A stretch of DNA of 64,000 nt. Origin: Anolis carolinensis. Taxonomy: Eukaryota. This document shows positions 1 through 64,000 of this stretch, in pieces. Each line of letters begins with the position of its first letter. Within the stretch, counting starts at the first letter, position 1. A program made the translations under genes and the position numbers. The notes under the pieces were generated by a model. It was not told where the DNA came from. It saw only the letters and a list, made by a program, of their open reading frames with translations, and ran no database searches. The DNA lies in the NCBI RefSeq assembly GCF_035594765.1, contig NC_085842.1, positions 294,175,749 to 294,239,748 of the forward strand, in the 5' to 3' direction.

Positions 1-1679
1 TTGACCCCTAGACAGAAAGGCTCAGAAGCCTCACTTTGCTCATCCCCACTCTTGGAGGTTGAGAAGACAGCATAGAATCCATGTATGTAATGAGGAAAGA
101 CCCGAAGAAAGAAAGACTGGTACAAAAGCCCAAGCATTTACAGACTGGATGCAAGCTGTGATTCCAAAGCAGCACAATAAAGGGCAACAAACACAATAAC
201 CTTACTTTTTGAAAAGTCTCTACTTTTTAATTTTTCCTTTAACAAAGTTTTCTAGCCCACATGTGGTGAAATATGGGAAGGCCTGAGTGAGAAATGCCAG
301 CTAAGAGACCTAGATTCTGAGTAAGACAACTTCCGTTTGGTAGCAGAGCGTTCCTAATATATATTAGAAAAGTTTACACAAAAGAAGTCTTTAAATTTCA
401 GGATAAAGACAAATTATGTACATTTTGCTGAAGCTGCACAATATATATAAGCTGAAAAGCCTCTTCTTTTCTTTGCACTGAAATTGGACAGCCTGATCAC
501 AGGATTTTAGACTGTGTGTCTGCATGTGTGGGTGTATGCAAACTGGGCATATATTGAGTTCTAGGAGTCTTTATCTAAATTATAGACCATGCTTCTGTCT
601 TCAGGTACCTTAGGTCTAATGGAGAATTCCTCAGACCAAATAAAAGGGCAGTACTGAGAGGACCCATTTCATCCACCCATGGCATTCTTGGATCATGTCA
701 GGGGGCTTCTTTCATAATACAGCTATCCCGGTTGTGTTCAAAGCTGCCTAAATAAGTAAACCTCAGTTTAGACTCAAACCCCCTTGGGACAGGGCTAGTT
801 TCCTAGCACTGAAAGCAATGGGCAGCTATCAGCTTTTTAAAATGCCATGACACACCTTGTTTATTTCCAATTTTCTATTCCTGTATGCCCAAGGATGCCT
901 GGTAATGAGACAGACAAAGGAATTGAGTTGGATCATGCAGCAGCATAGATCTAACATGAAGATTACAATTTCTCCCTCCCCTGAAAGAGGAATATAGCTA
1001 TGAGAAGCCAAAAAGGTTTGGGGAATTAAACAGCCCTGCAGAACAGACTAAACAGATTAAAATTCTGAGATTTACTACCAACAATGATAAACACAACAGA
1101 GGGTTTCACAGGCCTGTCCACTGAATGGCTAGAGCTGCAAGGTGCCATTATTTTTCAGGCATTTCTGTGTGCAACTTGAAACAGAGACAATTGCAAAGGC
1201 AATTCTTGTAAGTGTTATTTATTGGTGCATTACAAACTGAGATTAAAAGATTAGCTTTGAACCGCTTGCATCAGAAGGTTTATATACAAAATATATGTAT
1301 ATATATATATTAATTACCAATTCGGTACATGGGGCTTGCATTAGTATTCAGAGAAGTTAGAAGAAAAGACGTTGAGGTTACTTCATGTGATGTACAGACC
1401 ATATGTAAACACTGGTGTATTAAATCATATGACAGCCTTGGTTCCAATGAAGCATTCAAAAACCACTACTCTGTGAATGATCTTTATATTTACTGTTTTC
1501 TCATTCATGAAACTTACATACCATCAAACAGTTCTCAGGACTTGCTCAAAAATATTTAAACACAATTAATAAATAACTGAAAATAAATAAATGTTGTCAC
1601 AACCAATTAAAGATATGTTTATAAAGTCAAATATACGGTATGATCAGTATATGATATAGCTATCAGGCTCAGATGCCTT

Positions 1680-1870
1680 CCTAAAAACAGAATTTATTTG
1701 CCAGCCTTCTAAAAGTCAAAGGAGCTTACCTGGCAAGCCCCTTTGGAGATGGGAGTTCACAACACGGGATGCCACCACAGAAAAGGTCTTGCTCCTTGTC
1801 ACCATCCTTTGCACCTCTGAAGGACAAGGTGCCTGGAGCAAGGCCTTTCCCTGATGACCTTATGCTGTGG
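1680..1870 (-). mobile_element. Degraded L2-like LINE 3' fragment
   Basis: Resembles squamate L2 3' sequence (gggagttc...gccaccacagaaaaggtcttgctccttgt). Boundaries approximate. Confidence 0.4.
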
Positions 1871-1893
1871 CTCGAGTTTTTGCTTTCTTTCTA

Positions 1894-2097
<204 letters not shown>

Positions 2098-4638
2098 TTA
2101 TAAATAGTGATGTAGTTTTACGGTAAATAAAATAAAAAAGACACTGAAAGTTATCCAGAAATATTGTAATAATCCTTGTCAAAAAAAGCACTCACAGTGA
2201 AGAGAAATAAGCTCTCTGGTGAGGGGGTCCTCTAAGTAATTTGCAGTACTAAAAGAAAATGGTGGTGATAAATATATCTTGTTGAAGCAAATAAGGTGGC
2301 TTGGCTATAGCTTTTCAAAGAGCCCAGAATTTAAGTAACATTTGCTAGAAATTATAGACCAAGGAAGTTTTTTAAGAAACCATTTATCATTTTTAGGAGT
2401 CTTTAAAATTCTGTTACTAGGAAGTGAAGCTTTGCTACATGCTGGTACTGAAGCTACTTTCAGTCTGTGCATTTTGTGTGATGCTGTTGTGAAAACTGCC
2501 TTTGTCCTTGTCTGCCCAGAAGTGGTTCATATTTCCAACAAAGTGGGAGTAAGCACAGGCTTGGAAGCATTTCAGTTGTGTCATGTCATTAAGCTAGCCT
2601 ACCTGAAACACCATCCTTACTGCCCTCAGAAGTAATTAAGCCATTGAACATGTGCGTCTGTTGTCATGAGATGGTGGTGGAGGTGAGATAAGTATGGAAG
2701 TAGTGTGTTTCTCTGTTTATATTTGGTAACTGGGTAGGTTTTAAAGCATCATGACAAGTGGTTCTTTCAGATATTTCTGAGACCTACCAGCAGAGTTTCT
2801 CTAGCTGAAGACACAGGGAAGTACAACTCAGAAACTATACATATGCTCTGCTATTGAGGTATGAATTACAGGGTATGGCCTGATATGGCATGGACTGATA
2901 CAGCCTCACAAACTTCACTCACTCAGATGTTTATTGTTTAATCATAAAGGCTCAGACAGTTTTAGTGCCATGAGCAGTTTCAATGCAGTCTGTAACAGGG
3001 TGGGGAAATGGGGAGATAAACATGTGAATTCCACAATCAGCCCCACATAGGCTGCTTGTTCTCAACTGGGAGGGACAATGTTGAACAGAGTTATCTCTAC
3101 TGCAACTTCCGATCTCTAGTCATAAATAACAGCAAAGATTTTCACCTTACATGCTAAGTTATGTGGGAAATGTTAAGGAGGATGATTTTTATTTTGCAAC
3201 TTTACTCTCCCTATTTGGAGATGAAAAAGGGACAAAGCCAGATAGGTATTTCAGCACTCAGAAATTCTAGACCTCCAGTTGAGGAATCTGTGCTATCAGG
3301 GGCATGGATACATCTACAATGTCAGTTGTAACGACTTGAAGATTATTTCAATAAAAACTAATAACTTTAGTAGTCATGAAAATAGGCCATGAGGATAACA
3401 CTGTTAGGAAGATGTTTAGGCAACATTTGTGCACATCCAGGCAGCCTCTGTAAAACAAGTACAAACTAGCTATGATTATGGGTCAATTATTCAAGGGCAA
3501 CTGAGCCCCAAAAGGTTCATAGTACAAAGCAGATGCATTCTCTTTGTTCTAATGTGTTCTGATTATTCACAATTGACTCATGATGCGACAGTGCATTTCT
3601 GTTCTTCTCTTGCAAAGTTTCTGGCACAAGTATATATGATGCCAGTTTGACTTTTTTACACATGTGAATTCTCTAACAAAATGAATTTTAGGCATTACTT
3701 CACCATGTATACAATGTGTGATCACAAGTGGGTCAACAGAATGGTTATTTTAAATCTTAATTTACAATTTTGTATCTACAAAAGTCTGGCAACCAAAGAT
3801 TTTATACCAGGATTCAATAAACATATGAGGAGGGAAGGGAGCATGCTAACCCTGTCTCCTCTGCTGTTGCTTTGCTTAAGGAAAAAGTGATGGGTTTCAA
3901 AAGGAGAGCACCTTCTATCAATGGAGCCTCTTCACACAAGTCAAAACCCTGGAAAATGTATGATCCAAATCATATGAAGGGGTACCACATATACAAGAGT
4001 TTCTCTGTTGCTGACTTGTCACGGGACCAAAGTGATGGTGGAAGGATGGGGCTAGCATGCTCTCATCCTCATATGTTTAACTCTTATAGAGAATACCTGA
4101 ATAGTGAGGAGAGGGGGGAGCAACTGTGGCAAGCTTGGGGGCCAAATTTCTGTCCCTCTTGGGCCACATGAGCAACTAAAAACAAAAAGTGGCTGGGAAT
4201 ACAGTTCTAGATTTGGAAAAAATTATGTATTTTATGTCAAACAATGTATGAGGGGTAAGCTATTTAAAAAGCAAATGGCTGCTCCCGAAGGACAATGGGA
4301 TGACCCCAGGGACTCTTTTTGTATACCTGTGGGCTATAATTTAACTGGAAAGAGATGTGTTTATGAACTTCCTACCAGAGTGATATAGCATTTCAAGTCA
4401 ACTTGACTTTGTCACAGCACACACAAAAAAACCCAAACATTTTAATGCATGCTGTCTAGGTAAGACTGTGCATCGATATCATGACATTAGATTGAAAGCT
4501 GATGGAAGATCTATAAACAGCTATTACATTCCTAAGAGCCTGATAATTACCAGAGAAGATAATTCCCAAAGGATTACTTGGTCTTTTTTCTTTTTTAATT
4601 AGAAACTATTTTCTAAAGTGGTTATTTTTTACTGGTCA

Positions 4639-4932
<294 letters not shown>

Positions 4933-5678
4933 TCAAGCCACTAAAGTAATGTAACTAACGTCATACATATCATGTTTGTATATTTGAAACTTTCTTACAA
5001 CATTTCACAACAATTTTCCCAATTTTTGCTAATGTTTACTTGTAATTCAAATGAAAGGACAGAGAAGTCTGCAGCAGTTAGAACTGAAAGAGAGGTTTAG
5101 CAATAGTATTCCAATCAGCATTCATAATGCTTCTATCTAAATCCCATCTATGATATAAAAACATCAATAGTCTTATGCAAACTTCTGTCTCTTAATCTCA
5201 CTGCCATCTGTAGCATGGGGATAATACCACTGTTTTTATAGACTTATTATGAAAACTGCAACAGTGTTAGTTCTTTGAAAGTGCCATACAAGTGTTAAGT
5301 ATTAGCATTAATACTGCTAACAACAACACCAACCGCAAATTACAATAACATAGCATGCAAAAATCCCAGATTAAATCCTTGGAATCTCCAATTAATCAAA
5401 CATCGGGAGTAGACACAACTGAAAACCTGAGTCCTTAAAGTTGTTGCCAGTCGCAGCAGACATTAACAAGGTTATTATTTTCTATGCACCACAGATTACA
5501 TGATCCATGGGAAGGAATTGTGGAAGTTGAAGTCCAAATTAATTGGACTTTGGAAGGAAAGTTGAGCTACTTGAACCAATAGCCTGACCTGTTATCAGGC
5601 AAGGTTCTATATTCTGATAGTAAAACAACAACAATCACAACATAAAATCCACCCACTTCACAAGAATTTTCACCTAAG

Positions 5679-5814
5679 CAGTGGTTCTCAACCTGGGGAG
5701 TCCCCAGATGATTTGGCCTTCAACTCCCAGAAATCCTAACAGATGGTATTTTGGCTGGGATTTCTGAGAGTTATAAGCCAAAACACCTGGGGACGCACAG
5801 GTTGAGAACCACTG
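5679..5814. mobile_element. Non-autonomous hAT-type MITE
   Basis: TIRs CAGTGGTTCTCAACCTG / CAGGTTGAGAACCACTG with a near-palindromic interior. TSD degenerate. Confidence 0.85.
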
Positions 5815-5927
5815 TTCTAAAGGGTTAAATCAAGAAATATTGTAGTTTAAGCATGATTTCTCAAAATGTTTCTAAAATTAGTTTGTTAGTTAATAGTCAC
5901 AGAAAAAATACAATTAAGTCCCCCTTC

Positions 5928-5930
<3 letters not shown>

Positions 5931-5968
<38 letters not shown>
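5931..5968. repeat. (CA)19 microsatellite
   Basis: Pure CA run starting 20 nt into intron 8. Confidence 0.98.
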
Positions 5969-5970
<2 letters not shown>

Positions 5971-5980
5971 CTTATAGTCA

Positions 5981-6220
<240 letters not shown>

Positions 6221-6391
6221 TCAAAACATTCATCCTATTCATTCTGGCTTTTCAGACAACAAAACAAAAGATTGTAACAAGTTATCCACCACCAGTGAAC
6301 AATCATGAATGAGCAGAGAACTGAATCTAGATCTTCCAGACAGAAGGAATTCCTTTTCTCGAAGATCTGGATTGCTCTGCATTATCTAGAG

Positions 6392-6518
6392 CAGTGGTTC
6401 CCAACATTTGGTCCCCCAAGGTGTTCTGGACTCCCAGAAACCCCAGTCATTTTACCAGTTAGGAATTGTGGGAGCTGAAGCCCAAAACACTTGGAGGACT
6501 AAAGGCTGGGAACCACTG
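6392..6518. mobile_element. Non-autonomous hAT-type MITE with perfect 8-bp TSD
   Basis: TIRs CAGTGGTTCCCA / TGGGAACCACTG. TSD ATCTAGAG at 6384-6391 and 6519-6526. Confidence 0.92.
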
Positions 6519-6626
6519 ATCTAGAGGATTGCTATTTAAGGTGGAGGCCAGCAGACAGGTGTCCCCAGTCGGGGGAATGGAACTACGAGTCTGCCCATTA
6601 GATAATATAACAGCACAGATTTAGAG

Positions 6627-6748
6627 CAGTGGTTCTCAAACTTGGATCCTCCAGGTATTTGGTCTTCAACTCTGCCAATATGACCAACAGCCAGGAATTT
6701 TTGGAGATCACATCCAAACATCTGAAGAAATAAAGTTTGGAAACACTG
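6627..6748. mobile_element. Non-autonomous hAT-type MITE
   Basis: TIRs CAGTGGTTCTCAAACTT / AAGTTTGGAAACACTG. TSD ATTTAGAG / ACCTAGAG. Confidence 0.85.
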
Positions 6749-8822
6749 ACCTAGAGGGTCCAAAATGGACTAATTCAGCAAGAAATATCAAGACAAACAG
6801 AAGAAGCAAAATGTTTGAACACCACTTCACCTAACCGAAAAAAGACACTTTATTTGCATCTGCCTTCCTTTAGTGGTGAAGAAGACCAGAAGCCAACTGA
6901 ACTTTGACCATCAATAAAAACAAAGCAATTTTCAATGCCTATCATGATAAGCCATGCAGCAAAAGTGCTTGTCTTACAGTCTATGGAGGACTTCTTGATA
7001 ATAAGCTATCCAAACTCTTTTTGGGGTCATTGCTGCTGAGTTTATAAACAGGAAACACTGTTGTGGTATGCAGAGAAGAGATATCTATTTTAGTTTCCTT
7101 GCGGAGAAAAACAAGAAGAACTATTTTAACTGAGTTAATCCTGTGGCACCAAAACAAAGAAACACAAAGCAAAATATTTCACAAGGCAATCCTTTAAAAG
7201 CAGTTAATTTGGAAAAAAAGTTATTATTTTCTATGAGGAAATAGGAGGGACCTCAGCGACTCTAAGGTAAGCTACAATGCAAAATATATGCACTCCTTTA
7301 GTGCCTGCCAGCACAAACTGGGAGATGTCCTTGTAATATCCTGGCAGAAGGGCAATTAGCGATGGCACCTATATTTGGCATCACAGGGAAGAGCAGAGAA
7401 GATGGAAAACACAGTGTTATGAATGGATCAGTGAGAAGAGGCTTTGACAGTAAGTTACTACGGACAGGCACTGACTGAAGTTTTTTTATCCGTGGATCTC
7501 AAAAACCTAGATACAGTCTGACTTACAATGCTGTATTTTATTTACCAAAGCTCACTGGATAAATATAATTTTTGTGGAGCAGAGATCTATAAGCATGGAT
7601 CTATAAGCAGCTAGTCACATTCAAATTTATTTTGGAATTAAAGCAATATCCTCAAAGAACAGATACGTCTGCAGTTTTTAAACAAATCTCTATTTTCTAC
7701 ACTATTTCATAGGGTAAATGAAAGGGACATGATACTGCTTGTATCAGAAGCTCAAGATATTTTAAGGCTGTTTGTTAATGTTAGTTAGTAAAAAAAATCT
7801 AGCTTTGAAGTTGTAACGCTGGTACAGAAAAGAACAAAAGGCAGAATGAACAATGATTTGGAAATTATTTTGCAGAGATTGAAATCCTAGAAATTATCCT
7901 GTGGACAGCTTCTACACTCACAATTTAATGAAGCTTTTTTTTATAGAAAAGGAATAATTTTCAGCTGTTTATTGGTGAAATCTGTAAGCATGAGACGTCT
8001 GGTGCAGCATATTTGGTTGGCTTTCAATGTAGGAGCCAAATTCACTCCAAATTTATGTGGGTAATACAAGAAGTGAAAAATCTTCATGGAAACATGTTTG
8101 ATTCTTCCACAGACTTGCCGAAAAATTCTCAAAGTACAAAACAGATTTCCAAACCTCAAATGAAGGACATGTGCACACATAAATTGCTTAAGAAAGAAGG
8201 TTTTTGGTTTTTTTTACTGTGGAATCCTGGCATATTCCTTCCTTAAAAAAATAAATGGCAGATAATGCCACAAGATTTTAGAACCTTTCATTTTTACGAA
8301 CACAAATGAGACCCATTCCATTCTACAGTACTAATCTGACCACAGCATCTGTTTTACGCATTATGCACACTCAAGTTTAAATTCAAAACACCCTGGACCT
8401 CTGATAAGGAACTATCCGATATACATGTTTTCAAAACCCATTTGCCACAGTCACTCCTTACATTTTTAGGTGCCACCTGAAAAATCTTAGCTTCATATCT
8501 ATAACCTCAACATGAAATACAGAATGCAGTATCTATCCAATTATTTTGTATCCAGAGTATATCAGTAAGTGCTTACATAATCCTAGCTTTGAATTTAGAT
8601 GGGGCACGGCATTGAGAATATAAACCTAGAAACTCTAAACCAGCCATATGATTCATGTTCTGATTGTTATCTTACTGGAAGGTACAGAAAAAGCTTTCTC
8701 ATTTTTTTCACCTTTCACTGCCAGCTATAATCATTTACTGCCCTGTGTTAGGCTTTCAAGTGGTATCTGCTTAGACCTGGCTCCTTTCCAGTGCTCTTCT
8801 TGCCATGCTGTGCCCTTTAACT

Positions 8823-9361
<539 letters not shown>

Positions 9362-9568
9362 TGTAGGAAGTTATTAAACAGAGCATGCATGATATCAGTA
9401 AACCCATCATAGAAGATCATTCAAAAGGGGTGTGCATAAAAATCTATGAAACCAGGAATTTAAAACGAAGAAAGGCCACTTGTTATTACTGACAGACCTT
9501 TCATTCTTCTTCCCGTGTTCCCTCCCCCAAAAAACAGTGCTACAGAAACTAAACAAAGCACTGAGTCA

Positions 9569-9784
<216 letters not shown>

Positions 9785-11029
9785 TTATTCCATCATATGG
9801 CAATACATCATGTTCTCACCCACCCTCCAGTCCTCTGTCTCTCAATACTGCCATGATGACATGCTCTCCAAGAGGCAGAGATTTACTTTGGTGTTTCCAT
9901 GTAGAGTAAGGCTAAGACGTTATAGGTTTAAACTAACATAACTGAGGCATGGCTATGGATTTGTTTTTATTGACTGAAGCAAATGTTACCAGTGAATTTA
10001 AAGGTGCCCCCTTCAAGTCACACAGCTGTATAAAATGGTATAAAGACATTCCTTCTGGAGTGATGACTTTAATTTATCAGCGCACTATAAAAGAAGAACT
10101 GCTGACATCCTCATGCAATCAATATTTGGGGGAGAGTGGCTAAAATAGGAGGAAAGATTAGCCAGACAAATGAAACTGTGTGTGAGATCTAATGAAATAA
10201 ATGCTATAAGGAGTTAAGTACTGAATGATCTCATATAACCCGGCTACCAATTGCTTTAGAAAGCATTTAGTGTGTTACTCCATGTGAGACTCAACATTCA
10301 ACAAGAGCCCACAGAGTCCCAGTCATTTCAGATTCCCTTGATAAAGCTAATTCAACTCTTTTATGTGTTTAAGGCATCAATAAAAATATTATTCGCTCTA
10401 TGTAAAAAGTTGATAATACTTTACTTAGTAACTCTTGAAAAGTGCCTGCCAACGCAAACACATCCATGCCATTACTACACCCAGAACCAGGTACACGTAG
10501 CTCTTGTTAATGTCATACTGAGCTCTTTGTTTACAATGGAAGGGCATCTAGAGAACAGGTGCAAGTGATCAACAAACAAATGTCAATGTAGCCCTGCTAG
10601 CTGGAATACTGCCCTTGAAAAGGAGTATTTAATACTTAAGAATGCCAAACAGAATACTCTGCAAGCAAAGTTTTGGATTTCAACCTACAACAAAGCCAAG
10701 AAGGTGACTAATATAAAGTAATGCAGTAGGTCAAGAAGAACCAAAAGCACTTTCAGTAGCTGCACATTCAGCAACTGCAAGTATAGACGAGAAATACTCC
10801 AGATAATGGTGGACTACCACTCCCACAATCCACCACTACTGACCATGCTGGATATAGCTGGTGAGACCTGGAAGTCCAGCGTGGGTGAGGGGACACAGAA
10901 CTGCTCACTCCTGGTGTCGACAGTGTGCAAATGTAAGTATTCTTTTACTAAATGTGGGAGCAGCAGCATGGGTATCAAACATTACTATTAGTGCAAAACG
11001 ACACACCAGAAAGGTGCACAATGAACTTA

Positions 11030-11290
<261 letters not shown>

Positions 11291-14049
11291 TTAAACCTTA
11301 AGAAAAGCACTGGAAATGCAAATCTATAAATGGATGCCAGTGTTACCCTGCAAAACCACCTGATCCAGTCTGCCACCACAATGTCAAAGCTTCTATAATA
11401 GCAACCCATGCACAGTACTGTTTCAGTCTCTTGAAAGGAGCTGACCAGAGCATTTGTTTTGAAAGAAAGCAGACAGCTTGGCAGAAATAAATTACAAGAA
11501 AACCATATCTGCACAACTTAAACAAGGATGTTGGTCTACATCTGCAAAGAATCCAAAAATAATTGGTCTACCAATCAAAAAGATGCACCTCTTTTTAATA
11601 TATTGTGAATTTAAACCTACCCTGCAGATTCTGAAAGAACACTCAGCTATGACCTGATTATTAAATTTAAAATACAAGCTTACTTGAACATTGGTCCAAG
11701 AAATGTCGGTTTTCTAACTGAAGAATCTCTAAATAAAATGCAGATAGGCTGTGACTTTAAACTCTCTCTCTAGAGAGCTTTTGGGGGGAGATCTCTAAAA
11801 GGTTTAACAAGTCAAGTGAAAGTTAAATCAACAGCTTCCTAAAACTCTAGAATTTCTAAGCCCTTTCAAGAAAAATGAAACAAAATCCTAAAATAAATCC
11901 CTTCTATTTTACACAGTCAGAATTAGCCATTTATAACAAAAGCAGGTTTAGTCCGCCCTGATCTATCTCTGACAAGGTAGAAATTGGCTTAGTTTAAACA
12001 CATTGAGGTATTTTTTCTGCACATAGGATGAAATAATTGTTAAATTCAGTTATATTTATCTAGTAATGCTTACCTTTTCCTCCATCGAACATAAATATGC
12101 CTTTTAATTATTTCTACAATTATATTCAAAATATCTTTCAAGAAAATGTAGAGATTCAATTTTCTGCTGACATTTAACTCTGAACCAATGCAGGAACGAT
12201 ATCCCTGACACTGCACACAGGGAGTGGCATGAATAAATCAGGAACTGCCTGAACGTTTTTAAATATAAAGATATCAATTTTAAAATCAGCTGTCTTACTG
12301 CTGTTGCAGATTTCTGACAAGCATGGTGAAGACATCCACAAGTACTATTTAGCAACACTCCATTTGTTCATCAAGGAAGAGTTTTTACACACTTCAAAGA
12401 ATTGCAGTATCTGCTAAAAATGAATGACAGCCTTTCAGGGAGAGAGATGCAGCAGCCAAATGTGACGAGCAAAAAATCCAAATGCAAATCTGCAACAAAA
12501 GGTTGACATATTCTGTTGATCCCAGAATCCCCAAAGCAGGTGTAGTATATTTTCAACAATTTGGAAGCATGATCATGTTAGGAAATAGTATGAGTAAAAT
12601 GAGACAAGCAAGCAGCTTCCAACAACCTTCCTTGTGTTCTTTAGTTTACAATATTTACATAGTGGGCTTTCCTACAACATCACAACAGGTGTTAGATTAG
12701 AAGTTAAATATAAAATACAAGATATGGCTGCCAGTGGTTCAAAGGGTAGCTTTGACTGAGAAACAATCAAAGCGTAGTACATTCAATCACCTACATTTCT
12801 AAACAACTTTTATGATTGCATGAAGCCATGTTTGTCACTGGGATGACAATATTTTGGAACTGTCCAGATGGTGCTAATGGAGCTAGCATGCAATATATTG
12901 AAGTGTACAAAAGCTCACTAAAGCATAGCCTACTATATCAACAATAGCCAAACAAAATGACTTACTTTTTAATAAAAGCATTTCTGCATCATCTCCCAGC
13001 CCACAAGGGTTCCCAAGGTGATTGGTTCCCAACATGAACCAATTTAAACCCAAAAAACATAATGAGCATAAAGTAGTTGTTTTGGAATATAATTCATACT
13101 ATATTTCTATACTATAATATGGCACTTTACTAATTTTAAGATAATTCATTCCTTGTTAGATGAAACACTGCAATTTCTCCCCTATTCACAAAATCAGAGC
13201 AGTCACAAATAAGCTGGCAAACTTGACTAGGTCTATTAAATAATTACTGAATGGCAAGTCAACATGTAGGCAAATCCCACCAACTGAATGGGTCTATTCT
13301 GGGCAGGACTAGCAACAAGATTCAGGTCATTGTCTGTGTACCATTTCTACCTGAGAGGTAATAATGGGCCCTAAACACCAATGGTAGGTCAATAATCTCC
13401 AGTAAGAGGAGTGGTTATGATGGATAAGCTCCTAAAGCCAGCTACCAATTTCTTTTTTTCCCAAAAAAAGAGGAACCAGCAAGAAGAGTTGAAAAAATAT
13501 AATATCAACCCCCTCCTCTTTAAAAATTGAAAGTCACTTTCTTACTTTAGGAACATAACATTCACGATATATTGCTTTGCTTGACATAAAATCATCATCT
13601 TATATATACTGAAAGTACCGTTTATTAAGCATATAACTGAAATTGACCTTTTTTTGCTAGGCTCTGAAATATAAGGAAGACCTAAACTAAAATTAGCCCC
13701 TATGGTTTTGCCAATTAAAAAAAAAAAAGGGGGGGGGAGAGAAAAACTCACCAATAAAAATGAGGGGGGGGGGTCAAAATTAGTAAAGCAGACAAACCTG
13801 TTATCTCCCCTTGTTCTTTGTAATGTCAAACAGGCAGAATGTAATCATATTCATTAAAAATGGGAAAGAAAATCAGGTTCAAAAATTAAAATGATCTGAC
13901 ACTATACAGAGATTTGGCACAATAAAATGTGAATATTTTATTGTGTCAAATAAAATAGAATATTTTAGATACTTAATCAATTTTAATTCACATGGTGGGG
14001 AAGGGGTAATGGGGAAAATGTTTTTTTTATCCCAACTTTTTCCAGTTTT

Positions 14050-14462
14050 CATAGAATCATAGAGTTGGGAAAAAACCTCATGGGCCATCCAGTCAACCCG
14101 TACCAAGTAGTAGTAAAATCGCATTTAAAGCACTCCCGACAGATGGCCATTCAGCCCCTGCTTAAAAAGCCTCCAAAGAAGGCCCCTCCACCACACTCTG
14201 GGGGCAAAGAGCTCCACTGCTGAACAGTTCTCACAGTTAGGAAGTTCTTCCTAATGTTCAGGTGGAATCTCCTTTCTTTGCTATAGTTTGAAACCATTGT
14301 TCCCTGTCCTAGTCTCCAGGGCAGCACAAAACAAGCTTGCTTGATCCCTCCTGCCTATGACTTCCCCTCACATATTGATATATGGCCATCATGTCTCCTC
14401 TCAGCCTTCTCTTCTGCAGGCTAAACATGCCCAGCTCATTCAACTGCTCCTCATAGGGCTTC
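14050..14462 (-). mobile_element. CR1 LINE 3' fragment
   Basis: catagaatcatagagttgg terminus, followed by typical CR1 ORF2 3' sequence (aggaagttcttcctaatgttcaggtggaatctc...). Confidence 0.88.
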
Positions 14463-15668
14463 CCCAGGTCTTCAAGTTTCTATTGGTGCTTGAGATCCGA
14501 TCTTGGCAAAGGATCAAGCAGCTTTAGTAAAATAGAAAAGCTGAGATCCAGTTCTGATTTTGTTGGGAGGATCTGAATTTAGCCTCCAACCTGTTCTTCT
14601 GACTTCTCAGAAGGAAGACAACTAAATGGGTTAAAAATGCATTGCCTTCTGACTGTTTTGCATTCAGAGAGCAAAACTAAGCTGTCCTCAACTTTCATAT
14701 GCCCAGACACCCATTTCAAGAAGCAGAAGGAAGCACAGACATTAGATCCACATTAGAATTCTGAGATATAACTTCTCTTGAGCTACATATGTAGATCCTT
14801 CTCCTTAGCAACAGTGAAATTCAGCTTGCTTTGAAATCTTCCGGGTGTAGAAGCAAACACACATCATAAACCAACATGCAAATTTCATATTTCCCTGAAG
14901 ATAATTGGAAGACATGTCATGCTGCGACTGCAATTTAGTATTAATTTCACTCAAGGGAAAGAATATTAAAACTGTCACATCTTAGTGAGGTATTGTCAGT
15001 TCTAGTTTTCGCCATCGTTTGCTTGCCTTCAATAAGAGGTGGCCCTACCAGAGCAGACTTCCGATTCCAACTGAGACGTTATTAAAGACCAATTGGACAG
15101 AAATTTTTCATCCTCCATCAGATAAAAAAGAGAGATTGCAGACTGAACTTTCTTCTTGCATCAGCATTTAAACAAAACAAATACAAGGTGGCATTATTAA
15201 AGTGCTAAGTCACATTAACAGTAGATGGTATTAACAGCATGCATACGCTTCTCAGTATACATTAGTCTCAGAAGACACAAAGGACGCCCACGTGCAATTG
15301 CTTCTCTGAGATTAGTATGTATTTCCTATAAATCTGATGAAATTTCATTTGTAAAGAAAGAAATGTCTATTTTGGTCGATGTATCTCCTCTCTATCCATC
15401 CAACAGTGCAGAAGGCTAACAAGGCTGAATCAAAACATCAAACAGTCAAATAAACCCAACATTAATGTAATAAAAACCAAGATAGGAAACAGGAAAAAAA
15501 GACACCTGCTGGGACTGGAAATAAGATGGCAACAACTCAGCTAGGTGAGGATTATATGAATATCTGGAGGCAAAAGGCAGCACAGCCTAACTCTGAACTA
15601 CCAAGAGGTTTAGCTTATAATTCTGGGATATCGGGAGATGAGGAATTGCTCTGGTGCATGAATTATGA

Positions 15669-15852
15669 CAGGGGTCCCCAAACTAAGCCCCTCCAAGGTC
15701 ATTTACCCAGCCCCTGCACTAAACTTTAGACTTAAGGTCGCCCTAAGTCTGAAATGATTTGATGGCACACACACAACAACAATCCTAATTAACTTGAATA
15801 TCCAGTCAGTAAAAAGCAGGCCCACACTTCCCATTGAAATATTGATAAGTTT
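15669..15852. mobile_element. Truncated hAT MITE, same family as 37346-37725
   Basis: Starts CAGGGGTCCCCAAACT. Interior is the reverse complement of about 37530-37725. Confidence 0.75.
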
Positions 15853-18800
15853 GTGTCACAGTTTCCAAGTCTTTGAACTAAAGTGCAAACAGCTATTTTT
15901 CTTAATTTAAGTGCATTATTTACCAACTTATTTTCCTAGCCCCAATAAATGCAAACCACAGCAAGCAAAGCTGACACTAGAGTTTATCTTTGGTCGTTAA
16001 ACATGTCACAAGTATCATTTTACCTCTTATTTTTATGACAGCAAATTTCTACTTTTCTGAAATTTAGCTGAGATTCTCTGAGGATTCTGAAGAAGCCATT
16101 CAAGTTTAGAATGAGATCATAGCAGTTCTTGAAATCTTGGGATCAATCACAAAGTTAATGGCAGTCTATCTGATGGCCAACAACACACCAGAGCCTGCTC
16201 AGAACTGTCTCCAGATGAAAAAGAAGACAGTCAGGCATCTAGAAAAAAAAACCTCTTACATTTTAGAACTCAGGTGGTTTTCTGGACTGCCATTCAAAGA
16301 ATCTTCTAGTCTTCAGCTTTATCCATTATGAATTCTGAACATGGTTTAGGATCCCAATCAGCCCTGATTAGGATAGTCTTCCACCGAAGCTCCCTCTTTT
16401 TCTTGTATTTGGGGAAACTATAGCTATGTTCAACTGGTGCATGAAACCATGAGTCTTGAAATACCTTAAATACTATCAAATTCATTAAGGCAAAAACATT
16501 CAGACTAGAGAACAATTATCAGATATCTCTCCTAAGTACTTCAAAGAACAAACTCTTACCACATGTATGAATAAAGGAGGATGCATACACAGAATTTATG
16601 AAGAACCCATCTGGGAAAAATGTAGTTATTCCTGGCATATGCCAACAAGAATCATTTATGGCACTAAGCTACTGGAAAATAACTTTTTTCCTTTTTCATT
16701 GTGAAAATCACAAGTCTGCAGTAAAACTCACTGGGCTCAACAATAACCAGGTTATGCAAGGTAGTCTCATATCTGGTTTTAAAACTACGTCAAATTGGAG
16801 AGGTATGATATGTAATCAATGATAACGTTATTAAAAATTATTAAAAATATTACAAGATAAGGCAGGGAATCCAATCAGCTTGGAAGACTAAGGGTTTATC
16901 ATCTCAGCTACACCTTTCCCCTCTCAGTGCTTTGCAAAGGCAATTGTTCCCAGTTGCTACCAACACAAATTCTGCCCATGCAATCGGAGATCTCTTAGAA
17001 CTAAGAGTGAATCAGAAGCTCCACTGGAGAATAACCTAATTAAAGCAGTGCTGTCATCAACACAGGATGAAATATTCTGGACTCCCAAGAACTACTGTTG
17101 CCCACTGCATATTCTTCCTGAAATGCTAGGTAGGAAAAAAAACCTAATTTTTACTGAGAGAGCATGTTCATGAATAAAAATTGCAGTGACTGTGCTTCTG
17201 TAGTGCATGTTCATATCCTTGAGATTCTTACTGTGACTCGGGCAGCACAGGAGTGCTTACTATGTATTTTGCTCTAATTCATTCTATTACTGAATTAAAC
17301 TTTGATGTATTGGTCCTGACAAGTGCTTCATGCTGATTGTATTGTGTATGATAGTATAATCACTCCCCATGCTTTTCACACTAGCTGGCTGATTAATGCA
17401 ATAGATTACCTGCAGCACTGATGGCAAGGGGGAATTATGGTCCTTCCACAAGCGAGTCTTTGCACAGTGGTAGAGGCTGGATGTAACAAAGGCACACAGC
17501 ACAGAACCCACCTTAGAGCTTTTCTTCAAATCAGAAGAAAGAATGTTGTTTTACATCTGCTCTGTCTTTTAAAAATAATTCTATTCATTTTTAAAGAACA
17601 AATTCCAACTAGTTTGATATGCGTAAGAAAGAAATGGGAACCATGCTTATTTTCTGCCCTTTAGCCTGTCTTACTTGCCATGCCATATCTTTCTGTCAGG
17701 GTCAAATTCCAAACCTTTTTGCAGCATGGGTCTAAATTAGGTGCTGTAGGATTTCTCCAAATACCAGCAGTGACTTGCCTAGCTGCTAATAATAGAAAGT
17801 AAAGCATATGCTTACACATTATTCCTTTGTTTTCACCCCTACATAAATTTACTAGTCCCAATTTGGTGATCATCTGGCTAATATCTGACTGTACATTCTG
17901 TAAAAGACCATTCCAGCATGTATGAAGATAGGACACTATCTTCATATATAATTTGCCCTGTCAATAGATAAAGGAGTTTTCAAAATGGGTAAAAAAATAG
18001 TCCCTTGATTTTAGGTTTAGGCAAATTGTTCCACATATGTATATGGAATAGGGATCCAATTCATGGTCACATCCTCCATATGAAAAATCAGTACACCATG
18101 TATTTATGTTCAGATTTGAGTATAGGATGCAATTGGAATGATGCCCTGTGATGATCCAAATAACTGTTTCCAAATCAATTTGTTTCATTAGAAAAAGCAG
18201 TGTGTTCAAATTATTTACTGCATGAAACATACTTCATTTTACTTGCTTTTGGTAAGGGAAGCAAACCCTGTTGAGTGTTCTGAACAACACCAGTATAATT
18301 AATTTTGCTTCCCTTTTTTTGGTGTCTCCACATCTTTTTTTTTTGTTTTCTTTTTTAAAAGCTTACGTTATATTTTAATAGTTACACCTATAATATGGCA
18401 AACAGGAAATAGGTCTTACTTTTTAATCTGGTCAGCAGGGAGTAGTTTGTGTACACTAAGGGATTAATTCAGTTTTGTAAATAGTTACAGAAGGACAGGA
18501 AATACTTACAGCAACCAGTTCAGAGACCCCGGAATAGCCATCTGCAAATATTCCTGGGGGTGGGGATATATGAAAAACTACAGCAGATCTAACACACACT
18601 TTACTACTAGATTGTCAAAGAATCACTTCAGAAACTCATGGTACTGCTTGAATTGGCCTTTCAATATTTTGCCATATTATATTTTTGTTATATTTACCTG
18701 GAACTAAAGGCAGAATACAAATGATTCCCAATCAGAGTGTATCCATACTGCACAATACTCCTTGAATTGCTCTGCCTCCATCCTACAGAATCTTTGGGTA

Positions 18801-18959
18801 GTTTGCTCAGGTATTTAGAAATCTTTAGAGTACTATAATGTTGTAGTATAGTTGTCCACTATAAAGGAGGAGCACTAATGACACTTAATATGTATCCTTA
18901 CCTAGCTGTTGAACATCTACCTTCATTAATATGCTGTTTACCATCTTCACTCCAATATT

Positions 18960-19171
18960 TTTAAGTTAAATTTTATGAGTTTATAAGGATTTAACATGTT
19001 GTAATTGTGTGGATTATATTATGTCTTGTTTATTAAAGTTGCTTTTATAAATTTAGAGAGCTTGTGTTTGATTTGTTATATGTTTCCTCGGCACTGAATG
19101 TTTGCCACTGGTTTTATTGTTGTAAGCCACCCTGAGTCCCTCCGGGGAGATAGGTCAGGCTATAAATAAAG

Positions 19172-19228
<57 letters not shown>
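18960..19228 (+). mobile_element. L2-like LINE 3' end with (ATT)n tail
   Basis: gcactgaatgtttgcc...gtaagccaccctgagtccctccggggagatagg...tataaataaa, then (ATT)n at 19173-19228. Confidence 0.75.
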
Positions 19229-19229
<1 letters not shown>

Positions 19230-20029
19230 TCTCTAGCATGAATTCCATAGATGAAGTCATGGTAACCTGAGTAGTATCAAACATATATAGCCATACAGTG
19301 TGTAGATAAATTCCCTATCAATTCAAGGAGATTCAGGCTTGCTTAGCTTCATCAAGATTGTGGTCTTGTCTGCCTTCAAAACATGTACTAGGTTCCTTTT
19401 TTATCATTGCTCCTTTCTCGGTGCTGTCAAGCTCAAGTTACTCTTAGGGACTCCATACATTTTTAAGTAATGTGTGAAGTCTAAATGTGGCACTCAGTCA
19501 TTTGGCAACACATACATTGATGAAGAGAGCCAAGAATGCTTGTGGTCCCTACTGAATATACATCAGGGCAGAACTGGGTTGATTGCTCAGCAATGTGTGA
19601 AACATCTTGCAGTATAATCACATGGCTTAATTTTCAATGACTCTTTCCAGTCCTACATGTATTCCAAACAGGCTGAAAGTGTGACTTGGCTCAGGACAAA
19701 TGATTAGCTACACCAAAGCGCACAACTTCTGCCATTTTATAGATGGCTTTTAATGGTAAAGAATAAATGGAAGCTAATGAGTCAACATTATCAAACCAAA
19801 TATATACAGAGAGGAGACAAATATCAGACCAAATATAACGAAGACGTAAAAGGTTCAAGGGCTTTAAAATTGTAGCTGTTATTTTATAGATTTCTATGCT
19901 GACCTTACAACTCTATGAAAAATATTACACTAAGACATCAATTAAACAAACCTATAATGTTCAACGGCATAGAAATTATCCATCATGGTCAATCACTGGT
20001 GGCCAAGTATTATTGTTTTCCAGAGATAG

Positions 20030-20520
20030 GGTGTTGGCAGTGGATCTGTAAATGACTGTGAAGACCTATTCTGGATCCAAATGGTCTTTTACAATAAGGA
20101 CACAGATTTCCAGGTGAAAGGCTTGATGTGGCTTCCTTTTGGCACATTTCTCCCTTTTGCCCTGTATTCATGCCTCTTCAAAATTAGTAGCTCCATTGTT
20201 TGATCTCAAGTTTAGAGTGCCCAAGTGCCAGGGATTCCCAGTTCTTGGTGTTTATACCACATTTTAAAGGTTAGTTTTAAACCCATCTTTCAATCTTTTT
20301 TGTTGTCTACTGACATTCTGTTTTCTGTTTTTAAGTTGAGAATAAAGTAATTGCTTTGGGAGACGGTGATCAGACACTCTGGCAAGGTGGCCAGTCCAGC
20401 AAAGTTGAATCATTGTTTCAGTGCTGGTGGTCTCCTTCTTCCAGGACACTGATGTTTATCCACCTGTCTTCCCAAGTGATTTGCAGGATTTTTCAAAGGC
20501 CACACTGATGGAATCATTCC
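20030..20520 (-). mobile_element. RTE-clade LINE 3' fragment
   Basis: ORF 20264..20449 (QLCWTGHLARVSDHRLPKQLLYSQLK...QQKRLKD) resembles the RTE ORF C-terminal motif LRWxGHxxRMxDxRLPKQLLY. Confidence 0.85.
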
Positions 20521-23500
20521 AGAACTCAAAAATATCATAGTTAAGATTTAACTTTAATGACTGATCAGGGCTAATTTACATGCCATGGAAAATACAAGGA
20601 GTTGAGAGTAGAGATTATTCGCATCAATTACAGCATTCCCTGAGCTGAGTTCTGGTCAGGATGCTTCAGCTAGCAGAAAGAATTATTATTTTTATTGATT
20701 CTGCCCTCCCTTTGGAGTCTTCACCATCACCCACATCAATATGCAATGATCCTCAATCTGCTGGAGCATATTTGATGAGAGGACATTGGAGGCTGAAGAA
20801 GAGATTAAACAACTGTTCAGTTCTAAACACCTAGCATGACCCACAATTATTTTTCTAATATGATAGAGAAAACCCATTTTAGGCATTCCAGACAGAAGTG
20901 TGGAAAGTGTGGTCTGTATCAGGTCCCTCAAAGCTATGTGAGGCTCTTACCACACATACCCTCAGTGCACCATGGGTCAAACAAATGACTCAGAATTTAA
21001 ACCTAAAAGCCCTAAAATTACTAAAAATACTGTCTCTCATGTCCTTCACAACGCAATAGGGGCATAAATGTGAAGAGATGTTCTTTCCAGGGTGCTATGG
21101 TTTATATGGTCCTCCCAAGACTTCCTAGGGAACAAATGCAATTCTCTAACTTGTATCAATTTAACTTTTTTCACACATGAATACTAGTGCATCTTTATGC
21201 CAGCCAAAGCTTGTTTCTTACGTTACTATATTATAAACAACTATGTTCCCATAACTTATTCAAGTCTAAACTTTTCCACAATGTACAAGACTACTAAAAG
21301 CTGTTCTGAGGTTTTCAATAGCATTTCACATATTTTCACACAGGCAGTTATCAGTTTCCTCTTCTTATATGTGAAGGAGGAAAGAATAGTGCTCAAGTCT
21401 GTTCATGGCTTGCCATTGTTCCCACTGTCTGAATTTGGCCACTGTTATAAGCTCTTTGCAAGTTTCATTTTCAGACATGAAGGTATCTTACATAAACTTC
21501 AAGAATAAATCAATGAACAGTCCTGAAAGGAGCAGGACAATACAATGAACTTTGATTGCAAATCATTGTTGTGCAGTAAATGAAACCGCTGTGAAATTCA
21601 GAGAAGCTGTGATAATTCTGGAGATCAAAAGGCCAAACCTTGTTCGAGTGAGTAATGGCAAACAAAACAAGAAATTGATGCAGACTAGCTGTTTCTATTC
21701 CATTTCTGCCACAGATTAAGTACGAACATTGTTGTGCATGCGTTTCATTCATATTTAGACAGCTGCTTGGCAATGGATTCTCACTTTCATTTTTTAGAAA
21801 TTCCCTTGTTTATACATGTGTCCAATGTGAAGTGGGGGTGCTGAGGCATTTGTTTTGAAATACAAGTCTTGTGCAATGCTTCCTCACTCCTAAAATAAGA
21901 GGAAAGCTAGCAAGAAGAGATAATGAAAATCAAGTTCAGAAAAACACATATCTGATCCTGTAATCTACGTGTTGACAAGTTGTTGGTCTCCATCACTCTA
22001 CCAAGCAAAGATACCCGTCTCAGATTCTTCTGCTCTACTGCTCTCATCAGATAAAGCATCGAAGATTTAATTTAACAGTTTCAGCTTTATTAAGCTGTCA
22101 CAAGAGCAGCCCCACTTTGATAACAGTAGCTGTACCAATTATGGCTTAGTTTAGGGTTGACAAGTATAATGATTTATTCGTGACACATGAGAAGCAATAA
22201 AAGGTTGTTTTGCATTACAGAATATTTTAAAAAGAGAGACTTTTTTCATTTAATTTGTCACTTAGCTTTTGCTAAGAGGATTTTTAAATTGCAGTTAAAA
22301 GGCAAATGGGGCTTTTAGTTTAAAACCATAATCCCCATATTTAAATGATCCGTAATGGCACAGCGTTAAAGTGGAGAGCGCTATTGTTTCTCAGTGGGTC
22401 CCGATGGCGACATGCGACATTTGTATTCAGGCCTTGTATTATCCATGTGGCTAAAGGGCTTCCAATTTCATATCACAGCCAGGAGCCTGCAGAAAACACC
22501 AATTAACTTGCAGATCCCATTTGCTGACAAAACTGAGCCTCTTCTCTATGTCTGGCATCGGGTAGCACTCAGCATTTAATTCCGAAGCACAGCCTTGCAG
22601 CAATGTGATCCTTACATGGAATCACAAAGCTGAATCTTCCTCCCTCCCATCAACTAAACAAAAACCCTTTTTATTTTGTCAGCCCAGAAACAACTTAAAA
22701 TCTAAATTTTTGACACATGACTGTGATGGAGAGGTTGCAAGTTGCAAGCTCCAGGGACTAACTGAACTGTGGACAAGGACACTTATTCTAAGGAAGGGGA
22801 AGGAAAATAGTCTGACCTTTTTGTGAAAACAGATAACAGCTTGCAACAGGCGCTAGCTTATATGTACTGATGTATAACACTCCTAATTTTTCCAGTTCCG
22901 CAAAATGAGAAGTTCAGGACAGACCAAATATATCAAAGCTTATCGCTTCAGCTTGGGATAGGAATCATGCAGCCCCTCCATATGCAACTCCCAATAAGTC
23001 TCAGCATTAGCTATGCTTGTTGGAAATGCTGGGGTTTGCAGTCCAGCAGCCTCTGAAGGGCCACATGATCCCCACTCATGCTTCAATATTTAAAGGATAG
23101 TTCTATGCAAAAGCACATTCATTTACAAGATGGTCTTTGCCTTTTATTAAAAAAACAACCATAAATATTTAGCTAAACCCTGTATCAATGTATGTACACA
23201 GGAAAGAAACAGTAAATAAGCTTTGCCAAACTCCGAAGCAATGCTGAGTTAGATTCAAGTAATGTAAGACACTAGAGATAACTAGAGATTCCATAACAGG
23301 GCCCCTATTTGTAGAAAACAGAACTTGCTTGAATTACAAGCAAGCTAGATGAATATAGCAAGCTAGTCTGCCTGTTATTCAGGCAACACATGACTCACTG
23401 TGACTATTGTTTGGAATCTTCAACTGGTACAAGAATGCAACTGTAAATGTAATAGCAATTTTAGGTCCACCTCACTGGTTGTCAGTGGACTTCTTTATCC

Positions 23501-26500
23501 CGTTTAAAATATTGGGAGTTATCTTTCAGCCTTTCATAGATTACGTGAAAGATTGTCGACACCCACGGAAAACTGCCCAGAGATTAAGACTAGGGACATG
23601 CTCTCAGGTAAATAAGGTAAGCTGCAAGATTCACAGGTAAAGTGAGTACAGTTCATCAAGCTGTGAGGCCTCAGTGACCCCAATACAATGGAAGTCCTTG
23701 GCAGAGTTTAGTTCCTTTCACTGTAAAATTTTAATATTTGTGTTTGGGCTAAATATTTAGTTTGGCCCAAACACAATTTTCCAAGCCATTCTCCCATAAT
23801 GCTTTGCCTTTGAGACTCACACACACTTTACATTCGTGGAATAGGTGGCCTGGAGCCAGACATATCCTATTTTCATCACTGCCTTCATCATCTTCCTGTC
23901 ATCATCATTTTTTTCCTCACTGCTTGCTGCCACTTCTGCCTCCAGCACAACCACTCTGGTGAAGCAATAGGATACTAACCAATGTATTTTGTTCATTTGG
24001 TTTTATGATTTTGTCATGTCAGTCACCAGATCCCAGTGATTTTATGTATCCCTTACATAAAAGTTTACAAAAACAATACAACAGCAATGACAAATAACTA
24101 CAGTAAACAGAGACATTAAAATATTTTGGCCAGCAACCAATGATCAAAGCAATGGTTAAATAAAGTCTGAACTTTAGCATTTTCAATCCCTGGTCTAATA
24201 GGAAAGTTGTGATTTGGCACCAGATTGCATTCAATGATATGCAAATATAAAATTTAAGGACTAAAGCAACAGCTAGCTACTTTTCACTGAAAATACAGCT
24301 CTGATTAGGGAAAGTCTCTTTTTGAGTCAGTTTCTGATACCTTAAGTCATCTATAAAACCAATTTGCATTGCTTAGAATCACAAGTGTAAGCTTTCCAAA
24401 TTCAGCACACACAATCTGTTATGTAACAGTGTCCCATCAGTTCTAGGAAACGTGGATTTAAAAGTAATCGCCTCCTTTTTCCCTTGGTCTAGCTATCTGC
24501 TTGTCTGATGTCTTTCAAATGTAATTAATGTCTCTGTCAAAACAGCAACTGTTCTCTTATCTTAATGACCCACCTTGTTTAGCTAGACCTTTTAGACTTA
24601 TAAAAGAACTTAGTTGCATATTCCTTTGTACTTTGTTCTATTAAGATATTAAGTGAATTACACCTTCAAAGGAAGCCTTCTCACTGCCCACCTGACTGTG
24701 GGAATGTTGCTTGCCTGCCCACACTAACAGAACCTCAACTAGTATCTTAAGTTAGTTCAGCCTTCTGAAAAGCTTATTGGTTCCAGAAGCTAACCATTCT
24801 TTTGTAAAATCACTTTTAAAAATAGCCAAACCTGTTTTGTCCAAGGTGATTTCTAACATGTTCTTATGAAAACTTTGTATCAAGTTGACCCTAGGGCCAG
24901 CCTGTGAGCATGTGTGAACATGTTAATAGAAGTTAGCTTTATTTTTCCTTTTGATGTTTGATGACATTAGATATGGTCTCTGGGTGCTTTTCAAACTGTA
25001 TTCATCAGCCAAAAAAACCCAATCATATAAACCCTTTTGTTTTTTCTCTAAAGCAACCTAAATCAGTGTCCTTAAGGTGAGTAGGCAATGGGAAGATAGA
25101 AAAACCCTGTATAGAATAATCACACTTTGTTGAAGGACAAATCTTTCCTTGGTTTCTCTCTGAAGGCAGCTTCTACTCTGACGTGAAATACTATAACATC
25201 TGCTGCATTTTAGATTATAACTGCACACTACTCACAAAACATTAGTTATTGGGAGTTTAAGAACACAAAACAAAATTAATGAATAATATCAAGGAACTGG
25301 CAGCAGCTAGATAGAACTGAGGCATGGCCTAGATGTGTAATTTCTGGGTGAATACAAATGAGTTTATGCAAGATGAGGAAAGAGGACACTTGCGTGACAC
25401 TGCAAGAATGAGAGGTGTGGAAGCTAGGGTGACTCTCTTTCCCATGCCACTGACAGGAGCAGTTCTGTCAGCAGGAAAACCTATCTGGCTACTACCATGA
25501 AACCACTTAGCCTTTGGTAGAGAATGCAGTGCTCTAGGATATTTCAGAGGCTTAAAATTACGTAACAAGGATGACATTAAGTGCCTAATGGTTGGCTAAA
25601 AAAAGAAAAGGCCAATACACAAAGCTGTACCATTTAGAATGAGCACACTAAACTCTTCTAGAAGTAACCAAGTAACTAACTACACTATTCTCAACACATC
25701 TCATTCAGCATGATCAAGATAATTTCTATCCTGAACCCTATCCTCAGACCAGGTATGAAACTGATATCAGATAACCAGTTTCACTCAGAAGCTCTTGAAA
25801 CAGATTCAGTTACATTTACCAAGAATGGCATGCGTGAGGCTAGTCTTTCATTTCCTAGAACAAAAAACGAAGAAAAGCTTTATTCAAGAAAAAAATCGTA
25901 ACTAACACAAAGTCAAATGGTTTCTCCTGCCAAATCTACATTAGGAAGAAGAGCATGGGTCAAATAGGCAAGCAGCAGGATCAACAGGCTCAAGCACTTA
26001 GACTGCTTCCTCAAGCACCGACACTAAAATTCATCTAGTAAAAACAAAGAAGAATCAGCCCTGGACACTGTTGTTGTAGTCCCTTTTACTAAATTCAAAT
26101 GACCTCTATCCAAGTCATTTTATAGTTGTAATATCATCACAACCTACTATCAAGGATTCTGAAGCCTCAAAAGAATGTCTAGTTGGATTAAACCTTTCAT
26201 CACAGTGGAAAGGCTCTGACTCTAGTATGTCATAAAAGGCTCTGAAGAACCATTGTGTCAACTGCTTCAGTTTGCTATTCTAATATACTGAAAAGAAATT
26301 ACAGAATCCAAAACAACTATGGAGCTTATACAATAGGAGTGATGTCCATGGGCTATATGAGGTCCGCAATGCCTGCAGATTCCATAGACAATTTATTAAC
26401 AACAACAGAATTCCTGCCCCAACTATAAGCGTATACATTCAAAATGAATTGCATTCAATGCCTAGGAATGGAGATGAAATTTTCATCTGCCTCAGCAACC

Positions 26501-26952
26501 GCTAAACTCTCTTGTGTAGAATATCTAGCTGAGAGTTACAAGGCCAAACCTCCTAACAACTTTCAACCAACTGTATCCCTACGACACACAAGGTCACTAT
26601 TAAATATAGTACCTTCAAAAAAATGTTGGTGGAATGTGTTGCCAGGATTCCCTTACTGATTGCATGTCTATGTGGAAGATAAGCCAAAATAGCTGCAGCT
26701 TGAAATTTGCACCTCTGGACCTTTCAGTGTTATATTCATCTCATGTAGAGCCATGTAAAAATATGGCACTCCTTTTCCAAAATAAATGACACACCAAAAT
26801 AACACTAGGTGTGAATTACAACTGTGGCAGTTATTTCAATTCCAGTTCCTGCTAAACTGGATTAAGATACTCATAACATACTGGCACTTTTAAAATAAAT
26901 ATAGGTTCGTTCCCAGCTTTAAATTTATTCAATTTTCAAGCAGACATTCATA

Positions 26953-27260
26953 CAACAGGTCCTCGGTATCTGCTGAGGTTTGGTTCCAGGCCCCTCCCCC
27001 CCCCCACACACACACACCTTGTGGATATCAAAATGTGTTGATAGTCACATGCCATTACATACAACAGCATATATAAAATGGCAAACAAATGGGTATCTGA
27101 AGATCTGTGAAATGGCAGGAGGCTATAGCAGAGTATGTCTACACATCAGCATAATGCTTACCGCACAGCAAAATCAAGCTTTGCTTTTTAGAAGTTTATT
27201 TTAATATGACTATTTTGATCTGTTAGCTGAATATATGGATGCAGAACCCATGGTACATGG
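26953..27260. mobile_element. Degraded Tc1/pogo (Tigger-like) MITE
   Basis: TA-flanked caacaggtcctcggtatctgctgaggtttggttccagg start and matching degenerate end atggatgcagaacccatgg. Confidence 0.55.
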
Positions 27261-28067
27261 ATTGAAAAAACATCTATACAAAATTTCATGTGCATACCTC
27301 AGCTGCCACTACTATTAAGGCCAAGAAGTTTTGCAATATTTTTTGATGTGTAGGCATACTCTGCTATAGCCTCCTGCCATTTCATTGATCTTCAGGCACC
27401 CGTGCATTCCAAAGATCCCTAATTTATACTTAGTTGCTCTTGTATTACACAAGTCCATGAAGCATTTGGTTAAGATTCCAAGTCAGCAGTCTAATCTGGA
27501 AAATGATTCACCACTAGTCTGAATTAATAAATAAACAGTGTTCTTGTCTTCCTAACTTCACAGCCTCCAAATCCAAACACAGGACACACACAAAAGATAT
27601 CCCACATTAGATATACACTCATGTAAACACAGCCACTTGTCTGAAGTATGAATTCAGGGACCAGGGTCAACAGTATGCCATATGTCAAATTTAAACAGTG
27701 GGCTGCACAGTTTTCCACATCAACTGAGAACTAATGGCTAAAGCTGTATGTCCTTTCATAGACATTTTTGGAATCAAGAGATAGGCAGACCTAAGCAGAA
27801 AGGTAAACATTTACTATTAATAGCTGCAGACCTAGCCCTTGTTAATACAATGGATTACTTATTACCTAGGAAGTGTTTATATTCCACCTCCTACTATTAA
27901 ACAGTTCATATAGTAGTTATTTTTGGCTGTGTGTCCTTGACTTTAGCAAAAATGCACTGATTTTGTCCATAAAAAAGTGCCCAGGCTGTCATATTTCTCA
28001 GAAGTTAGCAACAGTTCCAAGCTTTGCTGACAAGAGCCAATGCTTTTCAAAACACGGAAATGTTTCA

Positions 28068-28256
<189 letters not shown>

Positions 28257-28789
28257 CTAGAAGATCAAATAGCAAAGCAAAATAAATAAATAAAGAGCAT
28301 GTTATAAAGAGAAATGCTACCATTCAACAGGGGCGAAGAGAAGGAAGGAAATCACACATAGCTAAGGAGATAATGTAGACCCTGGAGATACCAAGAAAAT
28401 AAGAGATTTATGGATATTGTGATATATTGTCAATTGGAGATGAAACACTAGTGCACAGATGTAAGGTATGCAATATATTGAAAAGTAGGTAAAACATGTA
28501 AGAGGTAACTGTAAAAAAGTACGCCAGAGCTCTTTGTTACAATTAATGTGATGGACCTATTCCATTATGGAATTGTTTTTCAATATTATTCCAGCAACTG
28601 GCAGAATAGTGTGTCTAACATAACATAAAAATAACAACCTCAAATATCAGGTTTGGAAAGAATGTCTAAATAACTTATGGACACTGCCATATTTAAGGTT
28701 AAATATAAAACTAATGGGAAAATGAGAATTAGATAGTATGTAACTCAAATATACTATATTTATCAGTATCTAGAATGAAATACATAAAC

Positions 28790-29020
28790 ACTACATTTGT
28801 TGTTATTGTGTGCTTTCAAGTCATTTCTGACTTATGGTGTCCTTATCATGGAATATTCATTGCAGAATTTGTTCAAGAGGGGTTGTGTTTGCCTCACTGT
28901 GAGGCTGAGAAACTTCAACTTACTCAAGATCAGCCAGTAGATCCCTATGGTCGAGCAAAGATTCAAACCCTAATCTCTCAGAGTCCTAGTCCAACACTCA
29001 ACCTACTACACTATGCTGGC
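28790..29020 (-). mobile_element. Old SINE-like repeat
   Basis: tgttgttattgtgtgctttcaagtcatttctgacttatgg tail and a reverse B-box-like gattcaaacc. Confidence 0.45.
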
Positions 29021-31177
29021 TCCTCTAGTTATTTCATGCTGTATTTGCATGCCAGTCCTCTTTTTCCTGTGTGCAGCTTTTTCACATAATGTAACGGTCA
29101 GTATTGATATGGAGCCTGATAAAAACCACAATATGAAATACTAAGGTCATGATTGGGAAATGGCCACAATGCAGGAGGAACTTAACGCTGTTTCATTGTG
29201 CCTCAAAACTATATCGCATTTGCAATAAACGTTCTCAAGAAAGCATAACATGTAATTTGTCCCTTGCAGCAAAAGGGGTTGCATCCAGATTATGTTGTCC
29301 AAATTTCCTTTAGTCATACTGAGTAGAAGTCATATGAACAAATGTAATGAATTAAACAATAAGATTATTAATTTTTATTTCCCTCCTTCCCCGTACTTTA
29401 TCCCTAGGGCTACAGAGATGTTACTGATTTTTTTTTTTAAAACTGACTGAAGGGTGAGGGGAAAATATGGACAGAAATGTGAGGGTGGTAAAAGCTAGTA
29501 TTGGAAGAAACCATGTCTCCCAATATTTGTTACATTACTTCAGTCCTAAACACTGGATTCTTTTAAGTTAACCACACAGAATGTACCTGAGGCTGTAGCA
29601 TGTTGGTTGCTATCAGTTTGTTCAGTGTAACAACTGACCTTGTTCCTACTGTAAAGTACACATATCTTGGAGACATCTAGCTTGAGATTGCATTATTCCA
29701 ACAGCAATAACCTGCAGCTGTGCTGCCCAAGTTCCTTGCAATTAACTACCCTGATTTTGGGCTGTTTTTTGGCTATTGACTTTTGTCTTCAACATTCCAG
29801 TCTGGTCCAAGTTATCTATGGCAGTCTTCTGTTGGACTTCTTCACATTTTCTACAATTAGCTTCTATCACCATCACATACTTAACCCTCCATGCAATTAA
29901 TCTATAAACCTGAGAGTAGAAGCATAAAATTTCATGATCAGACTTAATTTCATCCCCATTATCACAACATTACAGATTGTTCCCTGAAGCCTTTATTTAT
30001 TTATGATTTATATCACACTTTCATCTCATGAATGGATTGCAATAAAATTAAGTAAAACATAACATGAGTATTAACGAAACAGATTTTTTTAAAAAAAATA
30101 CCATTTTAAGAGCACCAGTAACAGAAAATATGGCAGTTGCCCAGTTAAACGCTCCTTCTGCAGCAAGTGTGACCACTTGACAAAGGCCCACCTGCATGTA
30201 AGTATACCAAAAAAAGGGCTTTGCCTACTGGTGGAAGAGCAACAGGGAGGAAGCCAGCCTAGCCTTGCTCAGTGGGAGAGTATGGGAGTGACCACTGTGA
30301 AAGAAATAATGTTGACTTGAGAGAGCATTCTCACTTAATAGAGCTGCCACAACCTCAATTCCAAGTTTTTCCATGAAGTGCCTGTTTTATGTAAAGCTGG
30401 GGGGGGGGGGCAAAATGTGGCCCATAAGCTGCATGAGGCTCCTAAGGCCATTACTACATCCTATCCGAAACCACAATGCCCCCCTCCCACAACTCCAATC
30501 AGAAAATCCCTCATCACTACTTCCACCCACCCTAAAACCCTCTCTCCTGGAGGCATTCCTAAATGGGAAGGTAAAAGGAGGCACAAAACCCCATTCTCCC
30601 CTTCCACCCCCTGACAATTAAAAAGAAATAAATCTTGAACGGGATCTTTAACATTCCCAGTTTGAGATTTTCAATATGTTACAAAGAATTCTAACATTGA
30701 AAAGTTGGGCCTTGATTGGAAATTGCCTACTCTTTTGACTGAGCCACCATTTTCAATAACGTAAGTATTCAAAACTGAAAAATCTAGATTCTAAGCATTA
30801 CCCATCTCTACAACCATTCTGATTTTATATTAATTGTTTTTCCTTAGTAAAAGGGCCTCACTTGAATTTATTAATTGTTTACTGGCAGTTCAAAACGCAT
30901 GGCAAGTCACGAGTCAAGCTTCAAAGTTGAAAAATTTTAAAGTAATGTTTATGACCCATGGAAAGCCTTTCCCTAAGTCATTAGGACAAAGCTTAGCCAC
31001 ACTTTTCTTGAAACAAGGAGAGTTGGTTTTATTTTAGAAAGCCATTTTACATTTCCTTTAGCTGGGGGCTCTACCACCAAAACAGCTTGTAAGACAACTG
31101 ACCTGAAACCTGAAGACAATTCATTTTAAACCACCATTTTCCGAGTAATAGCAAAACCAGTAAACCAATATGCTTTT

Positions 31178-31220
31178 CCTGCATAGCAGGGGGTTGGACT
31201 GGAGCCCGTGTGGTCTCTTC
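31178..31220 (+). mobile_element. Very short CR1 3' end
   Basis: cctgcatagcagggggttggactgg...gtctcttccagctctatgattctat; the terminus runs to about 31237. Confidence 0.65.
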
Positions 31221-31258
31221 CAGCTCTATGATTCTATAATTTTAGAATAGGAATATCA

Positions 31259-31543
<285 letters not shown>

Positions 31544-33424
31544 TCAGTTTGTGAATGAAGATAAAAGTTGGTCCCACCTAAAATAAGAGTATGATTAGGG
31601 GTGACTCTTAAAGCAACCTGCTGCTATACATGCCAATTTGTAACTGCTGGCACTATTCATTAAGACTGTAGAACACAAGCTGATGATACAAGCAGAATTC
31701 AGCACACACTGTTTTGATAGCATAGGAGATGAGTATAGAAGTGTACTAAAATTAATCTGCTTTTACATAACCTCAGAGCATGTGGCAGTAAGTAAAACTC
31801 AACATAAATAACAGCCCAATATGTACTGATCAGACAGGGAACATTTCTCACTATTCAAGTACATGTTTCATTCACTGAAGAAACCAGTTTCATTCTGTAG
31901 CATTCAGTTAAAGGCTTTTAAAAGATCTCTGCTTAAAACCTGGTAGTGTACTCTGTTTGAAATATTTCCCTATATCTGAGAACATACAAATAAACTATTC
32001 TGTCTAGAGAACTGCCATAAAATCATAAAAAATAACCTTTTCCTGATTTTTACCCAAGAAATATTATTTGAAGGGGGTACAAAACACACGTATTACTTGT
32101 GTTATTTTCTTTCAAATCTAAACACATTTTAATGTTTTCAATATAAAGGACCTCACTTATAACTTGGCATAAAATTAAAAGAACATAAATGCCATAGGTT
32201 TGTACAAGCAAAATTAGGAATACACACTATAATAAATAGACCTGTAAACTGCTGTAGCCTAATCAAAGTTATCTAATCAATGTACCTTACTTTTTGACAC
32301 TTCTGAATAAGAGAAAAAGTAAATAAAGCTCCAACAACTGAACTGAACTATATAATTCTAGATAGAAACATACTCATGAAAGCAGCCTTAAGGATTATAG
32401 CAACAGAATATTTGGAAGGGAGGTTTGACTCAACACTGAAAACATTGAACTTTTCAATACTGCTTTATCATCATATGCAATGTTGTATTCTCCCATCTTA
32501 AATACTGCTGCACTTATAGAAGCAGAATGATGAACTTCAGTGTTGGTTATGTGGAAATTGGCAACTTCAAGACATTGGCAACTGTACTGCCCTATGTAGC
32601 TCCCTGGAGGGCCTCTTTCCCATCCACACATTTTAAAAATATATACACCCTACTGGCTGTGTTAGCAATTTTACTATGCTTTTTGACCTCCATGGGACAT
32701 TTTAGGCTCACAGAGGCTGCTTTTTATTTTCAGCAAAAAATGTAAACTGGAAGTCAACTTCTGGTTCACTTCTTTGTTAAATAATGGTTTAATGGGCCTA
32801 AAATTGTCCAAAGGAATCCCAAAAGTGGGGATGCTTTAAAAACATGCTTGTTTTTTTAAAGGGGGGATCCTAAAGGAAGCTGCAATCTGTAAGTTGCACG
32901 TTTCTCACCCCAGTATAATGTAGACAGAAACATTATTCTCTAATTCTGCTGACTTACATTACAAATATTAATCCTTTGGTCTCTTATATTTTAACTTAGT
33001 CAAATCTAATATTGAAAAGCATTTTACTCATTTCAAAGAAGAATGACTTTTCACTCCTTTTCTATATTCCCCAAAGTCTCATATTTCCTCCACTGGAAAA
33101 ACTGAAAAATAGAATTTGGGGAAAAAAGCAGGGGATTTTCTCCAGAGTCTTCCTATTTTTGTCCAAGTCTTTATAATCTAGTTTAATATTGTGTTCCCAA
33201 AATGATCGCAAGATGCCTATGGGAAAGCCCAAGGAGAACACAAAAATAAATAGTACTGACTAAATTGTATGTTCAGTAACTCGTACAGTGTTCCCTCACT
33301 TATCGCGAGGGTTAGGTTCCAGGACCACCCGCAATAAGTGAAAACCACAAAGTAGGGATGCTATATATTTATATATTACTAACTGTGCCCGGCCACGCAC
33401 TGCTGTGGCTTTATGGGAATCATT

Positions 33425-34180
33425 TGTTGACCAGGTGGAATAGCAGTGAATAGCCTTGCAGCCTCAAAGCCTGGCCATTTTCTTCTTATGTGAATCCTTA
33501 TTTGGTGAGCTGGAATACAATGGAATAGGATTGCTGCTTGGAAGGTTGGGTACTTGCGTTCTGGGGAATGGTTTTATGGCCAATCTGAATTGCTCTGAAT
33601 AGCCTCGCTGCTTCAAAGCCTGGCCTCTTTCTATATAAGGACATCCTTCCTTGGGCAGGTTGAATGGGACAGAGTAGCCTCATGGCTTCAAAACCTGAGG
33701 GTTTTCTCTCTAGGGGAAATCTTGGTTGGCCAGGTTGAACAGCACTGAATAGCCTTGCTGCTTGCAAGCCTGGCTGCTTTCTACATAGGGGCATCCTTTG
33801 TTGGCCAAGTTGAATGGGAGGAAGTAGCCTCATGGCTTCAAAACCTGAGGGTTTTCTATCTAGGGGAAAATCTCGCTTGGCTAGGTTGAATTGCACTGAA
33901 TAGCCTTGCTGCTTCAAAGCCTGGCTGCTTTCTACATAGGGCCATTCTTCGTTGGCCAGGTTGAATGGGACAGAATAGCCTCATGGCTTCAAAGCCTAGG
34001 GGTTTTCTATCTAGGGGAAATCTTGGTTGGCCAGGCTGAACAGCACTGAATAGCCTTGCTGCTTGCAAGCTTGGCTGCTTTCTACCTTGTGGGATTCTTG
34101 GTTGGCTAGGTTGAATAGCAATTAATAGTCTCGGTGCAGCAAGTATGAATGCTGCAATTAGCCACCTTGATTAGCATTTA
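33425..34180. repeat. 75-bp tandem repeat (about 10 units, alternating A/B types)
   Basis: A ggccaggttgaa-like anchor recurs near 33429, 33503, 33578, 33653, 33728, 33803, 33879, 33954, 34029 and 34103. The ORF translation shows 25-aa periodicity. Confidence 0.9.
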
Positions 34181-34377
34181 ATGGCCTTGCAGCTTCAAAG
34201 CCTGCCTGCTTCCTGCCTGGGTGAATCCTTTGTTGGGAGGTGTTAGCTGATTGTTTCCTTTCTGGAATTTCCCTGTTTTCAGAGTGTTGCTCTGTATTGT
34301 TCTGTATTATTATACCACAGTAATTATTATATATTATATTTATAATCTTATATTATCTGCTTAGAACTGGATTATAT

Positions 34378-34591
34378 GAGGCCCCTTCTACACAGTTGTA
34401 TAAAATCCACATTGAACTGGGTTATATGGCAGTGTGGACTCAAGATAATCCAGTTCAAAGCAGATAGTGTGGATTATCTGCCTTGGCATTCTGGGTTATA
34501 CAGGTGTGTGGAAGGGTCTTGAGTCTACACTGCCATATAATCCAGTTCAAATAATATAATCTGTATTTTATAGGCAGTGTGGAAGAGGCCT
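34378..34591. mobile_element. PIF/Harbinger-like MITE inside the Helitron
   Basis: Ends aggccccttctacacag ... gtgtggaagaggcct. Same family as 62154-62306. Confidence 0.7.
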
Positions 34592-35889
34592 GAGTGAAAA
34601 AGTCCTGAGCTCCATTGTTTCTGAGTGGGTTGATAGGGGACGAAGTGGGCAAGGCATACCCTTCTAACTGGCATTTAGGGGGGAAAATGTCTTTTCCTCA
34701 TTCTCTAATTTGGACTTTATTTTTCTAGGTTTTTTTGTTTGAAAAACATGTTTTGGATGACTATGTCTTTTGTGGGCAAATCTGGTGTGATTTGGTTCAG
34801 TGGTTATGTTATTTACTCCATAATAAAACATACATTACATTTTTATATATATAGATTTTAGTAGTTGTACACTATTTTAAGTCTTTATCAACCAATTGTG
34901 TGTTGATAAATCACCTCCTTCTCCTCCTGATGCCGCTTGGGCTCCTTTTCTCTCCCTTCGGCTTCTTCTTCCTCCCTTCCTTAGGCTGTAAATTGTAATT
35001 TTTTATGATTTAGAATTTTTTTTAGAGTTTGTTGAAAAACTGCAAAACAGCAAATTCACAAAAAGCGAACCACGAAGTACTGAGGGAACACTGTATTCAC
35101 AAGCATATTTTGATTTTAGACAATATATACATCATGACTATTATATCCATGAATTTGCTTATTCTGTTTAAAAATTGTTCTGGTTAGGATTAACAACTCT
35201 CATTGTTTAATTATGTAACGTGTAAATAAGTGACTTCTTTTATATGTTCTGAATCTCCTATCACTCAACTTCATTGGGTGATCCTGAGTTCTAATATTAT
35301 AAGAGTGAAAAATGGCTTGATACCCCTATTCTCTGTACTGAGGTGAACAACCGAATGGAAGACAGGGGCCAAATTCTTCCCCCATATGATGCACATCCCA
35401 ACCCCAAGTAAGACCAAATAACATTTTTATTCTGCAGTCCGTCCCAAAATGTCATGCAAAAGTGATGTTTAGGAAAATTCATGCATGGTTTTCGGGGGTA
35501 CAAAAGAGGAATCTAAGGGCTGCAAGCAATTTAGAGGTGTATTTTTTAACACCTATTCTAGACCATGCATAATTTTGCACGCTTCTATCATACCATCTTT
35601 TCACTTGCTTGGTTTCTAAGCAAAAAAGCACAGAACAGAGTAGTTGCTGATCATTTCAGTTATAATTTTCTATACCTTTTCCAATTCCACAATATTGCTT
35701 TTGATGAGTAGTAACCAGAATGATACACCATGCAGTTGTTGTAAATACTATTATTTTTACAAGCACGGAGCGCACTGCTTGCCTATAACTGAAATTCTGC
35801 AAATAGTCATCTGTGACCTCACACAAATTGTGTCATCTGCACAGTGCATCATTCAGAATCTTCTACAGCTCTTATGTAGGGTGTTTTGG

Positions 35890-38260
35890 CAGTAGCCTCA
35901 CCCGCTTCCTTCATGCCATACCAGTGCACTTCCTGTCTAAACCCTCAGTTCCCTAGACCCTGAAGCAACAGCCAAGGGTCTAAGGTCAGGCAGGATACAA
36001 CAAGGGGAGATGGGTTGGGCTGAATGAGTTCACAGATAACCACTCAAAAAACTACAGTTACGGATTGGCAATCTATCTTTCGTCTTCATGGTCTCTGTGG
36101 GAAACTAGTAAACTACCATATATAGTTATGTAAAAATCAATCTCATATATAAGTCAAGGACAGGGTTTGGGGACAAAATTATGGTTTTTGATATGATCCA
36201 CAGACAACTCGAGGGTCATTCCACATAGAGGGGAAAATGACCTCAGGAGGACAGTCAATACTGGCTGTTACCACCATTTCCTAACCAGGGATTCCAAGAT
36301 ATCAAAAGTGATACAATAGTGAAGAGAGTAGAGATGGAAGTGGGGGTGTCAGTGCTTCTTTTAGGTTCTGCTGGGATGGACTAAGCTCTGCCTTTCGCTA
36401 TTCTACTCAGAGGAGGTGGTTTTGATAAGAGTTAAGGTGCGTTACACTGACTCGCAGATGTTGACCCAGATTTTTGGATTTGCTTTCTTTGCTAGGCTTA
36501 TACATCAGTAGAAAGAGGGAATATCATGTCCAACAGGAAAAAAGCACAGCCCTCTCAAGCAGTGATGCTAAAAGTAGGTAACAGCTTTATAGATGGCATG
36601 CAGAAGAACTTTTCTCAAGAAAGCAGCTAATACTGCCACAGCCCTAGAAAAGTGGCATCTCACTTGGGCAGCAGGTTGTTTGCCTGCAAGTTCACAGGTC
36701 ACACTAATGGTCACTAAAATTCATTTGGAAAGATGTTGTGGTAAGATAGGTAGCATTTTTGGGGCAGATGTATAACAGATAAATGGTATCTTTAAAAAGA
36801 AGATCAAATAGAAAGCCAAAGGAAAGTGGAGAGCCACTCAGAGACAGCATTCTAGATTGCCAGTAGGGTTCTGAAAGAATGCTTAAAGAACATTTTCCTG
36901 ATTTAGATGCAAAGAAGTCGCAACCGTCTGAAAGTAGATGCTTGCATGTTTGCAGCACGAGTAACCAGTTGCATATGGAGGAAAAGAGAACAATGCCTTG
37001 CTGTAAAAGTCAAGCCTCTACCACAGCCATACACTTGGTGAACACATAAGGAGGAGTGCAAAGGCCAACAGGAAAGATACAGAGGAAATACCCACGTGGT
37101 CCCACCGTGTAACATAGGAAATACCTGTGGGATGGCCTGATTTTAAGATACATCATTCAGGTACAAGTTGGACCAATTAGCCTTCTGCATCAAGGAAAGA
37201 TTTGAACCAAGGGTGACCATCCCAAAACATTTCTACTGCACATAAAAGTTTACATCTTAAGGGTCCAAGATGAGATGCAAGCTTCCGTTCTTGGATACAA
37301 TGATGTATCCTTGATGCAGATGAGATAGGGAAAGACTCCACAGATCAGGGATCCTCAAACTTTTTAAGTCGAGGGCTGGTTCACAGTCCGCCAAACTGTT
37401 GGGGGCCCAGGCTATAATCTGGAAAAAACATGAATGAATTCCTATGCACAGTGAACATATATTAGTTGTAGCTTAAAAATAATGAAAAAACTATAAATAT
37501 TTAAAATGAAGAACAATTTTAGCATAGATTTTCCAGTATTTCAATGGAAAGTGTGGGCCTGCATTTTGGCTGATGAAATAGTCAAATTAATTAGGTTTGT
37601 TGCTGTGTGCCTTCCAAGTAGTTTCGGACTTAGGGTGACCCTAAATCTAAAATTTAGGGTGGAGGGCAGATAAATGACTTTGGAAGGCTGCATCCAGCAT
37701 GTGGGACTTACTTTGGGGACCACTGCTATAAGTCTTCTGAGCAACAGTGACTCTGCTTCCTGTTATAGCATGTTTGAAGAGGGATTTCCAGAATTAGATT
37801 GCATACCCTCATGCTATGATGTCCAAGGGCCAGTGAATCTAAGGTAATGGAAACCGAAACATGATGAAATTTTCCAAACCTTTGGTGAAAAAATGGCAGA
37901 TGCGACAGGAGCAGGTTGGCAGCAAGGAAATCAAAAAGAACACTCTGAGGAATCCTGTTGGTGGTGCTTACGAGGTTTTGGTCAATAGAAGTCATATACA
38001 ATTCCATTGCTGAAGACACAGGCAGAGGAGAGGGCTTCTGTTGTGGGTGTGCTCCAATTTGCTATCTCTTTTGGGATTGAAGAGATCCTCTGTTCAAAAG
38101 GACGGCCCTCAATTGCAAAACTCGAAGCTATAATGACAGTTCAGTTTCAACTTGTGCATACAATCAAGAAGGTTTTCTACAACCTGCTCAGAAACAAAGG
38201 CTTTCTAAAACTACTCCACAAAATAAGCCTCAGTAAAAAAAAATTAAGTTCACTGATACA
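35890..38260 (-). mobile_element. Highly degraded DIRS-like (tyrosine recombinase) retrotransposon relic, interrupted by younger MITEs
   Basis: Minus strand near 36560-36660 gives a degenerate HSxRAVA..AA..I.KAxT motif of DIRS recombinases. 36030-36100 resembles a DIRS terminus. Recognised from memory; boundaries uncertain. Confidence 0.45.
37346..37725. mobile_element. Non-autonomous hAT element
   Basis: TIRs CAGGGATCCTCAAACT / ACTTTGGGGACCACTG. Confidence 0.8.
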
Positions 38261-38319
38261 GGAGGCACATTTTTAAAAAGATATCCATTCAATAACACTT
38301 TCCATGTACATATTCTGTT

Positions 38320-39633
38320 CAGGGGCGGTTCAACCGGCAGGCAAACTACACGGTTGCTGAAGGTGCCATCCTCTGGGGGTGCAGTTGGGGCGCCTCCAAG
38401 TGCCCTAAGGCTAATGGGAAGCTTCTTTTTGTCTTTTTTTCTTTTCCCCCCTCTCCGTTGGGAGGGGGCATGTCCTCCGGGCGCGCCTCACCTTCCCACT
38501 CCCACGTGCGCACATGTGTGCATGCATGCGCATGCACCCCCGCCTCCTTCTCCCAGGCTCGCGTAATGGTCAGAGGTGCCAAAAGGAAGAGGAGAAGGCA
38601 GAATAGGCGGAGGCAGTGGGGACAAAGCAGTGGATGGAGAGGAAGGCCGCACCTGAGCCTCCCTCCTGGTCCTCTGCCCACAGTGCCCTCCGCCCAGGCG
38701 TGACCTTCCTCTCCTTCCGCTACTTTGTCCCCGCTGCCTCCGTGGCCTGGCCTGCCTCCATGGCTGTGGCCTGGTCTGCCTCTGCGGCCTGGCCTTCACC
38801 TCTGCGGCCGTGGCCTGGCCTTCGCCTCCTCAGCCGCAGCCTGGCCTTCGCCTCCTCGAGGCCAGGTCTCCGGGCTGCCTGGCCATGTTCCAGAAGCTTT
38901 CTCTCCTGATGGTTAACCCCATCTATGGCAGGCATCCTCAGTGGTTTTTACATCTGTTGGAATTGAGGTAAGTGAGGTCACATATCTGTGGAATGATGTC
39001 CAGGGTAGGAGAAAGGAAGAACTCTTGTCTGCTGGAGACAGGTGTAGAATTTGCCATTGGCCACCTTGATTAGCATGTAATGGCCTTGCAGCTTCAAAGC
39101 CTGGTTGCTTCCTCCCTGGGGGCATTCTTCGTTGGGAGGTGTTAGCTGGCTCTGATTGTTTCCTGTCCGGATTTCTCCTGTTTTCAGAGTGTTGTTCTTT
39201 ATTTACTGTCCTGCTTTTAGAATTTTTTTAATACTGGGGGCCAGATTCCATTTTGGTGGCCTTTTAATTTCTATGGATTCCTAAGGACCCTCTGGGCTCT
39301 TCCACACAGCTATATAACCCAGAATATTAAAGCAGACTAACCCACAATATCTGCTTTGAACTGGGTTATCTGAGTCCACACTGACCTATATCCCAGTTCA
39401 ATGTTTAGTGCTAAATTCGCAAATATAGTAATTCCTGCATAACATTACCATGTATTGAACGGGTTTTTCTGTTGATTTCTTGTAAAACATGATGTTTTGG
39501 TGCTTAATTTGTAAAATCATAACCTAATTTGATGTTTAATAGGCTTGTCCTTAATTCCCTCCTTATTATCCAAGATATTCGCTTATCCAAGCTTCTGCCA
39601 GCCCGTTTAGCTTGGATAAATGAGACTCTACTG
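38320..39633. mobile_element. Composite repeat: GC-rich hAT-like left end, Penelope fragment (~38880-39240), Harbinger-MITE fragment (~39294-39402), Tc1-MITE right half (~39403-39633)
   Basis: Starts CAGGGGCGGTTC. Each internal piece matches other copies in this window (58030-58124, 34150-34300, 62154-62306, 46828-47150). Confidence 0.75.
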
Positions 39634-40146
39634 TATATGGCGGCTGTTAATATCAACTTGTTCAAGTTGGAAATTGTTCACTTGTCAAAAAAATGTTAAA
39701 AGAAGTCATGGAAATAAGCACCAAAGTGTCTAAAGCATGAAGAATTACAATTACCATGAAAACATTTAGGAAAGATTAAATGTTCCATTGGTGGTGGTGA
39801 TAAACATTACTGAAAACATATAACAGCAATCCTGGCTTAAATCTAGTTCTTAGTATTGATTACAATCAAGCAAATGAATAAATCTTTGGCGTTACTCATA
39901 AATTGTGTAAATTCCACTGAGTCAATTGGTCTACTCTAACTGAGACTAGCAATGTAATCTAGGTTGTAATACTTGCTGAATTATAATAAAATGGTTGGCA
40001 CAGTCATGGTGATACAATTCTGAAGATCTTGGTCTTTACTTAATACTGCTTATTTATTGTTACTACATACATTAGAACAGTACACACCTTAAATCAATCC
40101 TAAAATTTTCAAACAATAAAACATTAAGCTAGCATAATGAGTAGCA

Positions 40147-40423
40147 GGGGCCCCTGATGGCACAGTGTGTTAAAGCACCGAGCTGCTGAACTTGCGGACC
40201 AAAAGGTGCCAGGCTCAAATCCTGGGAGCAGAATGAGCGCCCGCTGTTAGCCCCAGCTCCTGCCAACCTAGCAGTTCGGAAACATGCAAATGTGAGTAGA
40301 TCAATAGGCGGGAAGTTAACGGCGCTCCATGCAGTCATGCCGGCCACATGACCTTGGAAGTGTCTACAGACAACGCTGGCTCTTCAGCTTAGAAACGTCA
40401 GGGGAAAACCTTTACCTTTACTT
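40147..40423 (+). mobile_element. Sauria SINE
   Basis: tRNA-like head, core gccaacctagcagttcggaaacatgcaaatgtgagtagatcaatagg, (ACCTTT)n tail, TSD TAATGAGTAGCA / TAATAAGTAGCA. Confidence 0.92.
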
Positions 40424-40499
40424 TAATAAGTAGCAATACTGCATTTTTGAAAACAAACACATTTAACAAAAGAAAAAGTACAATACCTTTCATTCCTGC

Positions 40500-41130
40500 C
40501 AGCAGGCAGCCTCATTTGCGGAAATACGGCATTTGAGACAATCTGGCCACAAGCCATATAAGTCATGACAAACATTTTGAAATTTGCCCAGGAATGGACT
40601 GACAGCCAGTGAAATAGTTGGAACAAAGCTGCTCTATGTTCCCTGTGATGAACTCTGGTCAACTGTTTCGTCACAGCTGCACACAGGGTGCACTACAGTA
40701 AACCAAATGGGATGGAACAAAGGCATGTGTCATATGACTGTATCAAATATCGCCAGAAACAGGCACAGTTGGTGCACCAATTTAAACTATAAATGCTCTT
40801 CTGGCCACTGCAGAAAATGGGAGATCCAGACACAAAGCTGAACCCAAACTGTGAACCTGAAATTTCAAGGGAAGTACAATCTCATACAGCACTGGCTGAA
40901 TCCCTATTCCCTGATCTGCCTTTCAGCTGATCAGTACTTCTACATTTTCTGGATAAAATTTCAAATTGTTCACTCTTGTCCATTCTTTTACTAACACCAG
41001 ACAATGGTTTAGCATGTCTTCCTTGGAATTAGAGGTAAAGGAGAAATGGAACTGCATGTCATCAGCATAATGGTGGTAACAGTCCTCCATAACTCCACAC
41101 AACTTCCCCCAAATGTTAGGTGCATGTGTT
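40500..41130 (-). mobile_element. Degraded L2/CR1-type LINE reverse transcriptase fragment
   Basis: Minus strand TATGCTGATGACATGCAG encodes YADDMQ (YADD at 41058-41069). ORF 40423..40674 (LHWLSVHSWANFK) resembles the L2 LHWLPV..RI.FK motif. Confidence 0.65.
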
Positions 41131-42498
41131 TAAAAGTATGGGAACAAAACTGAGGGAAGTAGCTGCCTCAGTTTTGTTACTACAGTAATATTCACACTTG
41201 GAAGTAATGAATATAAAGATAGCATTGGATTTTAAAGAGATCTTTGACTACGAAAATTTATGTTCCAGAAAATTTAGATCTTATATAATACATGTGAATG
41301 CTACATACAAAGCAGCACTGCCATTTTCAATGTGCTATTCATGACTATTAGAAACAGCAAGCTGAGGATTCCTCATAATTATTATTTTAGGCAAAAAAAT
41401 TAGCATCACAGTTGAACATTCATTGACTATGAACAATTGTGTATTTCATGTTTCAAACATATCGTGAATGTTTACCATGATCTACAAGCCCTTACAGATT
41501 ATACCAAAGATCCAGCCCAACAGAGAACCCCCCCCCCCCCAAAAAAAAAAGCTGAGAAGTTGTCAGCATTCCTGAAGGCTTCATCTATGTACCTCTCTCT
41601 ACTTCTCTCAGATGCCAAGACCAAGGGGACCCACCACTTTCACCAAGGATTTCACAGAACATAGAATCCCCTATGGATTGTATTGTGAAATATATTAATC
41701 AAGACAATTCTTATTGCATTTATAGTTCTCCCTCTTCCCATGTTCTGACAGTAATGTAGGAAAGTATCACAGTTCCTGGTGGCACTCTAGAGAGAATATG
41801 ACGACTTCAAATGAAAAACAGAGACAACATGGTGGCCTTCCAACATGGTGACTATTTTCACTGACAGATGCTATAATATTAGAAAATTATTTGCATCAAT
41901 CTAACCACTTGCTAAAATTAATGTTTGAATCCAGGTTCTAGCTTAGGGATTTATTATTTTGATCACTTTCCGCAAAGGAGTTCAGGCACAAATTTGGAAT
42001 AGCCTTTGCAAGACTGTCATTCTAGATGCCTTATCAGCAACACAACATTCAAACACATGCAATAAATTACATAGTTCCCAGTACCTGTTCAGGCAGATGG
42101 TCAACGAATATAGTCAGCCCTCCCTGTTTGAGGGTTTAACTTTTGAGGATTAGATTATTTATAAATTTGATTAATGTGTTCTCCCTAGGAATCTAGGAGT
42201 CATTCAGGGTGAATCTATGGTCAACTCCCACTGGATGCTAACCACAGAGTTCACCCAGAAGGACCAAGAGATTCCTTGAGTCCTCTCGGGTTACAAGATA
42301 AGGTGGGTTTTTATTCAGTTTTTCCATTTTCACTGGGCACTGCACAAAAAATTGAGGCCTAGTTGATAAGCTACTTTTGCCTTTTAAATATCACATAGTT
42401 CCCAGAACAGCCCTAGAGTATCACAATGCAATTTTCAAATCAAAAGCAGACACATAACATTTCACTTTGGCCAGCAGGTAATCTCACTAATAAAATTA

Positions 42499-42954
<456 letters not shown>

Positions 42955-43802
42955 TTAAAAGAAGAAAGGAACAATTCAGTAAAGTGTTTATGGCTCTGAT
43001 TTTAAATGAGCAAAGTAGATCCACAGGCAGAAAACTGTGTTTAAAGAAAGAGTATCATCTCAGATGGCAACTGTGGTCTTCAGCAGCCACTAAAGGTCAC
43101 TCACAAAACATTGTGCATATAAATAGGTTCACACACACAGAGTGGTAATTGTGGTGGGCCATGGCTACAAAAAAACCCAAAACACAGGAAATTGACTGAA
43201 CATACCAGTGGATGTCAGACCCTCGATTACTTTCAAACTCTCACAAGAGTACATTTTTTCAGAGTCTAAAAACATTAGTTAGAACTTCCATCTGTGGAAT
43301 CTGGCAACATTTTACTACTCTCAGTAAATAAATAACAAGAGCCCCAGGGCTGTGTTCATATTTACAAAGTCAAAAACAATGTTCAATATTTCTATGCAAG
43401 TGGGCTTCACTTTTCTAGTGTCAATCTACACTACTATACAGTTGGCCACTATGATAACTCTCACCAAAAAAACACAATACAGTAGTTTTATGAAGGGTGT
43501 ACCTACAGAAAGCCCAGAAATACCAGAACTAACAAGCTTAAGCACATAGAAAGTGCAAGTAAAGTGCCCAGACTGTATATAAATGTTGTTCACTAGCACA
43601 ATGGGCATAGAACAAATGCAGGTAGGTTACAGCCAGCGGAGCACCCTGGTTATACATCCACTCCCTTGGGGAATAAAAGGCCATCACAATCACGTGGTAT
43701 ACCTTTGTAAGAAAATGCCACATGTTTCAATGCTCCCCCACATAGAAAGGGAACTCCTCAAATGTAGGGGATAAAATTATTAACTACATTTCTGCTATAT
43801 AT

Positions 43803-43856
<54 letters not shown>
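43803..43856. repeat. (ATAG)13 microsatellite
   Basis: Pure tetranucleotide run. Confidence 0.98.
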
Positions 43857-43857
<1 letters not shown>

Positions 43858-46242
43858 TAAATTCTGTAAAAGAACTTGTTCCCATTTTCCAAAACAAACA
43901 TTGATGTTTTACAGGGGATGACAACAAAACCTTCAATGAATGAAAGATGAGATTTCGACAGAGAGACAGAGGTACCCTATGCTTTGATGGTGATGGCCAC
44001 TCCTTTGTAAAAATCATCAGTATCCATTATAAACATATGTTGCTGCCAAGGTGGCTTTGGGAAATGTCGGTTTGAGGTTTTGTATAGTCCATATATGTTA
44101 ATGTTTTGAGGAGAGGGGAGACCCTGTGTAAATGCAAAGAAAATTAGCCATCCCATTAAAAACAAAACATGCACATGTGTACATATGCTTTCTGTGCATT
44201 GGGCACATGACCATAGGGATGCCCAAAGAGCTTTCTCAAAATTAAAGAAGTGGTTGAGAATCCTCAAAAGGTAAAAACCCCTGCTGTGTCTACATTCCAA
44301 AATGCTGGCCATTATGCTTTCATCGCTCATTTAATTTTTTTATGTGTTCTCTTCCACAGAGGTACATTGTAGGCCTGACATAGGTCATAGTTACATATTA
44401 ATAGGTGTTTTAGATTACAAGCCAGGTATTGCACAGACAAGACTTTTGTACCAAAGGTGAAGTATCAATTTTGTACGTTCAAAGAACTGGACAACACAAG
44501 ATTGATGGGAGTGATCTGGGGTGTGTCTTTTAAGCAAATGCGTACTACAGGATGCAGGGTAAAACAAAGTAAACCAGAAAAAGAAAAAAACCACAAAGCA
44601 CTTCAAGGTTGCACAAATTCACTTTGGAGTGAAATTAGTTTTGATAAGGACCTTATCCCCTTTCCCAATACCTTTTAATAAATTATCTCCTGCTGACTAT
44701 ACCCGATATTCAATAACATCAAAACTTTTGCTCGAGGGAGGGGGAATTCTAATTACTAAAAAGACATTCAATATAGGACTAATATGAACTCAAGAGGATG
44801 AACTCATGAGGTTCTCTTCTGCAAAAGGAAGTGTTTTATGTATCAGAAGTTCTCACACGTAGAAGGCCAAGGACAGGAGATTTTCTCAGATTTATGTATC
44901 TCTCAACTGGCCCATGATACGATTTTTTATGTACCTCCTGTCCTCTGAAGCACGTGGATGGGCAGCAAAGGGAATCAGGGAGGATCACCTCCATTTTCCA
45001 CCAGTGAACCCACAAGATGAGCATGGTTTCACTATGTGATCCCAGGATCCAAGAATGCGTATTAAAATACTATTCTGGAGTCATTGGATTTATTCTAACA
45101 CCACAGAATGAAATACAGTGCACCTGCACATACACACATACTGCTTGTACTATCTTCAAGTAGTTCTTGAATTGGAATGACCAAAAACAGGAAGAAATAC
45201 AGACAAGTTCAAGAGAAAAAAATAGACACCTAGGACCACCGATCTGCAATATATTATACTTTATAAGGAATTTCATATGGAGGTTCACTTCTTTCTTATC
45301 TTCCTTACTTCAATAGAAATTATTATTTAGAGTAATCTCAGGTGATAAGTACACAAGTTTCCAGTCAAGGCAGCAAAAATATGTTATGGAAAACCACAGC
45401 AGTGAACAGTTCCAGGATGAGAAGCTGTGATGGTTTAACACCAACCACTCTGACCTCAAGATTCCAACTGTCTGGAAACACAGACATATCCAATTCAGTG
45501 CCTAACATTGTGGTGAGACAGCCCTCAGTATGACTTTGAAGGGACACAGGGATTGACATTTACCACAAACTAAGAGCACACATGATAATGGCTAGACAGC
45601 CAGTCATAATGGAAACAAGTGAAAAGGCCTGAGATTAAAATGCAATTGGTTTGAGATATAATTTTCTGTTCCCAATTTTTACCAAACACAACTGAGATCA
45701 TGATACAAAGCCAGGCAGTGATAATGTTTTTGCCAGAATTTCCAATAACGTTTTGCTAGTACCCTGTATCCATCTGTTTCTATTTCCAGTTGATAAAATT
45801 ACATCAAGAAGCTGTTATGTGCTACTAGTACATTTCATGAACTTGGATATAAAAATACTTCTTTAAAAATCCATCCTACTAAAATGGTATATGAAACAAG
45901 ATTTAGGTCCTTGTCTGTTAGATACTGAAATTTTAAACAATGAATTGTTTACAAATGCTTTTTTTCAGCTCATTGATATTAAAACTTCTCAACCCAAATA
46001 TATAAATTGGTCAGTTTTTGATAGAGAGATCAAAGATTTGAGGGTGTCTCTAGAAATGGAGACCAGTACAAGACCCCAGAAGGAGGAGCTTGCGAGAAGC
46101 AGAAAAAGATTTCCCTATTCTCCAATAAAAAGCTCACCAAGTTCTAAGCAAAGGCCAGTTTATTCTGGTCCAGCTGAAACAGGATGATGGTCGCAATAAG
46201 TTGCAAGAAGGACCAGCATGCCATTATACAAGAAAATCCACA

Positions 46243-46415
46243 TTTTATACTTTTTACATTTTGAATTTCCCGCTCCCGCCCACCCGACCGGCTTCGCCCT
46301 GATTGGTCAGGAGAGTCCCTGACGTCAGAGGCTGGGAGGAGTGGTCCGGGGGCTCGCGCGCCTCAGCCAATGGGAGCGCGAGCCCCGCCTGTGACGTCTC
46401 TCCCGGCTAGCCAAT
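46243..46415 (-). promoter_or_regulatory. CpG-rich Pol II promoter cassette (LTR U3-like)
   Basis: TATAAAA at 46249-46243 (minus). CCAAT at 46302-46306 (minus), 46367-46371 and 46411-46415. Perfect CRE TGACGTCA at 46320-46327 and a near-CRE at 46392-46399. GC boxes near 46275 and 46383. Confidence 0.7.
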
Positions 46416-46827
46416 GGGGGAGATGGAGGCGCGGCAGCAGGAGAAACAAAGGCAATCATATGTTGATGAAGGATTAATGAGTGACCCTATACTGGGTCTA
46501 TTGTCAAGTGGTCCGGCGAGAGCCCCAGGGCCCTGCTAGCTGGACCTGTCCTATTGATACAATGATTGGAATAACAAGTCCCTTGAATAAGGGTCTGACA
46601 CCTAGATGTCAGTTCCATTGTCCAAAAGGCATAATCATCAGCAATCTTGATGAGATTATGTGATTCAGAGTTCGGGAAGGGGAAATGGCATTGTCTTGCA
46701 GCTGTGGCATACCTTTGCCTCCCCGCGGAGGAGATATGCCATTCATGTGAACTGATTAGAATGTCCAAAGATTGCTCCATTCTTAAGTGGTCTGTCTTTG
46801 CCCTATGAGGCTTAAGAAAGAGTGTTA

Positions 46828-47150
46828 CAGTAGAGTCTCACTTATCCAAGCCTCGCTTATCCAAGCTTCTGGATAATCCAAGCAATTTTTGTAGTCAATG
46901 TTTTCAATACATCGTGATATTTTGGTGCTAAATTCGTAAACACAGTAATTACAACGTAACATTACTGCGTATTGAACTACTTTTTCTGTCAAATTTGTTG
47001 TATAACATGATGTTTTGGTTCTTAATTTGTAAAATCATAACCTCATTTGATGTTTAATAGGCTTTTCCTTAATCCTTCCTTATAATCCAAGATATTCGCT
47101 TATCCAAGCTTCTGCCGGCCCGTTTAGCTTGGATAAGTGAGACTCTACTG
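46828..47150. mobile_element. Young Tc1/mariner-type MITE (323 bp)
   Basis: Perfect 24-bp TIRs CAGTAGAGTCTCACTTATCCAAGC with TA TSD. Confidence 0.95.
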
Positions 47151-48774
47151 TATTTCCAGAAGATTATCATGACAAGTCCATTGAGTCAGGATATGGCCTG
47201 AGGCAGGCTGGTGGCACCCAGGTCAGGATGGAATGCTGGCCAAAAGTTCATATCAGGGTCACTGTGCTTCATTTTATAAGGGGCAAGATGTCATAAATAA
47301 TAATAATCAATATCAAATTGATAGGAGACACATATGGGACTCACAATGGGGGAGAAAAGGAGATCCAGCATCCCCATTGTGTTGGGAGAAAAATGCAGGT
47401 TTCATCCATGGGGCTTCGATCTCCCCTGTGTTTCCTATGGGGGACAAAGCAAGGGATCCCAGAAGTTCCCCAGCAGCCCAGCAGGCAAAAAGGCTTTTGG
47501 GGTTCCCTTAGAACTGGGAGACGCTGCAAGGGGTACAAAGGGGTTCATGCAGGAGGGGGTAAAGGGGTTCCTGATACCTTGAGAATTCATAGGAAGGCGC
47601 AGAAGGACATTTCAGATCGCTTTGCCCGTGCTCATTCATAAAAAGGCAATTCATTCATAAAAGGGGAGCCAATTCATCTGTCAGGACGGGAATTGGGGCC
47701 ATTGTGGCTAAAAGCAGGATAGCAGTTTAGTTTAGAATGTGTTCCAGAGTGAAATGGAATTGGTCCGGAGTGAATCCATGAAGGTGTGGATACGGGGGCT
47801 TGGTGGGTTTCCATATCCGCGGTTGGAAAAACTGTGTTCGCTTGTTCCTGAGGCGGTCCTGCTGGCTGAGACTGGAAAGGAGTTTATTGTTAGTTTTTGA
47901 GTTGCAAAAAGAGCCTGCAAAAGGAGCTCTTTTGCAGGTTGGAAGTGAAAGCAAAAAGCGGATACAATTTATTACCCTTGTAGCAAAGGACAATGGAGCC
48001 TTGATTGAGAGCGGCTGCCTGTGGTTTTCAGCTACTGTAGCTGCTTTGAAGAGGGGATACAATGTTTCTGTGTGGTTGAAGCTTATCTAGAGTAGAAATT
48101 CTTATGAGCTTGTGTAACTCCTGGCAGTGATCAGCTGTGTGTCAAAGCAATGAGAGTGTGGGGGCTTGTGCACTCAACATCATTTTGATGCCATTAAAGG
48201 AGCACTTCTGGATATTTGTGCATTCAAAAGGCAAAGCGATAGATTTTACTGACCAGGTCCATCAACCAAGTGAAAAAGTTATCAAATTAAAAATGGGACA
48301 TTATAAAGAAATCAAAGTATATACAAAAATGGGACATTATAAATGAGAGGAAATATGCAGTATCCTGGACATTAGTTTGGGGCTGCAGAAATGAGCAAAC
48401 AATACCCATTCCTACCTTCTACTTGAAAGATCAGGATCATGTAACAAAATTGCTTCTGCAAGTTGAAAGGTGAGTTGACTAAAATCCAATTTGTTACTAT
48501 ACCACCGAAACAAGATTGTTGGTTTTCAAAACAAACATTAAGCACAGTTTGCTAGTTCAGATATAATGGCAATCTCTACAGTTTGCCTTATATCAGAGAA
48601 GAAGGGACAGGGTCTATAGGCTGGAGGATTTTGGTCGGTTTGCTCAGAAAATTCCCAATCATTGCTTAAGAGAAACAATTTACTTAAGGACCAAGTGCCC
48701 AAAACAGTAATTTAAACAGAAAGCTAATGCCCTTACTTTCAAGTAGTCTAAGACACATCAAAGCCTTAAAATTC

Positions 48775-48928
48775 ATGCAGTTTGACACCACTTTAACTGC
48801 TATGAGTCAATATTAGGGAATTATGGGTCTTTAGCCTTTCCTGTCAAATAGTGCTGGTGCCTCACCAAACTAGTTTTCGAGATTCCACAACACTGGTCCA
48901 TGACACTTAAAGTGGTGTTGAACAGCAT
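48775..48928. mobile_element. Old palindromic MITE
   Basis: atgcagtttgacaccactttaa ... ttaaagtggtgttgaacagcat imperfect inverted repeats. Confidence 0.6.
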
Positions 48929-51005
48929 TAATCCTACAGTACATCATAATATTTTCTGCAATATACATGGACTAGTATGACATTTATTGTGCAAGAAAAC
49001 AGATTCTCGGTTTGTTCTTCCTATATGAGCCTGCTTGAGCTTTAAGATATTCAGGGGTGGGTTTTCTCTCAGGCCACCATGATCACTGGTAAGGTTTGTG
49101 AGGACTTGAGAGGACTTCCTTCGTGGCTGCTCCCAGGCTATTGAACTCCCTGGCTATGTGAGTCTTCTGCTTTTAAACTGGTTGGGAAAGTGCAATGTGT
49201 ATGCTGCCTTTTAATGTGCATGAGATCTTCAACTAATGGACCCCACCCTGATTTGATAGCTTTCTACATGGACAGAATGTTATATTGAAACACATTTGAC
49301 CATCTGATCTCCCACCTGCAATCTTATACCATGCATTCTAGACAGAGTTATGCCTTCTCAGAGAGGCCATAATGCTATTATCTACCAACTACTGCTTCTC
49401 AGTGAGAAGACAGGGTATGCCCACAGTGACTTTTTAAAAAACCGTTTGGTTTAAATTACTGCAATCCTTTATCACGCCTTTCCTGTTTATATAGTAGGAG
49501 AAGCCTGTCTATACTGATAAGAACTGCGGAAAGCATCAAGAGCCTCCAACATTTCCTTTGTTTCCTCTTCCAGATTCACCATTTGGTTACAAAATTACAG
49601 CAAGTTCCATATAAAACTGCTTTACTTTCTAGGAAATGAAGAAGTACTTATTTGTAATCAACAGATTTCTAACCACAATCAGACTCACATATCAAGTCAG
49701 CTTGCTCTTCCAATGTATATCACATAAATCACCCATGAAAGAAAGTCCAGACCCTTGAAGATATAAGAGATATATAAACAGAGCTCTCTTTCAACAGATG
49801 GGTATTCACTGGACGGTTGACTGGACAGCAGTCACCAAACAAGATGACAGAAAAGCTAGTTCAATTTCCAGTGCAAATTCCCCTACACATTCCCTCTTGG
49901 CAATGCAGACAACATTTAACTACCAAAACCTGCCAGTTTCTCTTGCAGCAAGAGAAACAAATGCCTGAGTATATGTTCGTCTGTAGTAATAATTTGAATG
50001 TAATACAAAAAAGAGATGAGCAAACCTCTTACAAACCAATTCTACCCCCCCCCCCCCCCCCAACAAGCCAAAAAGAGTTCTTAAATGTGCTTCCATTAAA
50101 AGCTACTGGCTTTGGTCGCCAGAATGCTCCCTGCTCCTCATCTCCCTTCCGTCTCTTGTGGACTATACAGCATACATTAGCTATTCATTACATGGGAAGG
50201 AATCGCAGATAAAGCTGCACCCTGCTGAGGAAGACTACTACTTTACATGTCAATTTCAGAATGAGCGCATCTGCTACTGTACTAATATGTATATTTAAAG
50301 CTGCTGCAGATTATATGCTGTTCGTTGTCTGTTTGTTGAGATATTATGAACGTCTAAGAAGCACTGCTCAAAATTATTCCCTTTGAGGCCTCAATTTCCT
50401 GCTATTTTTTGTAAAGACACCCACAATACCACCACCCCTCGAACTGCATATAGACTGTGCCCATTTTAGGAAGGCAGTCAACATAATTTAGATGGGCTAA
50501 CCAAGTTGCAGTCAACAACTGCTTATACACTTTGTTGGTATAACCTTAACAGTTAACAAAATCCATCTACCACATAAGCAAAAAATATTCATAACTTAAA
50601 ATACATGGCAGAGTGAACACAACTATATTACTATAAATCAGGAAACACACATAAGCAATCACCCAGTAAAAGAAATATACATTATCAAACCTATGAAGCC
50701 ATTTATTTTACTACAACATTCTAGAATTAAAACCTTAGCCTTTTAATTCTTGGTTTTACTCCATCAATACAGGATCACACTGTATTGGTAGGAAAATAGA
50801 ATGAGAAGGACCAACTCTCAGAAATCACTGATAAATGGCTGATACTGCTGAACAAAAGCTGTAGATGCACGGGGGGGGGGGGGGGGGGCAATAAAACACA
50901 ACCAATAACACTTCAGGGTTCCAAAACCTCTTAAAACTATTATATGCACTCACTCGTGCCAATTTTCTAGCCTTGCCATTTTTATGCACAACAAATCTAC
51001 AAATA

Positions 51006-51320
51006 CAGCAGAGTCTCATTTATCCAACATAAACGGGCCGGCAGAACGTTGGATAAGCGAAAATGTTGGATAATAAAGAGGGATTAAGGAAAAGCCTATT
51101 AAACATTGAATTACATAAGCACCAAAACATCATGTTTTACAACAAATCAACAGAAAAAGCAGTTCAATACACAGTAACGTTATGTAGTAATTACTGTATT
51201 TACGAATTTAGCACCAAAACATCTCAATTGACTACAAAAACACTGACTACTAAAAGGCAGACTGCGTTGAATAATCCAGAATGTTGGACAAGCAAATGTT
51301 GGATAAGCGAGACTATACTG
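51006..51320. mobile_element. Tc1/mariner-type MITE, opposite orientation to the 46828 copy
   Basis: TIRs CAGCAGAGTCTCATTTATCCAAC / GTTGGATAAGCGAGACTATACTG with TA TSD. Confidence 0.92.
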
Positions 51321-53892
51321 TATTTGAGGACAAGTTTTGAAAGGTGTCTGAAAGAACAAGTGGTCTGATGCCTAATAAAATTAAAATCTAATTCAAGCCC
51401 AGAGCAAAAAAATATTTTGCCATATTACTTATCAGTCTCCTTCAACTTAAGAGATATAGAAAATTCATGTTGTAGGACAGTGTGGTACATGCAGCCCACC
51501 AATTCATGTTTGTTGGCCTGTGCCATTCTTACTGGAAAAATATTTTAATTTAACATTTGGAAAAAAACATTTATCCTTCTTACTGCTTTAAGCTTTTGAA
51601 TACAATATGTAATTCATTTTCTTTCTGGAATGTCTCTGGCCCTCACAGTCCTATACTCAAGTTTGATTGGCCTTCGGGTAACTAAAGGTTGGACTACACT
51701 GTTGTAGGAGATTAATCATAAACCATATCAGTTGTCTCAAGGTACCCAAGATCCTAAAACAGTATGACCTCCTGGCTGCATGTGACCACAACATGCAGCC
51801 CCTTCAAACGTTTAAAAGACTCTTGAAGCCCCCAGATTCTCCCTAAAATAAAAATCCATGCAACCAAGCACCTGGGTATCAGTATCCATTTTCCGCTCCC
51901 ATCCAATTTCATAGAGCATTAATGTCTGACATATGTCACTCCTTGTAGAAATGACCTCATCCATGCACAAACACGTCTGAGATACAAGAGAAAATATCTT
52001 CTGGAGACTGTGGGAATACTGAATGGGAACTATCATCTCCAGTTTCCTTCTACATCAAAGATCATTGCGTACTCTGATAAAAGATGAAGCCTCGGGGAAG
52101 ATAAATAGGAGCACCCAACTGAAAGGTTCATCGAAATGGAGTACACAGGTAGCAGCGTCCCACTTTTTCTCTAATAGAACCTCATGGAATATCACTGATA
52201 TTTGGCAACTGCTCCTTCTGACAGTAATGACCGAATATACATACAGTATACGACATATTAAGGGCAACCACAAGAAAGAAAAAAAGCAAGAGATGATCCA
52301 CTGATGAAGCCAAGGAGGTAACCAACTGGTAATCATAATATAAATTGACCTATTGAACCAATGGGAGTTGCACAACTTGTTGACTTGCAATCTCATGGGT
52401 ACACTCCCATTACAATTATCAACTGAATTTATATTTCAGATCATGTATCCTGCACTGTGAAATAGCACCTAGCCATTGACATGTGTTGCACAATGTTGAT
52501 ATTCTGCATGGAAGTCGCATAATGCTCAGAGAGAGCATTTATGTGTGCATATACTTACACTAAGGGAATGTTGGACAGCATTCACAATGTGGCACTAGAT
52601 GGCAAGAACTGAATCTAATTGATAATAGTACTCAATATATATGCAGAAAGCCTTTACAAAAGATAGAACAATAGTAGCCCCAGACTGTATCAGAAAGTAA
52701 AGGTCAAGGTAAGATAAGGCATTCCAGTCCTAATCTTAAACTATGAGTTTATATTAAATCATGATAGCAAATACAAGGCATTGAAATGGGCAGAAGTAGT
52801 AACTGTGAAGAATTGCTATAGACAGCAATTCTTGATAGCAACTATGGTGCAATGCCAGTCTCAGCTGCATCAACCCTTTCAATGCCACTGTGGGCTCTTT
52901 CTACATCCAGTACCGAACTGGCCATCAGTCAGTCTCACATCAGCTCTTCAATTTCCATAGAGAGCTAATTGAATAGGATTAAAAAGGTACAGATAAAAAT
53001 GTTTTAAACTTATTAAATAGCCACGATTTTCATCTCACAGTAACCTGCTCATGAACTATACCCAGATTTCATGTTTATCAACCACAAATGCTGCCTGTCT
53101 CTTCCTAAAGGGCAATATGCAAGTCTGTTCATCAAACCACAGTGGTTTTAAATACAGCCTTTTATCAACTGCTTGATCTAAACACAGATATATGTGTCGA
53201 GTAACTATCTTTATTCTCACAAAATCACACTTGAGTGTAAACTTCACAGTCATTTGGTTTCTCTGATAGAAATAATCAACTACAATTTTAATAAGCATTA
53301 TTTGCAGTCTGCACAAGATGTGCATTTGTTACAGAAGTCCATTACAACAATACTTCAAGCACATGTAGTATATGTCCTAAAACCAAGGTGCTGAACATCA
53401 CAAAGAGCAATGGAGAATTCTATATACATATTTCTTAATAGCAGAGATTAGCACATCTAGTTACCTAACACTTCACAAAAACAGTTACTGTACACCTTTC
53501 CTCCAGCACCTGCAACCAAAATTCATTTTGTTAAAACTAACACGCATCTACTGAAATAAAATCATTTAACTAGTTTATATTAGCCATCAGTGTGTTGTCC
53601 TTACGCCATGTCAAAATACAAAACAGACATAAAAGGAAATACTAACCTAACCCCAGAAGGAATATATTAAGGTTATGTTTAAAATGTCGCTGCTTAGTAA
53701 GGTAAGCAATTGTGTTTAACTCTATATAATTTCCAAAGATTCGATAATTCCAAGATCAGATTATAAAGGTTGAAACTGGTTTCATAAGGGCTGCCAATAT
53801 AATTCAGGAATACCCAATCTTTTCCTATAGCCAGTCTATTGTTCCACATCCATATCAAATATCAAACAAAACAACAATCAGAATTTTAAGTA

Positions 53893-54196
53893 CAGTAGAG
53901 TCTCGCTTATCCAACGTAAATGGGCCGGCAGAACGTTGGATAAGCGAATATGTTGGATAATAAGGAGAGATTAAGGAAAAGCCTATTAAACATCAAATTA
54001 GGTTATGATTTTACAAATTAATCACCAAAACATCGTGTTATACAACAAATTTGACAGAAAAGTTCAATATGCAGTAATGCTAAGTAGTAATTACTGTATT
54101 TATGAATTTAGTACCAAAATATCACGATGTATTGAAAACACTGACTACAAAAATGTGTTGGATAATCCAGAACGTTGGATAAGCGAGACTCTACTG
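53893..54196. mobile_element. Tc1/mariner-type MITE, same orientation as the 51006 copy
   Basis: TIRs CAGTAGAGTCTCGCTTATCCAACG / CGTTGGATAAGCGAGACTCTACTG with TA TSD. Confidence 0.94.
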
Positions 54197-54266
54197 TATA
54201 GGGATTTATGACCTGCAAGGAACATCACAGCAAGATGGAGACCATACTGGCCCCCAGCCACTAACT

Positions 54267-54826
54267 CAGCGGTTTCCAACCTTTTCTGACCAGGGACCAC
54301 TTTGACCAGGGACCACTCTCCAACATTAGTACCAAAAGCGTTACGAATCAGTTTTTTGTCAGCTTTAGATTTGATTTGGTTATCTGGGTTGCTGATTCAG
54401 AAAATTGCATTGGATAGACCACATAAGCTCTAGTTTCTGATACAGAACATATGCCACCCAGTAGTTACCATCTGCTTGCGCACAGAATACCATATTTAAT
54501 AATCTAGAGCTTATGTGGTCTATCCTATGCAATTTTCCGAATCAGCACCTCAAATAGTTCCAGGAATAGGCCTAAAATTGAAGACACCAAGGCGTCCTCA
54601 TTTCCAGGCGCCACATGGAACGGTTCCGCTCAGGGGGAGAGATGAGAAGTAATGTAATCAGGTAATGATAATGATAATGGTAATCAGGCTCTCCCCTCCT
54701 GACATCCCCGTTGCCTCAGCACTATAAGAGGGTTTTGTGAGACCAGTTGCTCTCATTGCAATGGTGTAGTAACAGTGAGGCCATGAACCATATTAGTTCT
54801 TAGGGACCACAAGTTGGGAACCACTG
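54267..54826. mobile_element. Non-autonomous hAT element
   Basis: TIRs CAGCGGTTTCCAAC / GTTGGGAACCACTG, TSD CACTAACT / AACTGACT, subterminal GGGACCAC repeats. Confidence 0.85.
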
Positions 54827-56429
54827 AACTGACTACAGAGGTTCCTGCTCTGATGTTTGTTTTTCTCTCCATCTTTCCCAACGTTTTCCCTCCACTACAC
54901 TTTGAACCTGCAGGCAAGAATGATCCTGTCAATGTATCTCTTGCACTTTGACCTTAGGTAGGAAGATATGATCTTTCAGATAGTGATAGATTGCAACCCC
55001 TATCACCCTTCATGAGTGGCCACGTGCACTGAGTTGACAGGAGATGTAGTTCAACATCTAGACAGCTGCATATTCCCTATTTATAATTTTTTTGATTATA
55101 AGAGGAAGAGGACATAATGATGACAATGGATAACTGAAAATCAAGAGAAATATTTGCTGCTGGTCTGTATATTCTGTAAGTAGACATTGACCATTATCCA
55201 GTTTTCATAGCACAGGGTTATATCCATCACCTTCCTATTGATATATTTAAATAGGTATATGATGTAACCAATGAGGGACTCATAACCATTTAACAGGCTA
55301 AACAACCAACAAAAATGCCAGAAATAAAGACAGAAAGTTTGTGGAAACTGAGATTTTGTTGTTGGTGCAAAGTGCCTGGATGATCATGCATATGAGCTTG
55401 TTTCAGGCGTTCATAATATATTCTAAGAACTAAAAGGCAAGGAGATCAAACAGTAAAACTGTTCCTGGATTTTATCAGCTCAGATTGCAGGAAAGGTAAC
55501 TGTCTGACTCTATGCCCCAGTCACAACGTACTCAGCAAAGTAAAACTTAGATGGCTTCTATCCCAGGTCATCTTGCTTTCTTCACATAAGGCTATTTTTA
55601 TTCCAACTTGTGAAAAACCATCCTCTTCCAATATGAGTTTCTTTACAGATTATGATCTGTGTAACTTTGTGTTCTTTCTCTATGTTTATGAGCAAAAAAC
55701 ACCTTATTTCACTAACTTGTCCTTTGTAAGTTTTTTTTTAGTTTATGAATGGTGAAATATAATATCAGGACAGCTATTAAATGTCTAACAACAACAAAAC
55801 TGAACAAGAAAAAACAGCCTTCTGCTGAATCAGTAGCTCTAGTTAACATACTGGACACATCTCAGGGTTGTATCATTAATATCAAATGTTGCCAACAATT
55901 TGTTCCTATATCCCTCCCACAGAAATCCATGCAACCCCTTCTTTCTTGCTTGATCAGTTCTTTGGTGGTACATAAGTATTTGGCCGCTGGGCTTTACTAC
56001 TTTGTTGTGATCTTGAAGATGCTGCTCTTCTTTAAGTATTTTATTGAGGAGAAGAAAAAAATCAATAATGCCTTGAGGCAGCACATCAGCACATCCTTTC
56101 AAGAGAGGCTTCTGCTGTGATAAAGAAAGCAAATTGTTCCGTTTCCATCTAGATTTAAAATATACATTTGATTTTGCCACCTACCTGGCCACACACCATC
56201 TGAAGGTGTGAATTTAAGGAGTAGGTTACCTCCTATTTTCCCTCACTTCCCAATTTACCACATTATGACAAACCTATGTACTGAACACCAGAGTCATAAA
56301 CCACAGGAGACATTGGCATAACTGAAATGCTGAAAACAAATAACTTTTCCTTGTCCTAAATACAGTTTTGAAAAGCTTTAACAAAGTTTTGTTTAATATG
56401 ATTAATGCAGTAATATTATTATTGGTGCA

Positions 56430-56975
56430 ATATCCAAAATACTTGAGTCCAGAAGTGTTTTGGATTTTTTTTCCATTTTTGAATATATATTTTTGCATAT
56501 ACGCATATAATGAGGCATCTCACACCTGGATCTCAAGCCTAAACACATAACTCATATAGCCTGTATACAAACAGGCTGAAGGTAATTTTCTAAAAAATTG
56601 TAATGAATTATGTGAATGAAACCAAAGTTGTGTAATAAAACCAACAGAAAACAAAGGATGCTACTACCTCAGTTACCCGTGTGGAAAATTTAAGATTCTG
56701 AAGTAGCATTGGTCTTCCATATCCACAGATTCTGCATTCATGGATTAAGCTATACATGGCTAGAAAATAGTTTTTAAAAATTGAAAAGGCGAACCTTAAT
56801 TTTCTCATTTTAGATAAGGGTCATCACTTTCTGAGACCACTGTATAGAATTGGGTTTGAGGATCCATAGATTTTGGTACCTGTAGGATTAGAGTCCTGGA
56901 ACCAAATCCCAGCAAATACCAAGGGCCTGATATATTTTGGATTTTAAAAATTTGGATAAGGGGTGCTCAGCCTGT
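56430..56975. mobile_element. Tigger-like MITE with a second nested MITE (~56704-56932)
   Basis: tatccaaaatacttgagtccagaagtgttttggattt start and ggataaggggtgctcagcctgTA end. The internal ccatatccacagattc...aaataccaagggcc segment looks like a separate MITE. Confidence 0.55.
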
Positions 56976-58028
56976 ATTTTTCATTTTTAAAGTCCACCTA
57001 TGGTATATAAAATAACACCAGCTTGAATGAGTGTAGGTCAGTAGATTGTTCAAATCTTCAAGACTGTTGTGGCTGGACCCTATGGCTCAATTTACCCATT
57101 CCACCCAGAATTTAATGGGCCCAACCTAGCATGATACATATCTGACCAATGATCCTGGTTCCCAAATTCCAACCACTCCAAAAATGAAGGTTTCATTTAC
57201 TGTTGCTGAGAAAGGAGGGAACAGGGAGGCAGCATTGCCCTGAAATTCTCTCAGAGAAGCAGGCTGTTGTTTTAGAACAAACAGCAGCTTGTTTCTATCG
57301 CTCCTTTGTTTGACAAGTTTGGGCTGGCTAGAAAGGTCATTTATGCCTCAAAGCATCAAATTAACATTTGGAGGACATGAATTTTAAAAATGGCTATTTG
57401 GTCCTGCTTTCTGAATTCGTAATGTATTTTTTTTTTAACTAGATGTAGCCACAATTCAAAAGAATAGAAGTAGACTTTCCTCAAGCAAACTAAGCATTGA
57501 TTTTATGTCTGAGTCAGACATGCTGACAATATCTTAATTAAACTTTATTTTTTAAGTGCTAGGCTTATGCCGCTAGCCTAATGTTATATTAAAATCATGG
57601 AACAATTTGAAATAAAAAATATTGATTAATTAACACAAGAGGGATCTTCAGAAGATTAATACAACTATTCCTCACCCATATTTTAGACACATGTACAGGA
57701 TTCAACAGTAGCAAATCATGAAACAGTAGAATTTCACCATGGAGAATCTCTAGACAGCTAACTGTTAATGTTGCTATTAAAATGCAAAACATTTTAGATC
57801 TGAATTTGTTTGGATGACTCAACTAGCATACACCCATTGAATCAATTGTAGAATGGAAAGTCAACATGTACACGTATATACATCCCACTAATTCAATAAG
57901 TCTACTCTAATCACCAGGATTCAACCCATATTTCAAGAGTTGTTTTGTCCCAAAGCAGATTTGTGTATCTATAATTGTGTAACAGACAATGGAAGGCTGT
58001 CATTGAAATTATAAACAATCTGCCAATA

Positions 58029-58124
58029 GGGTTGTTGTATGTCTTTCGGGCTGTGTGGCCATGTTCCAGAAGCATTCTCTCCTGACGTTTCGCCCACATC
58101 TATGGCAGGCATCCTCAGAGGTTG
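58029..58124. mobile_element. Penelope-like element terminal fragment
   Basis: ggccatgttccagaagcattctctcctgacgtttcgcccacatctatggcaggcatcctcagagg; homologous to 38881-38944. Confidence 0.85.
58081..58121 (-). ncRNA. Minimal type I hammerhead ribozyme motif (Penelope-associated)
   Basis: Minus strand reads ccu CUGAGGA u GCCUGC cauagau GUGGGC GAAAC GUC agg: core boxes, 6-bp stem II, palindromic ACGU stem III, GUC cleavage triplet and 3-bp stem I. Confidence 0.8.
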
Positions 58125-58682
58125 CCAATAGCCTCCTGTCATGGAGGGATGACTGAGATTTGGTAATATGTGCATGTCTATTTCAGATATATGTTTTATA
58201 TTAACATATATACAATGACAAATTAGAACAATGAAACATCAACAATATAGGGATGATTTATCTTATACAAAGAAGACTTAACTTCTGTTAAATAGCAAGA
58301 TAAAAACCAAGTCAGTCAGGAAAGCAGAGCATCAAATCAACTGATCCCAAAAAGCTTTGTGGAGCAATGTATTTTGATCTGGTACCTCAAAACACAAATG
58401 TTGGGGCTAAGAAACCCTCTGAAGAAATTCCATAAGGGTGGCACCACAGTGGGAAAGAATGCATCCCTATAAAGTAAACTGACATGCATGCTGAAAAAAT
58501 AAATCTGCAGAGTTATTAGCCCAACATCAGTAGTTAGTGTTTTCAGGTTTTAAAAATAGCAATAGCGTATTAGCACAGTCAAAACATATGGTATGCAATA
58601 CTGACCACCAGTAGGCATCTATTAATAAGTTTGTGTTTTACCTAACTATCAAACAAAAATACTGATATCAGTTAATCAAGCT

Positions 58683-58966
58683 ATTTATTATTATTATTAT
58701 TATTTATTGTGTCAGAAGAGATTTGAGAACATATTGCAAGTAGCTTCTGGTGTGAGAAAATTGGCCATCTACAGAAACATTGCCCAGGGGATGCCCGGAT
58801 GTGTTGCTGGGAGGCTTTTCTCATATCCTTGCAAGCTAGAGCTGACAGATGAGAGCTCACTCCATCTTGCAAATTCGAACCGGCAACCTTCAGATCAGTA
58901 ACCTAACCTTTAGGTCAGCAGTTCAGCTGGCACAAGAGTTTATTAACCCATTGCGCCACCGCAGCT
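58683..58966 (-). mobile_element. tRNA-derived SINE with (TAA)n tail
   Basis: Minus strand head GCGGTGGCGCAATGGGTTAA, B box GGTTCGAATT, 3' end ...tctgacacaataaataataataa (Vingi-like tail, from memory). Confidence 0.8.
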
Positions 58967-60149
58967 TCTTATTTGTTTTTAATTTAAAAGTCACATTTCT
59001 GTCTTTGTGTGCCACAAAACACGAGAGAGTGATTGACATCTTTTTCATTTTATATAAAAGGGAAGGTTTTCCAACCCATAAATAGGAGACATCCGTTATA
59101 ACAAGGAATATCCTTTATAGTAAGGCACATGCCAGCCCTATAAAGGGCAAGCTTTCTGGCCTTCAGAAAAGGGATACAGTAAGGGGTATCTGGCAACACG
59201 GTCACTAGCCCTTCTGCTTCATATCTGTGACATACCTGACAGCCAGAAAATACTTTCCAGTTCAAAAAAAAAAACTATCTGAAGGCAAGTGGCTTTAATA
59301 ATACTGGAAAGAAGACTTATAAATACTGCTAAGTCTTTTTGCTTAGGAACCTTTCATTAATAAATTAATATTTTCCTCTACTACAGAAATCTCACCATAT
59401 TCATATGCTTAATTCCATCCATCAAAACAAAGAAGCAAACACTTTCAATGGTCTTTTGGGGGATTTAAGTATTGTGAACTGCACACAAGGTATTCTACTC
59501 CCATAATTTGATACATTCTTCTGGAAAGACTAATGTTCCAATGCAAATATATTAAATTTCTTTTAAAAAGCACAGGCATGAACATTCCTTGGTGATGAAG
59601 ACAATGAACTTGTGAACCAATGCTGGCTTAATTAGTAATATGTACAGAACTGTTTGTACAGGCAAAGAACACGTGGCACAAGCATTTGCACTTCAGTTCA
59701 CTCCTTTAAAACTGCCAGAATGAGCAAATATTTCCTAGAAAGGAAAACAGTGATTTCAGTTGTGTCCATCTGCACCTGCTGATGGGGAAAGCAAATGCAT
59801 CAATTTGCACTGATATAGCTTAATTGAGCTAATTAAAAGTAATTCCCAAGGATTGGTGAAAGGAAGGCGGGCCTTGTCAGAAAAAGCTATACCTGACCTG
59901 CAAACCTTTAAGAAAAAGAAAGATTGTTATTGAAAAGAAAGGCTTCAAGTTCTCCCTAGCAGTATGCCTCTATCAGGACAAAGACATGTTTCACTTCCTA
60001 TTGTGAATCACAATCAGCTACTGAACTCTAATGCAAGTCATGTACTACCTTCTCAGTCAAGAGGCAAGAATTACCATAGAGCTTCACATCTTTTCTTAAG
60101 TAGGGAGGAGGTACTCCTAAAGGGATACTCTAGATTTTACTACAAAGAC

Positions 60150-60345
60150 TTTTACTACACATGGGATAAGGAATGCCAGATTCAGGAAAGGAAAAGACAA
60201 CAGAGATCACATTACAAACAGTGGAAAAGGAGGTCATCAAAGTATATCAGACGAACCTAGTATGGATTATAACAAATCTTTTGATTATGTAACTCATGAA
60301 AAATTATGGATCACTCTAAAAGCATCACAACATCTAACTGTCAGT
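60150..60345 (+). mobile_element. Degraded RTE/BovB reverse transcriptase fragment
   Basis: DYNKSFDYVTHEKLWITLK resembles the RTE motif DYxKAFDxVxHxKLW. A GFRKG-like ccagattcaggaaaggaaaa lies upstream. Confidence 0.7.
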
Positions 60346-62153
60346 AAGAGCAATCTACACTTTGCATGCAGGGAGTTGGATATATTTTCTAGAGTCAGGC
60401 TGTGGTGGCAAGGAATGGCAGGAAAAAATCTAGAGGCTTCAAACAGCTACTTCTCCTAGTTTTCTTACTTCCATTATTATTACCGTTATTGTTTTATTTA
60501 CTTATACCCTGCTGGTGTAGTTATGGATGGTGTAGTTAGGCTTGCACAGTGAATCAACAGGATTTTTGCTTTTATCTCCTGTATATTTCAAGAAGTTACT
60601 ATTTGGGAAGTTTAGTAACACGAACACTCAAAAACTCAGCTCCCTTTGTTCCCAGTTCCATTTCTTCCTTCATGTGAAGAGGAGTTAATTTGAACAGAAG
60701 AGAATAGAACGTAATTGGGAATCTTGCTTGTTATAATTATATAATTGTGTGTGTGTATCAGGTCCTATTGCATGAAGTGCCTCTATGCTTATGGGAAATT
60801 CTCTTATCCTCCACATGAGTAGAACGCTTCTCTCTTGACAGAACATGCTCAGATAATTAAAGCAGTCATAGACAATCTGAAATATGGGAACTTCGTGCAG
60901 TCTACAGACAGAGAGGCCCTTATGTCAAAGGTCAATCTGTCACCATTGCTCAGCTGTCAGTACAGCTTTAAGGTACTCAATCTTCTTGGTTTCAATTACA
61001 CCAAATTCACCACTTTGCAACCAACATCTGTCTTTCAGCAAGCCATACAAGCTTTAACTGATTTTGACTTGCAATATGTTCTGGTGACACCTGAAACCAA
61101 AGGGTTAATTTCATCTATTTATAACGTATGATACATGGCTCCTTCAAATTTGGGTACTTCTTCAGAGACAGAACACTCCAAATCCATGCCTACCCACTAA
61201 CAGTTAGCAATCTGAAATGAACAACTTAATATCTATCTCAGCTAAGGTTAGAAACCACTGCAGAAATAAATGCATCAGTATTGTAGTACTTTATCTCACC
61301 GTGAGTCCACCAAGAGTATATTAACATACATACCATGAAGAATGTATTGACAGACATGACGAATGAGTGGTGGAGCTGCTGAGCTGTGGCTACTTTCCTT
61401 ACCAGGGCTGCCCAAAGAATTTTGTTACCTAAAACACAGTGCCAAATGATACTTCTCTCCTCAAATCAAAGTACATAGCAGCAAGCTCAACTAAGTCATT
61501 TTCACATTCTGAAACAAAACAAACAAGCATCTCTTCCTTCCTGCCAGACACTAGTAATAACAACACTATAAAAACTACTTAATTATTAACTACACCCAAA
61601 AGTCCTCTACTGTTTGAGATAGTCACCTTAGTCTGTCTGGTGGTCAGCTCATCCCGGTTTTTTTTTACTTTAACAGCTAGAATTTTCAAGATTGTTCATT
61701 ATTCTCCCCATTGAGGGCTTACATTTGCTGTCTCAGCTGCATACTGGGAAGAACATGTGGTTGCACATGAAGAATTTATTACTTTATTAATTGCTATATA
61801 TTGTAAAGGTTGAACACTGAATGACCCTGGATTCCTGCTATCTACAAAACTGGTTCTCCCAGGTTTGGGATTTTGCCCTTCAAGAAAAATTAAGTCATGG
61901 AACTAAATTATCTTGAGCCATGGCTATAGCAAACCTTATAATGTACTGTTTCCATTTATGTACTGTATCAAAAACCTAACTTTACACATCCACTCTCAGG
62001 TGTTTTAGAAATATAACTTCATTCAATGTGCATTATTGCCATACTTTATTGTCCTGATCTCTTGTGCTAGAACTATTGTCCTCTGACCTTCTCCACTTGC
62101 TGAATTTAACAGTGTTTTTCAAGGTAAGAAGCAAATCTTTCTTTACAATCATA

Positions 62154-62306
62154 GGGCCCTTCTTCCACACAGTCAAATAACCCAGAATATCAAGGCAGAA
62201 TAATCCACAATATCTGCTTTGAATTGGAATATCTGAGTCCATACTGCCATATATCCCACTTCAAAGCAGATAATGTGGGATTTTATTCAACTGTGTGGAA
62301 GGGGCC
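62154..62306. mobile_element. PIF/Harbinger-like MITE
   Basis: TIRs GGGCCCTTCTTCCACACAG / CTGTGTGGAAGGGGCC, flanked by a 3-bp ATA repeat. Confidence 0.8.
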
Positions 62307-63775
62307 ATAGATAATTTCTAGGAGACTGTGTTATTAAACTGTTTTCTATATTGATTAAATTTTAAGGTAGAGTTCTAAGACACAAACACTTTTTAGATAG
62401 TGAAAACTGGGTCCTACTCCATGTGAGTATGACTTCTACCTCTTCAATTTCATGCCCCAAGCCAAACATTATAGACAGTGAGAAGTGAACAATGCCATCT
62501 TGTCTTCATTTTAGAAAGTTTGATTACCTTGCCTGCGGCACATTCACTACGCATGAGGTTCAGCTCCCCTTTATTAGAGAAAGGCCTCAATAGGGACCAA
62601 GTTAGTCTCAAAATGATCTGACTTCATTTCTACAAACACAGCTGTGCTCCTCATTTACCAACACATGAACGTTTGTTAAAATCTGTAATCAGTTCCCATC
62701 TCTTCTACACAATGTAATGGGCTTAACAGAGATGTTCTGTTGTGTAAATGCCTACGCTGTTTTATTAGTGTACTGTAATGTGTTTCCCCTGCTTAAAAGG
62801 AAAAAAAATGAGGCACCTGTTTCCTCAACAGCCTGAAAGATCATTGAGCTTAATTCACTGTGACAAAGAGACTTTGTGTTGCAGGCAAAAGATACTTGAT
62901 ACCACAAGAAGTTACTCCCTTCCATATATGTCTACCTTTTAAAACTGGGGAAAGGAATCTCAAGTTTGCTATCTTATTAACAGCTGGGGACATATACATC
63001 CCCATATGACCTGACACTGATGGAGACAGAAAGGCGGGTGAGGACTGGGACAGCAGTCTTGAAGTACTATATTATTAGAAAAATGAAAACCATGTTTCAT
63101 TAAGCAGCTCTAGAAGGTTTAATTTAAAAGGTCTCAAATAAGATATGGTGGTCCTATTTTACTATTTTCTAAATTTAAAAATTAACTTTAGGTTTGGTTT
63201 GAAATTCTAAACTTTAGCAGCAGCAAATGGCTCAGTTGTACTGCACATGCTCTGCATACAAAAGAGCCCAGTTTCAATGCCTGACAATCTTCAAGAAGTA
63301 GTAGTAAAGAAGTGTGCCTGAAACCCCCAACAGCCACCGGACGTAAATGCTGACAACATCAAGCTAAATGGTTCAGTGGTCTGACTTGGTATAAGGCAGC
63401 TTCCTATCTTCTGCATAAACAGGATTCCCAGAGTTTACGGACTTTCTGAACTACTTTTGGAATGAACTTCATAAGCAGTGATATATGTAGATTCTCTTTT
63501 AATTGAACCTAAAGAGATTTTATGTAGCCAGAATTTATTAGAGCAGCCCCCACCCTTATGTCCTTTAGGAAAAATCTGAAGACTTTCCTGTTTGGAATAG
63601 ATTTTAATTGATCTGTAACAGAAGCCCAGAATTTACAGCACTTTGTAATTATATTTTCTCTCCATTCTGAACATTTTAGAGTGTTTTTACTTATTTTAAT
63701 GATAATTTTAACATCCTACAAGGAAGGACTATGTAACCTATTTGGGTTAATTGTAATGTTCTATTTTATATTGTA

Positions 63776-64000
63776 CTAGCTTGGGGATCCGGCAGTGCCC
63801 GGGTTATTAGAAGAAGCCATTGAACTACAACTGCCAGATCTAAGGTCAGTCACCCCCAAACCAGGCCTTGTATGCATAGTTGGCCATGTTGGGTCTGTAT
63901 GCCAGGTTTGGTCCAGATCTGACATTAGCTGGGTACAGTGCTTTCTGGATGCAGGTGAACTACAACTCCCAAAATCAAGGTCAATTCCCCTACACCCCTG
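63776..64000 (-). mobile_element. Helitron 3' end (element continues beyond the window)
   Basis: Minus strand ends with hairpin CCGGGCACTGCCGG, then ATCCCCAAGCTAG|T. An internal gaactacaact...aaggtca repeat recurs near 63823 and 63957. Confidence 0.8.

What the first reader, a model, noticed from the sequence alone, without database searches (positions are those of the whole stretch)
58081..58121. Intact-looking hammerhead ribozyme on the sense strand of ZSWIM6 intron 1
Seen: the minus strand (the pre-mRNA) reads ccu-CUGAGGA-u-GCCUGC-cauagau-GUGGGC-GAAAC-GUC-agg. It has all conserved core nucleotides, a 6-bp stem II (two G-U pairs), a loopless palindromic ACGU stem III and a 3-bp stem I, with predicted cleavage after C58084. 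Established: Penelope-like elements carry minimal type I hammerheads thought to work as dimers. Inference: this short insertion kept little more than the ribozyme and is transcribed with the host intron. It could cleave the pre-mRNA if paired with another copy. A lone monomer with a 3-bp stem I may be nearly inactive.
Basis: partly seen in the sequence, partly recalled or inferred. Interest (0 to 1): 0.7.

Follow-up and report, generated by a model that had tools for sequence, protein, structure and literature searches.

The report
Known lizard transposon ribozyme, polymorphic stub
This is a real but ordinary self-cutting RNA motif, identical to one already tested from a very common lizard jumping gene; it sits in a 93-base scrap that recently landed in a gene's first intron, is missing at this spot in other individuals, and likely does not cut the host gene's RNA to any useful degree.

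Summary
The motif is real at 58121-58081 (minus strand), and the full descriptor is not matched by chance (0 of 300 shuffles). It lies in a 93-bp insertion with a 9-bp target-site duplication, on the sense strand of a 46.7-kb first intron of a ZSWIM gene (ZSWIM6 by synteny and recalled sequence). The 97 matching bases are identical to positions -12 to +85 of PAc (Poseidon_Ac), the anole Penelope-like element whose hammerhead was tested in PMC11167929. There it did not cleave without PAc protein, and no RNA-seq ends were found at the cut site. The exact 41-mer occurs 12,566 times in this genome. The empty site is present in 3 of 4 runs laid, so the insertion is young and polymorphic, not domesticated. 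It cannot form stem III alone, and it lacks +86 to +172 of the minimal RNA for PAc activity. The only same-strand partner found in the gene is a diverged copy 30.8 kb away. Verdict: a likely inert passenger, already known. This scan reported the same element at other loci before.

The parts
58081..58121 (-). Minimal type I hammerhead of PAc/Poseidon_Ac; predicted cut between 58084 and 58083
   Evidence: identical to the RNA printed in the methods of PMC11167929 (compared by eye)
58030..58122 (-). 93-bp inserted sequence: 5'-truncated, tail-less PAc stub
   Evidence: empty allele skips 102 bases = 93 + 9
58028..58124 (-). 97 bases matching PAc positions -12 to +85; overlaps each target-site copy by 2 bases (microhomology)
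   Evidence: 0 mismatches to 12 of 13 copies in four loci with long elements
58021..58029 (.). Target-site duplication, left copy (9 bp)
   Evidence: 'both = 9' at the joint
58123..58131 (.). Target-site duplication, right copy (9 bp)
58110..58112 (-). PAc ORF start codon, overlapping A9 of the core and the start of stem II; opens an 846-aa ORF in full elements
   Evidence: PMC11167929 puts the cut 26 nt after the start codon, as here
42948..64000 (-). Host intron 1 (runs beyond the window to 89,643; about 46.7 kb)
42585..42947 (-). Host exon 2 with SWIM zinc finger (3' end approximate)

Best explanation
The motif is the hammerhead of the anole Penelope-like element PAc, carried in a 93-bp polymorphic insertion in intron 1 of a ZSWIM gene (likely ZSWIM6), where it is likely an inert passenger. 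Shown: identity to PAc -12 to +85, a 9-bp target-site duplication, 12,566 exact copies, and an empty allele in other runs. Inferred: the PAc endonuclease nicked an ATT-containing target, reverse transcription began at the proximal internal start near +85 (giving a tail-less copy) and stopped after about 95 bases, just past the ribozyme, and a 2-base microhomology closed each end. The ribozyme survives because it lies right behind the point where copying starts. It is presumably transcribed with the intron. It cannot close stem III alone, so cutting would need a second copy and, by the published assay, PAc protein, whose proposed binding region this stub holds only in part.
For: Identity to the tested RNA and to intact 846-aa elements with RVT_1 (E 3.5e-13) and a GxY..YxG motif. 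Copy number 6,339 + 6,227 with control 0, so 35% of 64-kb windows and about 15% of 46.7-kb introns (one strand) would hold one by chance. Empty-site joint at flank depth in X13, X14, X15, from three studies. PMC11167929: no cleavage without protein at 500 nM RNA, core mutants do not affect insertion, no RNA-seq reads begin or end at the cut. PMC4209133: a single minimal hammerhead from Schistosoma showed no cleavage and dimers only low cleavage. Predicted stem I pairing <=0.02 in all contexts, and stem II falls from 0.83-0.88 (81 nt) to <=0.01 in 131- and 221-nt contexts. 4,598 matches to a 23-nt motif with a core-breaking G12A change sit in the genome, with no excess over the milder C11.1U change (9,207).
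Against: Cleavage in cells was not measured here, and no raw RNA reads were available. The published assay used the -126/+235 RNA, which has an upstream arm predicted to pair with the bases just 3' of the cut (9 bp); this stub lacks that arm, so the negative result may not transfer. A second copy with all conserved core bases lies on the same strand of the same intron (C3 at 88,891). G12A copies are half as common as C11.1U copies, which could mean the core is kept functional in the active lineage. Folding models ignore hammerhead tertiary contacts. A 2026 preprint reports that hammerhead-bearing retrozymes are depleted from Xenopus introns (passages).
Confidence: 0.9

Rival explanations
1. 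The stub is cut in trans: an expressed PAc RNA or ribonucleoprotein supplies the second hammerhead and the helper protein, so the filled allele loses some pre-mRNA where PAc is expressed.
For: PAc is expressed and its protein assists cleavage in vitro (PMC11167929). The sequence is identical, so the ACGU palindrome gives a perfect 4-bp intermolecular stem III (-1.7 kcal/mol). Intact 846-aa ORFs exist (6 in 4 loci).
Against: Pairing rests on 4 + 3 bp helices. The stub lacks +86 to +172. No RNA ends at the cut in published RNA-seq, although standard RNA-seq detects such ends poorly (own knowledge). There is no excess of dead alleles that would suggest harm to the host.
Confidence: 0.05
2. The two same-strand copies in intron 1 (58,118 and 88,891) pair in cis as a double hammerhead and cut the pre-mRNA.
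For: They are the only two minus-strand descriptor hits in the gene span scanned, both have all conserved core bases, and the 5' copy is made first.
Against: They are 30.8 kb apart. The older copy has C15.2U and a G-U in stem I: heterodimer stem III +0.1 and stem I +1.5 kcal/mol as isolated duplexes, and its stem II probability is 0.21.
Confidence: 0.03
3. It is a domesticated intronic hammerhead regulating ZSWIM6, like the conserved amniote intronic hammerheads.
For: Intact core, sense strand, first intron of a conserved gene; precedent in RECK, CTCL and DTNB introns (PMC6155905 passages).
Against: Empty site in 3 of 4 runs laid, zero divergence from active elements, no stem III loop, and location expected by chance.
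Confidence: 0.01

Closest known systems
PAc (Repbase Poseidon_Ac) hammerhead of Anolis carolinensis, Frangieh et al. 2024, PMC11167929
   Same: All 97 bases identical to the printed template RNA (by eye); ATG at stem II; cut 26 nt after the start codon.
   Different: This copy holds only -12 to +85: no upstream pLTR, no tail (+86 to +118), no ORF body; it is embedded in a host intron.
Minimal hammerheads of metazoan Penelope-like elements, Cervera and De la Pena 2014, PMC4209133
   Same: Type I, long helix II, extra base between 9 and 10.1, G10.1-C11.1 pair, complementary 15.2-16.2, no helix III loop, mostly single dispersed copies.
   Different: Helix I is 3 bp here against 4-5 bp in the Schistosoma families. 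No Anolis mention was found in the 2 supplements searched (one file not searched).
Conserved intronic hammerheads of amniotes (RECK, CTCL, DTNB)
   Same: Type I hammerhead in an intron.
   Different: Those are conserved across species and have tertiary contacts (PMC6155905 passages); this one is a polymorphic, minimal transposon copy.

Membership tests
Hammerhead ribozyme (minimal type I, Penelope kind) | Conserved core CUGANGA ... GAAA ... UH | tested here: met
Hammerhead ribozyme (minimal type I, Penelope kind) | Helix II closed by G10.1-C11.1, extra base after A9, complementary 15.2-16.2 without loop | tested here: met
   traits listed in PMC4209133
Canonical hammerhead (Rfam models) | Match to a curated covariance model; intramolecular helix III | tested here: not met
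   no hammerhead hit at E<=10; no loop 3 in the sequence
Hammerhead ribozyme (minimal type I, Penelope kind) | Self-cleavage at the predicted site | not testable with these tools
   Published for the identical core in a longer RNA: protein-dependent, lost with C3G or G8C, partly rescued by the double mutant. Not tested for this stub.
PAc / Poseidon_Ac Penelope-like element | Sequence identity to the pLTR-ORF junction | tested here: met
PAc / Poseidon_Ac Penelope-like element | Parent elements encode RT plus GIY-YIG endonuclease in one ORF, in tandem units | tested here: met
   846-aa ORF at 2,664-2,666-bp spacing; RVT_1 E 3.5e-13; GIY-YIG seen only as a motif at residues 700-714, with no Pfam hit at E<=0.1
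PAc / Poseidon_Ac Penelope-like element | 3' end at an internal RT start, 5' truncation, AT-rich or ATT target with duplication | tested here: met
   ends at +85 like other tail-less copies; 9-bp duplication containing ATT. The position of the proximal start is inferred from the tail, as the paper's figure was not visible.
Domesticated intronic hammerheads of amniotes | Fixed and conserved at the orthologous intron | tested here: not met
   empty allele in 3 of 4 runs of the same organism label

The most novel reading that the evidence does not exclude
Thousands of identical, partly polymorphic PAc stubs on the sense strand of introns are cut in trans by expressed PAc RNA and protein. A transposon's ribozyme would then act as a segregating, allele-specific pre-mRNA switch for host genes such as ZSWIM6 whenever PAc is derepressed.
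Probability: 0.05. Interest if true: 0.75.

Novelty: already known. Interest (0 to 1): 0.12.

Why it matters
As it stands it matters little: it is one more copy of a published ribozyme. Its one practical use is that the insertion is polymorphic, so heterozygous animals give a natural filled-versus-empty control for the open question of whether Penelope hammerheads ever cut host pre-mRNA in vivo.

Tried and rejected
Rfam scan: no hammerhead model matched. RNA ends: no RNA holder is on record among the 24 runs listed and all laid runs were contigs, which cannot show ends; X17 (guessed RNA) had no cover left of the insertion, which says nothing either way. Only 4 of 24 listed runs were laid. Lünse et al. 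on dimer cleavage was not held; I saw it only as cited in a review. A forced stem I constraint did not take effect, so those lines were discarded. A genome-wide test of strand bias in introns through base skew was considered: the skew is visible at this gene, but the fetch limit would give about two standard errors even for a complete purge (my estimate), so it was not run. The CpG decay comparison has no wild-type count at the same length and cannot separate ribozyme constraint from ORF constraint (G12A also changes a codon) or from amplification of variant masters; it shows only that dead alleles are not in excess. A search for ZSWIM6 with ribozyme found one unrelated review (listing only). 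Figures 3 and S2 and the GenBank supplement of PMC11167929, and one supplement of PMC4209133, could not be seen and may bear on stem I and the RT start sites.

Full report
Observation. The bare core pattern is not significant in 64 kb (3 hits, 1.01 expected), but the full descriptor is (1 hit; 0 of 300 shuffles with stem I >=3 bp). Rfam does not recognise it at E<=10, which I attribute to the missing helix III (inference).

Host gene. A minus-strand reading frame at 42,954-42,496 matches ZSWIM8 in the PDB (E 1.2e-30) and the SWIM finger weakly. In the 200 kb fetched beside the window I found a CpG island at about 88-92 kb with an ATG at 90,352 and a donor at 89,643; the acceptor is at 42,948. 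The motif is therefore on the sense strand of a 46.7-kb first intron. The genome's single UPF0542 (SMIM15) match lies at window coordinate about 191,750 on the opposite strand, as I recall for human ZSWIM6; the paralog name is thus recalled synteny plus recalled sequence, not a tool result. A likely last coding exon lies near -12,700 to -13,700.

What it is. The motif sits in 93 inserted bases (58030-58122) between two copies of a 9-bp target (58021-58029, 58123-58131). A DNA search of the genome gave 756 first-look candidates, 40 scored, most at 100% identity. The exact 41-mer occurs 6,339 + 6,227 = 12,566 times, control 0, one per 147 kb. Following the sequence past its end led to long elements (239 matches; 4 loci fetched). 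In these the 97 matching bases have 0 mismatches in 12 of 13 copies, and the ATG inside the ribozyme opens an 846-aa ORF in 6 of them, with RVT_1 and a GIY-YIG-type motif (no Pfam hit for it). The template RNA printed in PMC11167929 (parts 1-3 of 4 and three supplements read as text; figures not seen) contains the same 97 bases, compared by eye. The insertion is PAc positions -12 to +85.

Age. Of 4 runs laid (of 24 listed), X13, X14 and X15, from three studies, carry a contig that joins 58020 to 58123, skipping 102 bases, at the depth of the flanks (12.3, 91.3, 5.6); X17 had no cover on the left flank. No filled junction appears among the pieces listed, but the list is partial and contigs show presence only. 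The insertion is young and not fixed.

How it arose (inferred). PMC11167929 reports cleavage at ATT and reverse transcription from two internal sites that bound the 'tail', the distal one at +111 to +118. Genomic copies end either after the tail or near +85 (the 30 loci were selected by a query that included this copy's flank, so their shared next bases are not evidence). This copy ends at +85 next to ATT and stops at -12, with 2-base overlaps into each target copy. Any short PAc insertion will contain the hammerhead, because it lies 55-95 bases behind the start of copying; no selection for the ribozyme is needed.

Does it cut? A15.1-C15.2-G16.2-U16.1 has no loop, so a monomer cannot form stem III (sequence). 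Predicted stem I pairing is <=0.02, and stem II is lost in longer contexts; such models ignore tertiary contacts. In print, the identical core in a -126/+235 RNA showed no cleavage without PAc protein at 500 nM RNA and 5 mM Mg2+, core mutants did not affect insertion, and RNA-seq showed no ends at the site. The minimal RNA for PAc activity ran from +20 to +172, of which this stub holds +20 to +85. A Schistosoma minimal hammerhead was inactive as a monomer and weak as a dimer (PMC4209133, parts 1-2 of 4 read). Against a flat dismissal: the full pLTR has an arm predicted to pair 9 bp with the bases just after the cut, which this stub lacks, so its fold differs from the tested RNA. And a descriptor scan of 264 kb found 5 hits, all PAc-like, of which two lie on the sense strand within the gene: this one and an older copy at 88,891 in the same intron. 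That partner is 30.8 kb away with weaker predicted helices. Across the genome the core-breaking G12A variant has 4,598 matches and the milder C11.1U variant 9,207: dead alleles are not in excess, but the test is confounded by the overlapping ORF and by master-copy amplification. A 2026 preprint (10.64898/2026.07.22.740005, passages only) reports intron depletion of Xenopus retrozymes, with 8 of 9 dimers inactive in vitro.

Comparison and verdict. It is a member of the PAc family by identity, and a minimal Penelope hammerhead by every structural feature tested. It fails the test for domesticated intronic hammerheads such as RECK (PMC6155905 passages). I found no paper on this locus, but the element and its ribozyme are published. 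Eight earlier notes of this scan on other loci of this genome reach a similar reading; they are not independent support. Novelty: already known. Interest 0.12. The boldest open reading, trans-cleavage of host pre-mRNA by PAc ribonucleoprotein, I put at 0.05.

Noticed in passing
G000 C2, window coordinates 88,971-88,801 (in L033), minus strand: Older, 79%-identical Penelope stub with all conserved hammerhead core bases (C15.2U), about 750 bases inside intron 1 of the same gene and on the same strand.
   Followed up: partly
window 39,247-38,871, minus strand: Old Penelope pLTR remnant (68% identity over 381 bases) in the next intron; the GAAAC half of the core is destroyed.
   Followed up: partly
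L051:1684-2427 and L052:1789-2432: Head-to-tail arrays of truncated pLTR plus hammerhead (220 bp x 3.4 and 173 bp x 3.7, 98-99% matches). Such arrays could form double hammerheads in cis and resemble retrozymes; they are better candidates for real cleavage than this solo copy.
   Followed up: no
L058, upstream of the ATG at 1479: In full PAc the pLTR has a segment predicted to form 9 bp with the bases just 3' of the cut site, overlapping stem I. It could be an off-switch that PAc protein must open, which would explain the protein dependence.
   Followed up: no
L002, L004, L006, L015, L018-L020, L023, L030 and others: Many PAc insertions are head-to-head pairs of a tailed and a tail-less end, so one hammerhead is always on the sense strand whichever way the insert lies in a gene.
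   Followed up: no
G000 genome-wide: At the CpG spanning C11.1-G12, the C-to-T variant is twice as common as G-to-A (9,207 against 4,598), where neutral decay would give about equal numbers.
   Followed up: partly
G000 C2, window coordinates about 180,250-193,860 (L042-L043): Cluster of Penelope stubs around the SMIM15-like gene, including a fold-back pair and two intact cores on the plus strand.
   Followed up: no
window 33,498-34,300: Imperfect tandem repeat with long open frames and weak similarity to the pLTR query (73% over 104 bases).
   Followed up: no
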